A stretch of DNA of 64,000 nucleotides, taken from assembly GCF_056746865.1 (NCBI RefSeq), contig NZ_JBWKMP010000003.1, one strand, 5' to 3'. Position 1 is the stretch's first letter. Each line of letters starts with the position of its first letter. Source of the stretch: a plasmid. This document shows positions 1 through 64,000 of this stretch, piece by piece. A program made the position numbers and the translations under genes. The notes under the pieces were generated by a model. That model made no database searches, was not told where the DNA came from, and saw only the letters and a list, made by a program, of their open reading frames with translations.

Positions 1-99
1 AAGATAGAAGCTCAATTACGAAAGGAGCAGCGTCAGTTGGTGGCGATGACTAACCAGCTATGGAACGCCGCTGTGAAAAAACGTGAGGCTTCCCTATGA
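1..99 (+). CDS. 3' end of an upstream gene (partial, hypothetical)
   Basis: Frame is open from the window edge (KIEAQLRKEQRQLVAMTNQLWNAAVKKREASL*). Its TGA (97-99) overlaps the ATG at 96 of the next gene (ATGA coupling). Confidence 0.4.
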   Translation, partial: KIEAQLRKEQRQLVAMTNQLWNAAVKKREASL

Positions 100-1460
100 C
101 GTTAATTAACTGGGAAGCGCATCGAGCTAAGTTCCTGGAGTTAAGAGAAGAAACCGGGATCACCATAAAAGAATATTGCGAGCAGCATGACCTCAGCTTT
201 AACACCGCCAGAAAGCATCTCAATATGAAAAAAAATGAGGTTAAGGCGAAAGCTAAGGCTACCGGGAAAAGTACAAAACAGCGCGCAAAAAGCAGCGCCA
301 CCGGCTCAAAAAAAGAGCAAAAAAAGGCTAATAAAAGCACAGAATTTACAAAAACTGACAAATCGTTGGCTGGTGGACGGTTCCGCGCCATGCCGCAAAA
401 ACAAAATGCGGATCACAAAGAAAAGCCAAGTAATAACAACAAGATACACAAGGATGTGAAGGGATCATTTTGTGATGAAATGGGAGAAATGATCCCTAAA
501 AGCAGCGATAAAGCCCAACGAAACAAGGGATCATTGCAAATGATCCCTGATTCATCAGCTCAAAGCACCACTTTGCCTGCCACCAACGTCGCCCGTGAGA
601 TGATGAAGAACGGCGCGACTGAACATTTACGACTTGCGATACAGATGGCGCAGGAACGAGCAATTCAGTATCAGGCTATCGTTGACCAGGAAGCGGAGCG
701 ACTACAGGAAGAGATTGACGCCCTCGGTGATACACAGCCAGAGGGGATGCACCCAGGGCAGCGTCTTCTCGGACTGATCAGCGATGCGGCCTACTACATG
801 AATGACTTTATCACCAGGCTGGCAGCCATCTATCAGAACGAGCAGAAGCTACGCCAGGGGGATGAAAAACTTGCGCAGGGCGCGCGTCAGCAGGCATTCA
901 GGGAGGCTGAGGCCAGAGAAAAACTGGCGATTGCCCGCCTACAAGCCGAGCAGCGTGGCAAGGAGATTGAGTATCGCATTGGCGCTGACGCACGCGCCGC
1001 CAGGGTTATCGCCGCCGCTATACGTATGCGTGAGCGCGAGGAGCTGGATGATATAGGTGTTGCTGAATATATCGAGCGGCAGGGCGTCAGTGTCCCGGCT
1101 ATCCTGGCGGCACGAGCGGCAAAAGCGATCTCACTTCTGGAGCCTCCGGTTTCTGACGTTAACGATGTTGATGATGAGCAACTGGATAAAGAGGCGAAGC
1201 AGTTTGCCGAGCAACAAGCTGGACTCCCACAATGGCTTGCACAACGCCGGGCTGAAGTAGCGAAAATCGTTGATAGGCTTGGGATGGGGGATTACGACCG
1301 GAACGGAGAACGTAAAGCCGGTGAATTTGAGGCCAATGATGAAGACCTGAATATAGACCCTTCCGCGACGGCTGATATCTACGGTGATTATGACGCGGGG
1401 GATACCGGTTTTGATGCTGTAGATGACGAGATTGCGATAGACCAGCCGGAGGATGACTAA
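96..1460 (+). CDS. pacA: terminase small subunit, P1 PacA-like
   Basis: 454 aa. N-terminal HTH-like segment (ITIKEYCEQHDLSFNTARKHL) as in P1 PacA. The stop overlaps the large-terminase start (TAATG at 1458-1462). Contains a GATC-repeat cluster. Confidence 0.6.
   Translation: MTLINWEAHRAKFLELREETGITIKEYCEQHDLSFNTARKHLNMKKNEVKAKAKATGKSTKQRAKSSATGSKKEQKKANKSTEFTKTDKSLAGGRFRAMPQKQNADHKEKPSNNNKIHKDVKGSFCDEMGEMIPKSSDKAQRNKGSLQMIPDSSAQSTTLPATNVAREMMKNGATEHLRLAIQMAQERAIQYQAIVDQEAERLQEEIDALGDTQPEGMHPGQRLLGLISDAAYYMNDFITRLAAIYQNEQKLRQGDEKLAQGARQQAFREAEAREKLAIARLQAEQRGKEIEYRIGADARAARVIAAAIRMREREELDDIGVAEYIERQGVSVPAILAARAAKAISLLEPPVSDVNDVDDEQLDKEAKQFAEQQAGLPQWLAQRRAEVAKIVDRLGMGDYDRNGERKAGEFEANDEDLNIDPSATADIYGDYDAGDTGFDAVDDEIAIDQPEDD
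459..548. repeat. four alternating-orientation copies of a GATC-containing motif inside pacA (candidate pac site)
   Basis: AAGGGATCATT at 459-469 and 525-535; its complement AAATGATCCCT at 488-498 and 538-548. Each copy carries a Dam site. P1 pac is a cluster of GATC-containing repeats inside pacA. Confidence 0.35.
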
Positions 1461-2968
1461 TGGCTGGTGGTCGTAAGATTAAGTGCGTCACCAGTGATCC
1501 ACGTTGGCGCGATATGGTTATCAGGTATCGATACAACTTTACCCAGGCGGTTGTCGATATTTTTGGGATGTTCCCCTCCCACCAGCAGCAGCAGATCATT
1601 CAGTCAGTGCAGGAGACGGGGAGCAGGACGACCGTTACGTCCGGACACGGAACGGGTAAGTCGTCCCTTACCGCGATGTTGCTACTAATTTTTATGATCC
1701 TGTTCCCCGACGCCCGCGTCATTATTGTTGCGAACAAAATAGGCCAGGTAAAAACAGGCGTATTCAAATACGTGAAACAGTTTTGGGCGAATGCTGTTAA
1801 GCGCCACGGCTGGTTACAGACCTATTTTGTCCTGTCTGACACCATGTTTTATGAGCGTTCCCGTAAAGGGATATGGGAAGTGCTCTGTAAAGGTTATCGA
1901 CTCGGTAACGAAGAGGCACTGGCGGGGGAGCACGCGGAGCATTTACTGCTAATCCTTGATGAAGCATCGGGCATATCCGATAAGGCGATTAACGTCATGA
2001 CGGGGGCGTTAACGCAGAAAGATAACCGTATGCTCATGCTTTCCCAGCCTACGCGTCCAAGCGGTTACTTTTATGAATCTCACCATTCAAGGGCAAAGGC
2101 AGAAGGCAATCCGGAAGGTGTCTGGACGGCAATAGTCCTTAACTCTGAAGAATCACCATTCGTTGAACCGAGCTTTATTCGTGAGAAATTGCTGGAGTAC
2201 GGCGGCAGGGATTCGCTGGAGTACATGGTTAAGGTGCTGGGCCAGTTCCCGCGTGCAATTAACGGGTATTTGCTTGGTCGTGATGAGTGCGACCGCGCCG
2301 CACGGCGTAAAGTGTTGCTGGAGAAAGATTGGGGCTGGGTAGCGACCGCTGACGTCGGTAATGGTCGCGATAAATCGGTGCTCAATATATGCAAAGTATC
2401 CGGTTATCGTGAGAAACGACGCGTTGTGAACTTTAAGATACTGGAGATGCCAGGCACTATGGACCCGTTGGCTTTTGCCGACTTTATCTATAACGAATGC
2501 ACTCCTGATAAATACCCGAACATCACCATTGCTGTGGATGCTGATGGCTTTGGTTCAGATACGTGTGCGCAGCTTGTCCGCCGTGGTGCTAATCCCGTTC
2601 GCATCCGTTGGGGTAAGCCTATGTTTGCGCTAAGAGACAGAGAACGCTTTGTCAATCAGCGTGCTTACGCCAATATTATGGCAGGGGATGCCATTAAATC
2701 CGGGCGTATGCGTATCGATAGTGACCCCAAAACCGCAGATCAGGCATCAAAAATCCCGTATATGCTTAACGAAGAAGGGAAGGTAGCGATGATGCGCAAG
2801 GAGCACATGCGGCAGAAGTTAAACATCAAGTCACCGGACAGATGGGATACCTACTGCTTCACTATGCTGGTGGATTACGTGCCTGCTAATGAAGACATTG
2901 GCGCAGAACTCGCAACATTCCGCGATCAGGTGTTGGCAGAAGTGGATATTCCTGATATTGACATTTAA
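1460..2968 (+). CDS. pacB: terminase large subunit, P1 PacB-like
   Basis: 502 aa. P-loop TSGHGTGKSS and Walker B LLLILDEASG. C-terminal nuclease-like half (WVATADVGNGRDKSV ... VDADGFG). Translationally coupled to pacA. Confidence 0.8.
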   Translation: MAGGRKIKCVTSDPRWRDMVIRYRYNFTQAVVDIFGMFPSHQQQQIIQSVQETGSRTTVTSGHGTGKSSLTAMLLLIFMILFPDARVIIVANKIGQVKTGVFKYVKQFWANAVKRHGWLQTYFVLSDTMFYERSRKGIWEVLCKGYRLGNEEALAGEHAEHLLLILDEASGISDKAINVMTGALTQKDNRMLMLSQPTRPSGYFYESHHSRAKAEGNPEGVWTAIVLNSEESPFVEPSFIREKLLEYGGRDSLEYMVKVLGQFPRAINGYLLGRDECDRAARRKVLLEKDWGWVATADVGNGRDKSVLNICKVSGYREKRRVVNFKILEMPGTMDPLAFADFIYNECTPDKYPNITIAVDADGFGSDTCAQLVRRGANPVRIRWGKPMFALRDRERFVNQRAYANIMAGDAIKSGRMRIDSDPKTADQASKIPYMLNEEGKVAMMRKEHMRQKLNIKSPDRWDTYCFTMLVDYVPANEDIGAELATFRDQVLAEVDIPDIDI

Positions 2969-2991
2969 AAGCCCCGGCGATTCGGGGCTTG
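2968..2991. terminator. bidirectional stem-loop between convergent pacB and 3006-4043
   Basis: GCCCCG (2971-2976) pairs with CGGGGC (2983-2988), flanked by A/T runs, between two convergent stops. Confidence 0.6.
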
Positions 2992-3005
2992 TGGGTGGCT
3001 TGCGA

Positions 3006-4043
3006 TTACCAGAGTTTTGCCGCGTACATCGTTTGTGTGAATGTGTACCCATAGCGTTCTTCAACGCTTTTACCGTATTTTTTCCTGGCTTCAGTAAGGC
3101 GGATGCCTGTCAGGTCATCGCCGGAGGCAATCATAACTTCCAGTAGTTCCAGGTCCATTTTATCCAGCCTTGCCATTGCATCTTTAGCCTCTTGAATTTT
3201 CCGGCTAACGATCTGGTGTATGGCTGGATCGGCTTCGGCCAGCATTTTATCTGATTTGTTTTTTAAACTCTGATTGCGGATATCAATGTTTCTCAGGATA
3301 TATGACTTCACGACGTAGCTTGGCTGCTGCTTTTCCAGATCACGAACCCGATAAAGGTCAAATTCGCCGAGAAGTCCGCACGGAAGCGGTTTAATGCCAG
3401 TGTAAATGGTAAGGGTGCGGCGCTCACCAACGTTGTTAACAACGGGAATCTCTGTGTTTGCTTTTTTTGCAAAGATCAGCGCACCGTGCGTACCCACTCT
3501 GAAGCGTGAAAGTCCATTGTTGCCCTCAATATTGGTGGTAATCACCACATCGGTATAACCTTCTTTTCTTGCGCGGTATACCTCGCCCTCACGTTCAGCG
3601 GCGAAGAATCTGCGTTCTTCTTCAAGCGCACCGACAACCTGTGAAAATATCCTGTTTTTCATGCTTTTCTTTATAGTTTTATCGTATTTTTTCAGCAGGT
3701 CTTCGCGCGTAAATGTTCTCGTTGTGGTTGCGCTTTGCATAACGATGTGCGTACTCTGATTAGTATCCTCAACAATGAATGGGATCGGTAAATAAACCGA
3801 CTCAACAATGTTTGAGGCTTTGTCATCATCCTTGCGACACAGATCAACAAAGGCTTTCCATTCGGCTATGCATTTTTCAGCTTCTTCTAATACAGCCGGA
3901 TCATGTGTTAATGCAACATGGCGAAATTCCTCGCCAACATAACTGGTATCATGGAAAACAGAGTTTGCGACCACCAGCTCTTTCCACCTTTCAGCGGTTT
4001 GCAGGAACCGTTTGTACTCATTCTCGATCGACTTCTTACTCAT
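3006..4043 (-). CDS. hypothetical protein; candidate C1-type immunity repressor by position only
   Basis: 345 aa from ATG 4043 (MSKKSIENEY...); the track ORF starts further upstream at 4106. It occupies the slot between pacB and the recombination site that c1 occupies in P1. An operator-like TTTTCTAACA lies 19 nt upstream of its ATG. I cannot assert sequence similarity to P1 C1. Confidence 0.4.
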   Translation of the reverse strand: MSKKSIENEYKRFLQTAERWKELVVANSVFHDTSYVGEEFRHVALTHDPAVLEEAEKCIAEWKAFVDLCRKDDDKASNIVESVYLPIPFIVEDTNQSTHIVMQSATTTRTFTREDLLKKYDKTIKKSMKNRIFSQVVGALEEERRFFAAEREGEVYRARKEGYTDVVITTNIEGNNGLSRFRVGTHGALIFAKKANTEIPVVNNVGERRTLTIYTGIKPLPCGLLGEFDLYRVRDLEKQQPSYVVKSYILRNIDIRNQSLKNKSDKMLAEADPAIHQIVSRKIQEAKDAMARLDKMDLELLEVMIASGDDLTGIRLTEARKKYGKSVEERYGYTFTQTMYAAKLW

Positions 4044-4061
4044 TATTCCTACTCGATTTAG

Positions 4062-4071
4062 TTTTCTAACA
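4062..4071. promoter_or_regulatory. operator-like site TTTTCTAACA
   Basis: Member of the dispersed motif family (see findings). Lies in the leader of the 3006-4043 gene. Confidence 0.45.
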
Positions 4072-4146
4072 TAAAAGTCCTGTGACAAATTTATGCTGAA
4101 TAACAAGGTGAGTAAAGGATAAAACCGCTTTTTTTTGATTGTTCCT

Positions 4147-4156
4147 ATTAGAAAAT
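4147..4156. promoter_or_regulatory. operator-like site, variant (ATTAGAAAAT = complement of ATTTTCTAAT)
   Basis: Variant of the TTCTAACA core (TTCTAAT), in the same intergenic region. Confidence 0.3.
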
Positions 4157-4239
4157 GTAACCAGGAGCGGCTACCGCATGGCTGACGGATTTGCGAAGTG
4201 ATCTGGTCGGTGTTTTTTTGGGAAAAAAGTTCCGATTTC

Positions 4240-4271
4240 TAACTTTAAATAATTGGCATTATTTAAAGTTA
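4240..4271. other. rox: rox site (Dre recombinase target)
   Basis: TAACTTTAAATAATTGGCATTATTTAAAGTTA is the exact reverse complement of the published rox sequence TAACTTTAAATAATGCCAATTATTTAAAGTTA (14-bp inverted arms, 4-bp spacer). Confidence 0.9.
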
Positions 4272-4280
4272 GGCTATAAT
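4253..4280 (+). promoter_or_regulatory. sigma70-like promoter overlapping rox, reading toward dre
   Basis: TTGGCA (4253-4258, spanning the rox spacer), a 16-nt spacer, then TATAAT (4275-4280). Lies 144 nt upstream of the dre ATG. Confidence 0.4.
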
Positions 4281-4423
4281 CTCCAGTAAACAGGCAGTAT
4301 TGACAAGGATGAAAAATCATGCCTCGAATCAAAGGCTTGAATTTTGAAAATTAACTTATAACTACCCTGTCAGTTTTCTATTTTTCACGTAGCGTTATCT
4401 GTATATAGAGGTTTAATAGTTTC

Positions 4424-5452
4424 ATGGGTGAACTAGTTATCTCCGGCGGTTCTGGTGGTTTTCTGCGCGATATTGGCACCGAATACCAGGAAGCTGCAAA
4501 AAACTTTATGCAGTTCATGAACGACCAGGGAGCTTATGCTCCAAATACGCTTCGAGATCTCCGTCTGGTGTTTCATTCCTGGGCGCGGTGGTGTAATTCG
4601 CGCCAGCGCCCCTGGTTCCCGATTACGCCGGAAATGGCCCGCGAGTATCTTCTCCAGTTGCATGAGGCCGATCTGGCCTCGACCACCATTGATAAGCACT
4701 ATGCCATGCTTAACATGCTGCTTTCGCAATGTGGCCTCCCGCCGCTGTCGGACGATAAAAGTGTGTCTCTGGCCATGCGGCGCATCCGGCGCGAAGCGGC
4801 AACGGAAAAAGGCGAGCGAACAGGCCAGGCTATACCGTTGCGGTGGGATGATCTGAAATTGCTCGACGTGTTGCTGTCCCGTTCCGAGCGGCTGGTGGAC
4901 CTGCGCAATCGGGCGTTTCTCTTCGTGGCATACAATACCCTGATGCGTATGTCAGAAATCTCGCGCATCCGCGTCGGAGATCTGGACCAAACAGGTGACA
5001 CTGTAACGCTGCATATTTCACACACGAAGACCATCACGACCGCCGCCGGACTTGATAAGGTGCTTTCTCGTTACACTACCGCCGTACTGAACGACTGGCT
5101 GGAGGTGTCCGGACTTCGAGAACATCCGGACGCGGTGCTATTCCCGCCAATACACCGCAGTAATAAGGCCAGAATCACGACAACGCCCCTTACTGCACCT
5201 GCAATGGAGAAAATATTCAGCGATGCCTGGGGGTTGCTGAACAAACGAGATGCCACGCCGAACAAAGGAAGATACCGGACGTGGACAGGCCATAGTGCGC
5301 GTGTTGGTGCGGCAATTGATATGGCTGAGAAACAGGTGTCAATGGTCGAGATCATGCAGGAAGGTACATGGAAAAAGCCCGAAACACTTATGCGATATTT
5401 GCGCCGTAGCGGGGCATCCGTTGGTGCAAATAGTCGCCTGATGGACTCATAA
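4424..5452 (+). CDS. dre: Dre-type (Cre-family) tyrosine recombinase
   Basis: 342 aa. Cre-like layout with the catalytic-region motifs HSARVGAA and TLMRYLR. Matches my recollection of phage D6 Dre over almost the whole length. Adjacent to an exact rox site. Confidence 0.93.
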   Translation: MGELVISGGSGGFLRDIGTEYQEAAKNFMQFMNDQGAYAPNTLRDLRLVFHSWARWCNSRQRPWFPITPEMAREYLLQLHEADLASTTIDKHYAMLNMLLSQCGLPPLSDDKSVSLAMRRIRREAATEKGERTGQAIPLRWDDLKLLDVLLSRSERLVDLRNRAFLFVAYNTLMRMSEISRIRVGDLDQTGDTVTLHISHTKTITTAAGLDKVLSRYTTAVLNDWLEVSGLREHPDAVLFPPIHRSNKARITTTPLTAPAMEKIFSDAWGLLNKRDATPNKGRYRTWTGHSARVGAAIDMAEKQVSMVEIMQEGTWKKPETLMRYLRRSGASVGANSRLMDS

Positions 5453-5457
5453 ATTAA

Positions 5458-5467
5458 TTTTCTAACA
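5458..5467. promoter_or_regulatory. operator-like site TTTTCTAACA
   Basis: The 19-nt string ATAAATTAATTTTCTAACA is identical to the one after ref (25208-25226). Sits at the head of the 5525-9410 operon. Confidence 0.45.
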
Positions 5468-5497
5468 ACCTTTTTAGACAGTGCATTTTAATGTAAA

Positions 5498-5527
5498 GTA
5501 CCCTCGCCTATTGCGGAGGGTACTTTG
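5498..5527 (+). terminator. rho-independent terminator after dre
   Basis: GTACCCTC (5498-5505) pairs with GAGGGTAC (5516-5523), followed by TTTG. Confidence 0.6.
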
Positions 5528-5869
5528 CACAATCGTATTACGGAATCAAAACGCTTCACTGTTGACGGTTACACCATAACCTTCACTGCGGGCGTTAAGC
5601 GCGACCAGGCGGTCGTGGTGTTCGGTGTTATGACCGGACTTGATGCCGTTCCCGTATTTACCCTCGAAAAAAACTGGCGAAATCTGGAGGAAGCTGAACG
5701 CTACGTCCGGAAAGTAACCGTCATTGCTGCTGAAAAACTCCTGGCCCACTATCAGGAAAATTATCGCGCTATGACCGAGAAAATTAACCATGTTTTCACT
5801 CGCCCCACCAGCGGCTTCATTGCCCCTGATGCGAATGCCGGGCGCTATCCGGCAAGGGGGCGCAAATGA
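5525..5869 (+). CDS. hypothetical protein
   Basis: 114-aa ORF with a TTG start just after a GGAGGG that is also the terminator stem. The stop overlaps the next start (ATGA at 5866). The start is uncertain. Confidence 0.4.
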   Translation: MHNRITESKRFTVDGYTITFTAGVKRDQAVVVFGVMTGLDAVPVFTLEKNWRNLEEAERYVRKVTVIAAEKLLAHYQENYRAMTEKINHVFTRPTSGFIAPDANAGRYPARGRK

Positions 5870-6354
5870 AAACTTACTACCCATCCCTGAACTGTTATCC
5901 AACCACTAATCCTGAGCTGTCAGGGAAACTTCTGTCCCTCCTGGCTGATAGTCCTGATGAATGGCATAAGCCTGGTGATATCAACACACAGTTCCCTGAG
6001 TACGGGTGTATCCGCACCCGAAATGAGCTGAAGAACCTCATTGCTCACGGTTTTGTCCGTCACCGTAGCGGGAAAGGCTATCAGTTGGCTATCCCACAAG
6101 GAGAGGCAAGAGAACTCTTTGGCTATCGAGAAAGCCAGACGCAAGCGCGGGTGATCGCAGAAATTATCCGTAATGGCAGCGTCTATGCCCGCAAATTCTG
6201 GCTGTCTGGCGGTGGTGATGCATCACAGTTCTTGCGTGCTGTGCGATCGCTGGAGGAACAAGGTGTTATCGAGAATACCTGCGTCTCCGTTCCGACCGCT
6301 CCGCATATCAAACGCCGGATTTATACATTTACCCGGAGAGCTAAAAAGCAATGA
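5866..6354 (+). CDS. hypothetical protein (possible winged-helix repeats)
   Basis: 162 aa; ATGA-coupled at both ends (5866 and 6351). Confidence 0.6.
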   Translation: MKTYYPSLNCYPTTNPELSGKLLSLLADSPDEWHKPGDINTQFPEYGCIRTRNELKNLIAHGFVRHRSGKGYQLAIPQGEARELFGYRESQTQARVIAEIIRNGSVYARKFWLSGGGDASQFLRAVRSLEEQGVIENTCVSVPTAPHIKRRIYTFTRRAKKQ

Positions 6355-6845
6355 TTAACGTGAAAGTGAAACGCCTTCATCCGGCGGCAAAACTCCCCGT
6401 TTACGCCACCGCCGGATCGGCGGCGATGGATTTTGTTGCTGTTGAAATAACGCCGGGTATCGATAGCAACGGCGCTATTTCCTCAAGCTGGTGGGTGCAT
6501 ACCGGCCTCGCTATGGCGATCCCTCCTGGCTGGTGTCTGAAACTTTATCCTCGTTCCGGATTGGGCTGCAAAAAGCATACGCGCCTGGCTAACTGCGTAG
6601 GAATTATCGACTCCGATTATCGCGGTGAAATCAAAGCAAAACTGATTACAGATCCCGGTGGTGAAGGCGTTTGCCTCAAGCCAGGAATGGCGGTCATGCA
6701 AGGCATTTTTGAGCGTGTTGAACCGGTATCGCTGGTAGAAGTTGATGAACTCGATGAAACAGAGCGAGGTGCTGGTGGCTTTGGTAGCACATCGGAAGAC
6801 CGCATTGAAATCAAGCGTACACCGCTTCAGTACGCAAAGTTTTAA
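6351..6845 (+). CDS. dut: dUTP pyrophosphatase (trimeric dUTPase)
   Basis: Motifs AGSAAMD, PRSGLG, GIIDSDYRGE and C-terminal RGAGGFGST. Confidence 0.9.
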   Translation: MINVKVKRLHPAAKLPVYATAGSAAMDFVAVEITPGIDSNGAISSSWWVHTGLAMAIPPGWCLKLYPRSGLGCKKHTRLANCVGIIDSDYRGEIKAKLITDPGGEGVCLKPGMAVMQGIFERVEPVSLVEVDELDETERGAGGFGSTSEDRIEIKRTPLQYAKF

Positions 6846-6859
6846 GTAGAGGAAAGGCT

Positions 6860-7510
6860 ATGAATAACATGCCAACGAAAGAGCTTTTTAAGTTCCTTCC
6901 CAAATACAAAGCTCACAAAAACGTTAGTGCATCGAAAATTAAAAATGTTGTTATTTTCGGAGTAACTGATGCCCCACTTTGGGGCTGCATCGAACTCGTT
7001 GAACCAAAAGGGGCAACAGTTTGTGTTGACGCAATGTTTTTACAAAAACACCGACCAAAAACTGGCGGGTATCTGATCGTTTATGAAAACGGTTATCTGT
7101 TCTATGCCCCGGAGAAACCATTTGAGGAATGCTATGGCCTGGTTAACGACGCCTCCAAAAATGGAACCACGGTCATCATTACGGATGACAACGGCGTGAT
7201 GATTAATCTTACTGGGAGCGTAACTATTTCTGCTGGTGGCATCACCACCCAGCAAGAAGAAATCGACCTTGAAGCAGCCGACTTCTCTGATGCGCTAATG
7301 TGGTTGAAGGAAGGCAAGAAAGTTGCCCGACGCGAGTGGAAAGGCGAAAAGCAATTCTGCTGGTTAGTTCTCGCTGGAAGCGTCAATTTACACGGCATTC
7401 ACGTTCCTTATGGTGACCATTTTGTATTGAAAGATGCACAAAATATGGACAGCGTTTGGTTGCCGTCTGTGGATGATTTACTGGCCTGTGACTGGTTTGT
7501 TGTGGAGTGA
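6860..7510 (+). CDS. protein with C-terminal DUF2829-like domain (the family that includes Thoeris anti-defence Tad2)
   Basis: 216 aa. The C-terminal 75 aa (DFSDALMWLKEGKKVARREWKGEKQF...VDDLLACDWFVVE) fit the DUF2829 pattern: aromatic-x-A-L-x-x-G-K-K-V-R-R-x-W near the start and D-L-L-A-x-D-W near the end. Confidence 0.55.
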   Translation: MNNMPTKELFKFLPKYKAHKNVSASKIKNVVIFGVTDAPLWGCIELVEPKGATVCVDAMFLQKHRPKTGGYLIVYENGYLFYAPEKPFEECYGLVNDASKNGTTVIITDDNGVMINLTGSVTISAGGITTQQEEIDLEAADFSDALMWLKEGKKVARREWKGEKQFCWLVLAGSVNLHGIHVPYGDHFVLKDAQNMDSVWLPSVDDLLACDWFVVE

Positions 7511-7516
7511 TTTAAC

Positions 7517-8323
7517 GTGGAAAATACCAAGAACATTCAATATCGCTTGCGTAACGGCCTGCTGGTGGATGTAAACGATGATATGTCCCTGCCCTTTGCC
7601 ACCATTGAGCGAACCATCCTTACATACCTGGGCTTAGACGAAGAGTTAGATAGTGAGAATGGCATTGCTATCTGGCGTGACGGAAAAACGGGAGTCAGAC
7701 GTTTTATTACGGCAAGAGGCATTCAGTGCACACAGGAAGAATTGTTTGAACTGGCGCAGTCTTATGGATGCATCGCGTTAGATCCCCTGTATGACCCAGC
7801 CATAGCACAACAACTCATTCGAGAGCTGTCGCTTTCGGTCACGCCAATAATCTTCCGCCAGGGAACCTTAACCGGCACATGGCGTGTAGAACGCATCTCT
7901 AAATATCAGCCATATAATATCCATTTGAACGGCACTATTACTGGTGTGGATCAACCAGTAGCAGGTGAAAACAAAGACCTGGAACTTGCAGTAATGATGG
8001 CAGCTTGTCGCGTGCTTGGCCTGGGCAAGCAGATGTTTATCCATTTCCCAAACGGCGCGGAAGGCGAAGTAGAGCTGATTTCCTGCGACTTTTCCTTAAC
8101 CTGGATGCTTGATGAATTCCTGGACAAAACAGTATTCCGTGCTGAAGAACTGGATATGTATGTCACCTCAAGTATTCCTAATGACGTGAAAGTTGAGGCC
8201 ATCGCTACAGCCAGGGCGAAATGCCGTGCGGCGATTGCAGAACAGGCCAAAGAAGAACAGTCCGATGAAGTCGCGGCAGATGTGGAGGCAGAGGTAGCGG
8301 AGGATGCTGATGCTGACGCCTAA
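7517..8323 (+). CDS. hypothetical protein with acidic C-terminal tail
   Basis: 268 aa, GTG start. Tail EEQSDEVAADVEAEVAEDADADA. Overlaps the next gene by 20 nt. Confidence 0.55.
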   Translation: MENTKNIQYRLRNGLLVDVNDDMSLPFATIERTILTYLGLDEELDSENGIAIWRDGKTGVRRFITARGIQCTQEELFELAQSYGCIALDPLYDPAIAQQLIRELSLSVTPIIFRQGTLTGTWRVERISKYQPYNIHLNGTITGVDQPVAGENKDLELAVMMAACRVLGLGKQMFIHFPNGAEGEVELISCDFSLTWMLDEFLDKTVFRAEELDMYVTSSIPNDVKVEAIATARAKCRAAIAEQAKEEQSDEVAADVEAEVAEDADADA

Positions 8324-9410
8324 AAACATCACCGAATTACCAGAGTGGAGAGAGCTGGTAAGCAAATATAGCCATGACTGGGCATTAGCAGCAGAAGAGT
8401 TGATGGGTGTTAAGTTAACCCACCAGCAAAAGCTAATTGTTGAGGCGATTCAACAAAAAGGTTCAGCAGTCAGCGTCACCACTCCTGAAGGGATAGGCCA
8501 AAAGACGGTTATCGCTATAATTAGTATTCTTTATACAATCCTGATGCCTGAGTCTAAAACGGTTATTGTTTCCCCAAAGTTCTATAATTGTCGCAGGCAA
8601 GTTATCCAATACATAAGTACGTATTGGGATAGAGTCAGTAACAGAATCCCATTGCTGGGAGAATATTTTAAAGTCGACGGAAACGGCATCAATCATCGTT
8701 ACCGGGAATATTGGGGCTGCGAAATTAAGCCATATCACCGAAATTATGAGGAAGGTTTCGGTGGATATTATGCTGAACATCTTTTAATCATTGTTACGGA
8801 GGCGGCTCTTGCTGGCGATCGGCTATTCAGCATGTTAAGAGCATCGTTAGTAAGTGACGATTCACGTATACTTTTAATGTCCGCTCCTTCAGAGGAGGAG
8901 CATGGACACTTTTACGATTCCCATCATGGTCGTGCAAAATCAGAAGAAAATCCATGTGGTATTTATACAGCCATCAAGCTGAACGCAGAAGATACCCCCA
9001 TTATTTCACAAGGTTATCTTGATAACATTGCAGAAATATATGGTGGTAAAAACAGCGATTACTACCGTCGCATGATTCTTGGTGAGTTTCCAGGTATTAG
9101 GGAGGCTGTTCTTGAATCAGATATGCCGAAAACAATGCGCTTTTCGATGCCTGATGGTAGTGAATGGATAATGCCATTACGAGTGATAGCCCGGCATCAT
9201 GCACAGCACCACGCCAAAAAACATGGCGTTACAACATTGGAGTGGTTGAAATCGCACACCATTCCACTCTTCACTGCAGATCACAATGCTATCGTTGAGT
9301 GGGCAAAAACAATTCCGTGGGAGAATGTCGCTGAATACGCCCACATGCTAAAACCGCCGAAAGACAGGCAAGAAATTAGCTGGCTGACAGCAGAAAAAAT
9401 CATTGAGTGA
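8304..9410 (+). CDS. paralog of the terminase large-subunit ATPase domain (degenerate Walker motifs, no nuclease domain)
   Basis: Residues 1-270 are colinear with PacB residues 20-280 (THQQKLIVEAIQ vs SHQQQQIIQSVQ; HFYDSHHGRAKSEENP vs [16 protein letters not shown]; GEFP vs GQFP). The P-loop is EGIGQKT and Walker B is LLIIVTEAA. The C-terminal 95 aa are unrelated to PacB. Confidence 0.6.
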   Translation: MLMLTPKNITELPEWRELVSKYSHDWALAAEELMGVKLTHQQKLIVEAIQQKGSAVSVTTPEGIGQKTVIAIISILYTILMPESKTVIVSPKFYNCRRQVIQYISTYWDRVSNRIPLLGEYFKVDGNGINHRYREYWGCEIKPYHRNYEEGFGGYYAEHLLIIVTEAALAGDRLFSMLRASLVSDDSRILLMSAPSEEEHGHFYDSHHGRAKSEENPCGIYTAIKLNAEDTPIISQGYLDNIAEIYGGKNSDYYRRMILGEFPGIREAVLESDMPKTMRFSMPDGSEWIMPLRVIARHHAQHHAKKHGVTTLEWLKSHTIPLFTADHNAIVEWAKTIPWENVAEYAHMLKPPKDRQEISWLTAEKIIE

Positions 9411-9417
9411 TAGTAGG

Positions 9418-9446
9418 AAGCCCGCCTGGTTGAGCGGGCTTCTTTT
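9418..9446. terminator. bidirectional terminator between 8304-9410 and doc
   Basis: GAAGCCCGC (9418-9426) pairs with GCGGGCTTC (9434-9442), followed by TTTTC. Confidence 0.7.
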
Positions 9447-9826
9447 CAAATATTGGAACCATATAGTTCACGTAGTTTATCCGCTACTGAAGATACGGGG
9501 ATTTCACCAGTTGCAGCCCCCACCGCAAGTTCCACCAGCACGGGAGAATCATATACCTGTATACCGTTACGGCGTAGAAATAGCAGCGCACTGTTTAGCG
9601 CGGTACGCTTATTGGCATCATTGAATATATGCCCTCTCGCTGTAGCCACCAGGTAGGTGGCGGAGACTTCGAAAAGGTCGGTGATCTCTTCGTAGGCAAC
9701 TCTGGCCTGAACTCTCCCGATAATGGCCTCTGCCCTGCCCGGATCTGACATGCCAGGCAGGCCGCCGTAGCGGCTTATATTCGCATCATGAAGCGCAATA
9801 AGTTCTTCCGGTGATATATGCCTCAT
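9446..9826 (-). CDS. doc: Doc toxin (Fic-fold kinase) of the phd-doc addiction module
   Basis: 126 aa. [22 protein letters not shown]... with the Doc-type Fic motif [12 protein letters not shown]. Matches P1 Doc as I recall it, apart from the C-terminal ~25 aa. Confidence 0.93.
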
Positions 9827-10047
9827 TATCGGTTAACCAGTTCCTTGTTGGTGGAGTCCAGGGTGTCAAACAGGGATGCAAATTCAGCATCCAGCGCCGC
9901 TTTTTTGTAGGCTTCGAAAGTAGCCTTGCTGACAATTACTGCTGGCTCACGGCCTCTGCGGGTGATTTCAACCTCTTCCCCGGCTTCAACATTGTTGAGC
10001 ACTTCAGAAAGGTTGCCACGCGCGGTACGGAAGTTAATGGATTGCAT
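9826..10047 (-). CDS. phd: Phd antitoxin
   Basis: 73 aa from [40 protein letters not shown]..., as in P1 Phd. The stop overlaps the doc start. Confidence 0.93.
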
Positions 10048-10119
10048 AAACACCTCGTGTACTCGTTATGTGTACACAATTATAAACTTCACAGGCATAA
10101 AGCACCAGCACTTTGCAGC

Positions 10120-10509
10120 TTAAATAACCGGACAATCATCAAATTCCCCACTTCGGGCATCATTGATGACATGAGTGATCACACCAAAAACAGCATTACT
10201 GCCCGTGTATCCATCGTCATCTACTGGTAACGCCTCTTTCTTCCCGGTGCTTAAGTCCTCCAGGTGCTGGCGCGGATACTTCCTGTATCTCTTTATGCGA
10301 TATTCACCCTCCATAGCGCACACAAGCAGAGAACCATCAACCGGAGTAAGCGAGGAATCAACCACCAGCAAAGCACCCTGCAATATTCCCTCACGGTGAT
10401 GGCTATCAGCTGCCCGCATGAAGTAGGTCGCTGAAGGATGTCTAATTATCTGCTGATCAAGAGAAATTCGGCTTTCAACATAATCCGCCGCAGGAGAAGG
10501 GAAGCCCAT
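10120..10509 (-). CDS. humD: UmuD'-like protein (P1 HumD homolog)
   Basis: 129 aa starting MGFPSPAADYVE, i.e. already at the position of cleaved UmuD'. S24 peptidase fold. A LexA box lies 19 nt upstream. Confidence 0.88.
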   Translation of the reverse strand: MGFPSPAADYVESRISLDQQIIRHPSATYFMRAADSHHREGILQGALLVVDSSLTPVDGSLLVCAMEGEYRIKRYRKYPRQHLEDLSTGKKEALPVDDDGYTGSNAVFGVITHVINDARSGEFDDCPVI

Positions 10510-10527
10510 AGCGTTTTACCTCAATGA

Positions 10528-10547
10528 TACTGTTTATTCATACAGTA
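10528..10547. promoter_or_regulatory. LexA (SOS) box
   Basis: TACTGTTTATTCATACAGTA fits the consensus TACTG-N10-CAGTA. Lies just upstream of humD. Confidence 0.8.
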
Positions 10548-10632
10548 TACATTGAAAAGGCATAGTTTGTGAAAGCGGGGTTTGTAGGCGCGCCACGCTG
10601 GGGGCTAATCACATTTCTCCCCCATCTTGCCG

Positions 10633-10884
10633 TTATTTTTTTGGTGCATCCTCGTTCTGATACACCGGATCGCTCCCTTTTGGCAACTGGAGGCTTAACT
10701 GCCGATAGTGCCGTAACCGTTCCATGAAATAGGTGCGCAGATTCTCTGGTTGCTCGCGGGCTACCTGTTCAGCTATGACAGGTATGTTCAATCGCTCTTT
10801 GTACGCCACACCGCTGGCAGCCAGATCAACGTTAACCTTATCCCGTTCTTCCTGACTTTTAGCTGCAATATTCCAGTCGCTCAT
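10633..10884 (-). CDS. hot: homolog of DNA polymerase III theta subunit (P1 Hot)
   Basis: 83 aa. [43 protein letters not shown] parallels E. coli HolE ([39 protein letters not shown]). Confidence 0.85.
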
Positions 10885-10886
10885 AT

Positions 10887-11159
10887 TTAAGGCTCACATT
10901 TCCAGATGGTATTCTGAACACCCGAACCGGGCGCAAGATTAGGGTTGGCGTTCGCGCTATGCTGATATACTGCTTTAGACTTCCCATATTGCTGACAGGC
11001 TTTATCTGCGGTTTTTTGCAGGCTATCCAGGCCATACCAACCATCTGACTGTATGCTTACCTTTTCACCGTCGTTGTATTGCACCATTGCACACCCAGAT
11101 ATAGCCAGTATCGCACCGACAATAACGCTTTTCCATAAAACTCTATGCAACATATACAA
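10887..11159 (-). CDS. putative lipoprotein
   Basis: 90 aa. Signal peptide plus lipobox ([12 protein letters not shown]). Confidence 0.6.
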
Positions 11160-11198
11160 AAATCCCCTCTGTGAATTGAGGGGATTTTAGCATGGTGA

Positions 11199-11834
11199 TC
11201 AGATATCGGCCTTATTCGGAATTTTATCAGCCACCAGCGGCAATAAAGCCTTCGCCATTTCATGAACCAACATGGCATCAATGACGCCTAGCGTATGGCC
11301 CGGTTTAATGTTTAATGCCGCCTCAAGATGACTCCTTTCCAGGCCGCTTTTCTCGGCTTGTTTATGACGATCTGGTGTAATAACTTCGCCCAAAACGCGG
11401 CTAATTTTTTCTCGTAATTGCTGGGTGCCAGCACACTTGATCGCTGTATCGTGGAGACGGTTAACCAGTTCGCGATAAACATGCGGCTTAATGCGGATAC
11501 GTTCACCGGTGACGCCCTTTCCTGGCGCTGGCACCGAACTATCCGGATAGTTGCCAGCCTCGTAAGCTACCCGCAGCCAGTGCATGAATGTTTCAGTGGA
11601 CACACAACCACAGTCCACATCGATTTTTCCGCGTTGCTGTTCCAGCCACTGCTCAAAATTCAATCTACACGTATTACTTTCATGTTGCTCTTTTTGTCTC
11701 AAGGCCAGCATCTGCTGGGCTATTTCCAATACTTCATCTGCCGTATATCCAGCACCGTGACCATACATTTCGATACGGGAAATAATCTCTGATATACGCT
11801 CTTCAGTGATTCTGGTCATTTCTTTTTGCGCCAT
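11199..11834 (-). CDS. hypothetical protein (shares a module with 23758-24369)
   Basis: 211 aa. KPHVYRELVNRLHDTAIKCAGTQQLREKI aligns with APHIYRELVNALRDIAAVYHGTEQLRERL of the DUF4406-like protein. Confidence 0.6.
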   Translation of the reverse strand: MAQKEMTRITEERISEIISRIEMYGHGAGYTADEVLEIAQQMLALRQKEQHESNTCRLNFEQWLEQQRGKIDVDCGCVSTETFMHWLRVAYEAGNYPDSSVPAPGKGVTGERIRIKPHVYRELVNRLHDTAIKCAGTQQLREKISRVLGEVITPDRHKQAEKSGLERSHLEAALNIKPGHTLGVIDAMLVHEMAKALLPLVADKIPNKADI

Positions 11835-12187
11835 TTCTTTTCACATTCCTTAGTCCATTTTTCAATGTTCATTTTGGCAATATCAGTCATTCCATCACCT
11901 AAGAAATACTTTTTCCGGTATGTCTTGCACTTAAACCACACTACAACAGCCACCAGCCAGAAAATAAAAGGCCATACAGCAATACCAACGACAGCCGCGA
12001 TAAAGCCCAATAGCCATAAATGAAGCTCTCCAACTTCTGTTTCCGGCAATATTCTTAAAGAATTAAACAGCAGGCTGAACGAATGGTCGTATGCATTGGC
12101 GGTATAAGACATGCAATCCATATAATTAAAGTCATAGCCTGCGGCTGCCGCCCATAATGGGCGGTCAAGAAAATGTTTTAGTGTCAT
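11816..12187 (-). CDS. membrane protein
   Basis: 123 aa. Hydrophobic core LWLLGFIAAVVGIAVWPFIFWLVAVVVWF. Confidence 0.55.
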   Translation of the reverse strand: MTLKHFLDRPLWAAAAGYDFNYMDCMSYTANAYDHSFSLLFNSLRILPETEVGELHLWLLGFIAAVVGIAVWPFIFWLVAVVVWFKCKTYRKKYFLGDGMTDIAKMNIEKWTKECEKKWRKKK

Positions 12188-12196
12188 TATATAAAT

Positions 12197-12490
12197 TTAA
12201 GGTTCAGACCAGTTATCTTCAATAGCAATGCTTAATCTTTGTAGCCATTCTGCTAATTTCAGCATTGCTTCTCTTTCGCTTAAACCACGAGGAAAATCAT
12301 CAAGCGAAATTGTTGGCTTGAATCCCCCGCAATTATCCATTTCAACTGTCAGATTTTGTTCCAGCACGGTATTTCTTACGCGGCTATTGTGCCGAAGCAA
12401 ATATACTGAGCGTGATTTATTGGTTTTGTGGTCTAGCTTATATTCGGTAAGTATCATCTGGCTTTTGCCATGATTATTACCTCTCCACAT
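12197..12490 (-). CDS. hypothetical protein
   Basis: 97 aa from ATG 12490 (GAGGT Shine-Dalgarno upstream). The longer track ORF (to 12586) runs through an upstream small gene in another frame. Confidence 0.5.
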   Translation of the reverse strand: MWRGNNHGKSQMILTEYKLDHKTNKSRSVYLLRHNSRVRNTVLEQNLTVEMDNCGGFKPTISLDDFPRGLSEREAMLKLAEWLQRLSIAIEDNWSEP

Positions 12491-12497
12491 ACTTACC

Positions 12498-12620
12498 TCA
12501 CTTAATAAAACAACTCCATGCGTAGTTGATGATTTTTTCCCACGTAATATAAATCTGCACTCCGGCAGTAAAACCAAAGCCAACAATTGCTGAAAAAATC
12601 AAAACATTTACTTTTGACAT
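12498..12620 (-). CDS. small membrane protein (40 aa, below the ORF-track cutoff)
   Basis: MSKVNVLIFSAIVGFGFTAGVQIYITWEKIINYAWSCFIK. The stop lies 7 nt before the next ATG. Confidence 0.35.
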   Translation of the reverse strand: MSKVNVLIFSAIVGFGFTAGVQIYITWEKIINYAWSCFIK

Positions 12621-12668
12621 TATAAATTTTCTCTCGGTGTCGTAGGTGATAGCACCATAATTGATAAT

Positions 12669-12902
12669 TTAGTGAGTTAGCAGTTCCATTTTTTTGATGA
12701 TTTCCGCATGAGCATCATCGTTATCAACACTTAGCTCGTTTAATGCTTCTCGCACTACATCAACTTCTTCAGGCTGAAAGAAGTCGTCGCGGTAATCACC
12801 AAATAGAACCGAAACCAGCCTGCCACCAGCAACATCAAGATTGGCGCTAACAGGTGGCTCTTTGCCATCCTCAAATTCGACTACAAAAGTTAATTTTCCC
12901 AT
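12669..12902 (-). CDS. hypothetical protein
   Basis: 77-aa acidic ORF with a GGGGT Shine-Dalgarno. Confidence 0.55.
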   Translation of the reverse strand: MGKLTFVVEFEDGKEPPVSANLDVAGGRLVSVLFGDYRDDFFQPEEVDVVREALNELSVDNDDAHAEIIKKMELLTH

Positions 12903-12978
12903 CGTTACCCCCAGAAGATAAAAATAGCGGCAATCGCCATAGCTACGCCTACAATCGCAAATGCTTCAGGCCAGCTTA

Positions 12979-13239
12979 TTACCTCACCTCCAGTCTCCAT
13001 ACCGCCTGACCAATCCGGCTGGCATGGGTATCTTTGGATACTGTTCCATCTTTAGCCAGCTCCATAAGAATTTTGCGCAAATCTGCCGAACGCCATTCTT
13101 CATCAGGAAATTCCTTCTCCATTGCCAACCGCAGATTCCAGGTTGCTATCGTGAATGGATATTCCCCGCCGAGAGCTTTCTCTTGCAGGGCAGCACGGGA
13201 ACGTATCACCTGCAAAACCTTCTCTTTTACATCCATCAT
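12979..13239 (-). CDS. hypothetical protein
   Basis: 86 aa from MMDVKEK. The ATG overlaps the upstream stop (ATGA). Confidence 0.55.
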   Translation of the reverse strand: MMDVKEKVLQVIRSRAALQEKALGGEYPFTIATWNLRLAMEKEFPDEEWRSADLRKILMELAKDGTVSKDTHASRIGQAVWRLEVR

Positions 13240-13934
13240 TTTGCCTCCTGCGGCGGTTCTGGTAGCGGCATCCAGTGTGATGGTATCCACGACGCACCAG
13301 GTATTACCCACCCATCATTAGCGTCAGGATGCCCCGGGATGTAAGTCGCCCATTTCATTCGCCAGTCACCTTTCCTGTCAAACTCCCTGGCAACAAGAAC
13401 GGCTGTTTTGGTATCCGGCATTCGCTCACTACAGCTTATCCAACTATCCGGAATTACCGGATAGTTGCCCGACAGCTTGTTCAACTTGTAAGTCTGGCTT
13501 ACAGGTTTGGCACCATGAAGCATGGCGTCGCTCCGCTCTATGCCATCCAGCGCGATTCGCAGTGCCTGAATTGTGGTAGAGCTATCGTTTGGGGCTATTC
13601 CATATCGCTCGAATACAGCTAAATGGTTGCGCATAATCTCAGGCGTAAGCTCTTTGTAAGCATAAGCAAGAGACTCTGATGCATTATCCGGCACAACCGA
13701 CGCAAGCGCGGCAGCATAAACAGGAATAACGTCCACTTGCTCTTTATTGCTTTCATCCGTTAAAGCCCAGAATAATTTCCCGGCCGGATGTTTGAAAATA
13801 TAAGCAATTGGTTCTGCTTCCAGCGATGCCAGAGCAATTTCATACGACCGTCGCTCAATATTGTCTCGCACGTCCAGGCTGCTGATACGCTCTTTGATTT
13901 CTTTAATCAGTTCTTTGTCGGTTAAAGTGGTCAT
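13236..13934 (-). CDS. DUF551-domain protein
   Basis: 232 aa. The C-terminus (WISCSERMPD...IPSHWMPLPEPPQE) fits the DUF551 signature. Confidence 0.65.
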   Translation of the reverse strand: MTTLTDKELIKEIKERISSLDVRDNIERRSYEIALASLEAEPIAYIFKHPAGKLFWALTDESNKEQVDVIPVYAAALASVVPDNASESLAYAYKELTPEIMRNHLAVFERYGIAPNDSSTTIQALRIALDGIERSDAMLHGAKPVSQTYKLNKLSGNYPVIPDSWISCSERMPDTKTAVLVAREFDRKGDWRMKWATYIPGHPDANDGWVIPGASWIPSHWMPLPEPPQEAK

Positions 13935-13944
13935 AAATTATGCC

Positions 13945-14181
13945 TCAGTTGTATCCGATTGGATTAACCGCAACAAGAACGCCATCCGCGAACAAATCTT
14001 TAATGAGGTGTTCGCTCGGCTCGCCTTTTTCGTACTCTTCAATAAGGTAAGTGTCTCCATCTTCATTGATATAAACAGGAAGGATGGAGCCGTTGATAAA
14101 GTAGGTTCCGTTGTTATCGAGGATTTTTGCCTCGGCGATTTGTTTTTTGGTAAAACGCTCTTCTTTTGTCAAAGTTGCCAT
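13945..14181 (-). CDS. hypothetical protein
   Basis: 78 aa from MATLTKEE, with an AAGGA Shine-Dalgarno. The start lies 1 nt after the upstream stop. Confidence 0.5.
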   Translation of the reverse strand: MATLTKEERFTKKQIAEAKILDNNGTYFINGSILPVYINEDGDTYLIEEYEKGEPSEHLIKDLFADGVLVAVNPIGYN

Positions 14182-14182
14182 A

Positions 14183-14401
14183 TCAGCTTTCCTTATATGG
14201 GTTGATTTTGTTGTGCAATGTGTTGAACGACGCCCATACCACGTCGTTATACAATTCAATAACTGGCTCAATTATTTTCCCGATTCCCCATACCAGAATT
14301 AACGGGGATATCGGTATCATCAACACGATAAACAGAATGAGAAACAGAAATTCTGTTATTCGGCTTCTTTGCGGATATTCTTTTCTGAATAATGTTGGCA
14401 C
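14183..14401 (-). CDS. small membrane protein
   Basis: 72 aa from a GTG preceded by AAGGAGAG. TM segment FLFLILFIVLMIPISPLILVWGIG. Confidence 0.45.
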   Translation of the reverse strand: MPTLFRKEYPQRSRITEFLFLILFIVLMIPISPLILVWGIGKIIEPVIELYNDVVWASFNTLHNKINPYKES

Positions 14402-14402
14402 A

Positions 14403-14624
14403 TCACTCTCCTTTGCCCGCAGCTTTCGCCTGCTCTTTAGCAAGTCGCTCCGCTTCTCTGAAATCCCAATCCACTCGATGTGCGATATCAATTGCAGAAC
14501 GCACGGTTCGTTCAATTAGCGTATCCAGGTTATCAATTGTCATTGCCATATCTGGATTTCGAGATAAAATCTCCGCCCTCTGAATCTGCCAGTTGTTACA
14601 GGTTTCAAGTAATGAGTTAGCCAT
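14403..14624 (-). CDS. hypothetical protein
   Basis: 73 aa from MANSLLETC, with an AAGGAGAG Shine-Dalgarno supplied by the upstream gene's 3' end. Confidence 0.55.
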   Translation of the reverse strand: MANSLLETCNNWQIQRAEILSRNPDMAMTIDNLDTLIERTVRSAIDIAHRVDWDFREAERLAKEQAKAAGKGE

Positions 14625-14625
14625 A

Positions 14626-14814
14626 TCACTCTCCTTTAGTGCGCAAGTGGTTTTTCCAGCGGTTTTGCGCCGCGCTGGGCTTTTTGCAAAAACCACAATC
14701 CATCATCCCGTAATATTTCATCAACCCCATCCGTCGGTTGCTGAGTCTCACCCACTGCCAGACGCCAGGAGCGTTTCTACGAACTAACAGAATCTTTGCT
14801 TTACGGTTTTTCAT
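14626..14814 (-). CDS. small basic protein (MKNRKAK family, copy 2)
   Basis: 62 aa. The start overlaps the stop of its paralog (ATGA). Confidence 0.5.
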   Translation of the reverse strand: MKNRKAKILLVRRNAPGVWQWVRLSNRRMGLMKYYGMMDCGFCKKPSAAQNRWKNHLRTKGE

Positions 14815-14987
14815 CTTACAGCGTACCCTTTCTTCCGCCTGTTCTGTGACGCAGTAGGCTTACGCTTTGCGGCAAAAGCCACCTGACCAAATGGATGGAG
14901 TACCGCTATCTTATGGTTGCTAATAACCAGCTCCACCACACGCACAGGTCGCTGTAAAAAAAGTCGTTTTGCCTTACGGTTTTTCAT
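14811..14987 (-). CDS. small basic protein (MKNRKAK family, copy 1; below the ORF-track cutoff)
   Basis: 58 aa: MKNRKAKRLFLQRPVRVVELVISNHKIAVLHPFGQVAFAAKRKPTASQNRRKKGYAVR. AGGAGAG Shine-Dalgarno. The 5' 25 nt are nearly identical to those of copy 2. Confidence 0.45.
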   Translation of the reverse strand: MKNRKAKRLFLQRPVRVVELVISNHKIAVLHPFGQVAFAAKRKPTASQNRRKKGYAVR

Positions 14988-15160
14988 CGCTTTGCTCTCC
15001 TGCGTCTCTTTGCTGCTCGTCGTGCCGCTGCAATACCGGTATGGCGGCGCTTTGGTGCCGGGATGATGTTGTCAGCCATCAGGACATACGGCTTTGCAAT
15101 TAGCGCAGAAGCCCAAAAACGAGTCGGGTACGGTAACAAGCCGATACATGCCACACGCAT
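14984..15160 (-). CDS. small arginine-rich protein (below the ORF-track cutoff)
   Basis: 58 aa, coupled at both ends (TAATG at 15160, ATGA at 14987). C-terminus AARRAAKRRRRAKR. Confidence 0.35.
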   Translation of the reverse strand: MRVACIGLLPYPTRFWASALIAKPYVLMADNIIPAPKRRHTGIAAARRAAKRRRRAKR

Positions 15161-15912
15161 TACTCACCTCCTTTGATGCGAATGCCTGCGGCGCGGATTG
15201 CAGCGATGACTTCAGAAACTTTGTATGCCATTACCGTTTGGTAATCATCGTGAAAATCTGTTCGATGAAGCATGCTGCTACGTTCCGGGAGCGATATTTC
15301 CCGAGCATCCAGTTCCTTAACGCGTTCCTCCAGTTCGTAGACCCTGCATTGTTCTCTATCATCAATCAGATATACCCCAAGACATTCGCTTTCTACCCAA
15401 CCGCCAAAATCATGATCGTAACGCTCACATGAAAACTCACCGTCACCGTCCTTTGTTGGAATGGTGTAACTATCTAATGGGCCACCATATGTCGGCACAT
15501 TTCCCAATGTTGGATGCTCAATCCACATGAAAAATGCACGTCCGGTTATTGGGCAAATATCTGGCCGCCATTGGTTACGAACAGCCTTGGTTTCGGATAA
15601 TTCTTCAGCGTGTTGTTTTACTTCCTCAAGCTCAACTCTCAGCTTCCCTACCGTTAGCGCAATATCCTCGTTCTCCTGATCGCGGCGTTTTATGTATTGC
15701 TGGTTTCTTTCCCGTTCATCCAGCAGCGCCAGCACGGTTTCTGGTCCGGTCAGAAATTTGAAGGCGTTGAGCGCATCAATATCCACACCGTAATCTTTAA
15801 GTTCCTGTTCACTTAACAAATCATCATCAGCTGGCAACATTAACAGGCGTTCCATTGCTGGAATTGCACGTTCCGCCGCCTCACGCAGTGCCTGGTAATT
15901 AATTTCGCTCAC
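15160..15912 (-). CDS. Ead/Ea22-like mosaic protein
   Basis: 250 aa. N-terminal INYQALREAAERA, coiled-coil module [36 protein letters not shown], tail [10 protein letters not shown]. Confidence 0.7.
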   Translation of the reverse strand: MSEINYQALREAAERAIPAMERLLMLPADDDLLSEQELKDYGVDIDALNAFKFLTGPETVLALLDERERNQQYIKRRDQENEDIALTVGKLRVELEEVKQHAEELSETKAVRNQWRPDICPITGRAFFMWIEHPTLGNVPTYGGPLDSYTIPTKDGDGEFSCERYDHDFGGWVESECLGVYLIDDREQCRVYELEERVKELDAREISLPERSSMLHRTDFHDDYQTVMAYKVSEVIAAIRAAGIRIKGGE

Positions 15913-16571
15913 TGGTTGCCTCCTTTGCGAAGCTGGGCAGCAAAGTCAACTAACCACTCAGTCATTTCAACCTTCCCTACCAGGTCGGAACCAGGGTGCA
16001 TACAGCAATCACTCTGCGCCGCTTTGAAATCCTTACACTCATATTCTTTGGCCACCAGATTTTTTGCAGCTTCTATAGCAGCATCCACCCCCTGCGCCCG
16101 CACTTCAGCCAGAAAAGCATCGGTAGCTGGAGTTTCGCTGTGGTGTAGGGCATCGTTGATAATCATTGCAGCAACACCAGCCTGCCCTGCATCCGTGACC
16201 GACACATGCTCAAGAGTTACGGCCATTGCGTGTTTCAGCCCAGCGTTCTCTGCCACCAGCGCAGCGATATTAGTCTCAAGCTCTGAAATTCGGCACGTGG
16301 CATCAATATTTGTGTCCTCCAAGCACTTAATTTCACCAAGCAGCTCCAGTGCAACCTTTGGGTTGAACGCGGCAACATGACGAGCGTTGTTCTCTGCATT
16401 TTTCTGTCCATCAAAGCCGGTCCATTTGATAACGTCTTCACATCGTTCATCACCGGGCGTGTGCACCGCATAAGTACCAGTATCCGTCGAAATAAATGCG
16501 ACCCATTCGTCTGGTGTTGCCTTTTCTGCCGCCTCACGCAGTACCTGATAGTCAATTGTCATTCTCGCCAT
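15909..16571 (-). CDS. Ead/Ea22-like mosaic protein
   Basis: 220 aa. [30 protein letters not shown], tail FAAQLRKGGNQ*. Confidence 0.7.
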   Translation of the reverse strand: MARMTIDYQVLREAAEKATPDEWVAFISTDTGTYAVHTPGDERCEDVIKWTGFDGQKNAENNARHVAAFNPKVALELLGEIKCLEDTNIDATCRISELETNIAALVAENAGLKHAMAVTLEHVSVTDAGQAGVAAMIINDALHHSETPATDAFLAEVRAQGVDAAIEAAKNLVAKEYECKDFKAAQSDCCMHPGSDLVGKVEMTEWLVDFAAQLRKGGNQ

Positions 16572-17203
16572 CCTTCACAGTTGTAATCACTACAGCCTTC
16601 AAAATCATATGGGCTGTACTGCCAGGTTATTTTTCCGCAATGCGGACAATTCCAACGCACCTTCCCGCTTCGCGACTTCTTTCTTCTGTTCTGCTCTTTC
16701 AACCAGTCAGGCATGATCAAACCTGCGCCCTGAACCATTGTTCTGCGGTTAAAGTTATTGATATTGAACGTCCGGCGCTTTGCTGCATCAGCAATGGAAA
16801 ATGGCAACCAAACTATTCCTGGTTCGTTTTTGTTGGCGACGCTAAAGATGGTCGCTTTACTGAAGTCATCTGTTGGCAATCCACCGTGTTGAAGCCAGTA
16901 AACATCGTTGCCGTTCCAGCTACCTTTTTTGTAGGCCACATACGCAGTGCAATCTGACTCAATCAGGCTTTCTGTAGGGATGTACTGGCAATCAACGTGC
17001 CACACAGCCATTGCATCCACGCTATCAGCGCAAACAGGCTGATCGATATCTCGCCCACAATTCCAGGCTTTTTGGGCTTCTTCCAGCGTGTAAACATGAG
17101 CGCGATCGATATCAGAGCTATAACCATTGCCGTTATGGCAATGGAATGAGGCGTTATTACCCACAGTTTCACGCAAGCACATCATGTAAAAACGGTTACT
17201 CAC
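16559..17203 (-). CDS. hypothetical protein with C-terminal zinc-ribbon-like motif
   Basis: 214 aa from a GTG in a GTGA overlap with the upstream stop. C-terminus WNCPHCGKITW...CSDYNC. Confidence 0.6.
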   Translation of the reverse strand: MSNRFYMMCLRETVGNNASFHCHNGNGYSSDIDRAHVYTLEEAQKAWNCGRDIDQPVCADSVDAMAVWHVDCQYIPTESLIESDCTAYVAYKKGSWNGNDVYWLQHGGLPTDDFSKATIFSVANKNEPGIVWLPFSIADAAKRRTFNINNFNRRTMVQGAGLIMPDWLKEQNRRKKSRSGKVRWNCPHCGKITWQYSPYDFEGCSDYNCEGWRE

Positions 17204-17439
17204 TGGTTGCCTCCTTGGCGGAGTTGCGCTGCGATGCATGAAAAAAAAGACTCCCGAGTGTGACAGTTAAGAGCTGGTGCGAACGCCGCGTTAAGAACGG
17301 CGGCATCACAGCCGTCATCAATATAGAGCGCAATTTTTTTCTCCAGGCGCGCTTTGGCTTCCTGCAACTGCATACCCCGGCACGCACGCGGGATATAATC
17401 AGCAATTTGAGCGATAGCTTTTTCGTTCTGTTTAAACAT
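17200..17439 (-). CDS. hypothetical protein
   Basis: 79 aa, ending with the conserved junction tail AAQLRQGGNQ*. Confidence 0.55.
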   Translation of the reverse strand: MFKQNEKAIAQIADYIPRACRGMQLQEAKARLEKKIALYIDDGCDAAVLNAAFAPALNCHTRESFFSCIAAQLRQGGNQ

Positions 17440-17635
17440 GCTTCACCTCGATAGGCTTGATGGTGTCTAACAGCAGTCGGCGGCGCGTATTTTCTGCAAA
17501 ATGGCGGCGTCCAGTTTCTTTGTGGTAAAACTCGTTTTTGCCGACGACCCACATCCGCTCTGTTTGGTGCAGTTTTTTTACCTTCGGGCCATCTTTGGTG
17601 ATCACGGTACCGGTATGGGTTTTTACGATTGTCAT
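17432..17635 (-). CDS. hypothetical protein
   Basis: 67-aa basic ORF overlapping the next gene by 8 nt. Confidence 0.5.
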   Translation of the reverse strand: MTIVKTHTGTVITKDGPKVKKLHQTERMWVVGKNEFYHKETGRRHFAENTRRRLLLDTIKPIEVKHV

Positions 17636-17718
17636 GCCACTACCTATTCGAACAGATGAACGAGACAGGCCGATGCTCGTCCACCTGAAAAACTGACGAT
17701 TTGATGCATACTCACGGT

Positions 17719-18447
17719 TTATTCCTGAATGCGCTTAAACTCGATTACCCACACCCAGGGATTAGCGTTCCAGCTTTCTTCACCATAGATGGATTCCCAC
17801 AGGCGCTGGAACGCAACCTTGGCCATTGCGAAATCCCCCTTGGGAGTAAGGAATGTTCCCGGGTGATCAGGAAGCAAACTTCCAGCAGGCGGAACGCCCT
17901 CAGCCCTTGCATCGCATTCGCTGATATCGTTCAACCGTTCAACGCGCACGTTGGTAATTTCCAACAGAATGCGTGATGCCCATCGCGGCATGTGAATTGA
18001 TGGACGCCACCCACCATCAAACTTTTCATTCACAGTGTGAGGTTTCCAGTCGGCATCATCGGGTATCGACCATAAGCCGTAATCACCAGGTTTTTGCTCG
18101 CAACTGGCCCGATAAATCCTTGCTGCGTTCTTCTCATCGCCACGACAAAGGTTGTCGTTCCAGTCCACACTGCAACCATCCTCATTGCCTAATATCGCCC
18201 ATGTTTCACGAACCCAAATTCGATCGCCGACGATACCAAATGGGCAATTGAAAACACTGCTTACACCATCAGCCCCGTACCACTGAAAACCTGCACCAAT
18301 TTTTCTAACCATCACTGGTGCTTCTGGACCAACTTCCGCAGGCTGATTTTTCATTATCCGCCGCGTCTGCGTTTTCCTTCCTTCGAGGATGGCCCGGACC
18401 ATCTCATCGTTAAAAATCATCCCGCGTTCTTTCATTTTTTGATCCAC
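17719..18447 (-). CDS. ASCH/PUA-like fold phage protein
   Basis: 242 aa. The N-terminal motif MVRAILEGRKTQTRR recurs in ASCH-like phage proteins. Confidence 0.55.
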   Translation of the reverse strand: MDQKMKERGMIFNDEMVRAILEGRKTQTRRIMKNQPAEVGPEAPVMVRKIGAGFQWYGADGVSSVFNCPFGIVGDRIWVRETWAILGNEDGCSVDWNDNLCRGDEKNAARIYRASCEQKPGDYGLWSIPDDADWKPHTVNEKFDGGWRPSIHMPRWASRILLEITNVRVERLNDISECDARAEGVPPAGSLLPDHPGTFLTPKGDFAMAKVAFQRLWESIYGEESWNANPWVWVIEFKRIQE

Positions 18448-18451
18448 TCCA

Positions 18452-19447
18452 TCAGTTATTGAACGTGATCACTCCGCGCTCGATGGCGAAGTCGAAAAGC
18501 TGGTTGGCGGCTACGTAAAGGCGTATGCCATGTGCTTTTTCCCATGCCCGGACATCGTTTTCTGCGCTTCTGGCGCATTCATCGCAAAGAGGAACGGCCC
18601 AGCGATCGTGTTCGTTTAACGAGCGGGCGCGGTACATGAACGGGTGATTAACTTTGCCTCCGCATCCGATGCACGGACGAGAAATCACAAACCGGAGATA
18701 AGCCGGGCTTTTACCGAGAACCGCTTTTGGTCGGCGCATATACAGCAGGCCGGAATCCTCATCTACAGACAGGTTGACGATCTGCTCTGCGGTTATGTCC
18801 ACCAGCTCACGGGTGCTGTGCTCCCAGGTGATATCCGATTCTTTCAGTGTGCCGGTAGGGATTTCCTGTTTTGGCTGACAAAATGCAATGCGACCGGCTT
18901 CATCTGGCAGCTCGTCTTTCAGATTCCGGCGAATGGCCCAAAAAGTGAGTTCAACCATGCTCAGATCGCGTTCTGGCGGTAGTTTTAACTCGCTCGCAGC
19001 CCAGTTCATAACCCAGTTGGCACGATTCAGGGATAACTGGTCATCCAGCTTGCCGTACCCCTTCATCATGTATTCCGCATCATGCTTCCAGCACAGGCGA
19101 ACGGCAGAGCCGTTATAGAAATGAGTGGTTAGCTGGTGGCTGCAATCGCGCTTATCGTGCGCCTGGCAATCGTGGATATTGGAACTTACCCAATGAACAA
19201 GCGAATCTTCACCGCCTAATGCGTTAAATACGCGCTCGCTTTGAAAAAATGCTTTCAGAGACTGGTTGGCAACCAGCGAATAGTTCAGATCCACTACGCC
19301 ATCTGGCGTGTTTTCAGCCTGTTCGCGCGGAAGTGGAGAGATAATGAAACGGCGACCTGCGCCAATGTAGTTGCTGGTGGGCTTGTCTACCGGAAAGACA
19401 GCCACACCAGCTCCGTTTACGAAATGAGGTGTGATTATTGCACTCAT
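18452..19447 (-). CDS. hypothetical protein with DUF968/HNH-like cysteine-rich C-terminus
   Basis: 331 aa. C-terminus RPCIGCGGKVNHPF...WAVPLCDECARSAEND. First gene after the operator pair at 19489-19522. Confidence 0.5.
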   Translation of the reverse strand: MSAIITPHFVNGAGVAVFPVDKPTSNYIGAGRRFIISPLPREQAENTPDGVVDLNYSLVANQSLKAFFQSERVFNALGGEDSLVHWVSSNIHDCQAHDKRDCSHQLTTHFYNGSAVRLCWKHDAEYMMKGYGKLDDQLSLNRANWVMNWAASELKLPPERDLSMVELTFWAIRRNLKDELPDEAGRIAFCQPKQEIPTGTLKESDITWEHSTRELVDITAEQIVNLSVDEDSGLLYMRRPKAVLGKSPAYLRFVISRPCIGCGGKVNHPFMYRARSLNEHDRWAVPLCDECARSAENDVRAWEKAHGIRLYVAANQLFDFAIERGVITFNN

Positions 19448-19488
19448 AATGTATACCGACTCTGTTTTGTTCCGAGCGGTAAAATAAT

Positions 19489-19522
19489 ATGTTAGAAAAT
19501 TAAAATCAATATTCTAACACGG
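19489..19522. promoter_or_regulatory. inverted pair of operator-like sites
   Basis: ATGTTAGAAAAT (19489-19500) and ATTCTAACAC (19511-19520) face each other, 42 nt upstream of the 19447 start. Confidence 0.5.
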
Positions 19523-19551
19523 TTTTGAGTGCATAAACGATGTGTTCAGGA

Positions 19552-20238
19552 TTACGGCTGGCCTCCCTTCACCTGCTTTAGCGTCAGATTTCCGCAAAAA
19601 ACCGCGCCAGTGTCTATGTAGTGCTGGTTCCAGAAAGATTTCGGGCTGTTTACTGGCGTATGCCCGAAAATAAAGCTATCTGCACCAGTGATCATTCCAC
19701 CAACACCATCAACCGCGTCATAAAATCGCTCACGCCGCCAGGTAACATTGAGATCGCTAACAGGTTTACCAAACTGGTATTCGTTATCAGGATAGTCGGC
19801 ATGGGCTATAACGATAGTTTCATGCCCGGTGTTCAACTCAATGATATAGGGTAAACGTCTTACCAGCTCCACCAGCGCCCTGGCTAATATTTCCCGATCA
19901 GCGTCCAGCATGAAGAACCATTGGCCGCCATTCATTAGCCAGTTATTCACGTTGCCTGCGGGGCTTAACGCATCGATCATTAATCGCTCGTGGTTTCCCA
20001 TAACCGACCGAAACCAGGGCATCTGCAATAGCTCCAAGCATTCAACATTTTCGGTGCCGCGATCGATAAGGTCGCCAACCGATATCAGTAAATCCTGTGT
20101 CGGGTCAAAGTCCACACGATGAAGTTCAGACATCAATCTGGTGTAGCAACCATGCAGATCACCAACAACCCATATGTTTCTGTAGCCTGAACCATCAATA
20201 CGGCCATATAAATTCACTTCATGCAGCGCCTGGGTCAT
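19552..20238 (-). CDS. ppp: Ser/Thr protein phosphatase (lambda PP / P1 Ppp type)
   Basis: Metallophosphoesterase motifs VVGDLHG, GDLIDRG, GNHE. The ATG at 20238 overlaps the upstream stop (ATGA). Confidence 0.9.
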
Positions 20239-20546
20239 GCGGCAACCTTCTCCCGCAGCCAGATACAAACCGGGCCATCTTCAGTGTCATGAATAGAGCC
20301 AACAAACCATCCTTCGCCCTCTGGTCGCTCTGGTTCCCAGGCGGCAATATCGGGACCATCTGCGTCCAGATTAAAATGATCTTCATCCATACTGCGAATA
20401 GTCCACTGAAGATTATTATCCTTCATCCAGGCGTCAAATTCCTCAGTGGATATATATTCACGACCTGCGCAAAACTTTTCATATTCCGGATGTGTCCAGC
20501 AGCCATATTCATCACGTTCTACCGGCATTTCTTTAATGATGCTCAC
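20235..20546 (-). CDS. hypothetical protein
   Basis: 103-aa acidic ORF, coupled at both ends. Confidence 0.6.
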
Positions 20547-20767
20547 TCTTCATCCTCCAAGTCGGCAACGGCCTCCATCACATCAGAACCGCGAATAACC
20601 TCAAAAGCACGGCAGGCCATTTCAAACACCTGTTGTTCTTGCGGATGCGGTGACTCCCAATACTTAAAACCAGGTCGATGCTCGTAACCCAACATGGAAT
20701 AAAAATCGCCAGCAAGTTCAATCGCTGCATCAACAAGTTCGCGATTTGTCATCGTCTGTTCTGTCAT
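20543..20767 (-). CDS. hypothetical protein
   Basis: 74 aa, coupled at both ends. Confidence 0.6.
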   Translation of the reverse strand: MTEQTMTNRELVDAAIELAGDFYSMLGYEHRPGFKYWESPHPQEQQVFEMACRAFEVIRGSDVMEAVADLEDEE

Positions 20768-21039
20768 TTTGTTTTCTCCTGTCTGAACATCACTATCATC
20801 AGGTCGCCTTTTGTCGCTATCCTGGCTGTTGTACCTGGTTCAATGCGGCTAAGCTCAAATGCGTCATAGAACGCTTCTAATGCCTTCTGGCGTAGTTCCT
20901 GTTTGCGCCGTTTTTTCCACTGTTTTAGGAAAATGGAACCCAGCCATCGCCATGTACGGGACATGATGTAAAGCCAACCGAGAAGTGCCAGACCGGTATT
21001 TAGGAGCGTATCGATCGTTATTGTCGTGTCGATATTCAC
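20764..21039 (-). CDS. small membrane protein
   Basis: 91 aa. GTG start in a GTGA overlap. TM segment LLNTGLALLGWLYIM. Confidence 0.55.
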   Translation of the reverse strand: MNIDTTITIDTLLNTGLALLGWLYIMSRTWRWLGSIFLKQWKKRRKQELRQKALEAFYDAFELSRIEPGTTARIATKGDLMIVMFRQEKTK

Positions 21040-21752
21040 TGGCTGCCTCCTTTGCGAAGCTGGTCGGCGAACAAACGTACACTAGACGCTTCACTGCGTA
21101 GAAACTTAACGGCATAATCAAAACCACCTCGTTCTGCGTCGTCTGCTCCGTTGTCGAGGTTATCTGCGTACATCTCTACCCCCTGCGCACGTACTTCAGC
21201 CAGGAAAGCATCGGTGGCTGGGGTATCAACACGGATACTGTCGCGCAAGATGAAAAATGCATTGAGCATTCCAGTCTCTGGCACTTCATCCTGATGCTTC
21301 TCATACGCATCAAGAGCCTTCATCATCTCAGCTCCGAATGGTTGAGGGTGCACAGACTTCAGCTCCGCATTCTCCGCCGCCAGCACCGCGCGTTCGCTCT
21401 CCAGTTCTGTAATGCGCCGTCTTGCAGCATCCAGTTCAATCGACAATTTTCCCAACTGCTCTTTATGCTTCTTGTATTCCTGATATGCGTGCCAAGACTG
21501 ACCTTTGCGCACACTATCCGTGATATCAGTAATCTGTTCTGGTGTTAGCGTGGTCAGTGGCTGTGCTGGGAAAATCAGCACTTTCCCAGCATCCCAATCA
21601 AAACCCACCTGAATTGACTGAACCTCAACTGATGGTGTTGAACCGATGCGACCAGGCGAATGAACAACGATCGTTACATCCATATCGCGACGATGGCTGT
21701 GGTTGTTGGACAAAATACGATTCACCAACTCCGAGAATTTGGAAAATTTCAT
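21036..21752 (-). CDS. mosaic protein with Ea22-like C-terminal modules
   Basis: 238 aa from MKFSKF. Contains [16 protein letters not shown] and the tail [11 protein letters not shown]. Confidence 0.6.
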
Positions 21753-22072
21753 GCTGATTCCCTTTGCTCTTCCTGGATAATGTTGTTGCAATCTTTCACG
21801 CACTCGTTGCAGATGAAAACGTTGTCCCCGGCAATTAACTTTTTAACGGTGTGCTGGGATTTGTTGCAGAAGCTGCAATAAAGCGTTGGACTGGCTGATA
21901 TGGATGGTGCGCCAGATGTCAGCCGCGCGATGTCGTTCTTGCGACGCAATATCACACGGCTGCACTCGACCAGCATCTCCGGGGATATATCCTCCTCCGT
22001 GGCGAGCGCCTCCAGACGTTCGAGCAAGCGAAATACTTTTTCCTGGGTGATTGCAGAATGCGATGTGGTCAT
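21749..22072 (-). CDS. small protein with a ClpX-type C4 zinc-finger domain
   Basis: 107 aa. [39 protein letters not shown] aligns with the E. coli ClpX N-domain [39 protein letters not shown]. Confidence 0.65.
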
Positions 22073-22073
22073 C

Positions 22074-22724
22074 TCACTCTCCTTTGATGCGAATGCCAGC
22101 GGCACGGGAGTCATTCCATCGCTTTACTTCTTCACGAATTACGTCAATGCATTCTTTCGAATCCATTAGGTAATCTTCATCAAAAAGCCTTTCCTGTTCG
22201 TTTTCTATCGCAACAATGATTGCTTCAACTAACTTTTGTGCCTGAGAACCACTTTCTAACTCTGCAATGCGCTTCTCTGCGGCTTCCAGCTTCTCGCGCA
22301 TATCGTCAACGTACTCGACCAGAGATCCGCCAGCAGGAATTTCGCACTCCTCGACCAGTTGGAAGTAGATATCAGCTGCGGCCCGTGTGTTGCTATGCCT
22401 AGCGTCGCCCATCTCACCTTCACGAAGAGCATCGCGTTCGGCGGTAAGATTGGCTATTTTGCTGTCTTTGCCTTCAAGCTCAACGCGCAGCTTCCCTACC
22501 GTTAGCGCAATATCCTCGTTCTCCTGGTCGCGGCGTTTTATGTATTGCTGGTTTCTTTCCCGTTCATCCAGCAGCGCCAGCACAATGTGTGGCGTTATCA
22601 AGGACTCAAATTCGGCAACAGCTTGCTCACCTCGCTTGTAATTCTTAATCCCACCTAAATCTTTCGCGTTCTGTGCCGCCTCACGCAGCGCCAGTGTGTC
22701 GATGTCGATGTCGATGTTGCTCAT
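22074..22724 (-). CDS. Ead/Ea22-like mosaic protein
   Basis: 216 aa from [21 protein letters not shown]. Carries the same [36 protein letters not shown] module as 15160-15912. Tail AAGIRIKGE*. Confidence 0.65.
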
Positions 22725-22954
22725 TGTGCCTCCTCGATTTCGTCCCATTCCACCCAGGCATTCTCTCCATCAGCATCGATTTCACCTTTGTGACCGCATT
22801 TGGAACAAACGGCCTCATCACCCGCCCACAAAGAATCTTTGGTTACCGACCATCCTGTTACCCTGGCTTTGCCGTGCTGGCACCTAGGGCAATCATCAAG
22901 CCATTCGACTTCGACCGTTGAAGGACCAAATCCATGTTCAGTTCGGATGCTCAT
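22721..22954 (-). CDS. small zinc-ribbon protein
   Basis: 77 aa. CPRC...CSKCGH. Confidence 0.55.
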   Translation of the reverse strand: MSIRTEHGFGPSTVEVEWLDDCPRCQHGKARVTGWSVTKDSLWAGDEAVCSKCGHKGEIDADGENAWVEWDEIEEAQ

Positions 22955-23454
22955 GACTGAACTCCTTTGCGAATCTGTTCCGCCCATTCTTCAAGGGATT
23001 TCTCCGCATATTCACCGGACAGGCCATCAATCGGATGCGGTTCATTAGCCAACTCTTCTTTCGCTGACAAAATCATGCGTGTAACGTCGAAAACTTCACG
23101 CAAAGACTTATTGATAAATCCGTGATTGAACGCAGCAGCAAGACGGCTTGCGGTGTAGTTAATCCCCTCGTTGCGTGCCTCCGCACGTATTTCAGCCAGG
23201 AAAGCGTCGGTGGCTGACATATTTCCTGTTGCCTTCATGGCCTTCAAAATAACCAGAACGCCATCTTGCCCAACCAACTCGGAGATAATCTCAGTGTTGT
23301 CGCCAACAACCTCACAGAATGCCTGAACAGCTTTACGAGCAAGTGCATTCTCCGCCGCCAGCGCCGCGCGCTCTTTCTCAAGTCGGGAAATTTCCGTTAC
23401 ATACTCAGCGTTACGCTCTGCCAGTTGTGCGGGCGTTAAACCTTCAGACTTCAT
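22951..23454 (-). CDS. Ead/Ea22-like mosaic protein
   Basis: 167 aa. [18 protein letters not shown], tail WAEQIRKGVQS*. Confidence 0.6.
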   Translation of the reverse strand: MKSEGLTPAQLAERNAEYVTEISRLEKERAALAAENALARKAVQAFCEVVGDNTEIISELVGQDGVLVILKAMKATGNMSATDAFLAEIRAEARNEGINYTASRLAAAFNHGFINKSLREVFDVTRMILSAKEELANEPHPIDGLSGEYAEKSLEEWAEQIRKGVQS

Positions 23455-23761
23455 GCACTCTCCTTTCGAAATAAACGTACTGATTAATCATGCCCAGGGG
23501 CATTTCGAACTTTTCTGCGATCTCACGGCGGGGAACGCCACACTGATGAAGCTGCCGCGCCAGCTCTATATCGCTCTGCCGGTATTTGGCTGACTGGTGA
23601 AAGTCACCTTTCAGAATCATGCTGATCCGCAATTGCCGCGCTTTAGTCCTGACAGCACCACCGGTACGCCCGATCAGTCTCCCAATACCCTCGACTGTCA
23701 TAGTCCCGGCGCACTGGCGGAGTATCATGATTTCTGCCCTTCCCCATCCCCGCCAGCTCAC
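23444..23761 (-). CDS. putative DNA-binding protein
   Basis: 105 aa. Two HTH-like segments (TVEGIGRLIGRTGGAVRTKARQL; PRREIAEKFEMPLGMINQYV). Confidence 0.5.
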   Translation of the reverse strand: MSWRGWGRAEIMILRQCAGTMTVEGIGRLIGRTGGAVRTKARQLRISMILKGDFHQSAKYRQSDIELARQLHQCGVPRREIAEKFEMPLGMINQYVYFERRVHEV

Positions 23762-24369
23762 GCAGAACTCCTTCTAACCAAAAGAACGCCATCTTCAGAA
23801 ACAACGTTGCAGGACTTCAGGTAATTCATTGCCTCTTTCGGTAATGGATTCTTTGGATCGGCGCTTGCCAGGGATTTCGATAACCTCATGATAAATTTGA
23901 TCATTACCTTCTGACGGAGCTTGTGCTCATGGGATGCAGACAGGTAATAGGAAATGGTATGGGCTAAACGCTCACGAAGCTGTTCTGTGCCGTGATATAC
24001 AGCAGCGATATCACGCAGTGCATTGACCAGTTCCCGGTAAATATGCGGAGCAACCTGGCATTCAATGTTGGTTGGTGACTCATAAATTACATTCAGCCCC
24101 AGCTTTTGAGCCAGCTCGTGCTCTGCACGAGCGCCAACTGATTCCTCCCACCCCTTGAGCAAATAGACCGCATTAGCCGAACGCACCATTGCAAGGCAAA
24201 TATCCATGTATTCGCTCTGGCAGAGGCCAGCAGGTAACAGCGCCGGATTCAGAACAATATGCCCTACCTCCATCAGCTCTTTTGCTTTCGAAAAAAACGC
24301 TGTGCGGTTGTAGTCGGGATAACCAGTCATCGGACCCGCGATGTAAATTTTCATAATGCGTTTTGACAT
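23758..24369 (-). CDS. DUF4406-like (nucleoside deoxyribosyltransferase-fold) protein with an extra C-terminal module
   Basis: 203 aa from MSKRIMKIYIAGPMTGYPDYNRTAF...LKGWEESVGARAEHELAQKLG. The C-terminal half is homologous to part of 11199-11834. Confidence 0.6.
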   Translation of the reverse strand: MSKRIMKIYIAGPMTGYPDYNRTAFFSKAKELMEVGHIVLNPALLPAGLCQSEYMDICLAMVRSANAVYLLKGWEESVGARAEHELAQKLGLNVIYESPTNIECQVAPHIYRELVNALRDIAAVYHGTEQLRERLAHTISYYLSASHEHKLRQKVMIKFIMRLSKSLASADPKNPLPKEAMNYLKSCNVVSEDGVLLVRRSSA

Positions 24370-24521
24370 CAAAGTTTCCCCAGGAACGTTACGCAAAAGT
24401 TAATGAGAGCAAAGAGTTCAATGCCCAGCTCAAACAACGCCAGGACAGTGAAAAACAGGGCATATAGCAACCCAATTTCTGTACCGGATTGCTGGTGGAT
24501 TGCACTTATTGCGACAAGCAT
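24369..24521 (-). CDS. small membrane protein (50 aa, below the ORF-track cutoff)
   Basis: AGGAGG Shine-Dalgarno 5 nt before the ATG at 24521. The stop overlaps the next ATG. First gene of the operon leaving the 24565-24596 operator. Confidence 0.4.
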   Translation of the reverse strand: MLVAISAIHQQSGTEIGLLYALFFTVLALFELGIELFALINFCVTFLGKL

Positions 24522-24564
24522 CATGACCTCCTGATATAGCGTCTGAAAAAAGTATCTTCATTTT

Positions 24565-24596
24565 GTGTTAGAAAATCAATTTTGATTTTCTAACAC
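24565..24596. promoter_or_regulatory. palindromic double operator between divergent operons
   Basis: GTGTTAGAAAATCAA-TT-TTGATTTTCTAACAC: perfect 15-bp inverted arms. Lies between the minus-strand early operon and ref. Confidence 0.6.
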
Positions 24597-24640
24597 TTTT
24601 GATCAACCATAGCGGCGATGTAGACAAACCGGGTATTTCT

Positions 24641-25216
24641 ATGAAGCAAAGCTATTGGGAGAAACAGACACAAAAAGCCCTGCAAAAACTGGCTGATCCG
24701 AAATGGCGGGAGGAACAAAGGGCAAAGCGTCTTCAGCAAGCTCAACGCCAGCAGCAGCGTGCGCGAGAAAAAGCCGCATCGCCTGAATATCGGCAAAAGA
24801 AAATTGAAAAAGCGAAGCAATATGAACAGCGAAGAAAAGAGAAGGCCGCTTCTGCTCCTGTCAAAAAAACTCGCGCGTCACGCGGCCTGAAAGGCAGAAC
24901 ACTCACAGCAGATGAGCGCCGGATACAAACTGCCATCGGTGCTCTCCCCTGCATTGCCTGCCATATGCACGGACAGCATAGCCCTGTGGTATCCCTGCAC
25001 CACATCTTCGGGAGAACAGCAGAAAACGCGCATAAATACGTCCTCCCTTTGTGTAAATGGCACCATCAACACGCAGCGCCAGCAGAGATCCGCGAGCAAT
25101 ACCCCTGGTTGGTTCCTGTTCATGCTGATGGAAAAATAGGCGGCAAAGCAGATTTCAGGCGGCACAATGCTGATGAAATGACGTTGTATCAGATGGTGAC
25201 TGAATTAATAAATTAA
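24641..25216 (+). CDS. ref: Ref-type HNH endonuclease (RecA-dependent nuclease of P1)
   Basis: 191 aa from MKQSYWEK. LKGRTLTADERRIQTAIGALPCIACHMHG...SLHHI.GRT...LPLCKWHHQHAAPAEIREQYPWLVPVHADG matches P1 Ref as I recall it. Confidence 0.85.
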   Translation: MKQSYWEKQTQKALQKLADPKWREEQRAKRLQQAQRQQQRAREKAASPEYRQKKIEKAKQYEQRRKEKAASAPVKKTRASRGLKGRTLTADERRIQTAIGALPCIACHMHGQHSPVVSLHHIFGRTAENAHKYVLPLCKWHHQHAAPAEIREQYPWLVPVHADGKIGGKADFRRHNADEMTLYQMVTELIN

Positions 25217-25226
25217 TTTTCTAACA
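25217..25226. promoter_or_regulatory. operator-like site TTTTCTAACA
   Basis: Immediately after the ref stop, at the head of the immI-like region. Confidence 0.45.
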
Positions 25227-25322
25227 TTTTAAGTTGAATTGTGAAATTCGCCGTTGTACATTCACAACCGATTGGTACACCGGTCAACTTTTTGAGACAA
25301 ACCGTTTGGTTTTTCGTATGAT

Positions 25323-25440
25323 TGCCGCCGCCATACCAATGGCGGTGCAATATAGGTGGCTGAAAAGCCCCCGTTGACTCACGGTGTTCCAACCTTTATT
25401 GCGCCGCCACCAGACCGTGGAACAGTCGATGGCGGCTCCG
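25323..25440 (+). ncRNA. candidate structured RNA element A (paralog of element B)
   Basis: Helices 25328-25334/25339-25345, 25385-25391/25418-25424 and 25403-25409/25430-25436. Colinear with element B, with compensatory changes. Followed by AAGGAG and an ATG. Confidence 0.3.
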
Positions 25441-25461
25441 AAAGCAAGGAGTCACTACACT

Positions 25462-25551
25462 ATGAACAGCTACTGTCTTTTCCCATCACTCGTTATCCGC
25501 CACTCACGCGATAATCTGCATTCTTTACTCGCGCTGGGGGTGTCAAAATGA
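25462..25551 (+). CDS. possible 29-aa leader ORF
   Basis: Its stop overlaps the ATG of the next small ORF (ATGA at 25548). AAGGAG lies 10 nt upstream. Confidence 0.25.
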   Translation: MNSYCLFPSLVIRHSRDNLHSLLALGVSK

Positions 25552-25715
25552 CCGTTCGCTATCTCAACTTTCAAATCCAGAACATCACTGGCGGTTGCTA
25601 TGACTGGTTTGTCACTCTCGGAAAAGAAGTGATCACCGGGAAGCTGGATGAAGTGAAAGCTAAAGCAATGGCCTACGCCTGCAAGCAAGCCCAAAAGAAG
25701 AAAAGAAAAGCATAA
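25548..25715 (+). CDS. small hypothetical protein (55 aa, below the ORF-track cutoff)
   Basis: MTVRYLNFQIQNITGGCYDWFVTLGKEVITGKLDEVKAKAMAYACKQAQKKKRKA. GGGGTG Shine-Dalgarno-like sequence upstream. Confidence 0.35.
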   Translation: MTVRYLNFQIQNITGGCYDWFVTLGKEVITGKLDEVKAKAMAYACKQAQKKKRKA

Positions 25716-25820
25716 GAAAACACACAGTTGCGCCCTGGCATTATCGTGGGGTATATTTCTACGGCACCTTAGAAAAACGGGTGCCGGGATTGGAACCCCG
25801 GATAATGTCAAAGGCGACAC

Positions 25821-25843
25821 AGACGCCGAACGCGTCTTTTTTT
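25821..25843 (+). terminator. rho-independent terminator
   Basis: AGACGC (25821-25826) pairs with GCGTCT (25832-25837), followed by a run of T. Confidence 0.65.
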
Positions 25844-25884
25844 GTGTCATGCCATCGCACAGCCATACTTAGCGTTTAGCTCAG

Positions 25885-26002
25885 AGATCAATGGTAGTGC
25901 TGGCTGGGCTGCCGAAAGGCAGGCCGGTTCCCTTTGACGCCGGTAGTTCCAACCCAGTCAGTGCTACCGCCATTGAGATTGGAACCTCACGCGGTAGCTC
26001 CT
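25885..26002 (+). ncRNA. candidate c4-like regulatory RNA (element B) directly upstream of icd
   Basis: GAAA-tetraloop hairpin at 25907-25925. Helices 25946-25952/25979-25985 and 25963-25970/25991-25998. Its position relative to icd and ant matches P1 c4. Confidence 0.4.
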
Positions 26003-26028
26003 TAACTTAGTCAAAGGAGGCTGCCAAT

Positions 26029-26244
26029 ATGGCTACTATCCCTACCCCAACTCATTCTGAATTTATCTGGCGTTTCTATTCCTGCCAAAAACACCTTTAT
26101 ATCTGCGTAATGGCTGCTACCGAAGCAGAGGCGCGCTCATACCTTCCCGAAGAACCCTGCATTTTTGCTGCTCGCTTCACTCTTGATGCGATGGAGATCC
26201 TCAATTACTGGAATCTGCCAATGAACTGCGTGGAGGTGCACTGA
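26029..26244 (+). CDS. icd: Icd-like cell-division inhibitor
   Basis: 71 aa. FIWRFYSC...ICVMAATEAEARSYLPEEPCIFAARF fits the Icd-family pattern (aromatic-rich start, A-x-x-E-A-E-A-R, FAAR). The stop overlaps the next ATG. Confidence 0.65.
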   Translation: MATIPTPTHSEFIWRFYSCQKHLYICVMAATEAEARSYLPEEPCIFAARFTLDAMEILNYWNLPMNCVEVH

Positions 26245-27185
26245 TGAATCTGTCCATCTCTCAAAAAGCGACAATGACCAGCATTGAGATCGCGGAACTG
26301 GTAGGAAGTCGCCCAGATAGTGTGAAGAGAACTATCGAAACACTGGCTAAAAAGAGTGTGATTCAATTTCCACAATCTGTGGAAATTGAAAATAAACAAT
26401 CAGTTGGCCCTCGTCGATTTTCCAAGGCTTACATCTTTGAAGGCGAACAAGGAAAACGAGACAGCATCATTGTCGTCGCGCAGCTCTCTCCGGAATTTAC
26501 CGCCCGGCTGGTGGACCGCTGGCGCGAACTGGAGAATGCCCGGGTACAGTTAAAATCCAAAGCCGAAATCCTGGCCGAAATGGCGCAAATGCATCTTGAG
26601 CATGAACGCCGGATCAACGCCGTTAATGCCCAGGTAGCCGAAGTATCGGCACAAGTGTCCAGGGTCACCGAAACACTTGAGCAGATCAAGAAAGGCAATA
26701 TTCCAGAAGGCTACATTGGCTATCGCCAGTTGGCGGCAAAATGCGGCCTGACTGAAGCCAAATGCCGCAACCTGGTCAACGCTTACCGGATACCCACTGA
26801 TACGCATGAGTTTTTAACTCCCGACGGTTTGCTTGCGCGACGCTCCATTGTGGCCCTGGCCCCCTTCCGGAAAGCCTTTAAGCAGGTTATGTCGGAGGCA
26901 GAACCACGTAACAAACGCTGGTATCATCCCAGGATGGGGCTATTTCAGGCCATTCACCATCCTGTGCCTGAAAGTCCAAAGGCAAACCTGTCGTTGCATA
27001 CCGCCAGAGAGAAGATTAAAACAGGGTATGCAACCGTATGCCGTCGAGCATCCTGGCCTGAAAGTGTCTGGGTATGGCCCGAAAGAGGCTCACGGAAAAA
27101 CTGGCGCACCATTCGCGACGGCAAGATCTGTGCGATTGATTTACAGCCAGAAGATGTAGCAGCGACCGACTGGATTGTTAGTTAA
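26244..27185 (+). CDS. Rha-family regulatory protein / putative antirepressor
   Basis: 313 aa. The N-terminus MTSIEIAELVGSRPDSVKRTIETL fits the Phage_pRha pattern. Occupies the ant slot after icd. The C-terminal 60 aa are weakly DUF2829-like. Confidence 0.6.
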   Translation: MNLSISQKATMTSIEIAELVGSRPDSVKRTIETLAKKSVIQFPQSVEIENKQSVGPRRFSKAYIFEGEQGKRDSIIVVAQLSPEFTARLVDRWRELENARVQLKSKAEILAEMAQMHLEHERRINAVNAQVAEVSAQVSRVTETLEQIKKGNIPEGYIGYRQLAAKCGLTEAKCRNLVNAYRIPTDTHEFLTPDGLLARRSIVALAPFRKAFKQVMSEAEPRNKRWYHPRMGLFQAIHHPVPESPKANLSLHTAREKIKTGYATVCRRASWPESVWVWPERGSRKNWRTIRDGKICAIDLQPEDVAATDWIVS

Positions 27186-27192
27186 TAGATTT

Positions 27193-27214
27193 GCCCCGGT
27201 CATGCCGGGGCTTT
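27193..27214 (+). terminator. rho-independent terminator
   Basis: GCCCCGG (27193-27199) pairs with CCGGGGC (27205-27211), followed by TTT. Confidence 0.6.
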
Positions 27215-27223
27215 AACTACTAA

Positions 27224-27562
27224 GTGACCGGACACAGCAAAATGTATGCCACGAAAAAAATTGATTTCACTTATTCTTCCGCCACAATTGAGCGGCGCTT
27301 CACCCTCATTAGAGAGTTGGAACTGTCAAAAGTCTGGTATCAAATTCTACTGGATGAAGAGTTCTCACTGATGATAATGGCTGAAAAAGAAGCAATGCCG
27401 AATGACCGGCATAAAGTCATTGCCAGCCTTGACCTGGTGACAAACAGATACTGGGAGACAGAGGAACTGCGTGAAGCGGGAGTAATTCGTGACCTGATGG
27501 AGAGTTCCGTTCCCCGCCGCTATCGTGCGGGAAACGAAATCTCCGTGATTAAAGGGGCTTAA
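27224..27562 (+). CDS. hypothetical protein
   Basis: 112-aa ORF (GTG start, or the ATG at 27242). Confidence 0.45.
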   Translation: MTGHSKMYATKKIDFTYSSATIERRFTLIRELELSKVWYQILLDEEFSLMIMAEKEAMPNDRHKVIASLDLVTNRYWETEELREAGVIRDLMESSVPRRYRAGNEISVIKGA

Positions 27563-27951
27563 AGCTCACCAGCACGCTGTTTTTCAAGCGTAGATTTAAC
27601 ATTGGGCGCTTTCCCTTTAAAAGAATGGAAAGTGCCACATTTTTCTGTTTTAACCTCGCGCAGAGCTTCGCCATCGGCGTTCTGCCATTGATGAGATAAC
27701 GTCATATCACCGCGAGAAGGAACATCCAGCGAGTACAACGTGTAAGTTCCCCCCATCTCGGCATACTCCTGGAACACATAGCTCATTACGTCAGATTCAG
27801 TTTTCCGGTGCGCGTTATCGACCTTATTCCCATTCAGAAATATGGCGTTCGGATAGATTTTTATATCAAACCTACCGCACTTCACTTGTAAATTCCCGGC
27901 GTGAGCGATCAAAGGGAAAGCTGCCAATAAAGCAATAGCTAATCTTTTCAA
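27559..27951 (-). CDS. secreted (periplasmic) protein of unknown function
   Basis: 130 aa. Signal peptide MKRLAIALLAAFPLIAHA. Confidence 0.6.
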   Translation of the reverse strand: MKRLAIALLAAFPLIAHAGNLQVKCGRFDIKIYPNAIFLNGNKVDNAHRKTESDVMSYVFQEYAEMGGTYTLYSLDVPSRGDMTLSHQWQNADGEALREVKTEKCGTFHSFKGKAPNVKSTLEKQRAGEL

Positions 27952-27971
27952 TTCTGCCTCCGCTGCGTAAC

Positions 27972-28592
27972 TTATTGCCCGTATTGTTTACACCATTGCT
28001 CTGCCATTTGTGGGGCTAAAGGCCCAGCCACTGCGCTGTATTCTGCTGTTTTGCTTTGCACGCATGAGGCAGATGGTTTTTTATTGCGCTGTTCCTTGAG
28101 TTGTTTTTCATAGGCAACGATGGCATCGAAACCAGCTACATCTTCCTCCCTCATGAACCCTTTCTTGATCAGAAACTGCTGACCTTCCGGCACCAATGCT
28201 AGAGCATACAACGGCTGCAACAGCTCCCCCAATCCTTCCCGGCTATAAACTTGAAACTGCATCCAGCTTTTACTTAACGCTGTCATAGTGTCTTTGGTGG
28301 AATAGCCAGCCTTGCGTATAGCCTTGTCTAATCGATCTGCTGAATACGCAAACAAACAGAAATCGCCCTTTCCTGTAAACCCCGGTTCAACCGGTTGCAA
28401 CGTGATATTTTCTTTTTCGCAAAAGTCTATAAATTCATCAGGTCTATCGGTTTTATAGTCCCGCAATACCTTCAGTCCAGCCTCATACTTTGCAGGTAAC
28501 GCGCCTGCATAGGCAGCATTAAGAGAAACTCCCCCCAATATAACCGCGAGCACTGCTCCCAAAACCCTTAACTTCACAAAACCATCCTTCAT
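27972..28592 (-). CDS. secreted (periplasmic) protein of unknown function
   Basis: 206 aa from MKDGFVKLRVLGAVLAVILGGVSLNAAYA (signal peptide). The track ORF extends to 28733, but that N-terminus is implausible. Confidence 0.6.
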   Translation of the reverse strand: MKDGFVKLRVLGAVLAVILGGVSLNAAYAGALPAKYEAGLKVLRDYKTDRPDEFIDFCEKENITLQPVEPGFTGKGDFCLFAYSADRLDKAIRKAGYSTKDTMTALSKSWMQFQVYSREGLGELLQPLYALALVPEGQQFLIKKGFMREEDVAGFDAIVAYEKQLKEQRNKKPSASCVQSKTAEYSAVAGPLAPQMAEQWCKQYGQ

Positions 28593-28807
28593 GTAAACAA
28601 ACTGAAGTTTTATGTTACAAAAGCAAACATCTACGCCAAAATGACTTAGGCCAAATTCAGCGCGAATAAAAAAATCAAAAAAATTGTTGACACTATTCTG
28701 GAAATCACAATCTGGACAAAATCCATTGCGCAAACGGCTCCCGTTGAAGGTTCTTTTGACGACTAACTTTCAGCCGATGCGCGGTAGGGAGTCATAACGC
28801 CAAAGCA

Positions 28808-28831
28808 GGCCGCCATGTGCGGCCTTTTTTT
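28808..28831 (+). terminator. terminator-like hairpin in the leader of 28858-29511
   Basis: GGCCGC (28808-28813) pairs with GCGGCC (28819-28824), followed by TTTTTTT. It is oddly placed between divergent genes, so it may be an attenuator. Confidence 0.35.
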
Positions 28832-28857
28832 GTGCCTGCTATCGTGGAGTAAAAGCC

Positions 28858-29511
28858 ATGCAAAAGATCGCAATATTCAGTCTTTCTACTAACAAGCCGC
28901 TGATGGCTACGGCAGTCCTGAAAGACGGCGCGCTTGTAATTGACAAAGTAAAGCCGCTCCCTGCATCTGCTATTGAACAAAAACGAAAAATTCCACCAGC
29001 AATTGCCGAGCTGCGTAAAAGTGAATTTAAGGTGCTGGTTGACGAAATCACGCCAACCATTTCAGCCGGTACAGGTGCCAGCCAGGTAACATTAAAAACA
29101 CGGCACGCCGACGGCAGAGCAGCGATCATTGTCGGCATGGAGAGATACCGGGAGCTGAAACTACAAAGGCTGCTATCCCTGCCTGACAAGAACAAAGGGG
29201 CATTTGAGATCCCCGACTCTATCGTCGATACCGAATACAACGGCAACGGTGAAGAGGTTTATCGAGTTAACTGGCAAGATATCCGACCAGAGCACATCCT
29301 GATGATTCTGTGCTGCTATGCAACGGTATACCACAATGTTGCCAGCGCGGATTACCTGAAACAAATGACAGGAGCGGTAGAGAAAGAAAACAAAGCAGGG
29401 ATAATGGCCTCGTTCCTGTCCATTATCAGCGATCAAAAAGCTAAAGCAGGAAATACCCAACCAAAATCGCTGGCCGGGCAAGTAATTGATGAAGATACGG
29501 TGATACTTTAA
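28858..29511 (+). CDS. hypothetical protein
   Basis: 217-aa ORF with a GGAG Shine-Dalgarno. Confidence 0.55.
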   Translation: MQKIAIFSLSTNKPLMATAVLKDGALVIDKVKPLPASAIEQKRKIPPAIAELRKSEFKVLVDEITPTISAGTGASQVTLKTRHADGRAAIIVGMERYRELKLQRLLSLPDKNKGAFEIPDSIVDTEYNGNGEEVYRVNWQDIRPEHILMILCCYATVYHNVASADYLKQMTGAVEKENKAGIMASFLSIISDQKAKAGNTQPKSLAGQVIDEDTVIL

Positions 29512-29747
29512 TCAACTCAGTAGCTTTGTTAACTCCCTTAATACCAGGTAGAAGAGTAACAAAAATACTAACGCCAGTATTTGCGTGGTCAACGAGGCGT
29601 TCATAAACAGAACAATTAGCTTTAACAATTCGAGAATAACGTCCATGTCATTCACACTATTTAATTTTTAATCTACAGCCAGCAAACAATGAAGCTGGCC
29701 CCCGCATAAAGATTAATGAAAGTCACTTGTCACCAGTGAGGGGATTT

Positions 29748-29846
29748 ATGAACCACATCCCCCTGAACTGGTGGACTGTCTGTTTCTCGCATTTCACACC
29801 CTGCATACAGTTCCCCCCAGGTTATGACTGTGAGGAACTGTTATGA
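29748..29846 (+). CDS. possible 32-aa coupled leader ORF
   Basis: GAGGGG Shine-Dalgarno 4 nt upstream. The stop overlaps the ATG at 29843 (ATGA). Confidence 0.3.
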   Translation: MNHIPLNWWTVCFSHFTPCIQFPPGYDCEELL

Positions 29847-30172
29847 GTTACAGCAGGCTCGACGATCGATGCATTGAAGACGATGTGCTGCGCGCACTAT
29901 TCCATCAGGAGATGATCAAGCGGGTATCGGAGTACCACTCCGATAATTTCCAGTACACGATAAAAATTGATGAGGTTTATCGCTCAGACCTGGCGGCCTA
30001 TCGCGCCTATGGCAACGCTGATTTGCGCTGGGTATTTCGCGTGCTGGTGGGCCATGAGTCAGAAATGGAAGAAATGCCGGTCGGGACAACGTTAACTCTT
30101 CCTGACGCAGCATGGCTAAGAAACAAGATTCGCGATTACGCTGGCTCGGCACCGGAGATAGAAAATGCCTGA
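29843..30172 (+). CDS. tail protein X-like (LysM-like) protein
   Basis: 109 aa. YRSDLAAYRAYGNADLRWVFRVLVGH...PVGTTLTLPD resembles the P2 gpX pattern. Confidence 0.45.
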   Translation: MSYSRLDDRCIEDDVLRALFHQEMIKRVSEYHSDNFQYTIKIDEVYRSDLAAYRAYGNADLRWVFRVLVGHESEMEEMPVGTTLTLPDAAWLRNKIRDYAGSAPEIENA

Positions 30173-31361
30173 CTTCCTGAAAAATCAGGACGGGCGATAT
30201 ATCACTGACGGCCTGTCCTCTAAGGATTTCACACGCGTATTTGAACTCATCAGGAAAGAGCAAAACCGCAAACGCCGCCAGGCGAACAGGACACTCACGC
30301 CGGGCAGGCTTAGGAATAAATCAGCCGAAGACATTCTTAAGCTGGGGAAAAAGAAAGGCGGCACGTTCTTTACGCGTGACGATCTGAAAGGCTTCGAAAA
30401 GCTGCGAAGCAAAGCACGCGAAAAATATGACAGCAAGACGGCTGGCATTACATACGCACAACTGGTAGCGTCCAGCCAGGCTATCGATATTAAGCGAGCA
30501 AATAACGCCGTAGACGACGGTTCTGGTATCAAAAGAGCTACGCCCGTATCTCTTCGTCACAATGTGATTAATATCCGCGTGGAAGCGTCCGATATATCCG
30601 TTCACCAGCACCACATTGTCCGGGTACGTTTTGAAGAATGGGATCAGATGGTCGATGACATCGCAGAAGACGATAAATCAGCCCTGAAAGTCACAAAATC
30701 ACTGTGTGCCGGGCGAGTGTCTTTCGACTGTGACTGCGGTCGCCATCAATACTGGTATCGCTACATCGCCACTGCGGGTAACTTTGCCCTGGCCCCGCCA
30801 AAAGAATACGCCTATCCAAAAGTTCGCAACCCTAAGCTGCAAGGCGTCGCCTGTAAACATGTGATCCACTCAATGACACGACTACAGTCTGCCAGTTGGC
30901 AGATGAGTATTGCTCGTGCGCTACAAAAGGCTGCAACGCAAATTGCATTTGGTGACGATCGCCGCCGTACAACCAAACACTTCTCAAAAGAAGACGAGAA
31001 GGAGTTTAATCGCAATCGTAGCAGTAAAACGAACGTTGAAGCCGCCAAACGCGAATGGAGGCTCTATCAGAAGCGCCAGGCAGCTTTAAGTACAAAACTG
31101 GCGAAGGACAACGGCAAGATCGACAAGCTACGTGACCAACTGACCAGGGCCAGAAAGTTGTCAGACGCACAGAAAAAACGAGCGGCAGCAAAAGAAGCGG
31201 CCTTGCAACGTGAGAAACAGAAAAACAAGGAGCTTCAGCAACGCCTTGCCGATCAGTTCGCACTGAAGAAGCAGGCGTTCATTGATGCGCTGGTCATGGC
31301 AGGAACGTCACCTGGGCAAGCTGAAAAAATGTTTATGGAGTACGTGAAGAAAGGTTCTTGA
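30165..31361 (+). CDS. SWIM zinc-finger protein with basic coiled-coil C-terminus
   Basis: 398 aa. CDCGRHQYW...GVACKHVIH fits the SWIM pattern CxC...CxH. The C-terminal 110 aa are K/R/Q/A-rich coiled coil. Confidence 0.55.
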   Translation: MPDFLKNQDGRYITDGLSSKDFTRVFELIRKEQNRKRRQANRTLTPGRLRNKSAEDILKLGKKKGGTFFTRDDLKGFEKLRSKAREKYDSKTAGITYAQLVASSQAIDIKRANNAVDDGSGIKRATPVSLRHNVINIRVEASDISVHQHHIVRVRFEEWDQMVDDIAEDDKSALKVTKSLCAGRVSFDCDCGRHQYWYRYIATAGNFALAPPKEYAYPKVRNPKLQGVACKHVIHSMTRLQSASWQMSIARALQKAATQIAFGDDRRRTTKHFSKEDEKEFNRNRSSKTNVEAAKREWRLYQKRQAALSTKLAKDNGKIDKLRDQLTRARKLSDAQKKRAAAKEAALQREKQKNKELQQRLADQFALKKQAFIDALVMAGTSPGQAEKMFMEYVKKGS

Positions 31362-31395
31362 TTGACAACAAAGGCGGTCATACAGACCGCCGAAC

Positions 31396-31755
31396 TCATA
31401 CACCAACCAGGCTTTCAAGAGGAATGCCAAACTGGGAATGTAAACGACGAATCATAGGTAACGTTAAATTTCGTGTTCCATTTAGCACTTCGTAAACACG
31501 ATTTGACTTACCAATCGCCGGTTCCAGATCCTTCACGGTCAGCCCTTGCTGTTCCATACGGAATTTAATGGCCTCAATAGGTGATGGTGGCTCAATTGGG
31601 TAATGTTTTTTCTCGTACTCCTCAATGAGAAGACACATGACCTCAAAGAAATCACCTTCCGGGGTGTTCATTTCCGGTTCGTTATCGAACATCGGTTCGA
31701 CCGCACGCAGTGCGGCCTCATAATCTTGTTCTGTACGGATAGGTTTAATGTTCAT
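31396..31755 (-). CDS. orphan HigA(YgjM)-type antitoxin-like HTH protein
   Basis: 119 aa from MNIKPIRTEQDYEAAL. N-terminal helical domain plus a C-terminal XRE HTH (GKSNRVYEVLNGTRNLTLPMIRRLHSQFGIP), as in E. coli K-12 HigA. No cognate toxin lies directly upstream. Confidence 0.65.
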   Translation of the reverse strand: MNIKPIRTEQDYEAALRAVEPMFDNEPEMNTPEGDFFEVMCLLIEEYEKKHYPIEPPSPIEAIKFRMEQQGLTVKDLEPAIGKSNRVYEVLNGTRNLTLPMIRRLHSQFGIPLESLVGV

Positions 31756-31772
31756 TAATTCCAAAGGAAAGC

Positions 31773-31797
31773 CCACTTGTTAAGTGGGCTTTTTGTA
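31773..31797 (-). terminator. stem-loop between higA and the orphan antitoxin gene
   Basis: AAAGCCCACTT / AAGTGGGCTTT inverted repeat with flanking T run. Confidence 0.45.
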
Positions 31798-31811
31798 TGT
31801 GTTTAACTATA

Positions 31812-32150
31812 TCAGGCTGCTTTTTTATTCAGGTTCCGCTGAGAAATAAATTTTTCAGCAGTATTGATACGACTTAACTCTTCCTGAACGCGCATATCAT
31901 TTTCGACTTCCCACAGGTCTACTGCGGTCTGAAGATTAATCCAAAAATCTACAGAAGTATCGAATGCTTTTGCCAGGCGATATGCCATATCCATCGTTAG
32001 CTTACGATTGTTATTAACAAGAGCACTTACGGTGTTACGATGAACATGAAGTATTTCTGCTAACTCGTTGATCTTAAGCTCTAACGGCTCCAGGTATTCG
32101 TACAGCAGGATATCACCTACAGTCGTCGGTTTTCTGGTTGCCTGTTTCAT
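31812..32150 (-). CDS. higA: HigA antitoxin (XRE HTH)
   Basis: 112 aa. TVGDILLYEYLEPLELKINELAEILHVHRNTVSALVNNNRKLTMDMAYRLAKAF. Confidence 0.85.
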   Translation of the reverse strand: MKQATRKPTTVGDILLYEYLEPLELKINELAEILHVHRNTVSALVNNNRKLTMDMAYRLAKAFDTSVDFWINLQTAVDLWEVENDMRVQEELSRINTAEKFISQRNLNKKAA

Positions 32151-32221
32151 TTTTTGCCCTTACTAGCGTGCGTATTAAGTGGACTCTGGTCAGTACCTGG
32201 CCCATCCGCCGGGTATTTGTT

Positions 32222-32524
32222 TTAGTATTTGTGAGGGTCGAGATACAAGTCCTCGGCCTTTCCGTTAACCCACTTAAAAATTAACCTGTATTGCTTATTC
32301 ACCCTTATTGATGAATAGCCGTTTAGCTTCCCTGACAATTCCTCATACCGATTACCTGGTGGTGATCTCAAGTCCTTCCAAGTAGTTGCAGCATTGATAA
32401 TATCCAGCTTCCGCAACAATGTAATCTGAATATCAGAAGGTATCTTTTTGTGTGGTATTGAAAATTCAAAAAAATCATCAAGCCACTCATCCCTGAAATT
32501 CTTTATGTTAATCTTTTTGCTCAT
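32222..32524 (-). CDS. higB: HigB toxin (RelE/ParE superfamily, plasmid maintenance system killer)
   Basis: 100 aa. ...DLRSPPGNRYEELSGKLNGYSSIRVNKQYRLIFKW... Toxin-first gene order, typical of higBA. Confidence 0.85.
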   Translation of the reverse strand: MSKKINIKNFRDEWLDDFFEFSIPHKKIPSDIQITLLRKLDIINAATTWKDLRSPPGNRYEELSGKLNGYSSIRVNKQYRLIFKWVNGKAEDLYLDPHKY

Positions 32525-32675
32525 CGATCATTTTATCCTCCATGATTATTAATGAATGTCATAATGATAGCGCACTGTTGCACCGTGCGCAAGTGCATAT
32601 TGTAACAATTCCCCTCCTCCATCCAAAATCACAATCTCCCGAAAATCTTCCTTTCGATACCTGATAAATCGACCT

Positions 32676-33482
32676 TTGAGGACGCTTATGGGCCGTTTTG
32701 ATGAATGGCTTGCTGATGATGCAAGCCTGATGAGAAAGGGAACAGAACATGACAGCACGCAGAGAGAAGAGACAACGACGGTTGAAGCGAATGAAGGAAG
32801 CACAACGGAAAATGGGAAGGTCAGTACAGGGCCATTCAGTATTCTGGAAGAACACGCTGCCACCGAAGCAGATAGCCGCCATGATAATTGGCCTGATAAT
32901 GCTGGTGACTCTGTTACGGAAGTGATTGAACCTGACATCGCCCCCCTACCGGCATCGCTCGCTAACAGAGAACCAAACCAGCAGCTTAAAACCCGATATA
33001 ACGGACACAAAGCGTTCAACGACCAGATCCGCGCCGATTGGATGCTCATTATTGAATCAAGCCCTGACGCATTCGAGGCGCTTTTATATCGCCCGGCTGA
33101 TGGCACCTATGGCGTCGTAAACGATGAAACAGGTGAAGAGTCATTCACGCAACTGGACAACAACCAGCGTGAGCTTACCTATCTGGAACCGGAAATCGTA
33201 TACGTCCTGGACAACCCGGACGGAAGGGATTCGTTTCATGCCATTGATGCCGATGGAGAACAGGATGGTCTTGCTGATGAAGTGCTAATCCTGCGTATTG
33301 CTGCAAACAACGTACCTGTTGGTTCAATCCTGGAATGGAACGAAGAAATGGCGAATGGCCTCGCCCGCCGCTGGTGGTACGTGCACCGAATCTTCAGCTA
33401 CGGAACACAACACGTCGGCTCCCTTTATTACTGCATCCCGGCCAGGAACTTTGATACCACTCAAAACGGAGTGATCGAATGA
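32676..33482 (+). CDS. acidic hypothetical protein (virion-module context)
   Basis: 268-aa ORF (TTG at 32676 or ATG at 32688). ATGA-coupled to the next gene. Confidence 0.5.
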   Translation: MRTLMGRFDEWLADDASLMRKGTEHDSTQREETTTVEANEGSTTENGKVSTGPFSILEEHAATEADSRHDNWPDNAGDSVTEVIEPDIAPLPASLANREPNQQLKTRYNGHKAFNDQIRADWMLIIESSPDAFEALLYRPADGTYGVVNDETGEESFTQLDNNQRELTYLEPEIVYVLDNPDGRDSFHAIDADGEQDGLADEVLILRIAANNVPVGSILEWNEEMANGLARRWWYVHRIFSYGTQHVGSLYYCIPARNFDTTQNGVIE

Positions 33483-34246
33483 CATCCAACAAAACTCTCC
33501 TGTCCCGCATTGGCGAGTGGCAGACAACGCGTACTGGAAAATTCCAGACAACTGGTCTGGAAAGAGTGGATAACGCTTTTGCTACGCTAATCAGTGACAT
33601 TTTTTCTGACGTAACGCTGGTGGAACCAGCAAAAGAAGAAAGGCGCTTTGCATCATTCCTGAGTCGCCCACCAGCGGAGCGTGTTTATGTTGCCCGTTTT
33701 GATAACGCGGTCGAGTTCCTTAAAGCGGTTCGCCGTGCTAATGCCGGGCAAGGGAGAAAGCCAGAGAATCCGAACATTAATCGCGATGCGCTCCCTCTGA
33801 TTAATATCTCGCGCTCAATGGATATCAGCTATATCAACAATGACCAGCAGATAGACCGCAAAAGCTGTGATCACTTCTGCGAACCTGGCAGCGGTATGCC
33901 TTTAGTAGCCCTGGAATACACCCAGGCAAATCTGACGTATGACGTTACATTAATGGCGACGGATAAGGCGACCATGAGTCTGATGTGTAATTCGCTAGGA
34001 GCACGTCTTCGCTTGATGGCAGGAACGCAGTTTGAAGCAACAACCCCGCTGGTACGAGTACCCGTCCCGCTAATTTGCGCGATTCAGGATGCTAAAGACA
34101 TCAGTTTTACTGATGTTTCAGCCCCAATTGGGGAAGAGCGTATTTATGCTGCACAAACGGCAATTAGTGTTATAGCAGACGTGATCACCGCCTGGGAGCT
34201 GGACGCGAAACGAATTATTACTGAAACCTCTCTGAGAATGGGGTAA
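33479..34246 (+). CDS. hypothetical tail/baseplate-module protein
   Basis: 255 aa, coupled to neighbours in the hub-spike operon. Confidence 0.45.
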   Translation: MTSNKTLLSRIGEWQTTRTGKFQTTGLERVDNAFATLISDIFSDVTLVEPAKEERRFASFLSRPPAERVYVARFDNAVEFLKAVRRANAGQGRKPENPNINRDALPLINISRSMDISYINNDQQIDRKSCDHFCEPGSGMPLVALEYTQANLTYDVTLMATDKATMSLMCNSLGARLRLMAGTQFEATTPLVRVPVPLICAIQDAKDISFTDVSAPIGEERIYAAQTAISVIADVITAWELDAKRIITETSLRMG

Positions 34247-34249
34247 GCC

Positions 34250-35230
34250 ATGTCCCAGGAGCTACAGCAATACTTTCTACAGTCCGTTACCATCAACGGA
34301 AACAAAGTACCCAGGGAGTGGATATTCACTGCCGTATATGTGGAAAAGGCAAACCTGCGTGCACCATTGCTGAAACTGGAAATTCACGACATTACCGGCA
34401 CCATAATTGATGACTGGAAAACAAAATACGGCGCAGCACTGGTTGCAGAGATGGGAGATCCACAAGGCAATTCAGGCACGTTTAAAACAACTTTTTTCGT
34501 AACATCTGCGGTGCTGGCTGGTGATGTCATCACGGTCATTGCAGTCAGTGAAGACGTTCGGATATTTAAGATCCCCGCCATACGGGCTAACCTGCATACA
34601 AATAAAACGCCTGATACCATTTTCAAGACGTATACCGGTACACTGAAAATCGCCTCCAGCGCATTGAAACGAAGCTGTACGTACCATCTTTCCGCCGGGG
34701 AAAAACCCTCCAAAATGCTATCTGAAATGGCCCGCGATAAAGGCGCTTTATGCTGGGCCTGCCGTGGTCAGTTTAACTTTTATACATTAGCTGACCTTAT
34801 GAAAGCCAAACCATCATTCACCTATGAAGGGAACAACCCCAGGGCGGAATACACGATTTCAAAAATGAGGCTTATACAGCAAGAGTATGCCGTTACGGCA
34901 AATACTCAGTATCGATTTACCGGCTATTCAATGACTGAAGGCTATGTCGAATATGGCGATAGCTCACTTCCAATACGCTATATATCCGATCCGGATATGG
35001 AAACTCTGCGCAATATGCAATTGTCGCTCGTACCCAAAATGGATATTGAGGTCGCGGGTAATCCCGACATCACGCCGGGAATGGTTATTGAGATCCTCGT
35101 GTATCGTTACGACCAGGAAAATAAGCTGGACGAATCGTTGCCTCGTAAGCTGTTGGTGAAAAACGTAGCCCATTTTGAGGACCGGATCGGCTATACAACA
35201 CGAATGATATTAGGAGTACCCAACCAGTGA
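34250..35230 (+). CDS. baseplate hub protein (P2 gpD / gp27-like)
   Basis: 326 aa. Lies immediately upstream of the spike. The segment SKMLSEMARDKGALCWACRGQFNFYTLADL resembles the hub-family motif. Confidence 0.5.
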   Translation: MSQELQQYFLQSVTINGNKVPREWIFTAVYVEKANLRAPLLKLEIHDITGTIIDDWKTKYGAALVAEMGDPQGNSGTFKTTFFVTSAVLAGDVITVIAVSEDVRIFKIPAIRANLHTNKTPDTIFKTYTGTLKIASSALKRSCTYHLSAGEKPSKMLSEMARDKGALCWACRGQFNFYTLADLMKAKPSFTYEGNNPRAEYTISKMRLIQQEYAVTANTQYRFTGYSMTEGYVEYGDSSLPIRYISDPDMETLRNMQLSLVPKMDIEVAGNPDITPGMVIEILVYRYDQENKLDESLPRKLLVKNVAHFEDRIGYTTRMILGVPNQ

Positions 35231-35904
35231 AACGCAGAGCGCAAATCGTAGGGACCAAACACCCTGCCGGACTTATGCGAGCGCAGGTCCGCATACTGCC
35301 TGACTGGAACGGTGTACCGGATGAAGACCTCCCATGGGCAGAGTATCAAATGCCTATCGGTAACGCCTTTACACCTACAGTCAGCGGCGATTTAGTCTGG
35401 GTCGAATTTCCTTATCTGGATGCTAAAGGCAGGATAGACACGCGCCGACCTTTAATCGTTGGCGCGGCGCAGGATGCCCCAGGAGGCGTACCAAATGTGC
35501 CTCCGGAAGCCTCCGGACAAGGAAACGGATGGTCGCCAGAAGAAGTTGATGGTGCTCCTGCCCGCCCCCAGTTTTCGGCGACTGAAGATTTTGTTATTCA
35601 CCGAAACAATATCCTTGAGGTCAGAACGGCTGGCGGTGGCTATGAAATAGCAAACACCGCCGCAGGATCAAGGATAGGGATGAACGAATCCGGCCAGATT
35701 TACATAATCGGCCCGGCGAATATAGTGCTTAATGCTGGAGGTGAGGTTAACGTCAAATCAAGCAGCAAAACCAATGTATCCTCAGATGGAGACGTTAATG
35801 TAAAAGGCAGCAATGTAACCGTCGCCGCTGATGGTGATATAGCCCTGAAAGCTGGTGGCGCGCTAAAAGCAACAGCGAGCAATTTCTCCTTTGTGAAGGG
35901 ATAG
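35227..35904 (+). CDS. baseplate central spike (gpV / VgrG-like: OB-fold plus beta-helix)
   Basis: 225 aa, GTGA-coupled. N-terminal GLMRAQVRILPDW...LPWAEY...GDLVWVEF. C-terminal repetitive G/N/V-rich beta-helix. Confidence 0.65.
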   Translation: MKRRAQIVGTKHPAGLMRAQVRILPDWNGVPDEDLPWAEYQMPIGNAFTPTVSGDLVWVEFPYLDAKGRIDTRRPLIVGAAQDAPGGVPNVPPEASGQGNGWSPEEVDGAPARPQFSATEDFVIHRNNILEVRTAGGGYEIANTAAGSRIGMNESGQIYIIGPANIVLNAGGEVNVKSSSKTNVSSDGDVNVKGSNVTVAADGDIALKAGGALKATASNFSFVKG

Positions 35905-35910
35905 CAAAAT

Positions 35911-35957
35911 GCAAAACTGTGTTAGATAATTGAGTTTTATTTTCTAACACAGTTTTG
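35911..35957. promoter_or_regulatory. inverted pair of operator-like sites within a 16-bp-arm palindrome
   Basis: GCAAAACTGTGTTAGA...TCTAACACAGTTTTGC. Lies just upstream of rdgC. Confidence 0.55.
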
Positions 35958-35963
35958 CGAAAC

Positions 35964-36869
35964 ATGAGATTAGTCGCCTTTAAAAACATATACGTCTATC
36001 GCCTTGCCCGCGAAATTAAACTGGACTCAACCACCGTTAGTGATGCCTTAAGCCAATTCACATTCACTCCATGCGCATCACAAGAAATGGCAAAAGTCGG
36101 ATGGGTGCCGGTTCTGGCTGACAACCTGATCCATGAATACCACGGTTTTCTACTTCTCCAGCAACAGCGAGAAATTAAGCTCCTGCCCTCTCATGTCATT
36201 AAGGAGGAAGTGCAGAAAAAAGTGGAAAAGCTCGAAAATGAGCAATCTCGTAAGCTGAAGAAGTCGGAAAAAAACACCCTGAAGGATGAAGTTCTCCACT
36301 CTTTGTTGCCTCGCGCATTCACTCGCAAATCATTGTCGCGAATCCTTATTGATCGCGACAACTATCTGGTCTTCGTAGAAGCTTCCAGCGCCAGAAAAGC
36401 AGAAGAAATGCTGGCGCTCTTACGTAAATCACTTGGCAGCCTGCCAGTGATTCCATTCACGCCGATAGAACCGCTCGAAATGACTATGACCGAATGGTTC
36501 AAGTCAACATTTCCTCAAGGCTTTAAAGCAGGCGAAGAAGCCATATTGAAATCTCTGTTCGATGACGGCGGCGCAGTTCGTTGCAAGAAAGTAGACCTAC
36601 AGTCAGAGGAAATAATGACTCATATTGAAGCCGGAAAAGTTGCAACAACAGTTGCAATCAACTGGCAGGACCGCGCGACCTTCAGGTTAAACGATGACAT
36701 GAGCATCAAAGCACTGACGTTTTGCGATGATCTCTATGACCAGAACGATGACATCGACCGTGAAGATGTTGCCCAGCGATTTGATGCTGACTTCATTCTG
36801 TTCACAAGCGAATTATCCGCGATGTTTAGCTCGCTGGTGGAGGCCATTGGCGGTGAAGCAGAGCATTAA
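35964..36869 (+). CDS. rdgC: RdgC-like recombination-associated protein
   Basis: Colinear with E. coli RdgC (FKNIYVYRL; FTPCASQEMAKVGWVP; LKDEVLHSLLPRAF; LRKSLGSLPV; DIDREDVAQRFDADFILFT). Confidence 0.85.
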   Translation: MRLVAFKNIYVYRLAREIKLDSTTVSDALSQFTFTPCASQEMAKVGWVPVLADNLIHEYHGFLLLQQQREIKLLPSHVIKEEVQKKVEKLENEQSRKLKKSEKNTLKDEVLHSLLPRAFTRKSLSRILIDRDNYLVFVEASSARKAEEMLALLRKSLGSLPVIPFTPIEPLEMTMTEWFKSTFPQGFKAGEEAILKSLFDDGGAVRCKKVDLQSEEIMTHIEAGKVATTVAINWQDRATFRLNDDMSIKALTFCDDLYDQNDDIDREDVAQRFDADFILFTSELSAMFSSLVEAIGGEAEH

Positions 36870-36885
36870 TAACCGACCGCTGGCG

Positions 36886-37533
36886 GTGAGTCTTTGTGAT
36901 TATACAGGGAATATGGTTTCCCCCTGGCTGGAACACGGCATTGATGCAGTCATTGTCGATCCGCAACACCAGGAGTCCGGCAGCCAATTGATGGAGTCAG
37001 GTGCTGTACTCACACGTATCAGCGCAATTATTGACAGTGATGAGGTCTACAATTTCCTTCGGAAAAATTTGCACAGAGTTGTATTTTTAGCCGGTTTCCC
37101 TCCATGTACTGACCTGGCTGTATCTGGCGCACGCTGGTTCGCAGATAAAGCAAAAAAAGATCCGGTTTTCCAGTTCAAAGCAATGCAGGTTGTCTGGCAG
37201 TGTTACGACATTGCAAAGATGATTGGTTGCCCGTACATGATTGAAAACCCGGTCAGCCAAATATCGACATTCTGGCGTAAACCTGATCACATATTCCATC
37301 CTTATCACTTCACTGCATATTGCAAGGAAGACAATTACACCAAAAAAACATGCCTGTGGAGCGGACAAGGATTCATCATGCCAACTCCGCGAATCGACAA
37401 GTCGTTAGGTGATCCAGATAACCGAATACACAAGGCACCGCCAGGGCCTGAAAGAGCGAATTTTCGTAGCGCGACACCTTACGGTTTTGCAAGAGCTGTA
37501 TTTGAAGCAAATAAGGAGGGAATCCGTGGCTGA
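36886..37533 (+). CDS. DNA (cytosine-5) methyltransferase-like protein
   Basis: About 215 aa from a GTG after the rdgC stop. Motifs LAGFPPCTDLAVSG (PC motif IV) and MIENPV (ENV motif VI). Confidence 0.5.
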   Translation: MSLCDYTGNMVSPWLEHGIDAVIVDPQHQESGSQLMESGAVLTRISAIIDSDEVYNFLRKNLHRVVFLAGFPPCTDLAVSGARWFADKAKKDPVFQFKAMQVVWQCYDIAKMIGCPYMIENPVSQISTFWRKPDHIFHPYHFTAYCKEDNYTKKTCLWSGQGFIMPTPRIDKSLGDPDNRIHKAPPGPERANFRSATPYGFARAVFEANKEGIRG

Positions 37534-38285
37534 TATTGGTGCTAAATTTATTTCTTATAGCGACAATCATCGTCCTGCGGCGGAAGCCACTATCAGCCAT
37601 ATGCGACGTATTCGCTCGGAGGACGAATTTGATCGCCCAGTCTTTAAGTGGGTCGGCGGCAAATTTTCTGCACTGCCCATTATCTTCGAACACCTGCCCC
37701 ACGGAAAACGGTTGATAGAACCTTTCGTTGGAGGTGGCGCTGTTTTCACTAATGCCGGATTTAAAAGCAACCTGCTGAACGATATCAATAATGACCTGAT
37801 TAACTTCTATCAGACATTGCAGCGTGAAGGGCATTCTCTTATCACACTGGCATATCGTTTTTTTCAGGATTACAACTCTGCTGATGCATTTTTGAATGTT
37901 CGCAATGCATTCAACAATGGTGCTTATGATTCCCTTCACCATGCAGCGGCGTTCCTGTATCTCAATCGTCATTGTTTTAATGGCGTCACTCGCTATAACC
38001 GTAAAGGAGAGTTCAACGTCGGATATGGAAAGCAGAAATCACCCCACTTCCCTCTCGCGGAAATGGAGGCGTTCCTGGCTGACGATATTTCAAAGTATTC
38101 GGAATTTGTGTCCGGCGATTTTGCTGGTGTAATTGAGGCTGCCGGGAATGATGATGTGATTTTCTGCGATCCCCCCTATGAACCATTGCCTGACACTACC
38201 GGATTTACAAATTACTCAGGGCATAGCTTTAGGTTTGAAGATCAACAACGGCTGGTGTCACTGCTGGTGGATGCTGGATTTGCCC

Positions 38286-39191
38286 CTATATTTCCAGACA
38301 CCTGTTATCACTTAACCCATTACTGGCCCGCTGCCGTAGATATTCCCGTGGCGAGCGATAACCCAGTGCACTATGCGGATGCCATTCGTTATAATGCTCG
38401 AACGCCTCTGCAAGGTTCTTTGCTGCCGTTAACCCGTCTGGTTTAGGCATGATACTGATGTAGTCACGCTTTATCGTTTTCACGAAGCTCTCTGCTATGC
38501 CGTTACTCTCCGGACTCCGCACCGCCGTGTTCTTCGGTTCAAGCCCCAACATCCGGGCAAACTGCCGTGTTTCATTAGCCCGGTAGCATGAACCATTATC
38601 CGTCAGCCACTCTACTGGAGACGCCGGAAGCTCGTTGCCGAAGCGGCGTTCCACCGCTCCCAGCATTACGTCCTGTACTGTTTCACTGTCGAAGCCGCCC
38701 GTAGTGACTGCCCAGTGCAGTGCCTCACGGTCACAGCAGTCCAGCGCGAACGTGACTCGCAGTTTTTCTCCGTTATCACAGCGGAACTCGAACCCGTCAG
38801 AGCACCATCGTTGATTGCTTTCTTTCACGGCCACTTTGCCAGTATGTGCCCGTTTCGATGGCGGTACAGCGGTTTTTCGCTCAAGCAACAGCGCATTCTG
38901 GCGCATGATCCGGTAAACACGTTTGGCATTGATCGCAGGCATACCATCAAGTTCGGCCTGTCTGCGAAGCAGCGCCCATACCCGACGATAACCATACGTG
39001 GGCAGCTCTCCGATAACATGGTGTATACGGAGAAGCACATCCGTATCATCTGAGTGACGGCTGCGGCGACCATCTTTCCAGTCATCGGTTCGTCTGAGAA
39101 TGACGTGCAACTGCGCACGCGACACCCGGAGACAACGGCTGACTAAGCTTACTCCCCATCCCCGGGCAATAAGGGCGCGTGCGCTATCCAC
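38286..39191 (-). CDS. insD: IS2 OrfB (InsD) transposase catalytic part, expressed by -1 frameshift from OrfA
   Basis: 301 aa with the DDE region. An A-run slippery site lies in the orfA/orfB overlap (around 39190-39200). Confidence 0.93.
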
Positions 39192-39514
39192 TTTTTTGCA
39201 CGCCCGTATTCAACGGCTTCTTTAAGGAGTTCATTTTCCATCGTTTTTTTGCCGAGCAGGCGCTGGAGTTCTTTAATCTGCTTCATGGCAGCAGCAAGTT
39301 CAGAGGCAGGAACGACCTGCTCTCCTGCGGCCACAGCAGTAAGACTTCCCTCCTGGTATTGCTTGCGCCAGAGAAATAACTGGCTGGCTGCCACACCGTG
39401 TTGCCGGGCAACAAGGGAGACCGTCATTCCCGGTTCAAAACTCTGCTGAACAATAGCGATCTTTTCCTGTGTAGTACGCCGTCTGCGTTTCTCCGGTCCT
39501 AAGACATCAATCAT
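39149..39514 (-). CDS. insC: IS2 OrfA (InsC)
   Basis: 121 aa: [41 protein letters not shown]... Confidence 0.93.
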
Positions 39515-39780
39515 CTGCTCTCCAATGACTAGTCTAAAAACTAGTATTAAGACTATCACTTATTTAAGTGATATTGGTTGTCTGGAGATTCAGGGGGCCA
39601 GTCTAGATGCCCACAGACGCGGAGCGAAAATTGTGATAACAAACAGTGGTGCGCCTAACATTCGCGAACTTTACGTTGGCAATGGCTTCAAGGTGTATCC
39701 TATGCCATCCCGTCGCTCTGTATCCTGTAAAGCATCAACGCGAATGATAGCTAACGACATTATAGCCACACTTAATTAAG

Positions 39781-39802
39781 AAAAGCCCCATATGGGGCTT
39801 TT
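39781..39802 (+). terminator. rho-independent terminator after dam
   Basis: AAAAGCCCCA-TA-TGGGGCTTTT. Confidence 0.7.
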
Positions 39803-39827
39803 ATAACATCAAACAAGCACCGTTACG

Positions 39828-39860
39828 GTACACTAACAACACCATTCTGGTACTAAAAAG
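39828..39860. repeat. two tandem copies of CACCnTTnnGGTAC(n)TAA (candidate centromere repeats, downstream flank of the parA operon)
   Basis: CACCGTTACGGTACACTAA and CACCATTCTGGTACTAAA. A related copy lies at 41034-41051. Confidence 0.35.
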
Positions 39861-39914
39861 GAATCAAAGTAGCCTCAAAATAACACATGGACCCAAAACG
39901 GTGTCATTCCGGCG

Positions 39915-40202
39915 TCATTTTGTATCCTCAGACTCTGCAAGCATGAGGATAGCATGGCGGATCATATTCAATTTGCTGCGATTATGCTTTTTGCTTAACG
40001 CATCAAGTACCTGGTACTCGTATTCATTGAAGCCAACACGAATGGATTTAAAATCACGTGGGGCGTCCTTATCGAGCACTTTGTTGTCTTCTGGTTGCTC
40101 ACCCGGCACCAAATCAGCTTTGCTGGCAAAAGCCTCAATTCGGCGTTCAAGATCGAGGTCTTTTACTTCGGGGGCTTTTACCGATTTACGAGGCTTAATC
40201 AC
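39915..40202 (-). CDS. ribbon-helix-helix centromere-binding protein (ParG/type Ib ParB-like)
   Basis: 95 aa. Disordered basic N-terminus plus an RHH C-terminus (FKSIRVGFNEYEYQVLDALSKKHNRSKLNMIRHAILML). Overlaps the parA stop. Confidence 0.65.
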   Translation of the reverse strand: MIKPRKSVKAPEVKDLDLERRIEAFASKADLVPGEQPEDNKVLDKDAPRDFKSIRVGFNEYEYQVLDALSKKHNRSKLNMIRHAILMLAESEDTK

Positions 40203-40836
40203 TTAATAACTCCTTAACCAACATCTGGATTTCACCTTTAGCTTTCCCGTTGTCCATCTCAACAACGCCCTTCCCTTCAGCCATACAATCGCGGTAAACC
40301 TTGCGATCGCGAATGATGGTTTTCAGCAACTTCAGTTGCGGATATTCAGCCAGGTACTCTTTGGCCTCATTGGCTTCATTCACAACCGGATTGGATGGGG
40401 CCATTGTTAAAACTGCGCACGCCTTAATGCTAGGATTAGGCATCAGATCCAAAGCCTCTTCAAAGACTTCAACAAAATGCGCCAGCGTGTCTAAATCTGG
40501 CTGAGATGGCCTGAATGGAACAAGCAAAACATCCGCCGCAGTAATACCGGTGCGCATCTCTTTGCTATCACGACCAGCGGTATCAACAACCACAAATTCA
40601 TAACGCTTGTCCAGATCAAGAAGTGTTTCACGAATATTCCCAAACTTCTGGACGCAATGAATTACTGGAGAAACCTCTGCCGCATTACGGTCCGATGCCC
40701 AACGGGCAGATGTTCCTTGCTTATCTGCATCAAGTAGAACTACGTCCTTATTTGCGCGGGCAAGCTCCGCACAAATGTTTACGCTGGTGGTTGATTTGCC
40801 ACAGCCACCTTTTTGGCTGGCTACCAATATAATCAT
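40195..40836 (-). CDS. parA: ParA-family partition ATPase (type Ib, short)
   Basis: 213 aa. Deviant Walker A SQKGGCGKST, followed by VLLDADKQGT. Confidence 0.9.
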   Translation of the reverse strand: MIILVASQKGGCGKSTTSVNICAELARANKDVVLLDADKQGTSARWASDRNAAEVSPVIHCVQKFGNIRETLLDLDKRYEFVVVDTAGRDSKEMRTGITAADVLLVPFRPSQPDLDTLAHFVEVFEEALDLMPNPSIKACAVLTMAPSNPVVNEANEAKEYLAEYPQLKLLKTIIRDRKVYRDCMAEGKGVVEMDNGKAKGEIQMLVKELLSD

Positions 40837-40853
40837 ATCCGTCCCTCGGTGTT

Positions 40854-40869
40854 ATTTTGGTATCAAAAT
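40854..40869. promoter_or_regulatory. palindrome upstream of parA (possible autoregulatory operator)
   Basis: ATTTTG-GTAT-CAAAAT, 18 nt upstream of the parA start. Confidence 0.3.
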
Positions 40870-41028
40870 GGCTCCAAACAGAAGCCTTATTGATGCGGTT
40901 TTGGCTCTATAGTGGAGTCACTATGCTTTGCAAAAGTATAACACTAAACACTCGAAATTTGCCCTCTGTTGCATCCTGTTTAACACGAAGTCAGCCTCAA
41001 AGTGGAACCAGACACAAAACAGCACCAC

Positions 41029-41053
41029 AACAACACCGTTTTGGTACTAAAAG
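41029..41053. repeat. copy of the AACAACACCnTTnTGGTACTAAAAG repeat (upstream flank of the parA operon)
   Basis: AACAACACCGTTTTGGTACTAAAAG here, versus AACAACACCATTCTGGTACTAAAAAG at 39835-39860. Confidence 0.35.
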
Positions 41054-41078
41054 AGCACCAAATTAGAACCATAACAGT

Positions 41079-41106
41079 ATAAAAAAGGCTGCAAATTGCA
41101 GCCTTT
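41079..41106 (-). terminator. rho-independent terminator after parR
   Basis: On the minus strand: AAAGGCTGCAATTTGCAGCCTTTTTTA. Confidence 0.7.
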
Positions 41107-41121
41107 GAAGATGTAGATTTG

Positions 41122-41487
41122 TTAATCAGGGAGTGAGTTTGCCAAATTCTGTGCAGAGCGGCTTTTCGAAACGCCAGGTTTTTTAACATCCGCTGAGGCT
41201 GAGGGGTTTCCTTCAGGGTTTTCCCGAACTTCAGGCGAAATTTCAAGAAATGAAACCAGCATTTTTCTGATCACTTCAGGGCTATTATCACCGGATAAAA
41301 GCGATGCCAACATGGGAGGTAATCTGCTATCAACCTCGCCAAGAGCGATACCTGCAAGCATCGCTGTGCGCGCCATATCATTGCGATCTCTTAATGGATG
41401 GCCCTCAAGTTTTGCATCAGCATATTGCTCACTGGCGTTAAGACCAGGACGAAGATAAAACAATACTTTTCGACGTTCCTGAGACAT
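41122..41487 (-). CDS. parR: ParR-like centromere-binding adaptor
   Basis: 121 aa. MSQERRKVLFYLRPGLNASEQ...RNDMARTAMLAGIAL parallels R1 ParR (RRTIAFKLNPDVNQTD...RLNRAALTAGLAL). Lies directly downstream of parM. Confidence 0.7.
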   Translation of the reverse strand: MSQERRKVLFYLRPGLNASEQYADAKLEGHPLRDRNDMARTAMLAGIALGEVDSRLPPMLASLLSGDNSPEVIRKMLVSFLEISPEVRENPEGNPSASADVKKPGVSKSRSAQNLANSLPD

Positions 41488-41497
41488 GGCAACCTCA

Positions 41498-42457
41498 TCA
41501 ACCGATAGATTTTAGACCATAGACAAGAGCAAGTTGTGGATCATCAGCAACGAAAAACCTATCGTCACGAATGTTTACCTGCTCACGGATAGCATCAGCA
41601 ACAAGCGGCGCGCCGCCACCAATGACCATAACATGCGTGTATCCTTTGAAATCACTGATCACATCCAGTACGCGTGTACGGAGTCGTTCTATGCTTGACG
41701 AAATGGCTTTCTTAACATCATCAATAGCAGACGGATCGTTAATATTGTCGGTCAAATAATCCTCATCATCACGATTAATGATTAATTGATCGACATTATA
41801 ATTAGAGGTTTCGGTATTCGCTTTTGCAAGTGCCTGTCTGACCTCTTTAGTTACCAGCGAAACGCCGAGATTAGAATCGCCAAATACGCGAGAAACGGCG
41901 GTCATTTGCCCGGCGACCATCGACACATCCAGAGTAGTCCCACCAAGATCAACAATAAGCACAGAATGCGCTGGCACAAGGCTGTCGCACAGACCGATCC
42001 CTGCGGGTATTGACTCCGGGCGCACAGTCACTTTTTTGATAGTAAAAACCTGACCTTTGTTAAGGGTGACTGGTCGCATCAGGCTGGCCTTTTTCCGCTC
42101 AATATTTTTCATGTTGTATTGTGCGTCGTCGTCATAAAACTCTGCCAGTGGCAACGTGACAACTATTTCCACTTCTTGAGGCTCAATGCCACTTGTAAGC
42201 AGGGCATGATGAACAGCAAGCACATTAAGCGGGCTGTATTGCCATTCAACGTTATTCGTCGGCAGCACATCCGGCGAGATCAAGTCATATGAATATTTTT
42301 CGTCATCAATGATGTAGTTAAACGGCTTTCCTGCGCCAAATGTGGCGGACCATCCACGTTTAAAACTGTTCGGACAGATATGGGTTCGAGTTTCCCCGTC
42401 TTGTTCCCACAGCATTTTGATATTGGTAGAACCATCGTCGATAAAAATGCGCATCAT
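41498..42457 (-). CDS. parM: ParM/StbA actin-like segregation ATPase
   Basis: Starts MMRIFIDDGSTNIKM. Internal IVDLGGTTLDV. The track ORF begins 57 nt further upstream. Confidence 0.9.
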   Translation of the reverse strand: MMRIFIDDGSTNIKMLWEQDGETRTHICPNSFKRGWSATFGAGKPFNYIIDDEKYSYDLISPDVLPTNNVEWQYSPLNVLAVHHALLTSGIEPQEVEIVVTLPLAEFYDDDAQYNMKNIERKKASLMRPVTLNKGQVFTIKKVTVRPESIPAGIGLCDSLVPAHSVLIVDLGGTTLDVSMVAGQMTAVSRVFGDSNLGVSLVTKEVRQALAKANTETSNYNVDQLIINRDDEDYLTDNINDPSAIDDVKKAISSSIERLRTRVLDVISDFKGYTHVMVIGGGAPLVADAIREQVNIRDDRFFVADDPQLALVYGLKSIG

Positions 42458-42470
42458 ATTGCTCCACTTC

Positions 42471-42660
42471 TGAGACACATTTGAGAAAGAATTGAATTTT
42501 ATATGAGAAAACAAAATAAGACCAGAAGTTAGATAGCGTAAAAAGCATCAAACAAGAGACGTAAGAGAGACGCAAAAGAGACTTAGATGATACATGATGT
42601 ACCCACGATACCCGTTTGAGACAAATCAGAGACAAATGTGAGAAGTAAGAAATCTGAAGA
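42471..42660. repeat. parC: parC-like centromere/promoter: (A/T)GAGAC hexamers phased at 11 bp
   Basis: AGAGAC at 42555, 42566 and 42577. TGAGAC/AGAGAC/TGAGAA at 42617, 42628 and 42639. One extra TGAGAC at 42471. The two triplets are separated by about 35 bp, upstream of parM. Confidence 0.55.
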
Positions 42661-42706
42661 GTGAAAATCACAAAGTGGAGAAGATTTAAGAAAAAGGAGG
42701 TGTTAG

Positions 42707-42991
42707 ATGAGTGCAATAGCGACCAGTGACACAGTTTGTTCTGGTCATGGAGGATTCCCTCCGCGACCTGTAGCAGAAACAGTTTCCTGGTTTACCGTAA
42801 ATGGAAAGCCAGTGGTTGTAGATGGGGGAGCGTTCCCCAGCCATACAGACGGAAATAGCGCGCACCCCGGATCAGCCGTATCGACGCGCTCATGGTTTGC
42901 AATAGGCGGGAAAGGAGTTGTTTGTGTGGGAGATCCCCTTTCTTGTGGCTCAGTCATCGCCAATGGTGAGGCAATTTTTCAGGTGTCATAA
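42707..42991 (+). CDS. PAAR-domain spike-tip protein
   Basis: 94 aa. Gly/His/Cys-rich PAAR-like repeats (CSGHGGFPP, FPSHTDGNSAHPG, VGDPLSCGS). Confidence 0.7.
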   Translation: MSAIATSDTVCSGHGGFPPRPVAETVSWFTVNGKPVVVDGGAFPSHTDGNSAHPGSAVSTRSWFAIGGKGVVCVGDPLSCGSVIANGEAIFQVS

Positions 42992-43785
42992 TGCTTGATT
43001 CAATCGCTGAAGTTAATGCATTCAAAATTCTAAATGCATCAGGCACAACTACGCCTGCATCTATCACGCTAAGTAAAACAGCGTCATCCAATGCCAGTTC
43101 TCTGGAAGAGAATATCCAGGCTCTTATCCTGAAGGATAAAGCATACCCGGCGTCGGTGGTTTCATGGGTCAATCAGCTTTCTGTCTTTTCAGAACAACTG
43201 AAAACTGTCAGTGCAGAAGCAACCAATTTAGCCGACTCGCTGTCTCCGTATACTTCGCCAACTGAATTACTTCAGATGAAAATTGGCTGGGAATGTTACG
43301 TCAAAGGTAATGAGTTATCTCCTGCGCCAGAATTTGCTCTCGTAACAGTTATGGGAGATACCCTGCATCCGCAATCGCTTATTGACGCGTTGGCAGCATT
43401 TGAACTGGTGCCAATCACTTCAGCCATGACCGCTATAAATGCAAAAGTTCAGGCGTCAAGCGGGGAGGCTTCAGGCAACGGAAGTTCCACCGGAACAACA
43501 CAGCAACCAGCACTAACAGAAGAAGAGATCAAAGCACTAAAAGACGCTGTGGAAGCAGCAACAGAACAAATAAATGCAATAAACAACACGAGCAGTAGTC
43601 TCTCAACACTTGTACAGCAAGTTAAGGACTCTACCGGAAAAGCCAAACAGGGACTGGAGAATGCTGTAGCTATTACGTTAACCGGTTCTCTACTGGGCGA
43701 TGAAGTAATGAGTCCGGCAATCAGTTTGATCATGCCACAAGGTGTGATCGATGCGCTCCAAAACAACACTAAAAAGGAACCATAA
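42991..43785 (+). CDS. hypothetical protein
   Basis: 264 aa; ATG overlaps the PAAR stop (TAATG). Confidence 0.55.
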   Translation: MLDSIAEVNAFKILNASGTTTPASITLSKTASSNASSLEENIQALILKDKAYPASVVSWVNQLSVFSEQLKTVSAEATNLADSLSPYTSPTELLQMKIGWECYVKGNELSPAPEFALVTVMGDTLHPQSLIDALAAFELVPITSAMTAINAKVQASSGEASGNGSSTGTTQQPALTEEEIKALKDAVEAATEQINAINNTSSSLSTLVQQVKDSTGKAKQGLENAVAITLTGSLLGDEVMSPAISLIMPQGVIDALQNNTKKEP

Positions 43786-43855
43786 CCACACCATTTAAGC
43801 CCATAAATGGTTACAAATTGGTACACATATCACACCAACAAAAAATCTGAAGAGG

Positions 43856-44314
43856 ATGGTTTTGAAAAAGATAATTTTGATAGTAGTTGCGCTTTTAGCC
43901 ATTTATGGAATTTACCGTACTACGGCGGCAGTTATCGATCACATCAGGTATATCCGTTCCCTGGAAGACTCAAAATCACAACTTGAAAGCGAGAACAACA
44001 CGCTTTCTACCGCATTGCAGTTAAGTGAAAAATCGCGATCTGCCATGATGGCTGAAAACGAAAGAATTAAAACACTGGAGAAGGAGTACCAGCGCAAAAC
44101 AGCAGAACTGAATACCAGCCTGATCAAACAACGGGAGGAAAGCCAGAATGAAATCAATCGTCTTGAAACTGCGTTACGCAATGCCGGGGTTAATGATGTG
44201 CGTGTGCCTGATGACGTTATCAGGATGCAGCGGGAACGGGCAAAAGAAATCAATCAGCGTGCCAATGCAAATTACCGTAGAAGCCACCAGCAAACCGCAG
44301 GGAAATCTGATTGA
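43856..44314 (+). CDS. i-spanin (Rz-like)
   Basis: 152 aa. N-terminal TM (IILIVVALLAIYGIY) followed by a long coiled coil. Confidence 0.6.
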   Translation: MVLKKIILIVVALLAIYGIYRTTAAVIDHIRYIRSLEDSKSQLESENNTLSTALQLSEKSRSAMMAENERIKTLEKEYQRKTAELNTSLIKQREESQNEINRLETALRNAGVNDVRVPDDVIRMQRERAKEINQRANANYRRSHQQTAGKSD

Positions 44315-44528
44315 TTATACCCCTTGCATAGTGCCAGAGGACACGCCTGTGCTGTTAAACAAGTATCCGGCATACACTGAACAGTTATTCAGCACTATCG
44401 ATGAATGCAACCAACGAAACGCACTGAATAACCAAAGGAATAGGGAGATTTGGGAAGGGAAGGGGGTTAAGGCTCCTGAAGCCAGATGTCCTGGCTGTCA
44501 GCTTCTTCGAAACCGTGACAGACGTTAA
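44148..44528 (+). CDS. o-spanin (Rz1-like lipoprotein), overlapped architecture
   Basis: +1-frame ORF starting inside the i-spanin gene. Lipobox LMTLSGCS. The true start may be an internal Met (44181-44196). Confidence 0.5.
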   Translation: MKSIVLKLRYAMPGLMMCVCLMTLSGCSGNGQKKSISVPMQITVEATSKPQGNLIDYTPCIVPEDTPVLLNKYPAYTEQLFSTIDECNQRNALNNQRNREIWEGKGVKAPEARCPGCQLLRNRDRR

Positions 44529-44949
44529 AGTCACTCAAGCGATACTGGCGCTGACGGCCTCTATTTCGCTCATGCCAATGCATATATCCACCAGCAAATG
44601 CCAGCGGACAATCGCTATAGTCGATGTAGCCAATACCATTACCCAAACGCGCTTCGCGCGCCCCGGCTTTCCAGGACAGCAGAAAAGAGTCACGATCTGC
44701 CAGCATGACTACAAAATCATCCAGATCGCCTATGCAGTGAAGAATGCCTGCCTTGCATAACTGTTTGAGTGCCTTGGACTGACTCAGGATGTCTTCACCG
44801 TAATACTGAAAACAATCATCAACAATAGCGGGATAGCCAGCGGGTGGATTCAGGCTGGTTGGTATAGCTGACGCGATAGCCAGCATTAAACGATATTGTG
44901 TTTTCGATGGGTTCGCGTGACTCATGTTTCCTCTACTCACTGTCTCCAT
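44467..44949 (-). CDS. hypothetical protein
   Basis: 160-aa ORF, overlapping the upstream gene by 13 nt. Confidence 0.5.
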   Translation of the reverse strand: METVSRGNMSHANPSKTQYRLMLAIASAIPTSLNPPAGYPAIVDDCFQYYGEDILSQSKALKQLCKAGILHCIGDLDDFVVMLADRDSFLLSWKAGAREARLGNGIGYIDYSDCPLAFAGGYMHWHERNRGRQRQYRLSDFNVCHGFEEADSQDIWLQEP

Positions 44950-45329
44950 GCATTTTTCAGCTCCGGAATATCAGCCATTTCAACCAGCTTCCGAAGCCCC
45001 GCGCTGACCTTCCCATTACCAACCGCAGCAAGCCAATCCCTTACTGACTTCGGCATATAAAGAGTGGTCGTTACAGGATCTTCCACTCTTACAGGCGTGC
45101 CAATTTGAGGCCACTTAACAGATGCCAAAACGTCAGAAGGCGGGGTAAGCGCGGGAACATTAAGAATAGCCTTTCCTGAATGGAGAATCACGATTCGTTC
45201 AGCCAGGGAAAGAATGTCTCTTTCAGTAAGGATTGATGACAGTTGAGCTTCTACAAGGCATCTGCTGCTTGTATTCAGAGAATGGCTTTTAGCACCATTT
45301 TTGTATGAAACGAAGATCTTGTACGCCAT
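44937..45329 (-). CDS. hypothetical protein, first gene leaving an operator cluster
   Basis: 130-aa ORF. The start abuts operator-like sites at 45331-45410. Confidence 0.55.
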   Translation of the reverse strand: MAYKIFVSYKNGAKSHSLNTSSRCLVEAQLSSILTERDILSLAERIVILHSGKAILNVPALTPPSDVLASVKWPQIGTPVRVEDPVTTTLYMPKSVRDWLAAVGNGKVSAGLRKLVEMADIPELKNAWRQ

Positions 45330-45330
45330 T

Positions 45331-45410
45331 TGTTCTAATGTTTTATGTTAGAAAATTAAGATTAAACCATACTAACACAAGATTGTTAACGAAAATTATT
45401 TTTCTAATGC
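45331..45410. promoter_or_regulatory. cluster of four operator-like sites in a divergent control region
   Basis: TGTTCTAATG (45331-45340), ATGTTAGAAAAT (45345-45356), TACTAACACA (45369-45378), TTTTTCTAAT (45399-45408). Confidence 0.5.
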
Positions 45411-45488
45411 TATTGACTAAATAACAAAGTGAGTATTGTCACCTCGTCAAAAGAATCTTCACGCCGCGCCCGAATTTAGGGTTTAACC

Positions 45489-47186
45489 GTGAACAAGAAC
45501 ATTGAGCCAGCTCGTAAGCGCGAGCGCGAGATTATGAATCGGGCGGCAAGCGTCATGGCTATGACCGTCGATCCAACCACTGATGCTGCCGGTAACATGA
45601 TTACCGACAACGAAGTGATGATGGCTAACCTGGAAAAAGCTATCCAGAAAGAGCCAATGTTTGAAGGCGTTGGACCAGAAGCAGCTCGCCAGATCATTGG
45701 TAGCTGGGCCATGTCTATTCATGAATACAAACGCCAGCATGGGCATTATCCGGCAAGCGATGTATTAGCCAACGCCCATGTAGCACTTGAGCGCCTGATG
45801 ATGGAGTCCGCTAAAGAGACGCATGAAGGCGCTGGCAAAGCCATGTTTGAATCAGTAGCCAAGGACATGCGCACCTCCGATGGTGTAATGAAGGTTGCAC
45901 AATATGCCGCACTGATCCTGCCTGCTTCTCTCGGCGCAGCCACCAGCGACGCATGTACGTTTATCCCTTGTGATCGTGATGAAACCAATATTTACGAGCT
46001 GACCAACGTTGCTGGTACAAAATTCGGTACATTCGAGCAGGGCGATGAACTGAACATGCAGTCTGCTGGCGTGTATTCGCAGATGAAACGCCTGTACATC
46101 CTGACCGAAAAAGGCGATGGCAGCAAAACCACCTTCCAGTTTGATATCCAGAACTTCGAAGGCCAGGCCTGCCCGCTGCGCCAGGGCTACAACAAACTGC
46201 TGATTAACCGCAAACCGTCCAAAGTAGATGATGGTGACGGCAACCTGTATTTCAACGACAAAGACGTCAACGGCAACTCTTTCTCTGCTACAGCAAAAGT
46301 TAAATACGATACCGGCGTTATCGATATCACCTTTAATGAAGCACCAGCAGAAGGCACAGAAATCGCTGTTCAGGTTGAAATCAACATTGAACGCAATCCG
46401 AGCCTGATACCAGTCATTAACCAGTCCATGCGCAATTACGCCCTGCGCCCGTCGCAGTACGTGATCGCATCCGAACATACGGTTATGACAGCATCTGACC
46501 TGAGCCGTGAACACGGACTCGAACTGGCAGCATTGCAATTCTCCGCAATGCGCAACTGGATTTCCCACGAAATCGATATGATGCGCCTGCGCACTCTGGT
46601 ATTCCACACAGTTTACGGTCGTGAATTTGATGTGGCACTGCCAGAAGCGCAGAACTACGAATCGTGGGTTGGTTTAATTCGCCATGTAGTGAACGCGCTG
46701 TCACAGGACATGGCTGACCGCACCCTGACTACCGGTATCCGTGGTGGCTTTGCTGGTGGCGATGCTGCTAACTTCCTGCGTTCCTTACCGCCGCAGCACT
46801 TCCAGTTGGCACCGGGCTATGTACAGTCGCCGTACATTCAATACATCGGCACCCTGTTTGGTTCCATTCGTATCTACGAAGTGCCGAAGCCTATCTGCAA
46901 ACAATTCCAGGAACATGGCTACGACTTTGGCCTGGACGACATCTACTTCTATGGTCGTGGCGAAGGCATTGGTAAAGCTGGCCTGGTCGCTGGTGATGCT
47001 GTGCCTGCTATTCCGTATGTCCACGAAACAAATCCAGCCCTGGTAAACCGCACCACTCTTTGGGGTACAGCAATCAACGATGTGCATCCGCGCAACGGTG
47101 AGAACTATTTCACTCGCCTTCGCCTGACACGTTCGAAAGAAGGTGCGATTGACATGTTGAGCGGGCAAATCAACGAAAAAAAGTAG
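45489..47186 (+). CDS. putative major capsid protein (P1 gp23-sized, with N-terminal delta-like region)
   Basis: 565 aa, GTG start. First gene of the capsid-sheath-tube block. Its size and helical N-terminal ~120 aa are consistent with a processed major head protein. This is a positional and compositional call. Confidence 0.5.
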   Translation: MNKNIEPARKREREIMNRAASVMAMTVDPTTDAAGNMITDNEVMMANLEKAIQKEPMFEGVGPEAARQIIGSWAMSIHEYKRQHGHYPASDVLANAHVALERLMMESAKETHEGAGKAMFESVAKDMRTSDGVMKVAQYAALILPASLGAATSDACTFIPCDRDETNIYELTNVAGTKFGTFEQGDELNMQSAGVYSQMKRLYILTEKGDGSKTTFQFDIQNFEGQACPLRQGYNKLLINRKPSKVDDGDGNLYFNDKDVNGNSFSATAKVKYDTGVIDITFNEAPAEGTEIAVQVEINIERNPSLIPVINQSMRNYALRPSQYVIASEHTVMTASDLSREHGLELAALQFSAMRNWISHEIDMMRLRTLVFHTVYGREFDVALPEAQNYESWVGLIRHVVNALSQDMADRTLTTGIRGGFAGGDAANFLRSLPPQHFQLAPGYVQSPYIQYIGTLFGSIRIYEVPKPICKQFQEHGYDFGLDDIYFYGRGEGIGKAGLVAGDAVPAIPYVHETNPALVNRTTLWGTAINDVHPRNGENYFTRLRLTRSKEGAIDMLSGQINEKK

Positions 47187-47315
47187 CAGTGGCGAACGTG
47201 TCAGTTTCACCAACGGCAATTGAAGTAAACGAAGGTGAAACTATCGCCGCAAGCACTTCAAAGACACGAAAAACACCCAAAAAGAAGTAAGACAAGCCCC
47301 TGAATAGGGGGCTAT

Positions 47316-47606
47316 ATGGAGGAAAAAATGGCTGATATTCAGGTAACTATTACCCCACCAAATGCGACAGATAAAACTTTCACTGTCGAATCCGATCATC
47401 CGGAAATTGTGAGTGTTGATGGAACCACATGCACCGCAGTATCTGCTGGTACTGCGGTACTAACCATCAAAACTACAGATGGAAATAAAACCGCAACATG
47501 CACTGTAACGGTTAATGAAGCCGCAGTAAGTGTCAACTCTGTCAGCGTTGATCCGTCAACCAAAGAAGTGACGGTAGGTGACAGCTTCACGGTCGGCGAA
47601 GCCTGA
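47316..47606 (+). CDS. Ig-like (Big_2) domain protein
   Basis: 96 aa (probable start at 47328, after GGAGG). ITPPNATDKTFTVESDHPEIVSVDGTTCTAVSAGTAVLTIKTTDGNKTATCTVTV is a Big_2 domain. The ORF ends after only the first strands of a second Big_2 repeat. Confidence 0.65.
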   Translation: MEEKMADIQVTITPPNATDKTFTVESDHPEIVSVDGTTCTAVSAGTAVLTIKTTDGNKTATCTVTVNEAAVSVNSVSVDPSTKEVTVGDSFTVGEA

Positions 47607-47609
47607 TAA

Positions 47610-47637
47610 AAGCCTCCCCATGCAAATGGGGAGGCTT
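47610..47637 (+). terminator. strong stem-loop after the Ig-like gene
   Basis: AAGCCTCCCCA (47610-47620) pairs with TGGGGAGGCTT (47627-47637). The downstream T-run is weak. Confidence 0.5.
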
Positions 47638-47671
47638 CTCTCATCCGCTCGATAAAGAGGAAAAGAGCAGC

Positions 47672-49327
47672 ATGAATAAAATTGGTTTTTCTGTTGGTCA
47701 GGCGGCGGGCGTTGCGGTAGCGGACGTAAATGCCGATGCTATTCTGTCCAACACATCTGGCGGTGCTTCCGTCTTTGCCGGGCTGGTGATTTCCCGCAGA
47801 GGAGCACCAGGCAAGGTTTTGCAGGTTACAGCAGCCAACTATCAGAGCGTGTTAGGTTCACCTCTTCACCCGCGCACCGGGGCCGCATTTGAACCATATC
47901 GCCACGTTGAACGCGCAGTAAAAGGCGGCACCGGTTATGTGGTTCGCGTATGCGCAAAAGACATGAAAGTACCGGGCATTGCCGTTTCTGTTCAGGCCAG
48001 GTCGAAAAGCACCAAGTCAGCAAAAACTCTGCAAATTGCTCCGACCGAAGCAACGGTAAATATCGGCGATACACTGACCGTTCGTGCCGTTTCTGGAGCC
48101 ACTTCTCCGGTAACTTTCGCTGCAAGCGAAACACCTGAAATTTCCGGCAGTGAACTGGCTATTTTCTACATAAAGGACGGTGATGCTTCGACAAACCGCA
48201 CGTTATCACTGACCCGTGAGGACGAAGAAAATGACCTGTTCACTCTGGAACTGAAAGAGACACAGACCGATGGTTCTGTAGAAACTTTGGAAAGCTACCA
48301 GGTTTCTTTCGATCCGGATGCAACGAACGATATGGGCCAGCCAGCATGGATTCCTGCGTTGTTAGAAAGTCAGTCCTCCAGGCTTGGAGCTGTACTGGCT
48401 GATGGTGCCGAAGACTCCGCTCACTTGCTGACTTTCGAAGATGTAGCGTTTGAAGGCGGTACAGATGGCGATCTGTCCTCAATTGACGCTGATGATTATC
48501 TGAAAGCGTTAGAGGTTCTCGAAGCGTCAGAAGTTAATTATACCGCACTGCTTTCTATGGGCTGCTACGACGCATCCGTGCTGGCAAAAATTAATTCGCT
48601 GGCAGAAGACGTTCGCGTGGATATGTTCTACGACCTGAAATGTGCTCAGACTGGTGATAACGCTATCGCGGAAGCTAAATCACATGGTTTCGGCAAATCC
48701 CACCAGGCTGCACGTTATCACTTCCCGTACTCATGCCGTGACACTTTCAGCGGTATGAATGTGGTTTACGGAATCAGTTGTGATGCGTTCGTGGCAAAAG
48801 CGAAAGGCGTTGCGCTTGTGTCTGATGTAGGCGGCTGGCATTACGCCCCGGCTGGTCTGTCTCGCGCAATCATTGATCGCCAGAACATCACCAGACTCTC
48901 CGGAATTGGCACAATCGATCGTGAAGCGTATGTGACCGCTCGTATTAACCCTGTAAGCGTTGCAGCGGATGGTTCTGTCTACATCGACGACTCCCTGACG
49001 ACATACAGCAAAAATAACTATCTGCGATTCCAGCACGTTTCATCACTGATGAATGCAATTGCCCGCAATTTCTATGAAGTTGCTCAGGCAATCAAGCATG
49101 AACCTGATGGCGTTACGCAGGAAAGTCTGACTAACGCACTGACAGATCTTCTGGACCGTTTTTATGCGGCTGGTGCGCTGGTTACACCACGCGATGAATC
49201 TCAAGGTTCTGACCCTTATGTGGTCAAGGTAACTCAAAAAGACATCGACTTGTGGGAAGTGGAATGGTCCGTGTGCCCAACAGGCACTGCCCGTCGAATC
49301 CTCGGCAAACCAATCCTGATGCGTTGA
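47672..49327 (+). CDS. tail sheath protein
   Basis: 551 aa. C-terminal region (ARINPVSVAADGSVYIDDSLTT...) fits the sheath-family pattern. Followed by tube-like genes. Contains a Big_2-like insertion (LQIAPTEATVNIGDTLTVRAV). Confidence 0.6.
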   Translation: MNKIGFSVGQAAGVAVADVNADAILSNTSGGASVFAGLVISRRGAPGKVLQVTAANYQSVLGSPLHPRTGAAFEPYRHVERAVKGGTGYVVRVCAKDMKVPGIAVSVQARSKSTKSAKTLQIAPTEATVNIGDTLTVRAVSGATSPVTFAASETPEISGSELAIFYIKDGDASTNRTLSLTREDEENDLFTLELKETQTDGSVETLESYQVSFDPDATNDMGQPAWIPALLESQSSRLGAVLADGAEDSAHLLTFEDVAFEGGTDGDLSSIDADDYLKALEVLEASEVNYTALLSMGCYDASVLAKINSLAEDVRVDMFYDLKCAQTGDNAIAEAKSHGFGKSHQAARYHFPYSCRDTFSGMNVVYGISCDAFVAKAKGVALVSDVGGWHYAPAGLSRAIIDRQNITRLSGIGTIDREAYVTARINPVSVAADGSVYIDDSLTTYSKNNYLRFQHVSSLMNAIARNFYEVAQAIKHEPDGVTQESLTNALTDLLDRFYAAGALVTPRDESQGSDPYVVKVTQKDIDLWEVEWSVCPTGTARRILGKPILMR

Positions 49328-49370
49328 TTTATCTTCCCCGCTGAAACGCGGGGATGAATGAGGTTTCCTA

Positions 49371-50117
49371 ATGAAAAACTATTCTGTTGTTGATCCATTC
49401 ATGCGCGCGCTATTTGCAGGCAAAACAGCCGATAACGCAGATACAGCCATACTGGAAAGCGCCAAAGATTCTGGTTGTTTTGAAAGTGGCGATAACGCCA
49501 TCCTGGAAAGTGCCAAGAATGGAACCGATGGCGCGGATATCGAAGCCGCAATGATGGAAGCGGTGGAATCCCGTGCACAAAGTGACATCCGCAGTCTGGC
49601 AGCTTCAATGCTGGCGAGCTGGGTAGAAGATGGCGACCCTGAAGCGGATTCATTTGATGCGCTGGCAATCACAATGGCTGGCCTGGCCGACATTGACGAA
49701 GACACAGAACTGACCGACGAACAGGTTGACGCATATAACGACGCACTCGCGGCGTTGGCTAACGCGGCTGTGGCCCTGGGCGCTGATCAGGACGACGTCA
49801 CCGAGATGATCGATGACGAAGATGACGCGGCAGCAGAACGCGTATTTGACGCACTGTCAGAAAGCGATAGCGAAATGATGGAAGAAGCCATTGCGATTTA
49901 CACCGTTGCTGGTGGCAATGCCGCAATGCTCGAAGCTGTCAGCAAAAAAGTCGTTCGTGATGGCAAGGTTACTATCATCCGCAAACGCCCGCGCCCGCGT
50001 CGCATGACGTCCTTACAAAAGCAGGCGCTGAAAAAAGCTCGCCTTAAGGCGCATACGTCGATAGCTAACACTCGCCGCCGCAAGTCTATCCGCATTCGCA
50101 AAAAACGCGGTCTGTAA
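49371..50117 (+). CDS. bipartite acidic/basic hypothetical virion-module protein
   Basis: 248 aa. The first ~190 aa are strongly acidic with A/D/E repeats. The last ~55 aa are strongly basic (RKRPRPRRM...RRRKSIRIRKKRGL). Confidence 0.5.
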   Translation: MKNYSVVDPFMRALFAGKTADNADTAILESAKDSGCFESGDNAILESAKNGTDGADIEAAMMEAVESRAQSDIRSLAASMLASWVEDGDPEADSFDALAITMAGLADIDEDTELTDEQVDAYNDALAALANAAVALGADQDDVTEMIDDEDDAAAERVFDALSESDSEMMEEAIAIYTVAGGNAAMLEAVSKKVVRDGKVTIIRKRPRPRRMTSLQKQALKKARLKAHTSIANTRRRKSIRIRKKRGL

Positions 50118-50135
50118 TGATGTAAGCCACCTGTA

Positions 50136-50753
50136 ATGGTGGCCTGTTTGGGAGAAATAGCAGTGATTTGCGGCGCTAACGTTGCGGACGGAATCAGTCC
50201 GCTAATGAAAGCATACATCATATCAAGCGAGGATATGGTCATCGGATATATCGGCGAAGGTTCCTCTGCCGAATTAACGTCTCTGTGGCAGTCGCCATTT
50301 GAAGATAAAGCGATGGGCAGCATGTTAGGCGCTATTAGCGAGGCGGCATCATCTCTTGCAGGCATCGTGCAGACATCATCAGGGTACACGAGTAAAAGCC
50401 GGTTCAACTCCACCCTCGTGTGGGAAGGGCAACAACCGCCGGAATTTACCCTTGTACTGGATTTTTTAGCGATGTCCAACGCCAAAACGGAAGTGAATGA
50501 CGCCATCACGACGTTGCTGAAAATGGCATCGCCAGAACTAAACGACATTACGCCTTTTGGTCGAGTCCCGGAGGCCGTAACGATAAATATCGGCAGGAAC
50601 GTGATGTTAACGAACGTTGTGATCAAAAGCGTCAGCTATCAGCTTGACGCCCCGCGCACATCGGAAGGCTATTTCACCCACAACACGGTCACTCTGCAAT
50701 GCAGTGGTAACACATCTATTAACCGCAGCAATATCTCATCTGTTTTTGTTTAG
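50136..50753 (+). CDS. tail-tube-family-like protein (start uncertain; a GTG at 50163 has a better Shine-Dalgarno)
   Basis: About 200 aa. Position and beta-rich composition support the call. GGGAGA lies 6 nt before the GTG at 50163. Confidence 0.4.
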   Translation: MVACLGEIAVICGANVADGISPLMKAYIISSEDMVIGYIGEGSSAELTSLWQSPFEDKAMGSMLGAISEAASSLAGIVQTSSGYTSKSRFNSTLVWEGQQPPEFTLVLDFLAMSNAKTEVNDAITTLLKMASPELNDITPFGRVPEAVTINIGRNVMLTNVVIKSVSYQLDAPRTSEGYFTHNTVTLQCSGNTSINRSNISSVFV

Positions 50754-50761
50754 GAGTAATT

Positions 50762-51253
50762 ATGGCCGGTTTTTCAAACACAAAAGCCGATCTCGCCTTC
50801 CTGAAAGCCAGATTCAACAAGAACCTGGCAGCAGGCGAAAAATTAATTGGCACTGAATATTGGATGACCATTAAGGGATACGAAAATCTGTCAGTGCTGA
50901 TCCGCACCGCGCAGTTACCGGAAATGACGCGTGAAGACGTAGAAGATTACGCTCCAGGCGGTATGAAGTTCAACCAACACGGCCCGCTGCGTAACTCAGG
51001 TGAATTTCAGGTTACCTGTGCGGAGACGATTGAAGGTGTTGTACTCGCTGCCGTCAAAGAGATGGTTTATCAGAAGAAATATCTGGATATCTCTTTCCAG
51101 GCTGCCGCTGAATCTAACAGCGGTGACAGCAAAGGTCTGTCACGTACTTACTCACACTGCAAAGTGTATTCCGATGCCGTTGATTTCTCATCAGAAGATG
51201 TAACGGCGGTTGTCAGACCGACCCTGCGTATTGTGTACAACTGGGTTGAGTAA
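50762..51253 (+). CDS. tail tube protein
   Basis: 163 aa. TAQLPEMTREDVEDYAPGGMKFNQHGPLRNSGEFQVTCAE fits the contractile-tail tube pattern (site-E-x-x-E-x-x-x-x-GG...G-x-F-x-V-T). Confidence 0.55.
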   Translation: MAGFSNTKADLAFLKARFNKNLAAGEKLIGTEYWMTIKGYENLSVLIRTAQLPEMTREDVEDYAPGGMKFNQHGPLRNSGEFQVTCAETIEGVVLAAVKEMVYQKKYLDISFQAAAESNSGDSKGLSRTYSHCKVYSDAVDFSSEDVTAVVRPTLRIVYNWVE

Positions 51254-51304
51254 TACCGATCCCGCTCAAAAGAGCGGGATTATCCCCCTCCGTCCGGAGT
51301 ATTT

Positions 51305-51856
51305 ATGACACCTTCTGAACTATTAGAAAGCGTTAAAGCGCGATTCAATCCTCTTCTTGTACGGGAAGAGGAAACACTGAAAGCATTCCTGCTCAAAGCG
51401 TTGACTACTTACCAGGACAGGGCAGGCGTAGTTAAGGCGTTAAAGCTGGAGAAATCAGACGGCACGGCGATCCCTGTTCCGGATGATTATCTGTCTCTGG
51501 TCCACGTCACTGACCACAACGGGCTTCTGGTTTACGCCGACGAGATTGCCGGTTTTGTCGAACTTGAGCTTACCGGTTCTGAACGCTGGCCTTTCAAGAT
51601 GCAATACCTTGTAAATCTCCGCGATCGCAACCTGGATGAGTGGCAAGTGCCACCTGCGATTATCGGAATGCTTGAGGAATATCTTGAAGCACTTATCAAT
51701 GTCCGCAACGTTGCCCGCCAGCGAAGGGCGTCAATTGATGGCAAGTTTGATTACTCCGATCTTCCTGATGAGGCGACGCTCTACGCGCGTGTTCAGGAGA
51801 TAGAAGAAAAAATGGCAGCCAACCGGGCCATTATCCCTGGTGCTACCATTTTTTAA
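51305..51856 (+). CDS. hypothetical virion-module protein
   Basis: 183-aa ORF, preceded by an intercistronic hairpin at 51259-51280. Confidence 0.5.
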   Translation: MTPSELLESVKARFNPLLVREEETLKAFLLKALTTYQDRAGVVKALKLEKSDGTAIPVPDDYLSLVHVTDHNGLLVYADEIAGFVELELTGSERWPFKMQYLVNLRDRNLDEWQVPPAIIGMLEEYLEALINVRNVARQRRASIDGKFDYSDLPDEATLYARVQEIEEKMAANRAIIPGATIF

Positions 51857-51869
51857 CACGGAGGGCTAC

Positions 51870-52577
51870 GTGAGTATTTTTAGTGCTACAACGCAAACGC
51901 TAGCCAGTGCGGTATCGTTTAGCGCGAAATCGTTCACCAGCAACCTTATCAGCGACATTCTGGATAGAGCGGTGTCTGGCAGTGGCGTTAGTGGGAGCTA
52001 CGGCAATGACATCGCTTACGGAAAGAACGTAGTTGCTACGGCTATGCGTATCCGCTATGCCCAGGGCTGGCAGTGGACGGTAGACGTAGACGGATTAAGC
52101 GGCTTTGATATGTTCGTTAAGGACATCACTTACAGTAGCGGGAATATTGAAACAGAAAGCAAAATCATTGGTAGCGTCGAGTTCAATAAGCCAACGCACG
52201 TAACCGCCGGGCCGGTAACAATGACGGTCAGAGACACAGAAGACGGCAAAATAATGAATTGGTTCAAAGAGCGCCGCGCTCGTGTAACCAATAGCGATGG
52301 TACGCTAAACCTGCCGCCAGATTATCTCATGAATATCAGGCTATACCGCGTTACACAGGAAGGCGGGAAAGAGCTGGAAGAGGAAATGCGTGTATTTCCG
52401 ACTCAGATAGGAGAGATCAGCCGCTCACGTGATCAGGTGTCCGAATTCTTGTCCTATCCGATCACGTTCCAGCGATACACATCTGCCGGTTCCGGCCTGT
52501 CCGCATTAGTCAATGGAGCTGCTGGTTTAGCAACAAGCGCACTTAAAAGCGCCGCCAGCAACGTGATCAAGTTTTGA
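51870..52577 (+). CDS. tube/baseplate-junction-like protein
   Basis: 235 aa from a GTG at 51870 (GGAGGG Shine-Dalgarno). Tube-family-like core (WQWTVDVDGLSGFDMFVKDITYSSGNIETE...GPVTMTVRDTEDGKI). Confidence 0.45.
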   Translation: MSIFSATTQTLASAVSFSAKSFTSNLISDILDRAVSGSGVSGSYGNDIAYGKNVVATAMRIRYAQGWQWTVDVDGLSGFDMFVKDITYSSGNIETESKIIGSVEFNKPTHVTAGPVTMTVRDTEDGKIMNWFKERRARVTNSDGTLNLPPDYLMNIRLYRVTQEGGKELEEEMRVFPTQIGEISRSRDQVSEFLSYPITFQRYTSAGSGLSALVNGAAGLATSALKSAASNVIKF

Positions 52578-52618
52578 AATGCAATATTAAAGTGCGAGAA
52601 GGTGGGGAAGGGGCAAAC

Positions 52619-52912
52619 TTGAGGGCAATATCTACACCTGCTGTTTACGTCAATGATGGCATTTTTTACACATCACAACAAAATCAACGCGTTACAACCA
52701 TAAAACATTCAACAGTAGTGCGATAAAAATAGCTATAGCATACGATGCCATCTGAGGGTGATTTTTACACATTCCTTATTAATCAATAAATTACAAATAA
52801 TGTTAGCCGTTAAAGATCCAACCAACTAACTAATGATGTAAGAATTGCCCTCAATCTCCCATCTTTAAGGGCAAATCCTACACCTACAGAGAGGTGTAGA
52901 AATTGCCCTTAA
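52619..52912. repeat. downstream iteron array (incA-like)
   Basis: Iteron consensus TGAGGGCAAatCTTACACCT. Plus-orientation copies at 52619-52640, 52752-52773 and 52865-52885, with a degenerate copy at 52654-52674. Minus-orientation copies at 52835-52854 and 52892-52912. Confidence 0.7.
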
Positions 52913-53664
52913 GACTGCTGATAGGTGAATTTTATTTTTGTAACTCTGCCACCTTCTGTAACCTCTGAGAAAACTATTTTCATTTTTGTGTTTTTTTCGA
53001 TTTCAGCTACAGCTTTTGCCAGAAAGCTTCTCTTAAATTCGGCGTACCGTTGATAGCTTTTGGGAAGACCATAACGCTCCCGCATCCATTCAACGCCAAG
53101 TATAGCGAAGCCGCTCCCATCATCCTTTCTATACTGGCATAAGGACTCATAAAGCCGCATAGAATAAGGGTTTGTCAGGCGAGACACTTCAGTAAAATTC
53201 AGCCTCGTGAACCTCTTATCAAGCAGAGTAAAAAACGGCATGAGATATGGATTCAGATGAATAATGTAAGTCCCCCGGCGTGGTGAGTAAGCCTCCTTAA
53301 TCATCCAGGGATAAGACTCATAACTGTCTTCTGATTCGGTTGATTCATCAGGGTTATATATCGTGACTTTCTTCTCACTAAGTCCGGAGATAGCTTTACG
53401 AATATCCTTGCTGGCTTCAGCAGAGGGCAAATTATACATCTCTGCATATTCGTTGACCGTCAACTCACAGGCACCTGAACCAAGAACGCCATCCTTAGAA
53501 GCATAGCGAAGTCTTCCCACCACAATAAACAACAGTCGCTTTTGGTCGCGTGTCAGGTGATAAGCCGCCTCTGTGATCTCATTGGCCTGCGCCAAGCTAC
53601 GGCTAATTGGTGTCGCTGATTCAATCAGACTGACGGCTTTTGCCGTTAATTCCGCTCTGTTCAT
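52909..53664 (-). CDS. repA: iteron-binding replication initiator RepA (Rep_3 family)
   Basis: 251 aa from MNRAELTAK. Flanked on both sides by roughly 20-bp iterons. Winged-helix Rep pattern (LTRDQKRLLFIVV..., NPYSMRLYESLCQY...). Confidence 0.85.
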   Translation of the reverse strand: MNRAELTAKAVSLIESATPISRSLAQANEITEAAYHLTRDQKRLLFIVVGRLRYASKDGVLGSGACELTVNEYAEMYNLPSAEASKDIRKAISGLSEKKVTIYNPDESTESEDSYESYPWMIKEAYSPRRGTYIIHLNPYLMPFFTLLDKRFTRLNFTEVSRLTNPYSMRLYESLCQYRKDDGSGFAILGVEWMRERYGLPKSYQRYAEFKRSFLAKAVAEIEKNTKMKIVFSEVTEGGRVTKIKFTYQQS

Positions 53665-53687
53665 AACCCTGTGTGATCCTTCAAATG

Positions 53688-53807
53688 GTGAGGGCAATTT
53701 TTACATCACTTTGAGGGCAATTACTACACCTTTTGAGGGCAAATCTTACACCTGCTGAGGGCAAATCTTACACCTCAATAGCTTAATTGAGGGCAAATCT
53801 TACACCT
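53688..53807. repeat. five direct iterons over the repA promoter (incC/origin-like)
   Basis: Copies at 53688-53708, 53711-53731, 53733-53753, 53755-53775 and 53787-53807. The three central copies are spaced exactly 22 bp apart. Confidence 0.8.
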
Positions 53808-53839
53808 TGGTCCTCTACAAGCCCCGCCACCCCTGGCCT

Positions 53840-53990
53840 CCGCGATGCCTAAAAAGGATCTAAAAAGGATTAAAAAGAGAAAAAGGTTTATAAAAATACT
53901 CTGTGGATATGTGAATTGCGTCACTTAAGGTGTAAAAATCACCCTCAATAGTTGCTGTTCGATCGACAAAGATCCTTATTCAATACTCCC
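53840..53990. other. oriR: probable replication origin core
   Basis: AT-rich with an AAAAAGGAT(C) triple repeat (53851-53885). DnaA-box-like TGTGGATAT (53902-53910). Inverted iteron at 53927-53948. GATC sites at 53857, 53961 and 53972. Confidence 0.5.
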
Positions 53991-54050
53991 ACAAATCACA
54001 CACTCCCTATCCTCTGAAAAACTAACTGAACCTAGCTTTCGGAGGAATCC

Positions 54051-54875
54051 TTGAACATTCCCAAATTCCCATTGCCTTCACAGCCTGAAATAGAAATTCA
54101 GTTTCATGCACCTACTGTGAAAGATGCCCTGAAATATTCAGACATCAATCCGGCAGAAGACGAGGCAACCACAACAGAATACCTCAATGCTATGCAAGAC
54201 GGCGAAATTAACGACAGCTCAAACTGGACAGTTCAGGATCGCAGAACCGCGCTTTGGTGGATCTTTGTTAATTCCAGGCCTGATGCCGTCATGACTTACT
54301 CATACGAGTGTGGTCACTGTGGAAACGTTCATCACGCAGATATTAACCTTTCAGACCTTGCCGAAACGGTAGAAATCCTGACTGTCCCGCCGTTTATTAA
54401 AACTATGGTCCCTATAAACGGAGTACCAACCGAGTGGACGCTTAAACCACTAACAGGGAAAGGAGCTGAATTGCTTGAGCGTATGCGCGCCACTTTGCCT
54501 GATATGAAAACTCCAGAGTACAGTGCTGAGGTTGCTCGTCTCCGCATAGCTGAGTTGGCCTTGTGTACATCTCTGAACGACGATCCAGAAGACTTCACAC
54601 AAGCTGCAAACAGACGATTCGATATCATTGAAAACATGGCTCTGGAAACCGAGTTTACCCCTCTGGTAGCTCGCATTCAGCTCATGCAGAAAGACCTTCG
54701 CCACGGCTTAAAAATGGCTATTGAACGAGGCACAAGCCGCCTGATCCTACCGCCACAACGCTGCAAAAACGCTAAGGAGGGTGCAGACGTGACTACCACG
54801 CTGTACGCCCCATTTCTCAATAGAGAGTTTATCCCATCAATTAGATCTGAATGGATGGCTAACCATTATCAATAA
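54051..54875 (+). CDS. putative tail assembly chaperone (gene immediately upstream of the tape measure)
   Basis: 274 aa. TTG start with a GGAGGA Shine-Dalgarno. CGHCG zinc-like motif. The +1 frame stays open across its stop (see findings). Confidence 0.4.
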   Translation: MNIPKFPLPSQPEIEIQFHAPTVKDALKYSDINPAEDEATTTEYLNAMQDGEINDSSNWTVQDRRTALWWIFVNSRPDAVMTYSYECGHCGNVHHADINLSDLAETVEILTVPPFIKTMVPINGVPTEWTLKPLTGKGAELLERMRATLPDMKTPEYSAEVARLRIAELALCTSLNDDPEDFTQAANRRFDIIENMALETEFTPLVARIQLMQKDLRHGLKMAIERGTSRLILPPQRCKNAKEGADVTTTLYAPFLNREFIPSIRSEWMANHYQ

Positions 54876-54926
54876 CCTGACGTTATACGGCTACCAGCCA
54901 GTTAGTGACGTTGAACAATTACCGCA

Positions 54927-57900
54927 GTGGCGGGCACTCCATATGGAAAAAGCACTGGAAGAGAAATACAAAGCCCACGCCAAAAAAACAGGGTGATCAC
55001 CGCCGATGTAAGTGAGGTTATTTTGAACGATAAAAAAGACCGAATAGCGATAATCGACGCAATACAAACGGCAAACGCGAAAGAGCTAGCTGCGCTTTCA
55101 GAAATAAAAAAAGCACTTGAGTCTTACGGACGCAATCCTGATACCAGCGACGCACCACAAGGACGCGTAAGTCGTCGCCTGGCCCGAACAGGGAAAGCAG
55201 GGGCGCAACGCAACAGTTTCACACAGGGGCCGTATAAAGACCGGCTCCCTACCAGGAAACAGAGATTACGTATAAACAACACTAGCGAGATAGATAATCC
55301 GCAAAAAGCAGCAGCAGATCACCGCACCGCTCATTCGGAATCAAAAACAGCACCGCTGGCTGAAGGCAAAGCCACGAAGTCATCACCTGAGCGCATTCAA
55401 TCGCTCACTCCTGACATTCAGCCTGCAAGGCAAGAACAACCAGTTAGAGAAAACCAGAGCATCGCTGGTGCACCGTTACGGGATAGCAACGGACGATTTG
55501 CCTCTCAGAAAAAAAACGAGGATCTCGCACGCCAGAATGAGCTACGCGCACAGGCAAAACTACAGGTTGGGTTCCTGCGAAAACTCGGTTCCATTATGGG
55601 GGTTGATGGTTCAGGGAAAGCCGACGATGGAGCTGTAACCGATGCTGCCGGGGTAGGGGCTGGTGGTCCACTATGGATGGCAGCACGGGGCGTATTTGAT
55701 ATCAGCCGCGAGATTACTGGTAAGGCTAAATCATTGAAAGAATGGATAGATAATGGCAACGACAAGGCGGCTGGCGCACCGGTGGTCGCAAAAGCCCCCG
55801 CCATTACTTACCCGGCACCTGACAATGAAAGGAAGACTCCAGATAACGCGCCCGGTTCAGCAAAGGCATTTACTGAAGCCGTTAAAGAAAAATCTGTGCG
55901 TGCGATCGAAGAACAAACGAAAGTTCTTCAACGCAACGACAGCCAGATAATTGATGAGCTGGAAACTGTATCCGAAGAGATCCGGAAGCTAAGAAAGTCC
56001 CAGGAGAGTGGGCTAAAACTGAGCGACCTCCTCGGCGGTGGCAGATTACGCACCAAAATATCCCCTACACGCGGTCGTAGCAGTGCACGTGGTGGCAACA
56101 CGGGCCGCACTGGAGACAGTAAAGAAAACAAGGGCAAGAAGGGAAAAAACACCAGCAAACCTACTGAGACGGGCAGGAGTCAGGAAGGCAAAGAGGGGAA
56201 AAAAAATCAGCCAGGCAAAAACAACAGTGCGGGCGAGGAAAAAAATCGGACAAAAAATGCTGGTGGGAACGAGGGTAGTACCTCACCAAAATCATCGGGT
56301 GATAAATCTTCAGTTAAAACCAGAGCAGGTAAGGTCACTGAAGAAAGTGTAGCCAAAACGGCGACTGGTGGAGCGGCAGGGAAAGACGCTGGTAAAGCGG
56401 CAACTTCCGCTGGGGAAAGCCTTACCAGGAAAGAGGCGGGTAAGGTTGCCGTTGCCACTGGTGAAAACATCGCGAAAAAAGAAGCTGGAAAAGTGGCTCT
56501 CAAAGCTGCCGGAGGTGTTGCCGCAAGGGCCGGATTCAGGGCGATTCCAGTCATCGGCCAGGTGGCTATGGTTGGTTATGATGCCGTAGACGGCTACAGC
56601 GACACAGAAGCGCAGAGGGCGACTTATAACCTGAAGGAAGGGCAGGACGTTACAACACAGCAAAAGAGCGCCTACGCCGCTGCTAACGTCCTGGATATGG
56701 GCGGTCTGGTGACGGGAGCGGCTAACCTCATTGGCGAGGGGATGTCCGCGCTAGGCTTTGAAGGTGTCGGACAAAAACTTCAGAGTCTTGATACCAGCAA
56801 TATCGCTCGCGGCATAAATAGTTCTATCGACGCGTCGAAGAACGCATTCAGCAGCCTAAAAGAATCGTTCTCATCAAGCAGCGAAGGCACTGCGCAGGTT
56901 AAGAAAGCCGTTGAAGATGGCACCAAGCAAACGGTAGCCGCAATTAATGATCTGGCCCGACAGCTACAGGGCGGGCGCAGAGGTGAGGATGGCGTGGGTG
57001 AACACGGCTACAAATCGCCAGACGAATTTAAAGCGCCTGAAAAAAATACAATAACGGCTGATCTGAATATAGGCGGAAGCAACGCCAAGAACAGGAATTA
57101 CCGGAATAACAACCTGGGGAACCTGGTTTTTGCAAATCAGGAGGGGGCGGTACTGGAAGCGCCGAACGCGAAAGGCGAACAGCGTTTTGCGCGGTTTAAT
57201 ACGCCCGAAGAAGGGATTCGGGCATTGGCAAACCAGGTATCGAGTTATTACAACGGTACAAGTGCTGCCGCCGGGTATCAGAAGCTGCAAACAGTATCCA
57301 GCATCATTTCAAAATGGGCACCACCAACAGAGAACAACACCAATCAGTACATTGAAAACGTCAGCAAATATCTCGGGGTATCCCCCAACGATAAAATAGA
57401 CGTTAGCAACCCTGAAGTTATGACGCACCTTGTTCGCGCCATTGCGACGAAGGAGGGGGGTAACCCGGCGGTTAACAACAATTTCATCAAAACAGCTCTT
57501 GGTTCATTCAACGCTAAAACTGGGCGTTGGGAAGGGCAATTCAATGATGAAACGCTGGAACACATTAATAAAATCCAGAAGGAAAAGGGCGGTCCTCTAA
57601 TCGCTCGCAACTCCCAATATAGTGTCGGTAGCAAAGTCAAATACGCCAACGGCTCATCTTCTGCTATTCCTGCGTCAAGCGTAGCCCAGGCTGTAATGCC
57701 TAGCCCTACTGACGTGGTTCAACACGCACAGGCAGCTAAAAAACCGAAGGCAGCTCAACAGGAAAATGCCCAAGCGATCAGCCACGCGAAAGCTAGTGGC
57801 AATTCTTCCGCCGCAGCCGGATTGACGGAGCGGTTAATGAGTGCAGACGGTGTTGGGGGCGTCATCGCCGGGATAGTTGGGGGAGATCCCAATATGGGGC

Positions 57901-58790
57901 TAAATCTCGGCCCTGTCAGTTCTCCGGAAGAGATGTCCTCGTTAGCAGCAAAAGCCAAGCAATTGGATAAGTTTCTTGTTGAAAAAATATCCAGAGCAAC
58001 GGGCAAAAACTTTAGTTTCCAGAAGGCGGAACAGATCGCCGATATCACTACGGCTATACAGCAAAAGCGCAACGTTAACCGCGATACAGAAACCATTGGC
58101 CTGCTTCCGGAGAGTCCGGCAACCATCAGCGAGAAGCGTGCCACATCGACACCGGCGGGTGTGCAGATGTACGACAACGGCTACAAGGTGGTTGAAGGTG
58201 AGGACAGGGGCTTCTTTGGCTCGCTATTTGATTCAACTGTGTCAGGGCTTAACCAGGTAGGCTCCGCCGTCCTCCCCGCCGTTGGAGATAACCTCTCGCG
58301 ACTTGTGGGCGGTATTGATAGCACCGGAATGTTAAATGACTTTGTATTGCAGTCCTCTGGACAGAATACCGATGTTGCTCGCGCTATTAGTCCGTTAACA
58401 AGGAGTGTTGGCGGTTGGCTGAATGGTGGCATACAGAAAACGGCGGATACGATCAGGGACACAACTGGCGCAATCAATCAAAGCCTGTTTGCTTCGGGCG
58501 TGGCTGCTAAAGAACCGTTCCTTGCAATGCCTCCGCAGCTACCAATCGTCACGGACCTCGCACGAAGCGGAATAAGGCAGATGCTAACAACAGATACCGC
58601 AAATAACGATCCGGCTATGTTGAAAGCACTGGAGAACGTTTATTCCGTTCTTAAAGAGATTCTTGGCGTAAGCAAAGACAACCGCAAAGGCGATCAGGAC
58701 AAAGTTGTGAACACATCACAACCACAACCTCGTCAGCGTGCCAGCACGACTATCAATGACCCATCTCTTGACAAATTACTGGAGGATTAA
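54927..58790 (+). CDS. tail tape measure protein (start uncertain: GTG 54927, GTG 54993 or TTG 55023)
   Basis: About 1260-1287 aa, the largest ORF, lying between the chaperone-like gene and the baseplate genes. Contains long helical/low-complexity regions and hydrophobic Gly-rich segments. Confidence 0.75.
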   Translation: MAGTPYGKSTGREIQSPRQKNRVITADVSEVILNDKKDRIAIIDAIQTANAKELAALSEIKKALESYGRNPDTSDAPQGRVSRRLARTGKAGAQRNSFTQGPYKDRLPTRKQRLRINNTSEIDNPQKAAADHRTAHSESKTAPLAEGKATKSSPERIQSLTPDIQPARQEQPVRENQSIAGAPLRDSNGRFASQKKNEDLARQNELRAQAKLQVGFLRKLGSIMGVDGSGKADDGAVTDAAGVGAGGPLWMAARGVFDISREITGKAKSLKEWIDNGNDKAAGAPVVAKAPAITYPAPDNERKTPDNAPGSAKAFTEAVKEKSVRAIEEQTKVLQRNDSQIIDELETVSEEIRKLRKSQESGLKLSDLLGGGRLRTKISPTRGRSSARGGNTGRTGDSKENKGKKGKNTSKPTETGRSQEGKEGKKNQPGKNNSAGEEKNRTKNAGGNEGSTSPKSSGDKSSVKTRAGKVTEESVAKTATGGAAGKDAGKAATSAGESLTRKEAGKVAVATGENIAKKEAGKVALKAAGGVAARAGFRAIPVIGQVAMVGYDAVDGYSDTEAQRATYNLKEGQDVTTQQKSAYAAANVLDMGGLVTGAANLIGEGMSALGFEGVGQKLQSLDTSNIARGINSSIDASKNAFSSLKESFSSSSEGTAQVKKAVEDGTKQTVAAINDLARQLQGGRRGEDGVGEHGYKSPDEFKAPEKNTITADLNIGGSNAKNRNYRNNNLGNLVFANQEGAVLEAPNAKGEQRFARFNTPEEGIRALANQVSSYYNGTSAAAGYQKLQTVSSIISKWAPPTENNTNQYIENVSKYLGVSPNDKIDVSNPEVMTHLVRAIATKEGGNPAVNNNFIKTALGSFNAKTGRWEGQFNDETLEHINKIQKEKGGPLIARNSQYSVGSKVKYANGSSSAIPASSVAQAVMPSPTDVVQHAQAAKKPKAAQQENAQAISHAKASGNSSAAAGLTERLMSADGVGGVIAGIVGGDPNMGLNLGPVSSPEEMSSLAAKAKQLDKFLVEKISRATGKNFSFQKAEQIADITTAIQQKRNVNRDTETIGLLPESPATISEKRATSTPAGVQMYDNGYKVVEGEDRGFFGSLFDSTVSGLNQVGSAVLPAVGDNLSRLVGGIDSTGMLNDFVLQSSGQNTDVARAISPLTRSVGGWLNGGIQKTADTIRDTTGAINQSLFASGVAAKEPFLAMPPQLPIVTDLARSGIRQMLTTDTANNDPAMLKALENVYSVLKEILGVSKDNRKGDQDKVVNTSQPQPRQRASTTINDPSLDKLLED

Positions 58791-58795
58791 GACCG

Positions 58796-59170
58796 ATGCT
58801 TTATGAGATTGATGCCCGCCTTCAGACAAACGAGAGCGGGGTGGTGATCGCTGAAGGCGACACAAACGCCTGGATAGCCCGACTCGATGAATGGCTACGG
58901 ACACCAAATGGCAGCGTTTACGGATTTCCGTCATGGGGGAATCCGATGGAGGAGTTCAAACACGAACCCTTCGGTTCTGATACGTCACACATTGTTGAAG
59001 TGGCGATTGAAGCGCGAATGATGACGAAGCTACAGCAGGACTTACCAGGGCTTGGACTCCAGGCGATCCGCTGCGCGACTGTCTCTGAAGACCAGTTACT
59101 AATTAGCTTCCAGGCAAAAGGAGGCACCGTGAATGTTGTTATGCAGAAAGATAGCGGAGATACAGCGTGA
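58796..59170 (+). CDS. baseplate wedge protein (gp25 / GPW family)
   Basis: 124 aa. GSVYGFPSWGNPMEEFKHEPF...IVEVAIEARMMTKLQQDLPGL...LLISF fits the GPW/gp25 pattern. Confidence 0.7.
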   Translation: MLYEIDARLQTNESGVVIAEGDTNAWIARLDEWLRTPNGSVYGFPSWGNPMEEFKHEPFGSDTSHIVEVAIEARMMTKLQQDLPGLGLQAIRCATVSEDQLLISFQAKGGTVNVVMQKDSGDTA

Positions 59171-60597
59171 GTATTACCGAATTACTGGACAAGTTTAATG
59201 CCAAGCTGAACGAAAACCCCTGGTGGGCGCGATTTGTAAACAGCCAGTTTATTCAAATGCAGTCCGTTTTGGGCGCGCAGATTGTTTATATTGCGCGTAC
59301 ATTTGCAAGCCGTGCACTTACAGAAGGATTCATTTCCACCGCGACGCGTAGAGCAAGTATTCTCGCGGCAGCGGAAGACCGTGGCTATGTCGGTCGTTTG
59401 GTCGATGCGTCATACGGCACTGTTTCCATCACCAACAAAACCGACAGGGATATTACTCTACCCGGAGGGGCTGAATTACTGACAAGTGACCAGACACCAA
59501 TTGCAACCAGCAGTAGTGTTGTTATCCCTGCTGGTGAAACAGTACCCGGCATAGAAGTAAAACAGCATGAAGCAGTCAGCGTAACGTTCGACGTGGTGCA
59601 AGAAACACCATTCTTGACGCTGTTACTTTCCCGTGAGTTAACAGCAGAAGTCGCCAGCCTGGAAGTTGTCGTGATAACTAATGGTGTCGAGGAAAAATGG
59701 ACACATAACCCCCTGTTCCGCATGTCCAGGGATAACAGTAAACATTATGTGTTGGTTTATAAGCCGACAGAACAGATCGGCGTGCGCTTCGGTGATGGAT
59801 CAATGGGGATGATGCCAGCGGCAGGGAGTCAGGTACGCATTGATATTATGGCAAGCCTCGGTGATTACACGCTGGCTGAAGGCCAGAAACTTGAACCAGC
59901 AGGGAACATCTCCGGGTATGTCGAATCACTGGAAGTAAAAACCGATTCGATCATTTCTGGCGGTGGTGGCATGGAAACTACCGAGGAAACCCGAAACAGG
60001 GCGCAGTATTATGTGGCCTACGATGAGCAGGTTGTTTGGGGCGGTGATTACCGCCAGTTCATTCAGAACGTGGTCAGTGGCACGTCATGGCTTAACGTGT
60101 GGGGGGAGGCGCTACAGGAGAAAATCACGGGCTTTGATGTGCGTAATATCAACAAAATTTTCTTTTGTGGGCACAAGCCCGGCGTAACACAGGAAGCTCT
60201 GAAAACAGAGATATTATCAGCCCTTGAGAGTATCCCTAATGAGCTGAATAAGAAGTTCGAATACGTCGCCACCAATGAACAGCCGTTCAACATCAAATTT
60301 ACCGGTATCGTAAAAAAGAGTGTGCTGGTGGATGACGCGCTAACTGCAATTAAAGCGGCACTGGAGGAGAACTTCGGTAAAGACTCCATGTCATTTAGCC
60401 AGCTATTGCAGAGTGATGACGATTCACAGCAATGTTATGCACAGGTCAAAGTAAAAGATATCTGGCGAGTAATCGAATCGCTGGATATGTTCCTGTCTTA
60501 TGACGTGGCTACGCAGAACATGAAAGAAGCTGTGTACTTTAATGATTTTGTTTATCTGGACGTGGAATCATCAACGTTCAGCATAACCTATCCGTAA
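59167..60597 (+). CDS. baseplate J-like protein
   Basis: 476 aa, GTG start overlapping the upstream stop. RRASILAAAEDRGYVGRLVDASYGTVSITN...ITLPGGAELLT fits the Baseplate_J pattern. Confidence 0.65.
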   Translation: MSITELLDKFNAKLNENPWWARFVNSQFIQMQSVLGAQIVYIARTFASRALTEGFISTATRRASILAAAEDRGYVGRLVDASYGTVSITNKTDRDITLPGGAELLTSDQTPIATSSSVVIPAGETVPGIEVKQHEAVSVTFDVVQETPFLTLLLSRELTAEVASLEVVVITNGVEEKWTHNPLFRMSRDNSKHYVLVYKPTEQIGVRFGDGSMGMMPAAGSQVRIDIMASLGDYTLAEGQKLEPAGNISGYVESLEVKTDSIISGGGGMETTEETRNRAQYYVAYDEQVVWGGDYRQFIQNVVSGTSWLNVWGEALQEKITGFDVRNINKIFFCGHKPGVTQEALKTEILSALESIPNELNKKFEYVATNEQPFNIKFTGIVKKSVLVDDALTAIKAALEENFGKDSMSFSQLLQSDDDSQQCYAQVKVKDIWRVIESLDMFLSYDVATQNMKEAVYFNDFVYLDVESSTFSITYP

Positions 60598-60606
60598 GAG
60601 GTCACA

Positions 60607-61449
60607 ATGCAGAATAACTGGCTAAAAGAGCGTCTGACGCAATTTAAACAGGATTCTAAATTGTGGGCCGCCTTTGTTGATACGATTCAGGACGTGTGGA
60701 ATGAATCGGTTGAACCTATTCTCACGCGAATAAGCAACCGTAAATCGTTTTTCACAATGGCAAGGGAGGATATGGACACTCGCATTGCTGAATATGGTCG
60801 TTTCTTTGTTATCACAGAAACGGACAAAACACGCAGGCCAATGCTATTAGCTCAACGACTGGATGAGGTGCACTTCAAAGGAACAGTAAGGCCGATAGAG
60901 CAAACGTTCTGGCGTGAATTTGGCACAATCCCCGTCTCATGGGAACCTTTGTATGCGCCTGTCGATACAGAAAAACATCCCTATGGTTCATTCTTCGCGA
61001 CCGCAAATGAAATACCGACCGCTCAGGCACAATATGGTGAGTTTTTCCTGACATCCAGAGGGCTGGTTGTCGTCAACCAAAATAAGCTGTATCGAGCTTA
61101 TGATAGCGATGACCGAGACGTTGCTGTACAGAAGCTACTTGCTGATTTTGATACGGTTATAGCGCCGCTATTGCCATTGCATATCGTGTTTGATGGTGTT
61201 TCTTTCCAGTTAAGCGCAACATTGCCGGAAATGGCGGAGATCCTGAATTGCTTATCTGCGGAAGTGTCCTTTATTGAGGGGGTGTACACGACGCAAGAGA
61301 TGGTCGATGAGCTATCTATTAGCGATACGATCATTCAAATAGGCGGCATCCAGTTCGCAGGAAGGCCAGACCGGACGACGGAAAGAGTGCTTCATCTCGA
61401 TGAACTCCCGCTCGACGCCTGGGCGCTGGATTATAATTTTGCACCTTAG
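60607..61449 (+). CDS. baseplate-associated hypothetical protein
   Basis: 280 aa. Lies between the baseplate J gene and the tail-fibre genes. Confidence 0.4.
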   Translation: MQNNWLKERLTQFKQDSKLWAAFVDTIQDVWNESVEPILTRISNRKSFFTMAREDMDTRIAEYGRFFVITETDKTRRPMLLAQRLDEVHFKGTVRPIEQTFWREFGTIPVSWEPLYAPVDTEKHPYGSFFATANEIPTAQAQYGEFFLTSRGLVVVNQNKLYRAYDSDDRDVAVQKLLADFDTVIAPLLPLHIVFDGVSFQLSATLPEMAEILNCLSAEVSFIEGVYTTQEMVDELSISDTIIQIGGIQFAGRPDRTTERVLHLDELPLDAWALDYNFAP

Positions 61450-61565
61450 CAAACCAGGCCCCGCCAACCTGGGTGGGGCCATTTCTCAAAACAAAAGACC
61501 ACTGGAAATCACAAACTGAACATACTGCCCTTCGATTTATTGCTTGTTAAAGGGGCTATGTTCGT

Positions 61566-62012
61566 ATGGCTGAAACTTTAAAATCCCAAAGCGATTCCAG
61601 TATTTACAAGGCGCAACTCCTTTCTTACTACTACTCTCGCCGTGCAGAGTCTGCAATCGGCAGAGGTGAGCGTTTTGTTATGACAAAGGCTTATTGGTGC
61701 AAGTCCGATCTTGTGACGGTAAATAGTGCTGGTGGCTGGACTATTTCTGATATTCCGCTCGACTTCAAGTTAAGTGATGCACAGCATTTTGCTGAATCCA
61801 ATCTCATTCTTTCCAGCCTCGATGGTGTCATTACGATTAATGCCGCTTTTCCACAAGAAACGATGCCGGACGATACACCTTACGATTTCAATACGCTGGT
61901 TCTCGTAGATGCAGAGGATCAGGCTTTTGGGGTTGTTTGTACTCAACAGGACACCTTATTCAAAGGTAAGCGATACAGCTTGCTCATGACCATTGAACAG
62001 GTCGAGGGATAA
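61566..62012 (+). CDS. tail-collar fibre-like protein
   Basis: 148 aa. YDFNTLVLVDAEDQAFGVVCTQQDTLFKGK resembles the tail-collar fibre (DUF3751) motif. Confidence 0.45.
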   Translation: MAETLKSQSDSSIYKAQLLSYYYSRRAESAIGRGERFVMTKAYWCKSDLVTVNSAGGWTISDIPLDFKLSDAQHFAESNLILSSLDGVITINAAFPQETMPDDTPYDFNTLVLVDAEDQAFGVVCTQQDTLFKGKRYSLLMTIEQVEG

Positions 62013-62014
62013 TT

Positions 62015-64000
62015 ATGTGCGCAGATAAAGTAAAGAACATTGTCACCTTATCTTCGGACATTTCCGCTCCACTAATTGCAGACATGCAATACTTTGAGCT
62101 GTATAGCACCGAAGCTCTAAACAGGAAGATGAAAAATATCGTTCTGCCCGGTGTGTACTGTGGGTTTGAACCGGTGCCAGGGGATGGCCTGTTTGTGCGG
62201 ATTACATCCGAGAAAACAGAGGGAAGAGGGGCGGCTTCAGTTGACGTGGGTAAATGTCAGATATCCGTGCAGCAAGTCAGTGATGTTGTTGTTCCTGTAG
62301 AAGCAGGTGTAACGACAATCATCGTTCTTGAAGCTAATTACGAACATGGAGTGAAAACCAGCCAGGTAGATAGTTCATCGGATATTAGCGCAGCGAGAAT
62401 TATAGCTCTCGTTGATGAGGGCATAGCATCTAACCAGATTGAGCTATGCCGAGTGATCGTGCCTGACAATGCTCAAGCCGTTACCGCAGATATGATTAGC
62501 ACTAAATATCGCGCTAATCGTGCTGTAGGTGTTGAGTTCTCCAGTGCTTTGGATAGTGACGAAGAATATAAAGCTGCAACCCCCCTTGCTATCAGCACGT
62601 TAAATAAACTTAAAGCTCCGGTTGATAGCCCGGAATTTATAGGTATCCCTACATCTCCAACTCCGGAACAAGGTACAAACAGTACACAAATCGCAAACGC
62701 TGCCTTTGTTCAGGCCGCTATAACCGCACTTATTGATGGTTCTCCTTCAGCGTTGGATACGCTGAAAAAAATTGCAGATGCAATAAACAATGATCCCCAG
62801 TTTAGCCAGACGATTAATGATGCTTTAGCTCTTAAAGCGCCGTTATTAAGCCCGGCATTTACGGGGGTTCCAACAGCTCCTACGGCGTCACAAGGTACGA
62901 ACAACACTCAGATTGCAACAACCGCTTATGTTCGTGCCGCTATTTCTGCATTGGTCGGCTCATCACCAGAAGCTCTTGATACTCTTAATGAGCTTGCTGC
63001 GGCGCTGGGCAATGACCCGAACTTTGCGACTACAATGACAAATGCCCTGGCAGGTAAGCAGCCTCTCGACGCAACCTTAACCGCGCTCGCTGGCCTGGCG
63101 ACGGGGGCAAATAAATTACCGTACTTTACCGGAACAGACACTGTAGCCCAGACTGATTTAACGTCAGTCGGTCGCGATATTCTTGCTAAAACAAGCACAC
63201 TGGCTGTTATCCAATACCTTGGTTTAAGAGAACTCGGAACCAGCGGAGAAAAGCTCCCCCTGTTGAGCACAGCTAATACCTGGAGTGCACGCCAGACTTT
63301 CAGCGCGGGGATCACTGGTACGCTGACCGGGAACGCCGATACTGCGACGAAATTAAAAACAGCCAGAAAGATTAACGGTGTGGCATTTGATGGGTCGGCA
63401 GATATTACTCTGACCCCTGAAGATCTTGGCTTAACGGATATTGCTTCTCAAGCTGGTAACGCAGTTCAGCGTTCTGGCGACACAATGGGGGGGCAGCTAA
63501 AAATTGGCACAATAAATGCCCTTCGAATATTTAACCAGGACTTTGGCCTTATCTTCAGGAGATCCGAGGAATATCTTCATCTTATCCCGACAAATGAAGG
63601 GGAGGGTGAAAATGGTGACATCGGGCCATTAAGACCATTTTCTATAAACTTAAGAACTGGGTTGGTGTCCATCGGTAACGGCGTAAAAGTTGGCGGTGGT
63701 ATTACTGGTAATTTGACGGGAAACGCAGATACTGCCACAAAGCTCAAGACAGCTCGAACGATCGGCGGAGTGTCATTTGATGGCAGCGCCAATATCGACC
63801 TGCCTGGCGTGAATAAAACAGGTAATCAGAGCACTACCGGCAATGCTGCAACCGCAACGAAACTTCAGACGGCACGCACAATCGGCGGAGTGTCATTTGA
63901 TGGCAGCGCCAATATCGACCTGCCTGGCGTGAATAAAACAGGTAATCAGAGCACTACCGGCAATGCTGCAACCGCAACGAAACTTCAGACGGCACGCACA
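62015..64000 (+). CDS. tail fibre protein (5' part; runs off the window)
   Basis: Open for all 662 codons to the window edge and absent from the ORF track because it has no stop. Contains phage tail-fibre repeats (SPxFxGxPTxPTxxxGTNxTQIA; GNADTATKLxTARxIxGVxFDGSAxI). Confidence 0.85.
   Translation, partial: MCADKVKNIVTLSSDISAPLIADMQYFELYSTEALNRKMKNIVLPGVYCGFEPVPGDGLFVRITSEKTEGRGAASVDVGKCQISVQQVSDVVVPVEAGVTTIIVLEANYEHGVKTSQVDSSSDISAARIIALVDEGIASNQIELCRVIVPDNAQAVTADMISTKYRANRAVGVEFSSALDSDEEYKAATPLAISTLNKLKAPVDSPEFIGIPTSPTPEQGTNSTQIANAAFVQAAITALIDGSPSALDTLKKIADAINNDPQFSQTINDALALKAPLLSPAFTGVPTAPTASQGTNNTQIATTAYVRAAISALVGSSPEALDTLNELAAALGNDPNFATTMTNALAGKQPLDATLTALAGLATGANKLPYFTGTDTVAQTDLTSVGRDILAKTSTLAVIQYLGLRELGTSGEKLPLLSTANTWSARQTFSAGITGTLTGNADTATKLKTARKINGVAFDGSADITLTPEDLGLTDIASQAGNAVQRSGDTMGGQLKIGTINALRIFNQDFGLIFRRSEEYLHLIPTNEGEGENGDIGPLRPFSINLRTGLVSIGNGVKVGGGITGNLTGNADTATKLKTARTIGGVSFDGSANIDLPGVNKTGNQSTTGNAATATKLQTARTIGGVSFDGSANIDLPGVNKTGNQSTTGNAATATKLQTART
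63761..64000 (+). repeat. perfect 120-bp tandem duplication inside the tail-fibre gene
   Basis: 63761-63880 and 63881-64000 are identical at every base (40-aa unit IGGVSFDGSANIDLPGVNKTGNQSTTGNAATATKLQTART). The array may continue beyond the window. Confidence 0.9.

What the first reader, a model, noticed from the sequence alone, without database searches (positions are those of the whole stretch)
52578..54050. Iteron replicon (repA with incA-like and incC-like arrays and an origin core) embedded inside the tail gene cluster
The minus-strand repA and its arrays sit between the tube/junction genes (ending at 52577) and the chaperone and tape-measure genes (starting at 54051). All of those neighbours are on the plus strand.

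Iteron consensus: TGAGGGCAAATCTTACACCT.
- Five direct copies overlap the repA promoter (53688-53807). Three of them are spaced exactly 22 bp apart.
- One inverted copy (53927-53948) closes an AT-rich core that has an AAAAAGGAT(C) triple repeat, a DnaA-box-like TGTGGATAT (53902-53910) and GATC sites.
- Five to six copies in both orientations lie downstream of repA (52619-52912).

This mirrors the P1 oriR/incC-repA-incA logic. Its placement means that late transcription of the tail operon must either terminate and re-initiate around the replicon or read through it antisense to repA. That would be a potential switch shutting off plasmid-mode replication during lytic growth.
Basis: partly seen in the sequence, partly recalled or inferred. 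Interest (0 to 1): 0.5.

Follow-up and report, generated by a model that had tools for sequence, protein, structure and literature searches.

The report
Plasmid replicon inside phage tail genes
This is the plasmid-maintenance origin of a D6-like phage-plasmid, a mini-F RepE-type replicon that was already annotated and published, although related elements carry other replicon types in the same slot between two tail genes.

Summary
A minus-strand Rep_3 initiator gene (52909-53664) has five origin iterons directly upstream. Beyond them lie a GC-rich spacer, an AT-rich stretch, a DnaA box and one inverted iteron. Six more iterons lie downstream of the gene.

The replicon is homologous to mini-F RepE/ori2, not to P1 RepA/oriR. 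It is the known D6-type replicon. It sits at the same tub|pmgB position in phage D6, in about 110 plasmid records and in 17 of the IMG/VR contigs found with Rep. A 2019 paper already says the D6-like repB is "associated with iteron sequences".

The cassette lies between two late transcription units. An invariant late-promoter-like motif (53993-54013) sits directly upstream of pmgB. No terminator follows tub in this lineage, so antisense readthrough is possible. The proposed "switch" is untested.

One additional result came from the relatives. Near-identical D6-like elements carry a P1 RepA/IncY-like or a p0111-like replicon in the same slot and orientation. Leftover iterons of the displaced replicon remain next to tub.

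The finding itself is already known, and I score its interest as low to moderate.

The parts
51870..52577 (+). tub-like major tail tube gene; last gene of the upstream late unit
   Evidence: RefSeq CDS in the 99.9%-identical plasmid pMUB-MIN14-1. D6 orf43 is annotated 'similar to P1 tub'.
52620..52639 (+). downstream-array iteron d1 (TGAGGGCAATATCTACACCT)
   Evidence: conserved in relatives
52654..52673 (+). downstream-array iteron d2, degenerate (TGATGGCATTTTTTACACAT)
52682..52694 (+). IHF-consensus site 1 (AATCAACGCGTTA)
   Evidence: Only 3 matches to WATCAANNNNTTR occur in the whole window, and 2 of them lie in this array. The ATCAA and TTA columns are invariant in relatives. Function is inferred.
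52753..52772 (+). downstream-array iteron d3, variant class (TGAGGGTGATTTTTACACAT); contains TTTTACACA, which matches the relaxed DnaA-box consensus
   Evidence: 95% complementary to the inverted origin-side iteron (pair I4)
52781..52793 (+). IHF-consensus site 2 (AATCAATAAATTA)
52834..52853 (-). downstream-array iteron d4 (inverted)
52866..52885 (+). downstream-array iteron d5
52892..52911 (-). downstream-array iteron d6 (inverted); overlaps the rep stop codon
52909..53664 (-). rep: RepE-like Rep_3 replication initiator, 251 aa
   Evidence: Pfam PF01051 and PF21205. PDB RepE chains match at E about 1e-73. NCBIfam RepE scores 281 bits, below the 342-bit cutoff. 98.4% identical to D6 orf42.
53422..53441 (+). 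iteron-like copy inside rep (AGAGGGCAAATTATACATCT)
   Evidence: The same in-gene copy occurs in the Pantoea and Erwinia homologues. Its function is unknown.
53689..53807 (+). five origin iterons, starting at 53689, 53712, 53734, 53756 and 53788; the proximal one ends 24 nt from the rep ATG
   Evidence: 0.99 pairwise identity in relatives
53808..53848 (.). GC-rich spacer (71% G+C) between the iterons and the AT-rich region
   Evidence: The same element occurs in mini-F and in the Pantoea and Erwinia origins.
53849..53900 (.). AT-rich region (79% A+T) with AAAAAGGAT-type repeats; the presumed unwinding element
   Evidence: It aligns with the mini-F ATTTTTATAA...TTTTTAGATC stretch. 0.97 conserved.
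53902..53910 (-). DnaA box ATATCCACA (8 of 9 positions match the consensus)
   Evidence: Invariant in relatives. Occupies the same position as the DnaA boxes of mini-F and of the Pantoea and Erwinia plasmids.
53928..53947 (-). inverted iteron beyond the DnaA box (variant class); absent from the mini-F, Pantoea and Erwinia origins
53993..54013 (+). late-promoter-like motif AAATCACACACT-ccc-TATCCT; marks the right edge of the replicon cassette
   Evidence: 4 exact box matches in the window against 0.11 expected, all upstream of plus-strand late genes. D6 copies lie upstream of R, lydA, mat, the major capsid gene, upfC and pmgB. The 21-mer is identical in 24 loci. Function is inferred.
54051..54875 (+). 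pmgB-like gene; first gene of the downstream late unit (pmgB-sit-pmgA-bplA-16)

Best explanation
What it is. This is the prophage-plasmid (lysogenic-mode) replicon of a D6-like P1-family phage-plasmid. It is a self-contained cassette of about 1.4 kb (roughly 52620-53992) belonging to the mini-F RepE / Rep_3 iteron family.

How it most likely works. These steps are inferred from the family, not shown here.
1. Rep monomers bind the five 22-bp-phased origin iterons.
2. With host DnaA at the adjacent box, they open the AT-rich stretch and start theta replication at low copy number.
3. The six downstream iterons, flanked by IHF-type bend sites, and the extra inverted iteron titrate Rep and pair with the origin ('handcuffing'). 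This sets copy number and incompatibility.
4. rep is autoregulated, because its promoter must lie within or behind the iteron array.

Where it sits. The cassette occupies a slot between two late transcription units, ...pmgC-tub and pmgB-sit.... The second unit has its own Lpa-type late promoter at the cassette edge. Tail-gene expression therefore does not need to cross the replicon.

The slot is exchangeable. Otherwise near-identical D6-like elements carry a P1 RepA/IncY-like or a p0111-like replicon there, in the same orientation. Replaced replicons leave iteron remnants next to tub.
For: Identity of the initiator:
- Rep_3 WH1 and WH2 domains.
- About 50% identity to mini-F RepE crystal-structure chains, E 2e-73.

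Homology of the origin:
- The layout is collinear with mini-F ori2 and with Pantoea and Erwinia plasmid homologues (61-63% Rep identity). The order is DnaA box, AT-rich stretch, GC spacer, TTGCCCTCA-type iterons at 22 bp, rep, then a downstream iteron array.

The iterons are real and under selection:
- 13 clustered copies against 0.15 expected by chance.
- They are conserved while the spacers between them diverge.

It is the replicon these plasmids are typed by:
- D6 has the same tub-rep-pmgB arrangement, annotated as a putative plasmid replication initiator.
- About 110 circular plasmids of about 90 kb match. The five whose typing I read carry rep_cluster_1704 as their only listed replicon.
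- pSO21_75, a natural 75-kb variant lacking a ~15-kb block of baseplate, tail tube, tail fibre, lysis and antirestriction modules, still carries it (PMC6799933).
- Published statement for a D6-like plasmid: 'repB associated with iteron sequences' (PMC6799933).

Late promoter at the cassette edge. The box resembles the -22 box of P1 LPsit, AAATGACTA.

Replicon exchange in the slot:
- L036 and pE2863-2 carry a RepA 84% identical to P1 RepA, with P1-type iterons, GATC repeats and a DnaA box.
- L033 and NZ_CP085065 carry a p0111-like RepA, 85% identical to those of JL22, SJ46 and RCS47. Their pmgC and pmgB protein accessions are identical to those of the window-type plasmid.
- L033 retains the window-type downstream array and the last 14 nt of the window-type rep.
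- D6 and pEF-4 retain P1-type iterons after tub.
Against: - No experiment in hand shows autonomous replication, copy control or incompatibility for this cassette.
- The rep promoter was not identified.
- The mini-F inverted-repeat operator is absent, so autoregulation may differ from mini-F.
- The late-promoter assignment rests on motif statistics and on positions shared with P1, not on transcript data.
- The D6 genome paper (Gilcrease & Casjens 2018) could not be read, so I do not know what it already says.
Confidence: 0.85

Rival explanations
1. Late transcription from the head and tail unit reads past tub, through the control array, antisense across rep and into the origin. This shuts off, or otherwise reprograms, plasmid-mode replication during lytic growth.
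For: - No hairpin or intrinsic terminator follows tub in this lineage (fold z = +0.94; scan).
- All three replicon types found in the slot have rep antiparallel to the late genes.
- Other late-unit boundaries in the window do have strong hairpins, for example 61457-61480.
Against: - pmgB has its own conserved late-promoter-like motif, so readthrough is not needed for tail expression.
- The plus-strand RNA across the cassette would be untranslated and richer in C than in G (GC skew about -0.1). That favours Rho-dependent termination, which is an inference.
- The shared orientation could simply reflect how the cassettes were exchanged.
- Lytic replication in this family uses a separate repL replicon (D6 orf20), so there is no evident need to silence oriR-type initiation.
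- There are no transcript data.
Confidence: 0.12
2. The cassette is a decaying or non-functional remnant, and the element is maintained by some other replicon.
For: Relic iteron arrays do exist in this slot in relatives, so remnants are plausible in principle.
Against: - The rep ORF is intact and 98-100% conserved across more than 100 records.
- Iterons, DnaA box and AT-rich stretch are selectively conserved.
- D6 is annotated with no other plasmid-type initiator.
- The five plasmids whose typing I read list only this replicon cluster.
- True relics in the slot look different: the rep gene and the origin are gone.
Confidence: 0.03
3. The iteron arrays act mainly as a Rep-dependent transcriptional roadblock or insulator between the two late units, with replication control secondary.
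For: Arrays flank both ends of the cassette, and one lies directly after tub where no terminator exists.
Against: - The same two-array layout occurs in ordinary Pantoea and Erwinia plasmids and in mini-F, which have no phage context.
- It is the standard copy-control architecture of the family.
- There is no direct evidence for this function.
Confidence: 0.05

Closest known systems
mini-F (RepFIA) ori2 / incB - repE - incC replicon
   Same: - The initiator is homologous: about 50% identity, the same WH1 and WH2 domains, and the best PDB matches are RepE chains.
- The origin has the same parts in the same order: DnaA box(es), an AT-rich stretch with TTTTTAGATC, a GC-rich spacer, then direct iterons at 22 bp sharing the TTGCCCTCA core.
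- There is a second iteron array downstream of rep.
   Different: - It scores below the NCBIfam RepE equivalog cutoff (281 against 342 bits).
- It has five origin iterons abutting the ATG, with no inverted-repeat operator between them and rep.
- It has one good DnaA box instead of two.
- It has an extra inverted iteron beyond the DnaA box.
- The downstream array is compact (six copies in about 300 bp) and of mixed orientation, with two IHF-type sites.
- There is no adjacent sopABC. The partition genes lie more than 10 kb away.
- It is embedded among phage late genes.
P1 oriR (incC - repA - incA), IncY
   Same: - The logic is the same. Five origin iterons lie next to rep and a second array downstream acts as a copy-control and incompatibility locus. 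RepA binds two iteron groups flanking repA (PMC10999674; P1 annotation).
- As in P1, the rep promoter must overlap or lie behind the origin iterons.
- Sibling D6-like elements carry a genuine P1-type replicon in this very slot.
   Different: - There is no detectable sequence similarity between this Rep and P1-type RepA.
- The iteron sequence is different.
- The five-GATC heptamer cluster is absent; only one GATC lies in the AT-rich stretch.
- It is not adjacent to parAB.
D6 orf42 replicon, also called the 'repB' replicon of D6-like plasmid prophages (MOB-suite rep_cluster_1704)
   Same: - It is the same replicon: Rep is 98.4% identical.
- It has the same tub-rep-pmgB position and orientation.
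- Iterons were already noted for pYU39_89 (PMC6799933).
   Different: - Compared with D6, the left half of the downstream array has diverged.
- This lineage has lost the 63-nt segment after tub that carries relic P1-type iterons in D6 and in the other RepE-type loci outside the window lineage.
IncY / p0111 replicon alternation in P1-group phage-plasmids
   Same: Alternative, mutually divergent iteron replicons replace one another on an otherwise conserved phage-plasmid backbone (PMC9603915, PMC11165635). Replicases are absent from the conserved P1-like gene set, and the authors suggest this may avoid incompatibility (PMC10879196).
   Different: - In the P1 group the exchange happens next to parAB. 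Here it happens in the tub|pmgB slot inside the tail cluster.
- Here it involves three types: RepE-like, IncY-like and p0111-like.
- The D6-group versions are only 84-85% identical in protein to the P1-group ones.
- I found no open-access description of this for D6-like elements.

Membership tests
Rep_3 / mini-F RepE-type iteron replicon | Initiator with Rep_3 WH1 and WH2 winged-helix domains | tested here: met
   PF01051 E 2e-29 and PF21205 E 3e-15, both above their gathering scores
Rep_3 / mini-F RepE-type iteron replicon | Sequence homology to RepE of mini-F | tested here: met
   PDB chains 1REP, 2Z9O and 7UXY match at E 2e-73 to 5e-74 over residues 21-249. About 50% identity to repE of IncFIA plasmids.
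Rep_3 / mini-F RepE-type iteron replicon | Equivalog-level identity with RepE (NCBIfam NF010305) | tested here: not met
   281.4 bits against a cutoff of 342. It is a sister lineage, not RepFIA itself.
Rep_3 / mini-F RepE-type iteron replicon | Origin made of DnaA box(es), an AT-rich stretch and tandem direct iterons of about 19-22 bp at helical phasing, upstream of rep | tested here: met
   Collinear with mini-F ori2 and with the Pantoea and Erwinia homologues.
Rep_3 / mini-F RepE-type iteron replicon | Second iteron cluster downstream of rep (incC of F) | tested here: met
   Six copies at 52620-52911. Mini-F and the Pantoea and Erwinia plasmids have the equivalent.
Rep_3 / mini-F RepE-type iteron replicon | Inverted-repeat operator between the iterons and rep, for dimer autorepression as in mini-F | tested here: not met
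   Only 24 nt separate the last iteron from the ATG, and they contain no inverted half-iterons. The Pantoea and Erwinia homologues share this layout.
Rep_3 / mini-F RepE-type iteron replicon | Autonomous replication, Rep-iteron binding, copy control and incompatibility | not testable with these tools
   Requires cloning, plasmid maintenance and incompatibility assays.
P1 oriR / RepA (IncY) | Initiator homologous to P1 RepA | tested here: not met
   tblastn of the window Rep against the phage collection, which includes P1, gives no P1 hit at E<=1e-5. BLASTP against a RepA 84% identical to P1 RepA gives E 0.05.
P1 oriR / RepA (IncY) | P1-type 19-bp iterons (GATGTGTGCTGGAGGGAAA type) | tested here: not met
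   The window iterons are of the TGAGGGCAAATCTTACACCT type. The P1-type core pattern was searched in the fetched loci only; the window's near-identical plasmid (L002) and the other window-lineage loci have no copy, and none is visible in the window sequence 52300-54400.
P1 oriR / RepA (IncY) | Five GATC (Dam) sites in the AT-rich part of the origin | tested here: not met
   The window has one GATC in the AT-rich stretch and two further out, against five annotated in P1.
P1 oriR / RepA (IncY) | Layout: five origin iterons, rep, then a downstream control array | tested here: met
   Five upstream and six downstream copies. This is shared logic, not homology.
D6-type phage-plasmid replicon (rep_cluster_1704) | Rep nearly identical to D6 orf42, located between tub and pmgB on the opposite strand | tested here: met
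   98.4% identity. The context is the same in D6 and in four plasmids inspected.
PlasmidFinder p0111 replicon | RepA of the JL22 / SJ46 / RCS47 type | tested here: not met
   Those phages are not hit by the window Rep. Typing databases do not include the D6 rep (10.1101/2025.09.12.675607). A p0111-like RepA does occupy the slot in L033 and NZ_CP085065 in place of this Rep.

The most novel reading that the evidence does not exclude
The tub|pmgB junction of D6-like phage-plasmids may be a dedicated, orientation-locked docking slot for interchangeable iteron replicons (RepE-like, P1 RepA/IncY-like, p0111-like), bounded on the right by the pmgB late promoter.

Two functional claims follow from this reading:
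1. Each replacement leaves iterons of the displaced replicon. These could still act as incompatibility determinants against rival phage-plasmids, such as P1/IncY or D6-type elements.
2. The antiparallel orientation could be selected so that late readthrough from tub silences plasmid-mode replication during lytic growth.

The exchange and the relics themselves are shown here. The functional claims are not.
Probability: 0.2. Interest if true: 0.55.

Novelty: already known. Interest (0 to 1): 0.3.

Why it matters
D6-like phage-plasmids are widespread in E. coli, Shigella and Salmonella, and standard replicon-typing schemes miss them (10.1101/2025.09.12.675607).

This work has three practical uses:
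- Knowing that the D6 replicon is a RepE-family iteron replicon, with a defined origin, control array and cassette boundaries, gives a concrete target for typing, incompatibility prediction and curing.
- Three replicon types alternate in one slot. A rep-based screen for D6-like elements will therefore miss a minority of them: 11 of about 120 in PLSDB and 5 of 22 in IMG/VR.
- The leftover iterons provide a readable order of replicon replacements.

None of this changes the understanding of iteron replication itself.

Tried and rejected
1. p0111 assignment. I first assumed this Rep was the PlasmidFinder 'p0111' type. That is wrong. The p0111-type phages (JL22, SJ46, RCS47) are not hit by it. A 2025 preprint states that the D6 rep is absent from typing databases. 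MOB-suite assigns it rep_cluster_1704.

2. First late-promoter candidate. A candidate at 54020-54038, found by matching the P1 consensus AAGTTACTT-N4-TANNNT, was dropped because its -10 element is not conserved in D6. It was replaced by the invariant motif at 53993-54013.

3. rep promoter. Scans for a sigma-70 promoter on the rep strand found nothing at 9/12 or 8/12 matches.

4. Terminators. The intrinsic-terminator scan found nothing convincing flanking the cassette.

5. Hairpin after tub. I first read the hairpin after tub in D6 and pEF-4 as a terminator. It is an inverted pair of relic P1-type iterons.

6. GATC enrichment. This is not supported: 4.4 per kb in the region against 3.4 per kb in the window, and the sites are poorly conserved.

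7. Rfam. The only match is a spurious sub-threshold miRNA hit on the inverted iteron pair.

8. Papers not held. The D6 genome paper (PMC5800970) and the P1 genome paper (PMC523184) are not in the library.

9. More distant relatives. Protein-anchored searches returned only close D6-like relatives (90% or more pmgB identity) plus three ordinary-plasmid Rep homologues. The age of the slot beyond the D6 group could therefore not be assessed.

10. pSa1423-90k (L030). Its annotation is fragmented into very short ORFs, so it was left out of the alignments.
Full report
**1. What the window is**

The 64-kb window is part of a D6-like phage-plasmid of the P1 family.
- The region 52400-54200 is 99.9% identical to E. 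coli plasmids of about 90 kb, such as pMUB-MIN14-1.
- It is 89.5% identical to phage D6 over 76% of its length.
- In D6 the gene order is the same: tub (orf43), then orf42 on the opposite strand, then pmgB (orf41) and sit. D6 orf42 is annotated 'similar to P1 gene repA?; pfam01051; putative plasmid replication initiation'.

**2. Check of the observation**

The minus-strand ORF 52909-53664 (251 aa) matches Rep3_N and Rep3_C well above threshold.

There are 13 copies between 52620 and 53947 and one elsewhere in the window. Shuffled windows give 0.15 on average.
- Five direct copies start at 53689, 53712, 53734, 53756 and 53788. The last ends 24 nt from the ATG.
- One inverted copy is at 53928-53947.
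- Six copies in both orientations lie at 52620-52911.
- One further copy lies inside rep.

The AT-rich stretch, the AAAAAGGAT repeats and TGTGGATAT (the reverse complement of ATATCCACA, 8 of 9 positions of a DnaA box) are all present. GATC sites are present but not enriched.

In alignments with D6, p1_000837, E. fergusonii pEF-4 and pPSS-10_3 the iterons are conserved while the spacers drift. Pairwise identity is 0.90 against 0.65 downstream of rep and 0.99 against 0.83 on the origin side.

**3. Which family it belongs to**

The Rep is a close relative of mini-F RepE.
- PDB chains 1REP, 2Z9O and 7UXY match at E about 1e-73.
- It is about 50% identical to repE of IncFIA plasmids.
- It falls below the NCBIfam RepE equivalog cutoff, so it is a sister lineage rather than RepFIA itself.

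Read on the rep strand, the origin is collinear with mini-F ori2:
- a DnaA box;
- ATTTTTATAA...TTTTTAGATC;
- a GC-rich spacer;
- iterons sharing the TTGCCCTCA core, at 22-bp spacing;
- rep;
- a downstream array.

Ordinary plasmids of Pantoea and Erwinia, whose Rep proteins are 61-63% identical, have the same plan. They carry two DnaA boxes, five iterons abutting rep, the same in-gene iteron-like copy, and 7 to 14 downstream copies.

By contrast, the window Rep has no detectable similarity to P1-type RepA. The comparison with P1 therefore holds for logic only. In P1, RepA binds two iteron groups that flank repA (PMC10999674; P1 annotation).

Differences from mini-F:
- there is no inverted-repeat operator;
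- there is one extra inverted iteron beyond the DnaA box;
- the downstream array is compact and of mixed orientation, and contains two conserved IHF-consensus sites;
- there is no adjacent partition operon. In D6 the StbA/StbB and ParA-like genes lie about 11 kb away.

**4. Is it known?**

Yes.
- The gene is annotated in D6 and in RefSeq plasmids as a RepB-family initiator.
- It is used as the D6 marker 'repB' in surveillance work (10.1101/2025.09.12.675607).
- It is not the p0111 replicon.

About 110 PLSDB records carry it. The four well-annotated plasmids I inspected, and D6, have the same tub-rep-pmgB context. A natural 75-kb deletion variant that lacks a ~15-kb block of baseplate, tail tube, tail fibre, lysis and antirestriction modules still retains it (PMC6799933).

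**5. Relation to late transcription**

In P1, tub and pmgB are 14 bp apart inside one operon driven by LPsit. The cassette therefore does interrupt what is a single unit in P1.

I found a 12-nt box, AAATMACAMAST, followed 3 nt later by a -10-like hexamer.
- It has 4 exact copies in the window against 0.11 expected. All are on the plus strand and intergenic. They lie directly upstream of upfC, the major capsid gene, pmgB and R.
- One-mismatch copies lie upstream of mat and of gene 7.
- In D6 the six exact copies lie upstream of lydA, R, pmgB, the major capsid gene, upfC and mat. P1 has its late promoters LPdar and LPs upstream of lydA and R.
- The box resembles the -22 box of P1 LPsit, AAATGACTA.
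- The copy at 53993-54013 is identical in all 24 D6-type loci examined.

I infer that pmgB-sit has its own Lpa-type late promoter at the right edge of the cassette. Tail expression then re-initiates there and does not have to cross the replicon.

On the left side no terminator follows tub in this lineage. Plus-strand readthrough, antisense to rep, therefore cannot be excluded. Rho-dependent termination of this untranslated RNA, which is richer in C than in G, is plausible (inference). The 'switch' idea remains untested.

**6. What the relatives add**

I anchored a search on pmgB instead of Rep. Five of the 22 IMG/VR loci it returned lack the window-type iterons.

IncY-like type:
- In L036, L046 and L050, and in nine PLSDB plasmid records (pE2863-2 inspected in detail), the slot holds a RepA 84% identical to P1 RepA.
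- It comes with P1-type iterons, the GATC repeats and a DnaA box.

p0111-like type:
- In L033 and L034, and in two PLSDB plasmid records, the slot holds a RepA 85% identical to the p0111-type RepA of JL22, SJ46 and RCS47.
- NZ_CP085065 is one of these complete plasmids. Its pmgC and pmgB protein accessions are identical to those of the window-type plasmid.

All three replicon types have rep on the minus strand and the origin next to pmgB.

Remnants record the order of events:
- L033 still carries the window-type downstream array and the last 14 nt of the window-type rep. Its right breakpoint lies immediately left of the late-promoter box.
- D6, pEF-4 and the other RepE-type loci outside the window lineage keep one or two P1-type iterons just after tub. 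These are homologous to the incA-like array of L036.
- The window lineage has deleted that segment.

The slot has therefore been occupied successively: IncY-like first, then RepE-like, then p0111-like in one sublineage. Replicase exchange is known in general for P1-group elements (PMC9603915, PMC11165635, PMC10879196). I found no open-access description of it for this slot in D6-like elements. The D6 genome paper could not be read.

**7. Verdict**

The replicon interpretation is right in kind, but the family is mini-F RepE rather than P1. The feature itself is already annotated and published.

The transcription-switch idea is neither supported nor excluded. The evidence favours independent late units. 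The replicon-exchange slot with layered iteron relics is the only moderately new point, and it fits a known pattern in phage-plasmids.

Noticed in passing
L033:1773-3500, L036:2052-3500, L055 (pE2863-2), L056 (NZ_CP085065); corresponds to window 52578-53992: Otherwise near-identical D6-like elements carry a P1 RepA/IncY-like replicon (84% identical to P1 RepA) or a p0111-like replicon (85% identical to JL22 and SJ46 RepA) in the same tub|pmgB slot and the same orientation. Counts: PLSDB has about 110 RepE-type, 9 IncY-like and 2 p0111-like records. The pmgB-anchored IMG/VR loci split 17 / 3 / 2.
   Followed up: yes
L001:7706-7745 (D6), L029:2888-2950 (pEF-4); the equivalent would lie at about window 52596, where it is deleted: The 'hairpin' after tub in D6-type relatives is an inverted pair of relic P1-type iterons (ATGTGTGCTGGAGGG ... 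CCCGTCAGCAC), homologous to the incA-like array of the IncY-like variant. The window lineage has lost it through a 63-nt deletion.
   Followed up: yes
L033:1813-2020: The p0111-like variant keeps five window-type downstream iterons and the last 14 nt of the window-type rep gene. It also has a 99-bp deletion that fuses two of those iterons. Whether such relic arrays still exert incompatibility is unknown.
   Followed up: partly
window 28702, 32626, 42665, 45419, 53993, 61506 (all + strand): A recurrent motif, AAATCACA(A/C)A(C/G/T)T-N3-nAnnnT, lies directly upstream of mat, gene 7, upfC, the major capsid gene, pmgB and R. It is probably the D6-type Lpa-dependent late promoter. There are 4 exact copies against 0.11 expected.
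   Followed up: partly
window 52682-52694 and 52781-52793: Two IHF-consensus sites (WATCAANNNNTTR) lie inside the downstream iteron array, each just after an iteron. They are conserved in relatives. Only one other match exists in the 64 kb.
   Followed up: partly
window 53422-53441: An iteron-like sequence lies inside the rep coding region, over the codons for MYNLPSAE. The same in-gene copy is present in the Pantoea and Erwinia plasmid homologues (L009:5202-5217, L010:5222-5238).
   Followed up: no
window 52664-52672, 52763-52771, 53929-53937: The 'variant' iterons (TGAGGGTGATTTTTACAC type) contain TTTTACAC(A/C), which fits the relaxed DnaA-box consensus TTWTNCACA (one mismatch in the 53929-53937 copy). 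One lies in the downstream array and one, inverted, lies beyond the origin. These two are 95% complementary to each other.
   Followed up: no
window 19427-19446 (- strand): This is the only iteron-like match (5 mismatches) outside the replicon. It is probably a chance match.
   Followed up: no
window ~47611-47637, ~49336-49354, 51258-51281, 61457-61480: Strong GC-rich hairpins lie between late structural genes: after the Ig-like gene, after the sheath gene, after bplB and after gene 16. No such hairpin follows tub.
   Followed up: partly
L008 (CALWLV010000256.1): An 11-kb contig carrying this D6-type replicon at 98% Rep identity is deposited as an 'uncultured Roseburia sp.' MAG. This is almost certainly a mis-binned enterobacterial phage-plasmid contig.
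   Followed up: no
L057 (Cronobacter phage JK004, MZ188976 21462-22322): The closest phage RepA to the IncY-like slot variant (92% identity) is in Cronobacter phage JK004. There it is followed by two genes whose sizes suggest parA and parB (not checked), which would be the P1-type context rather than the tail-cluster slot.
   Followed up: partly
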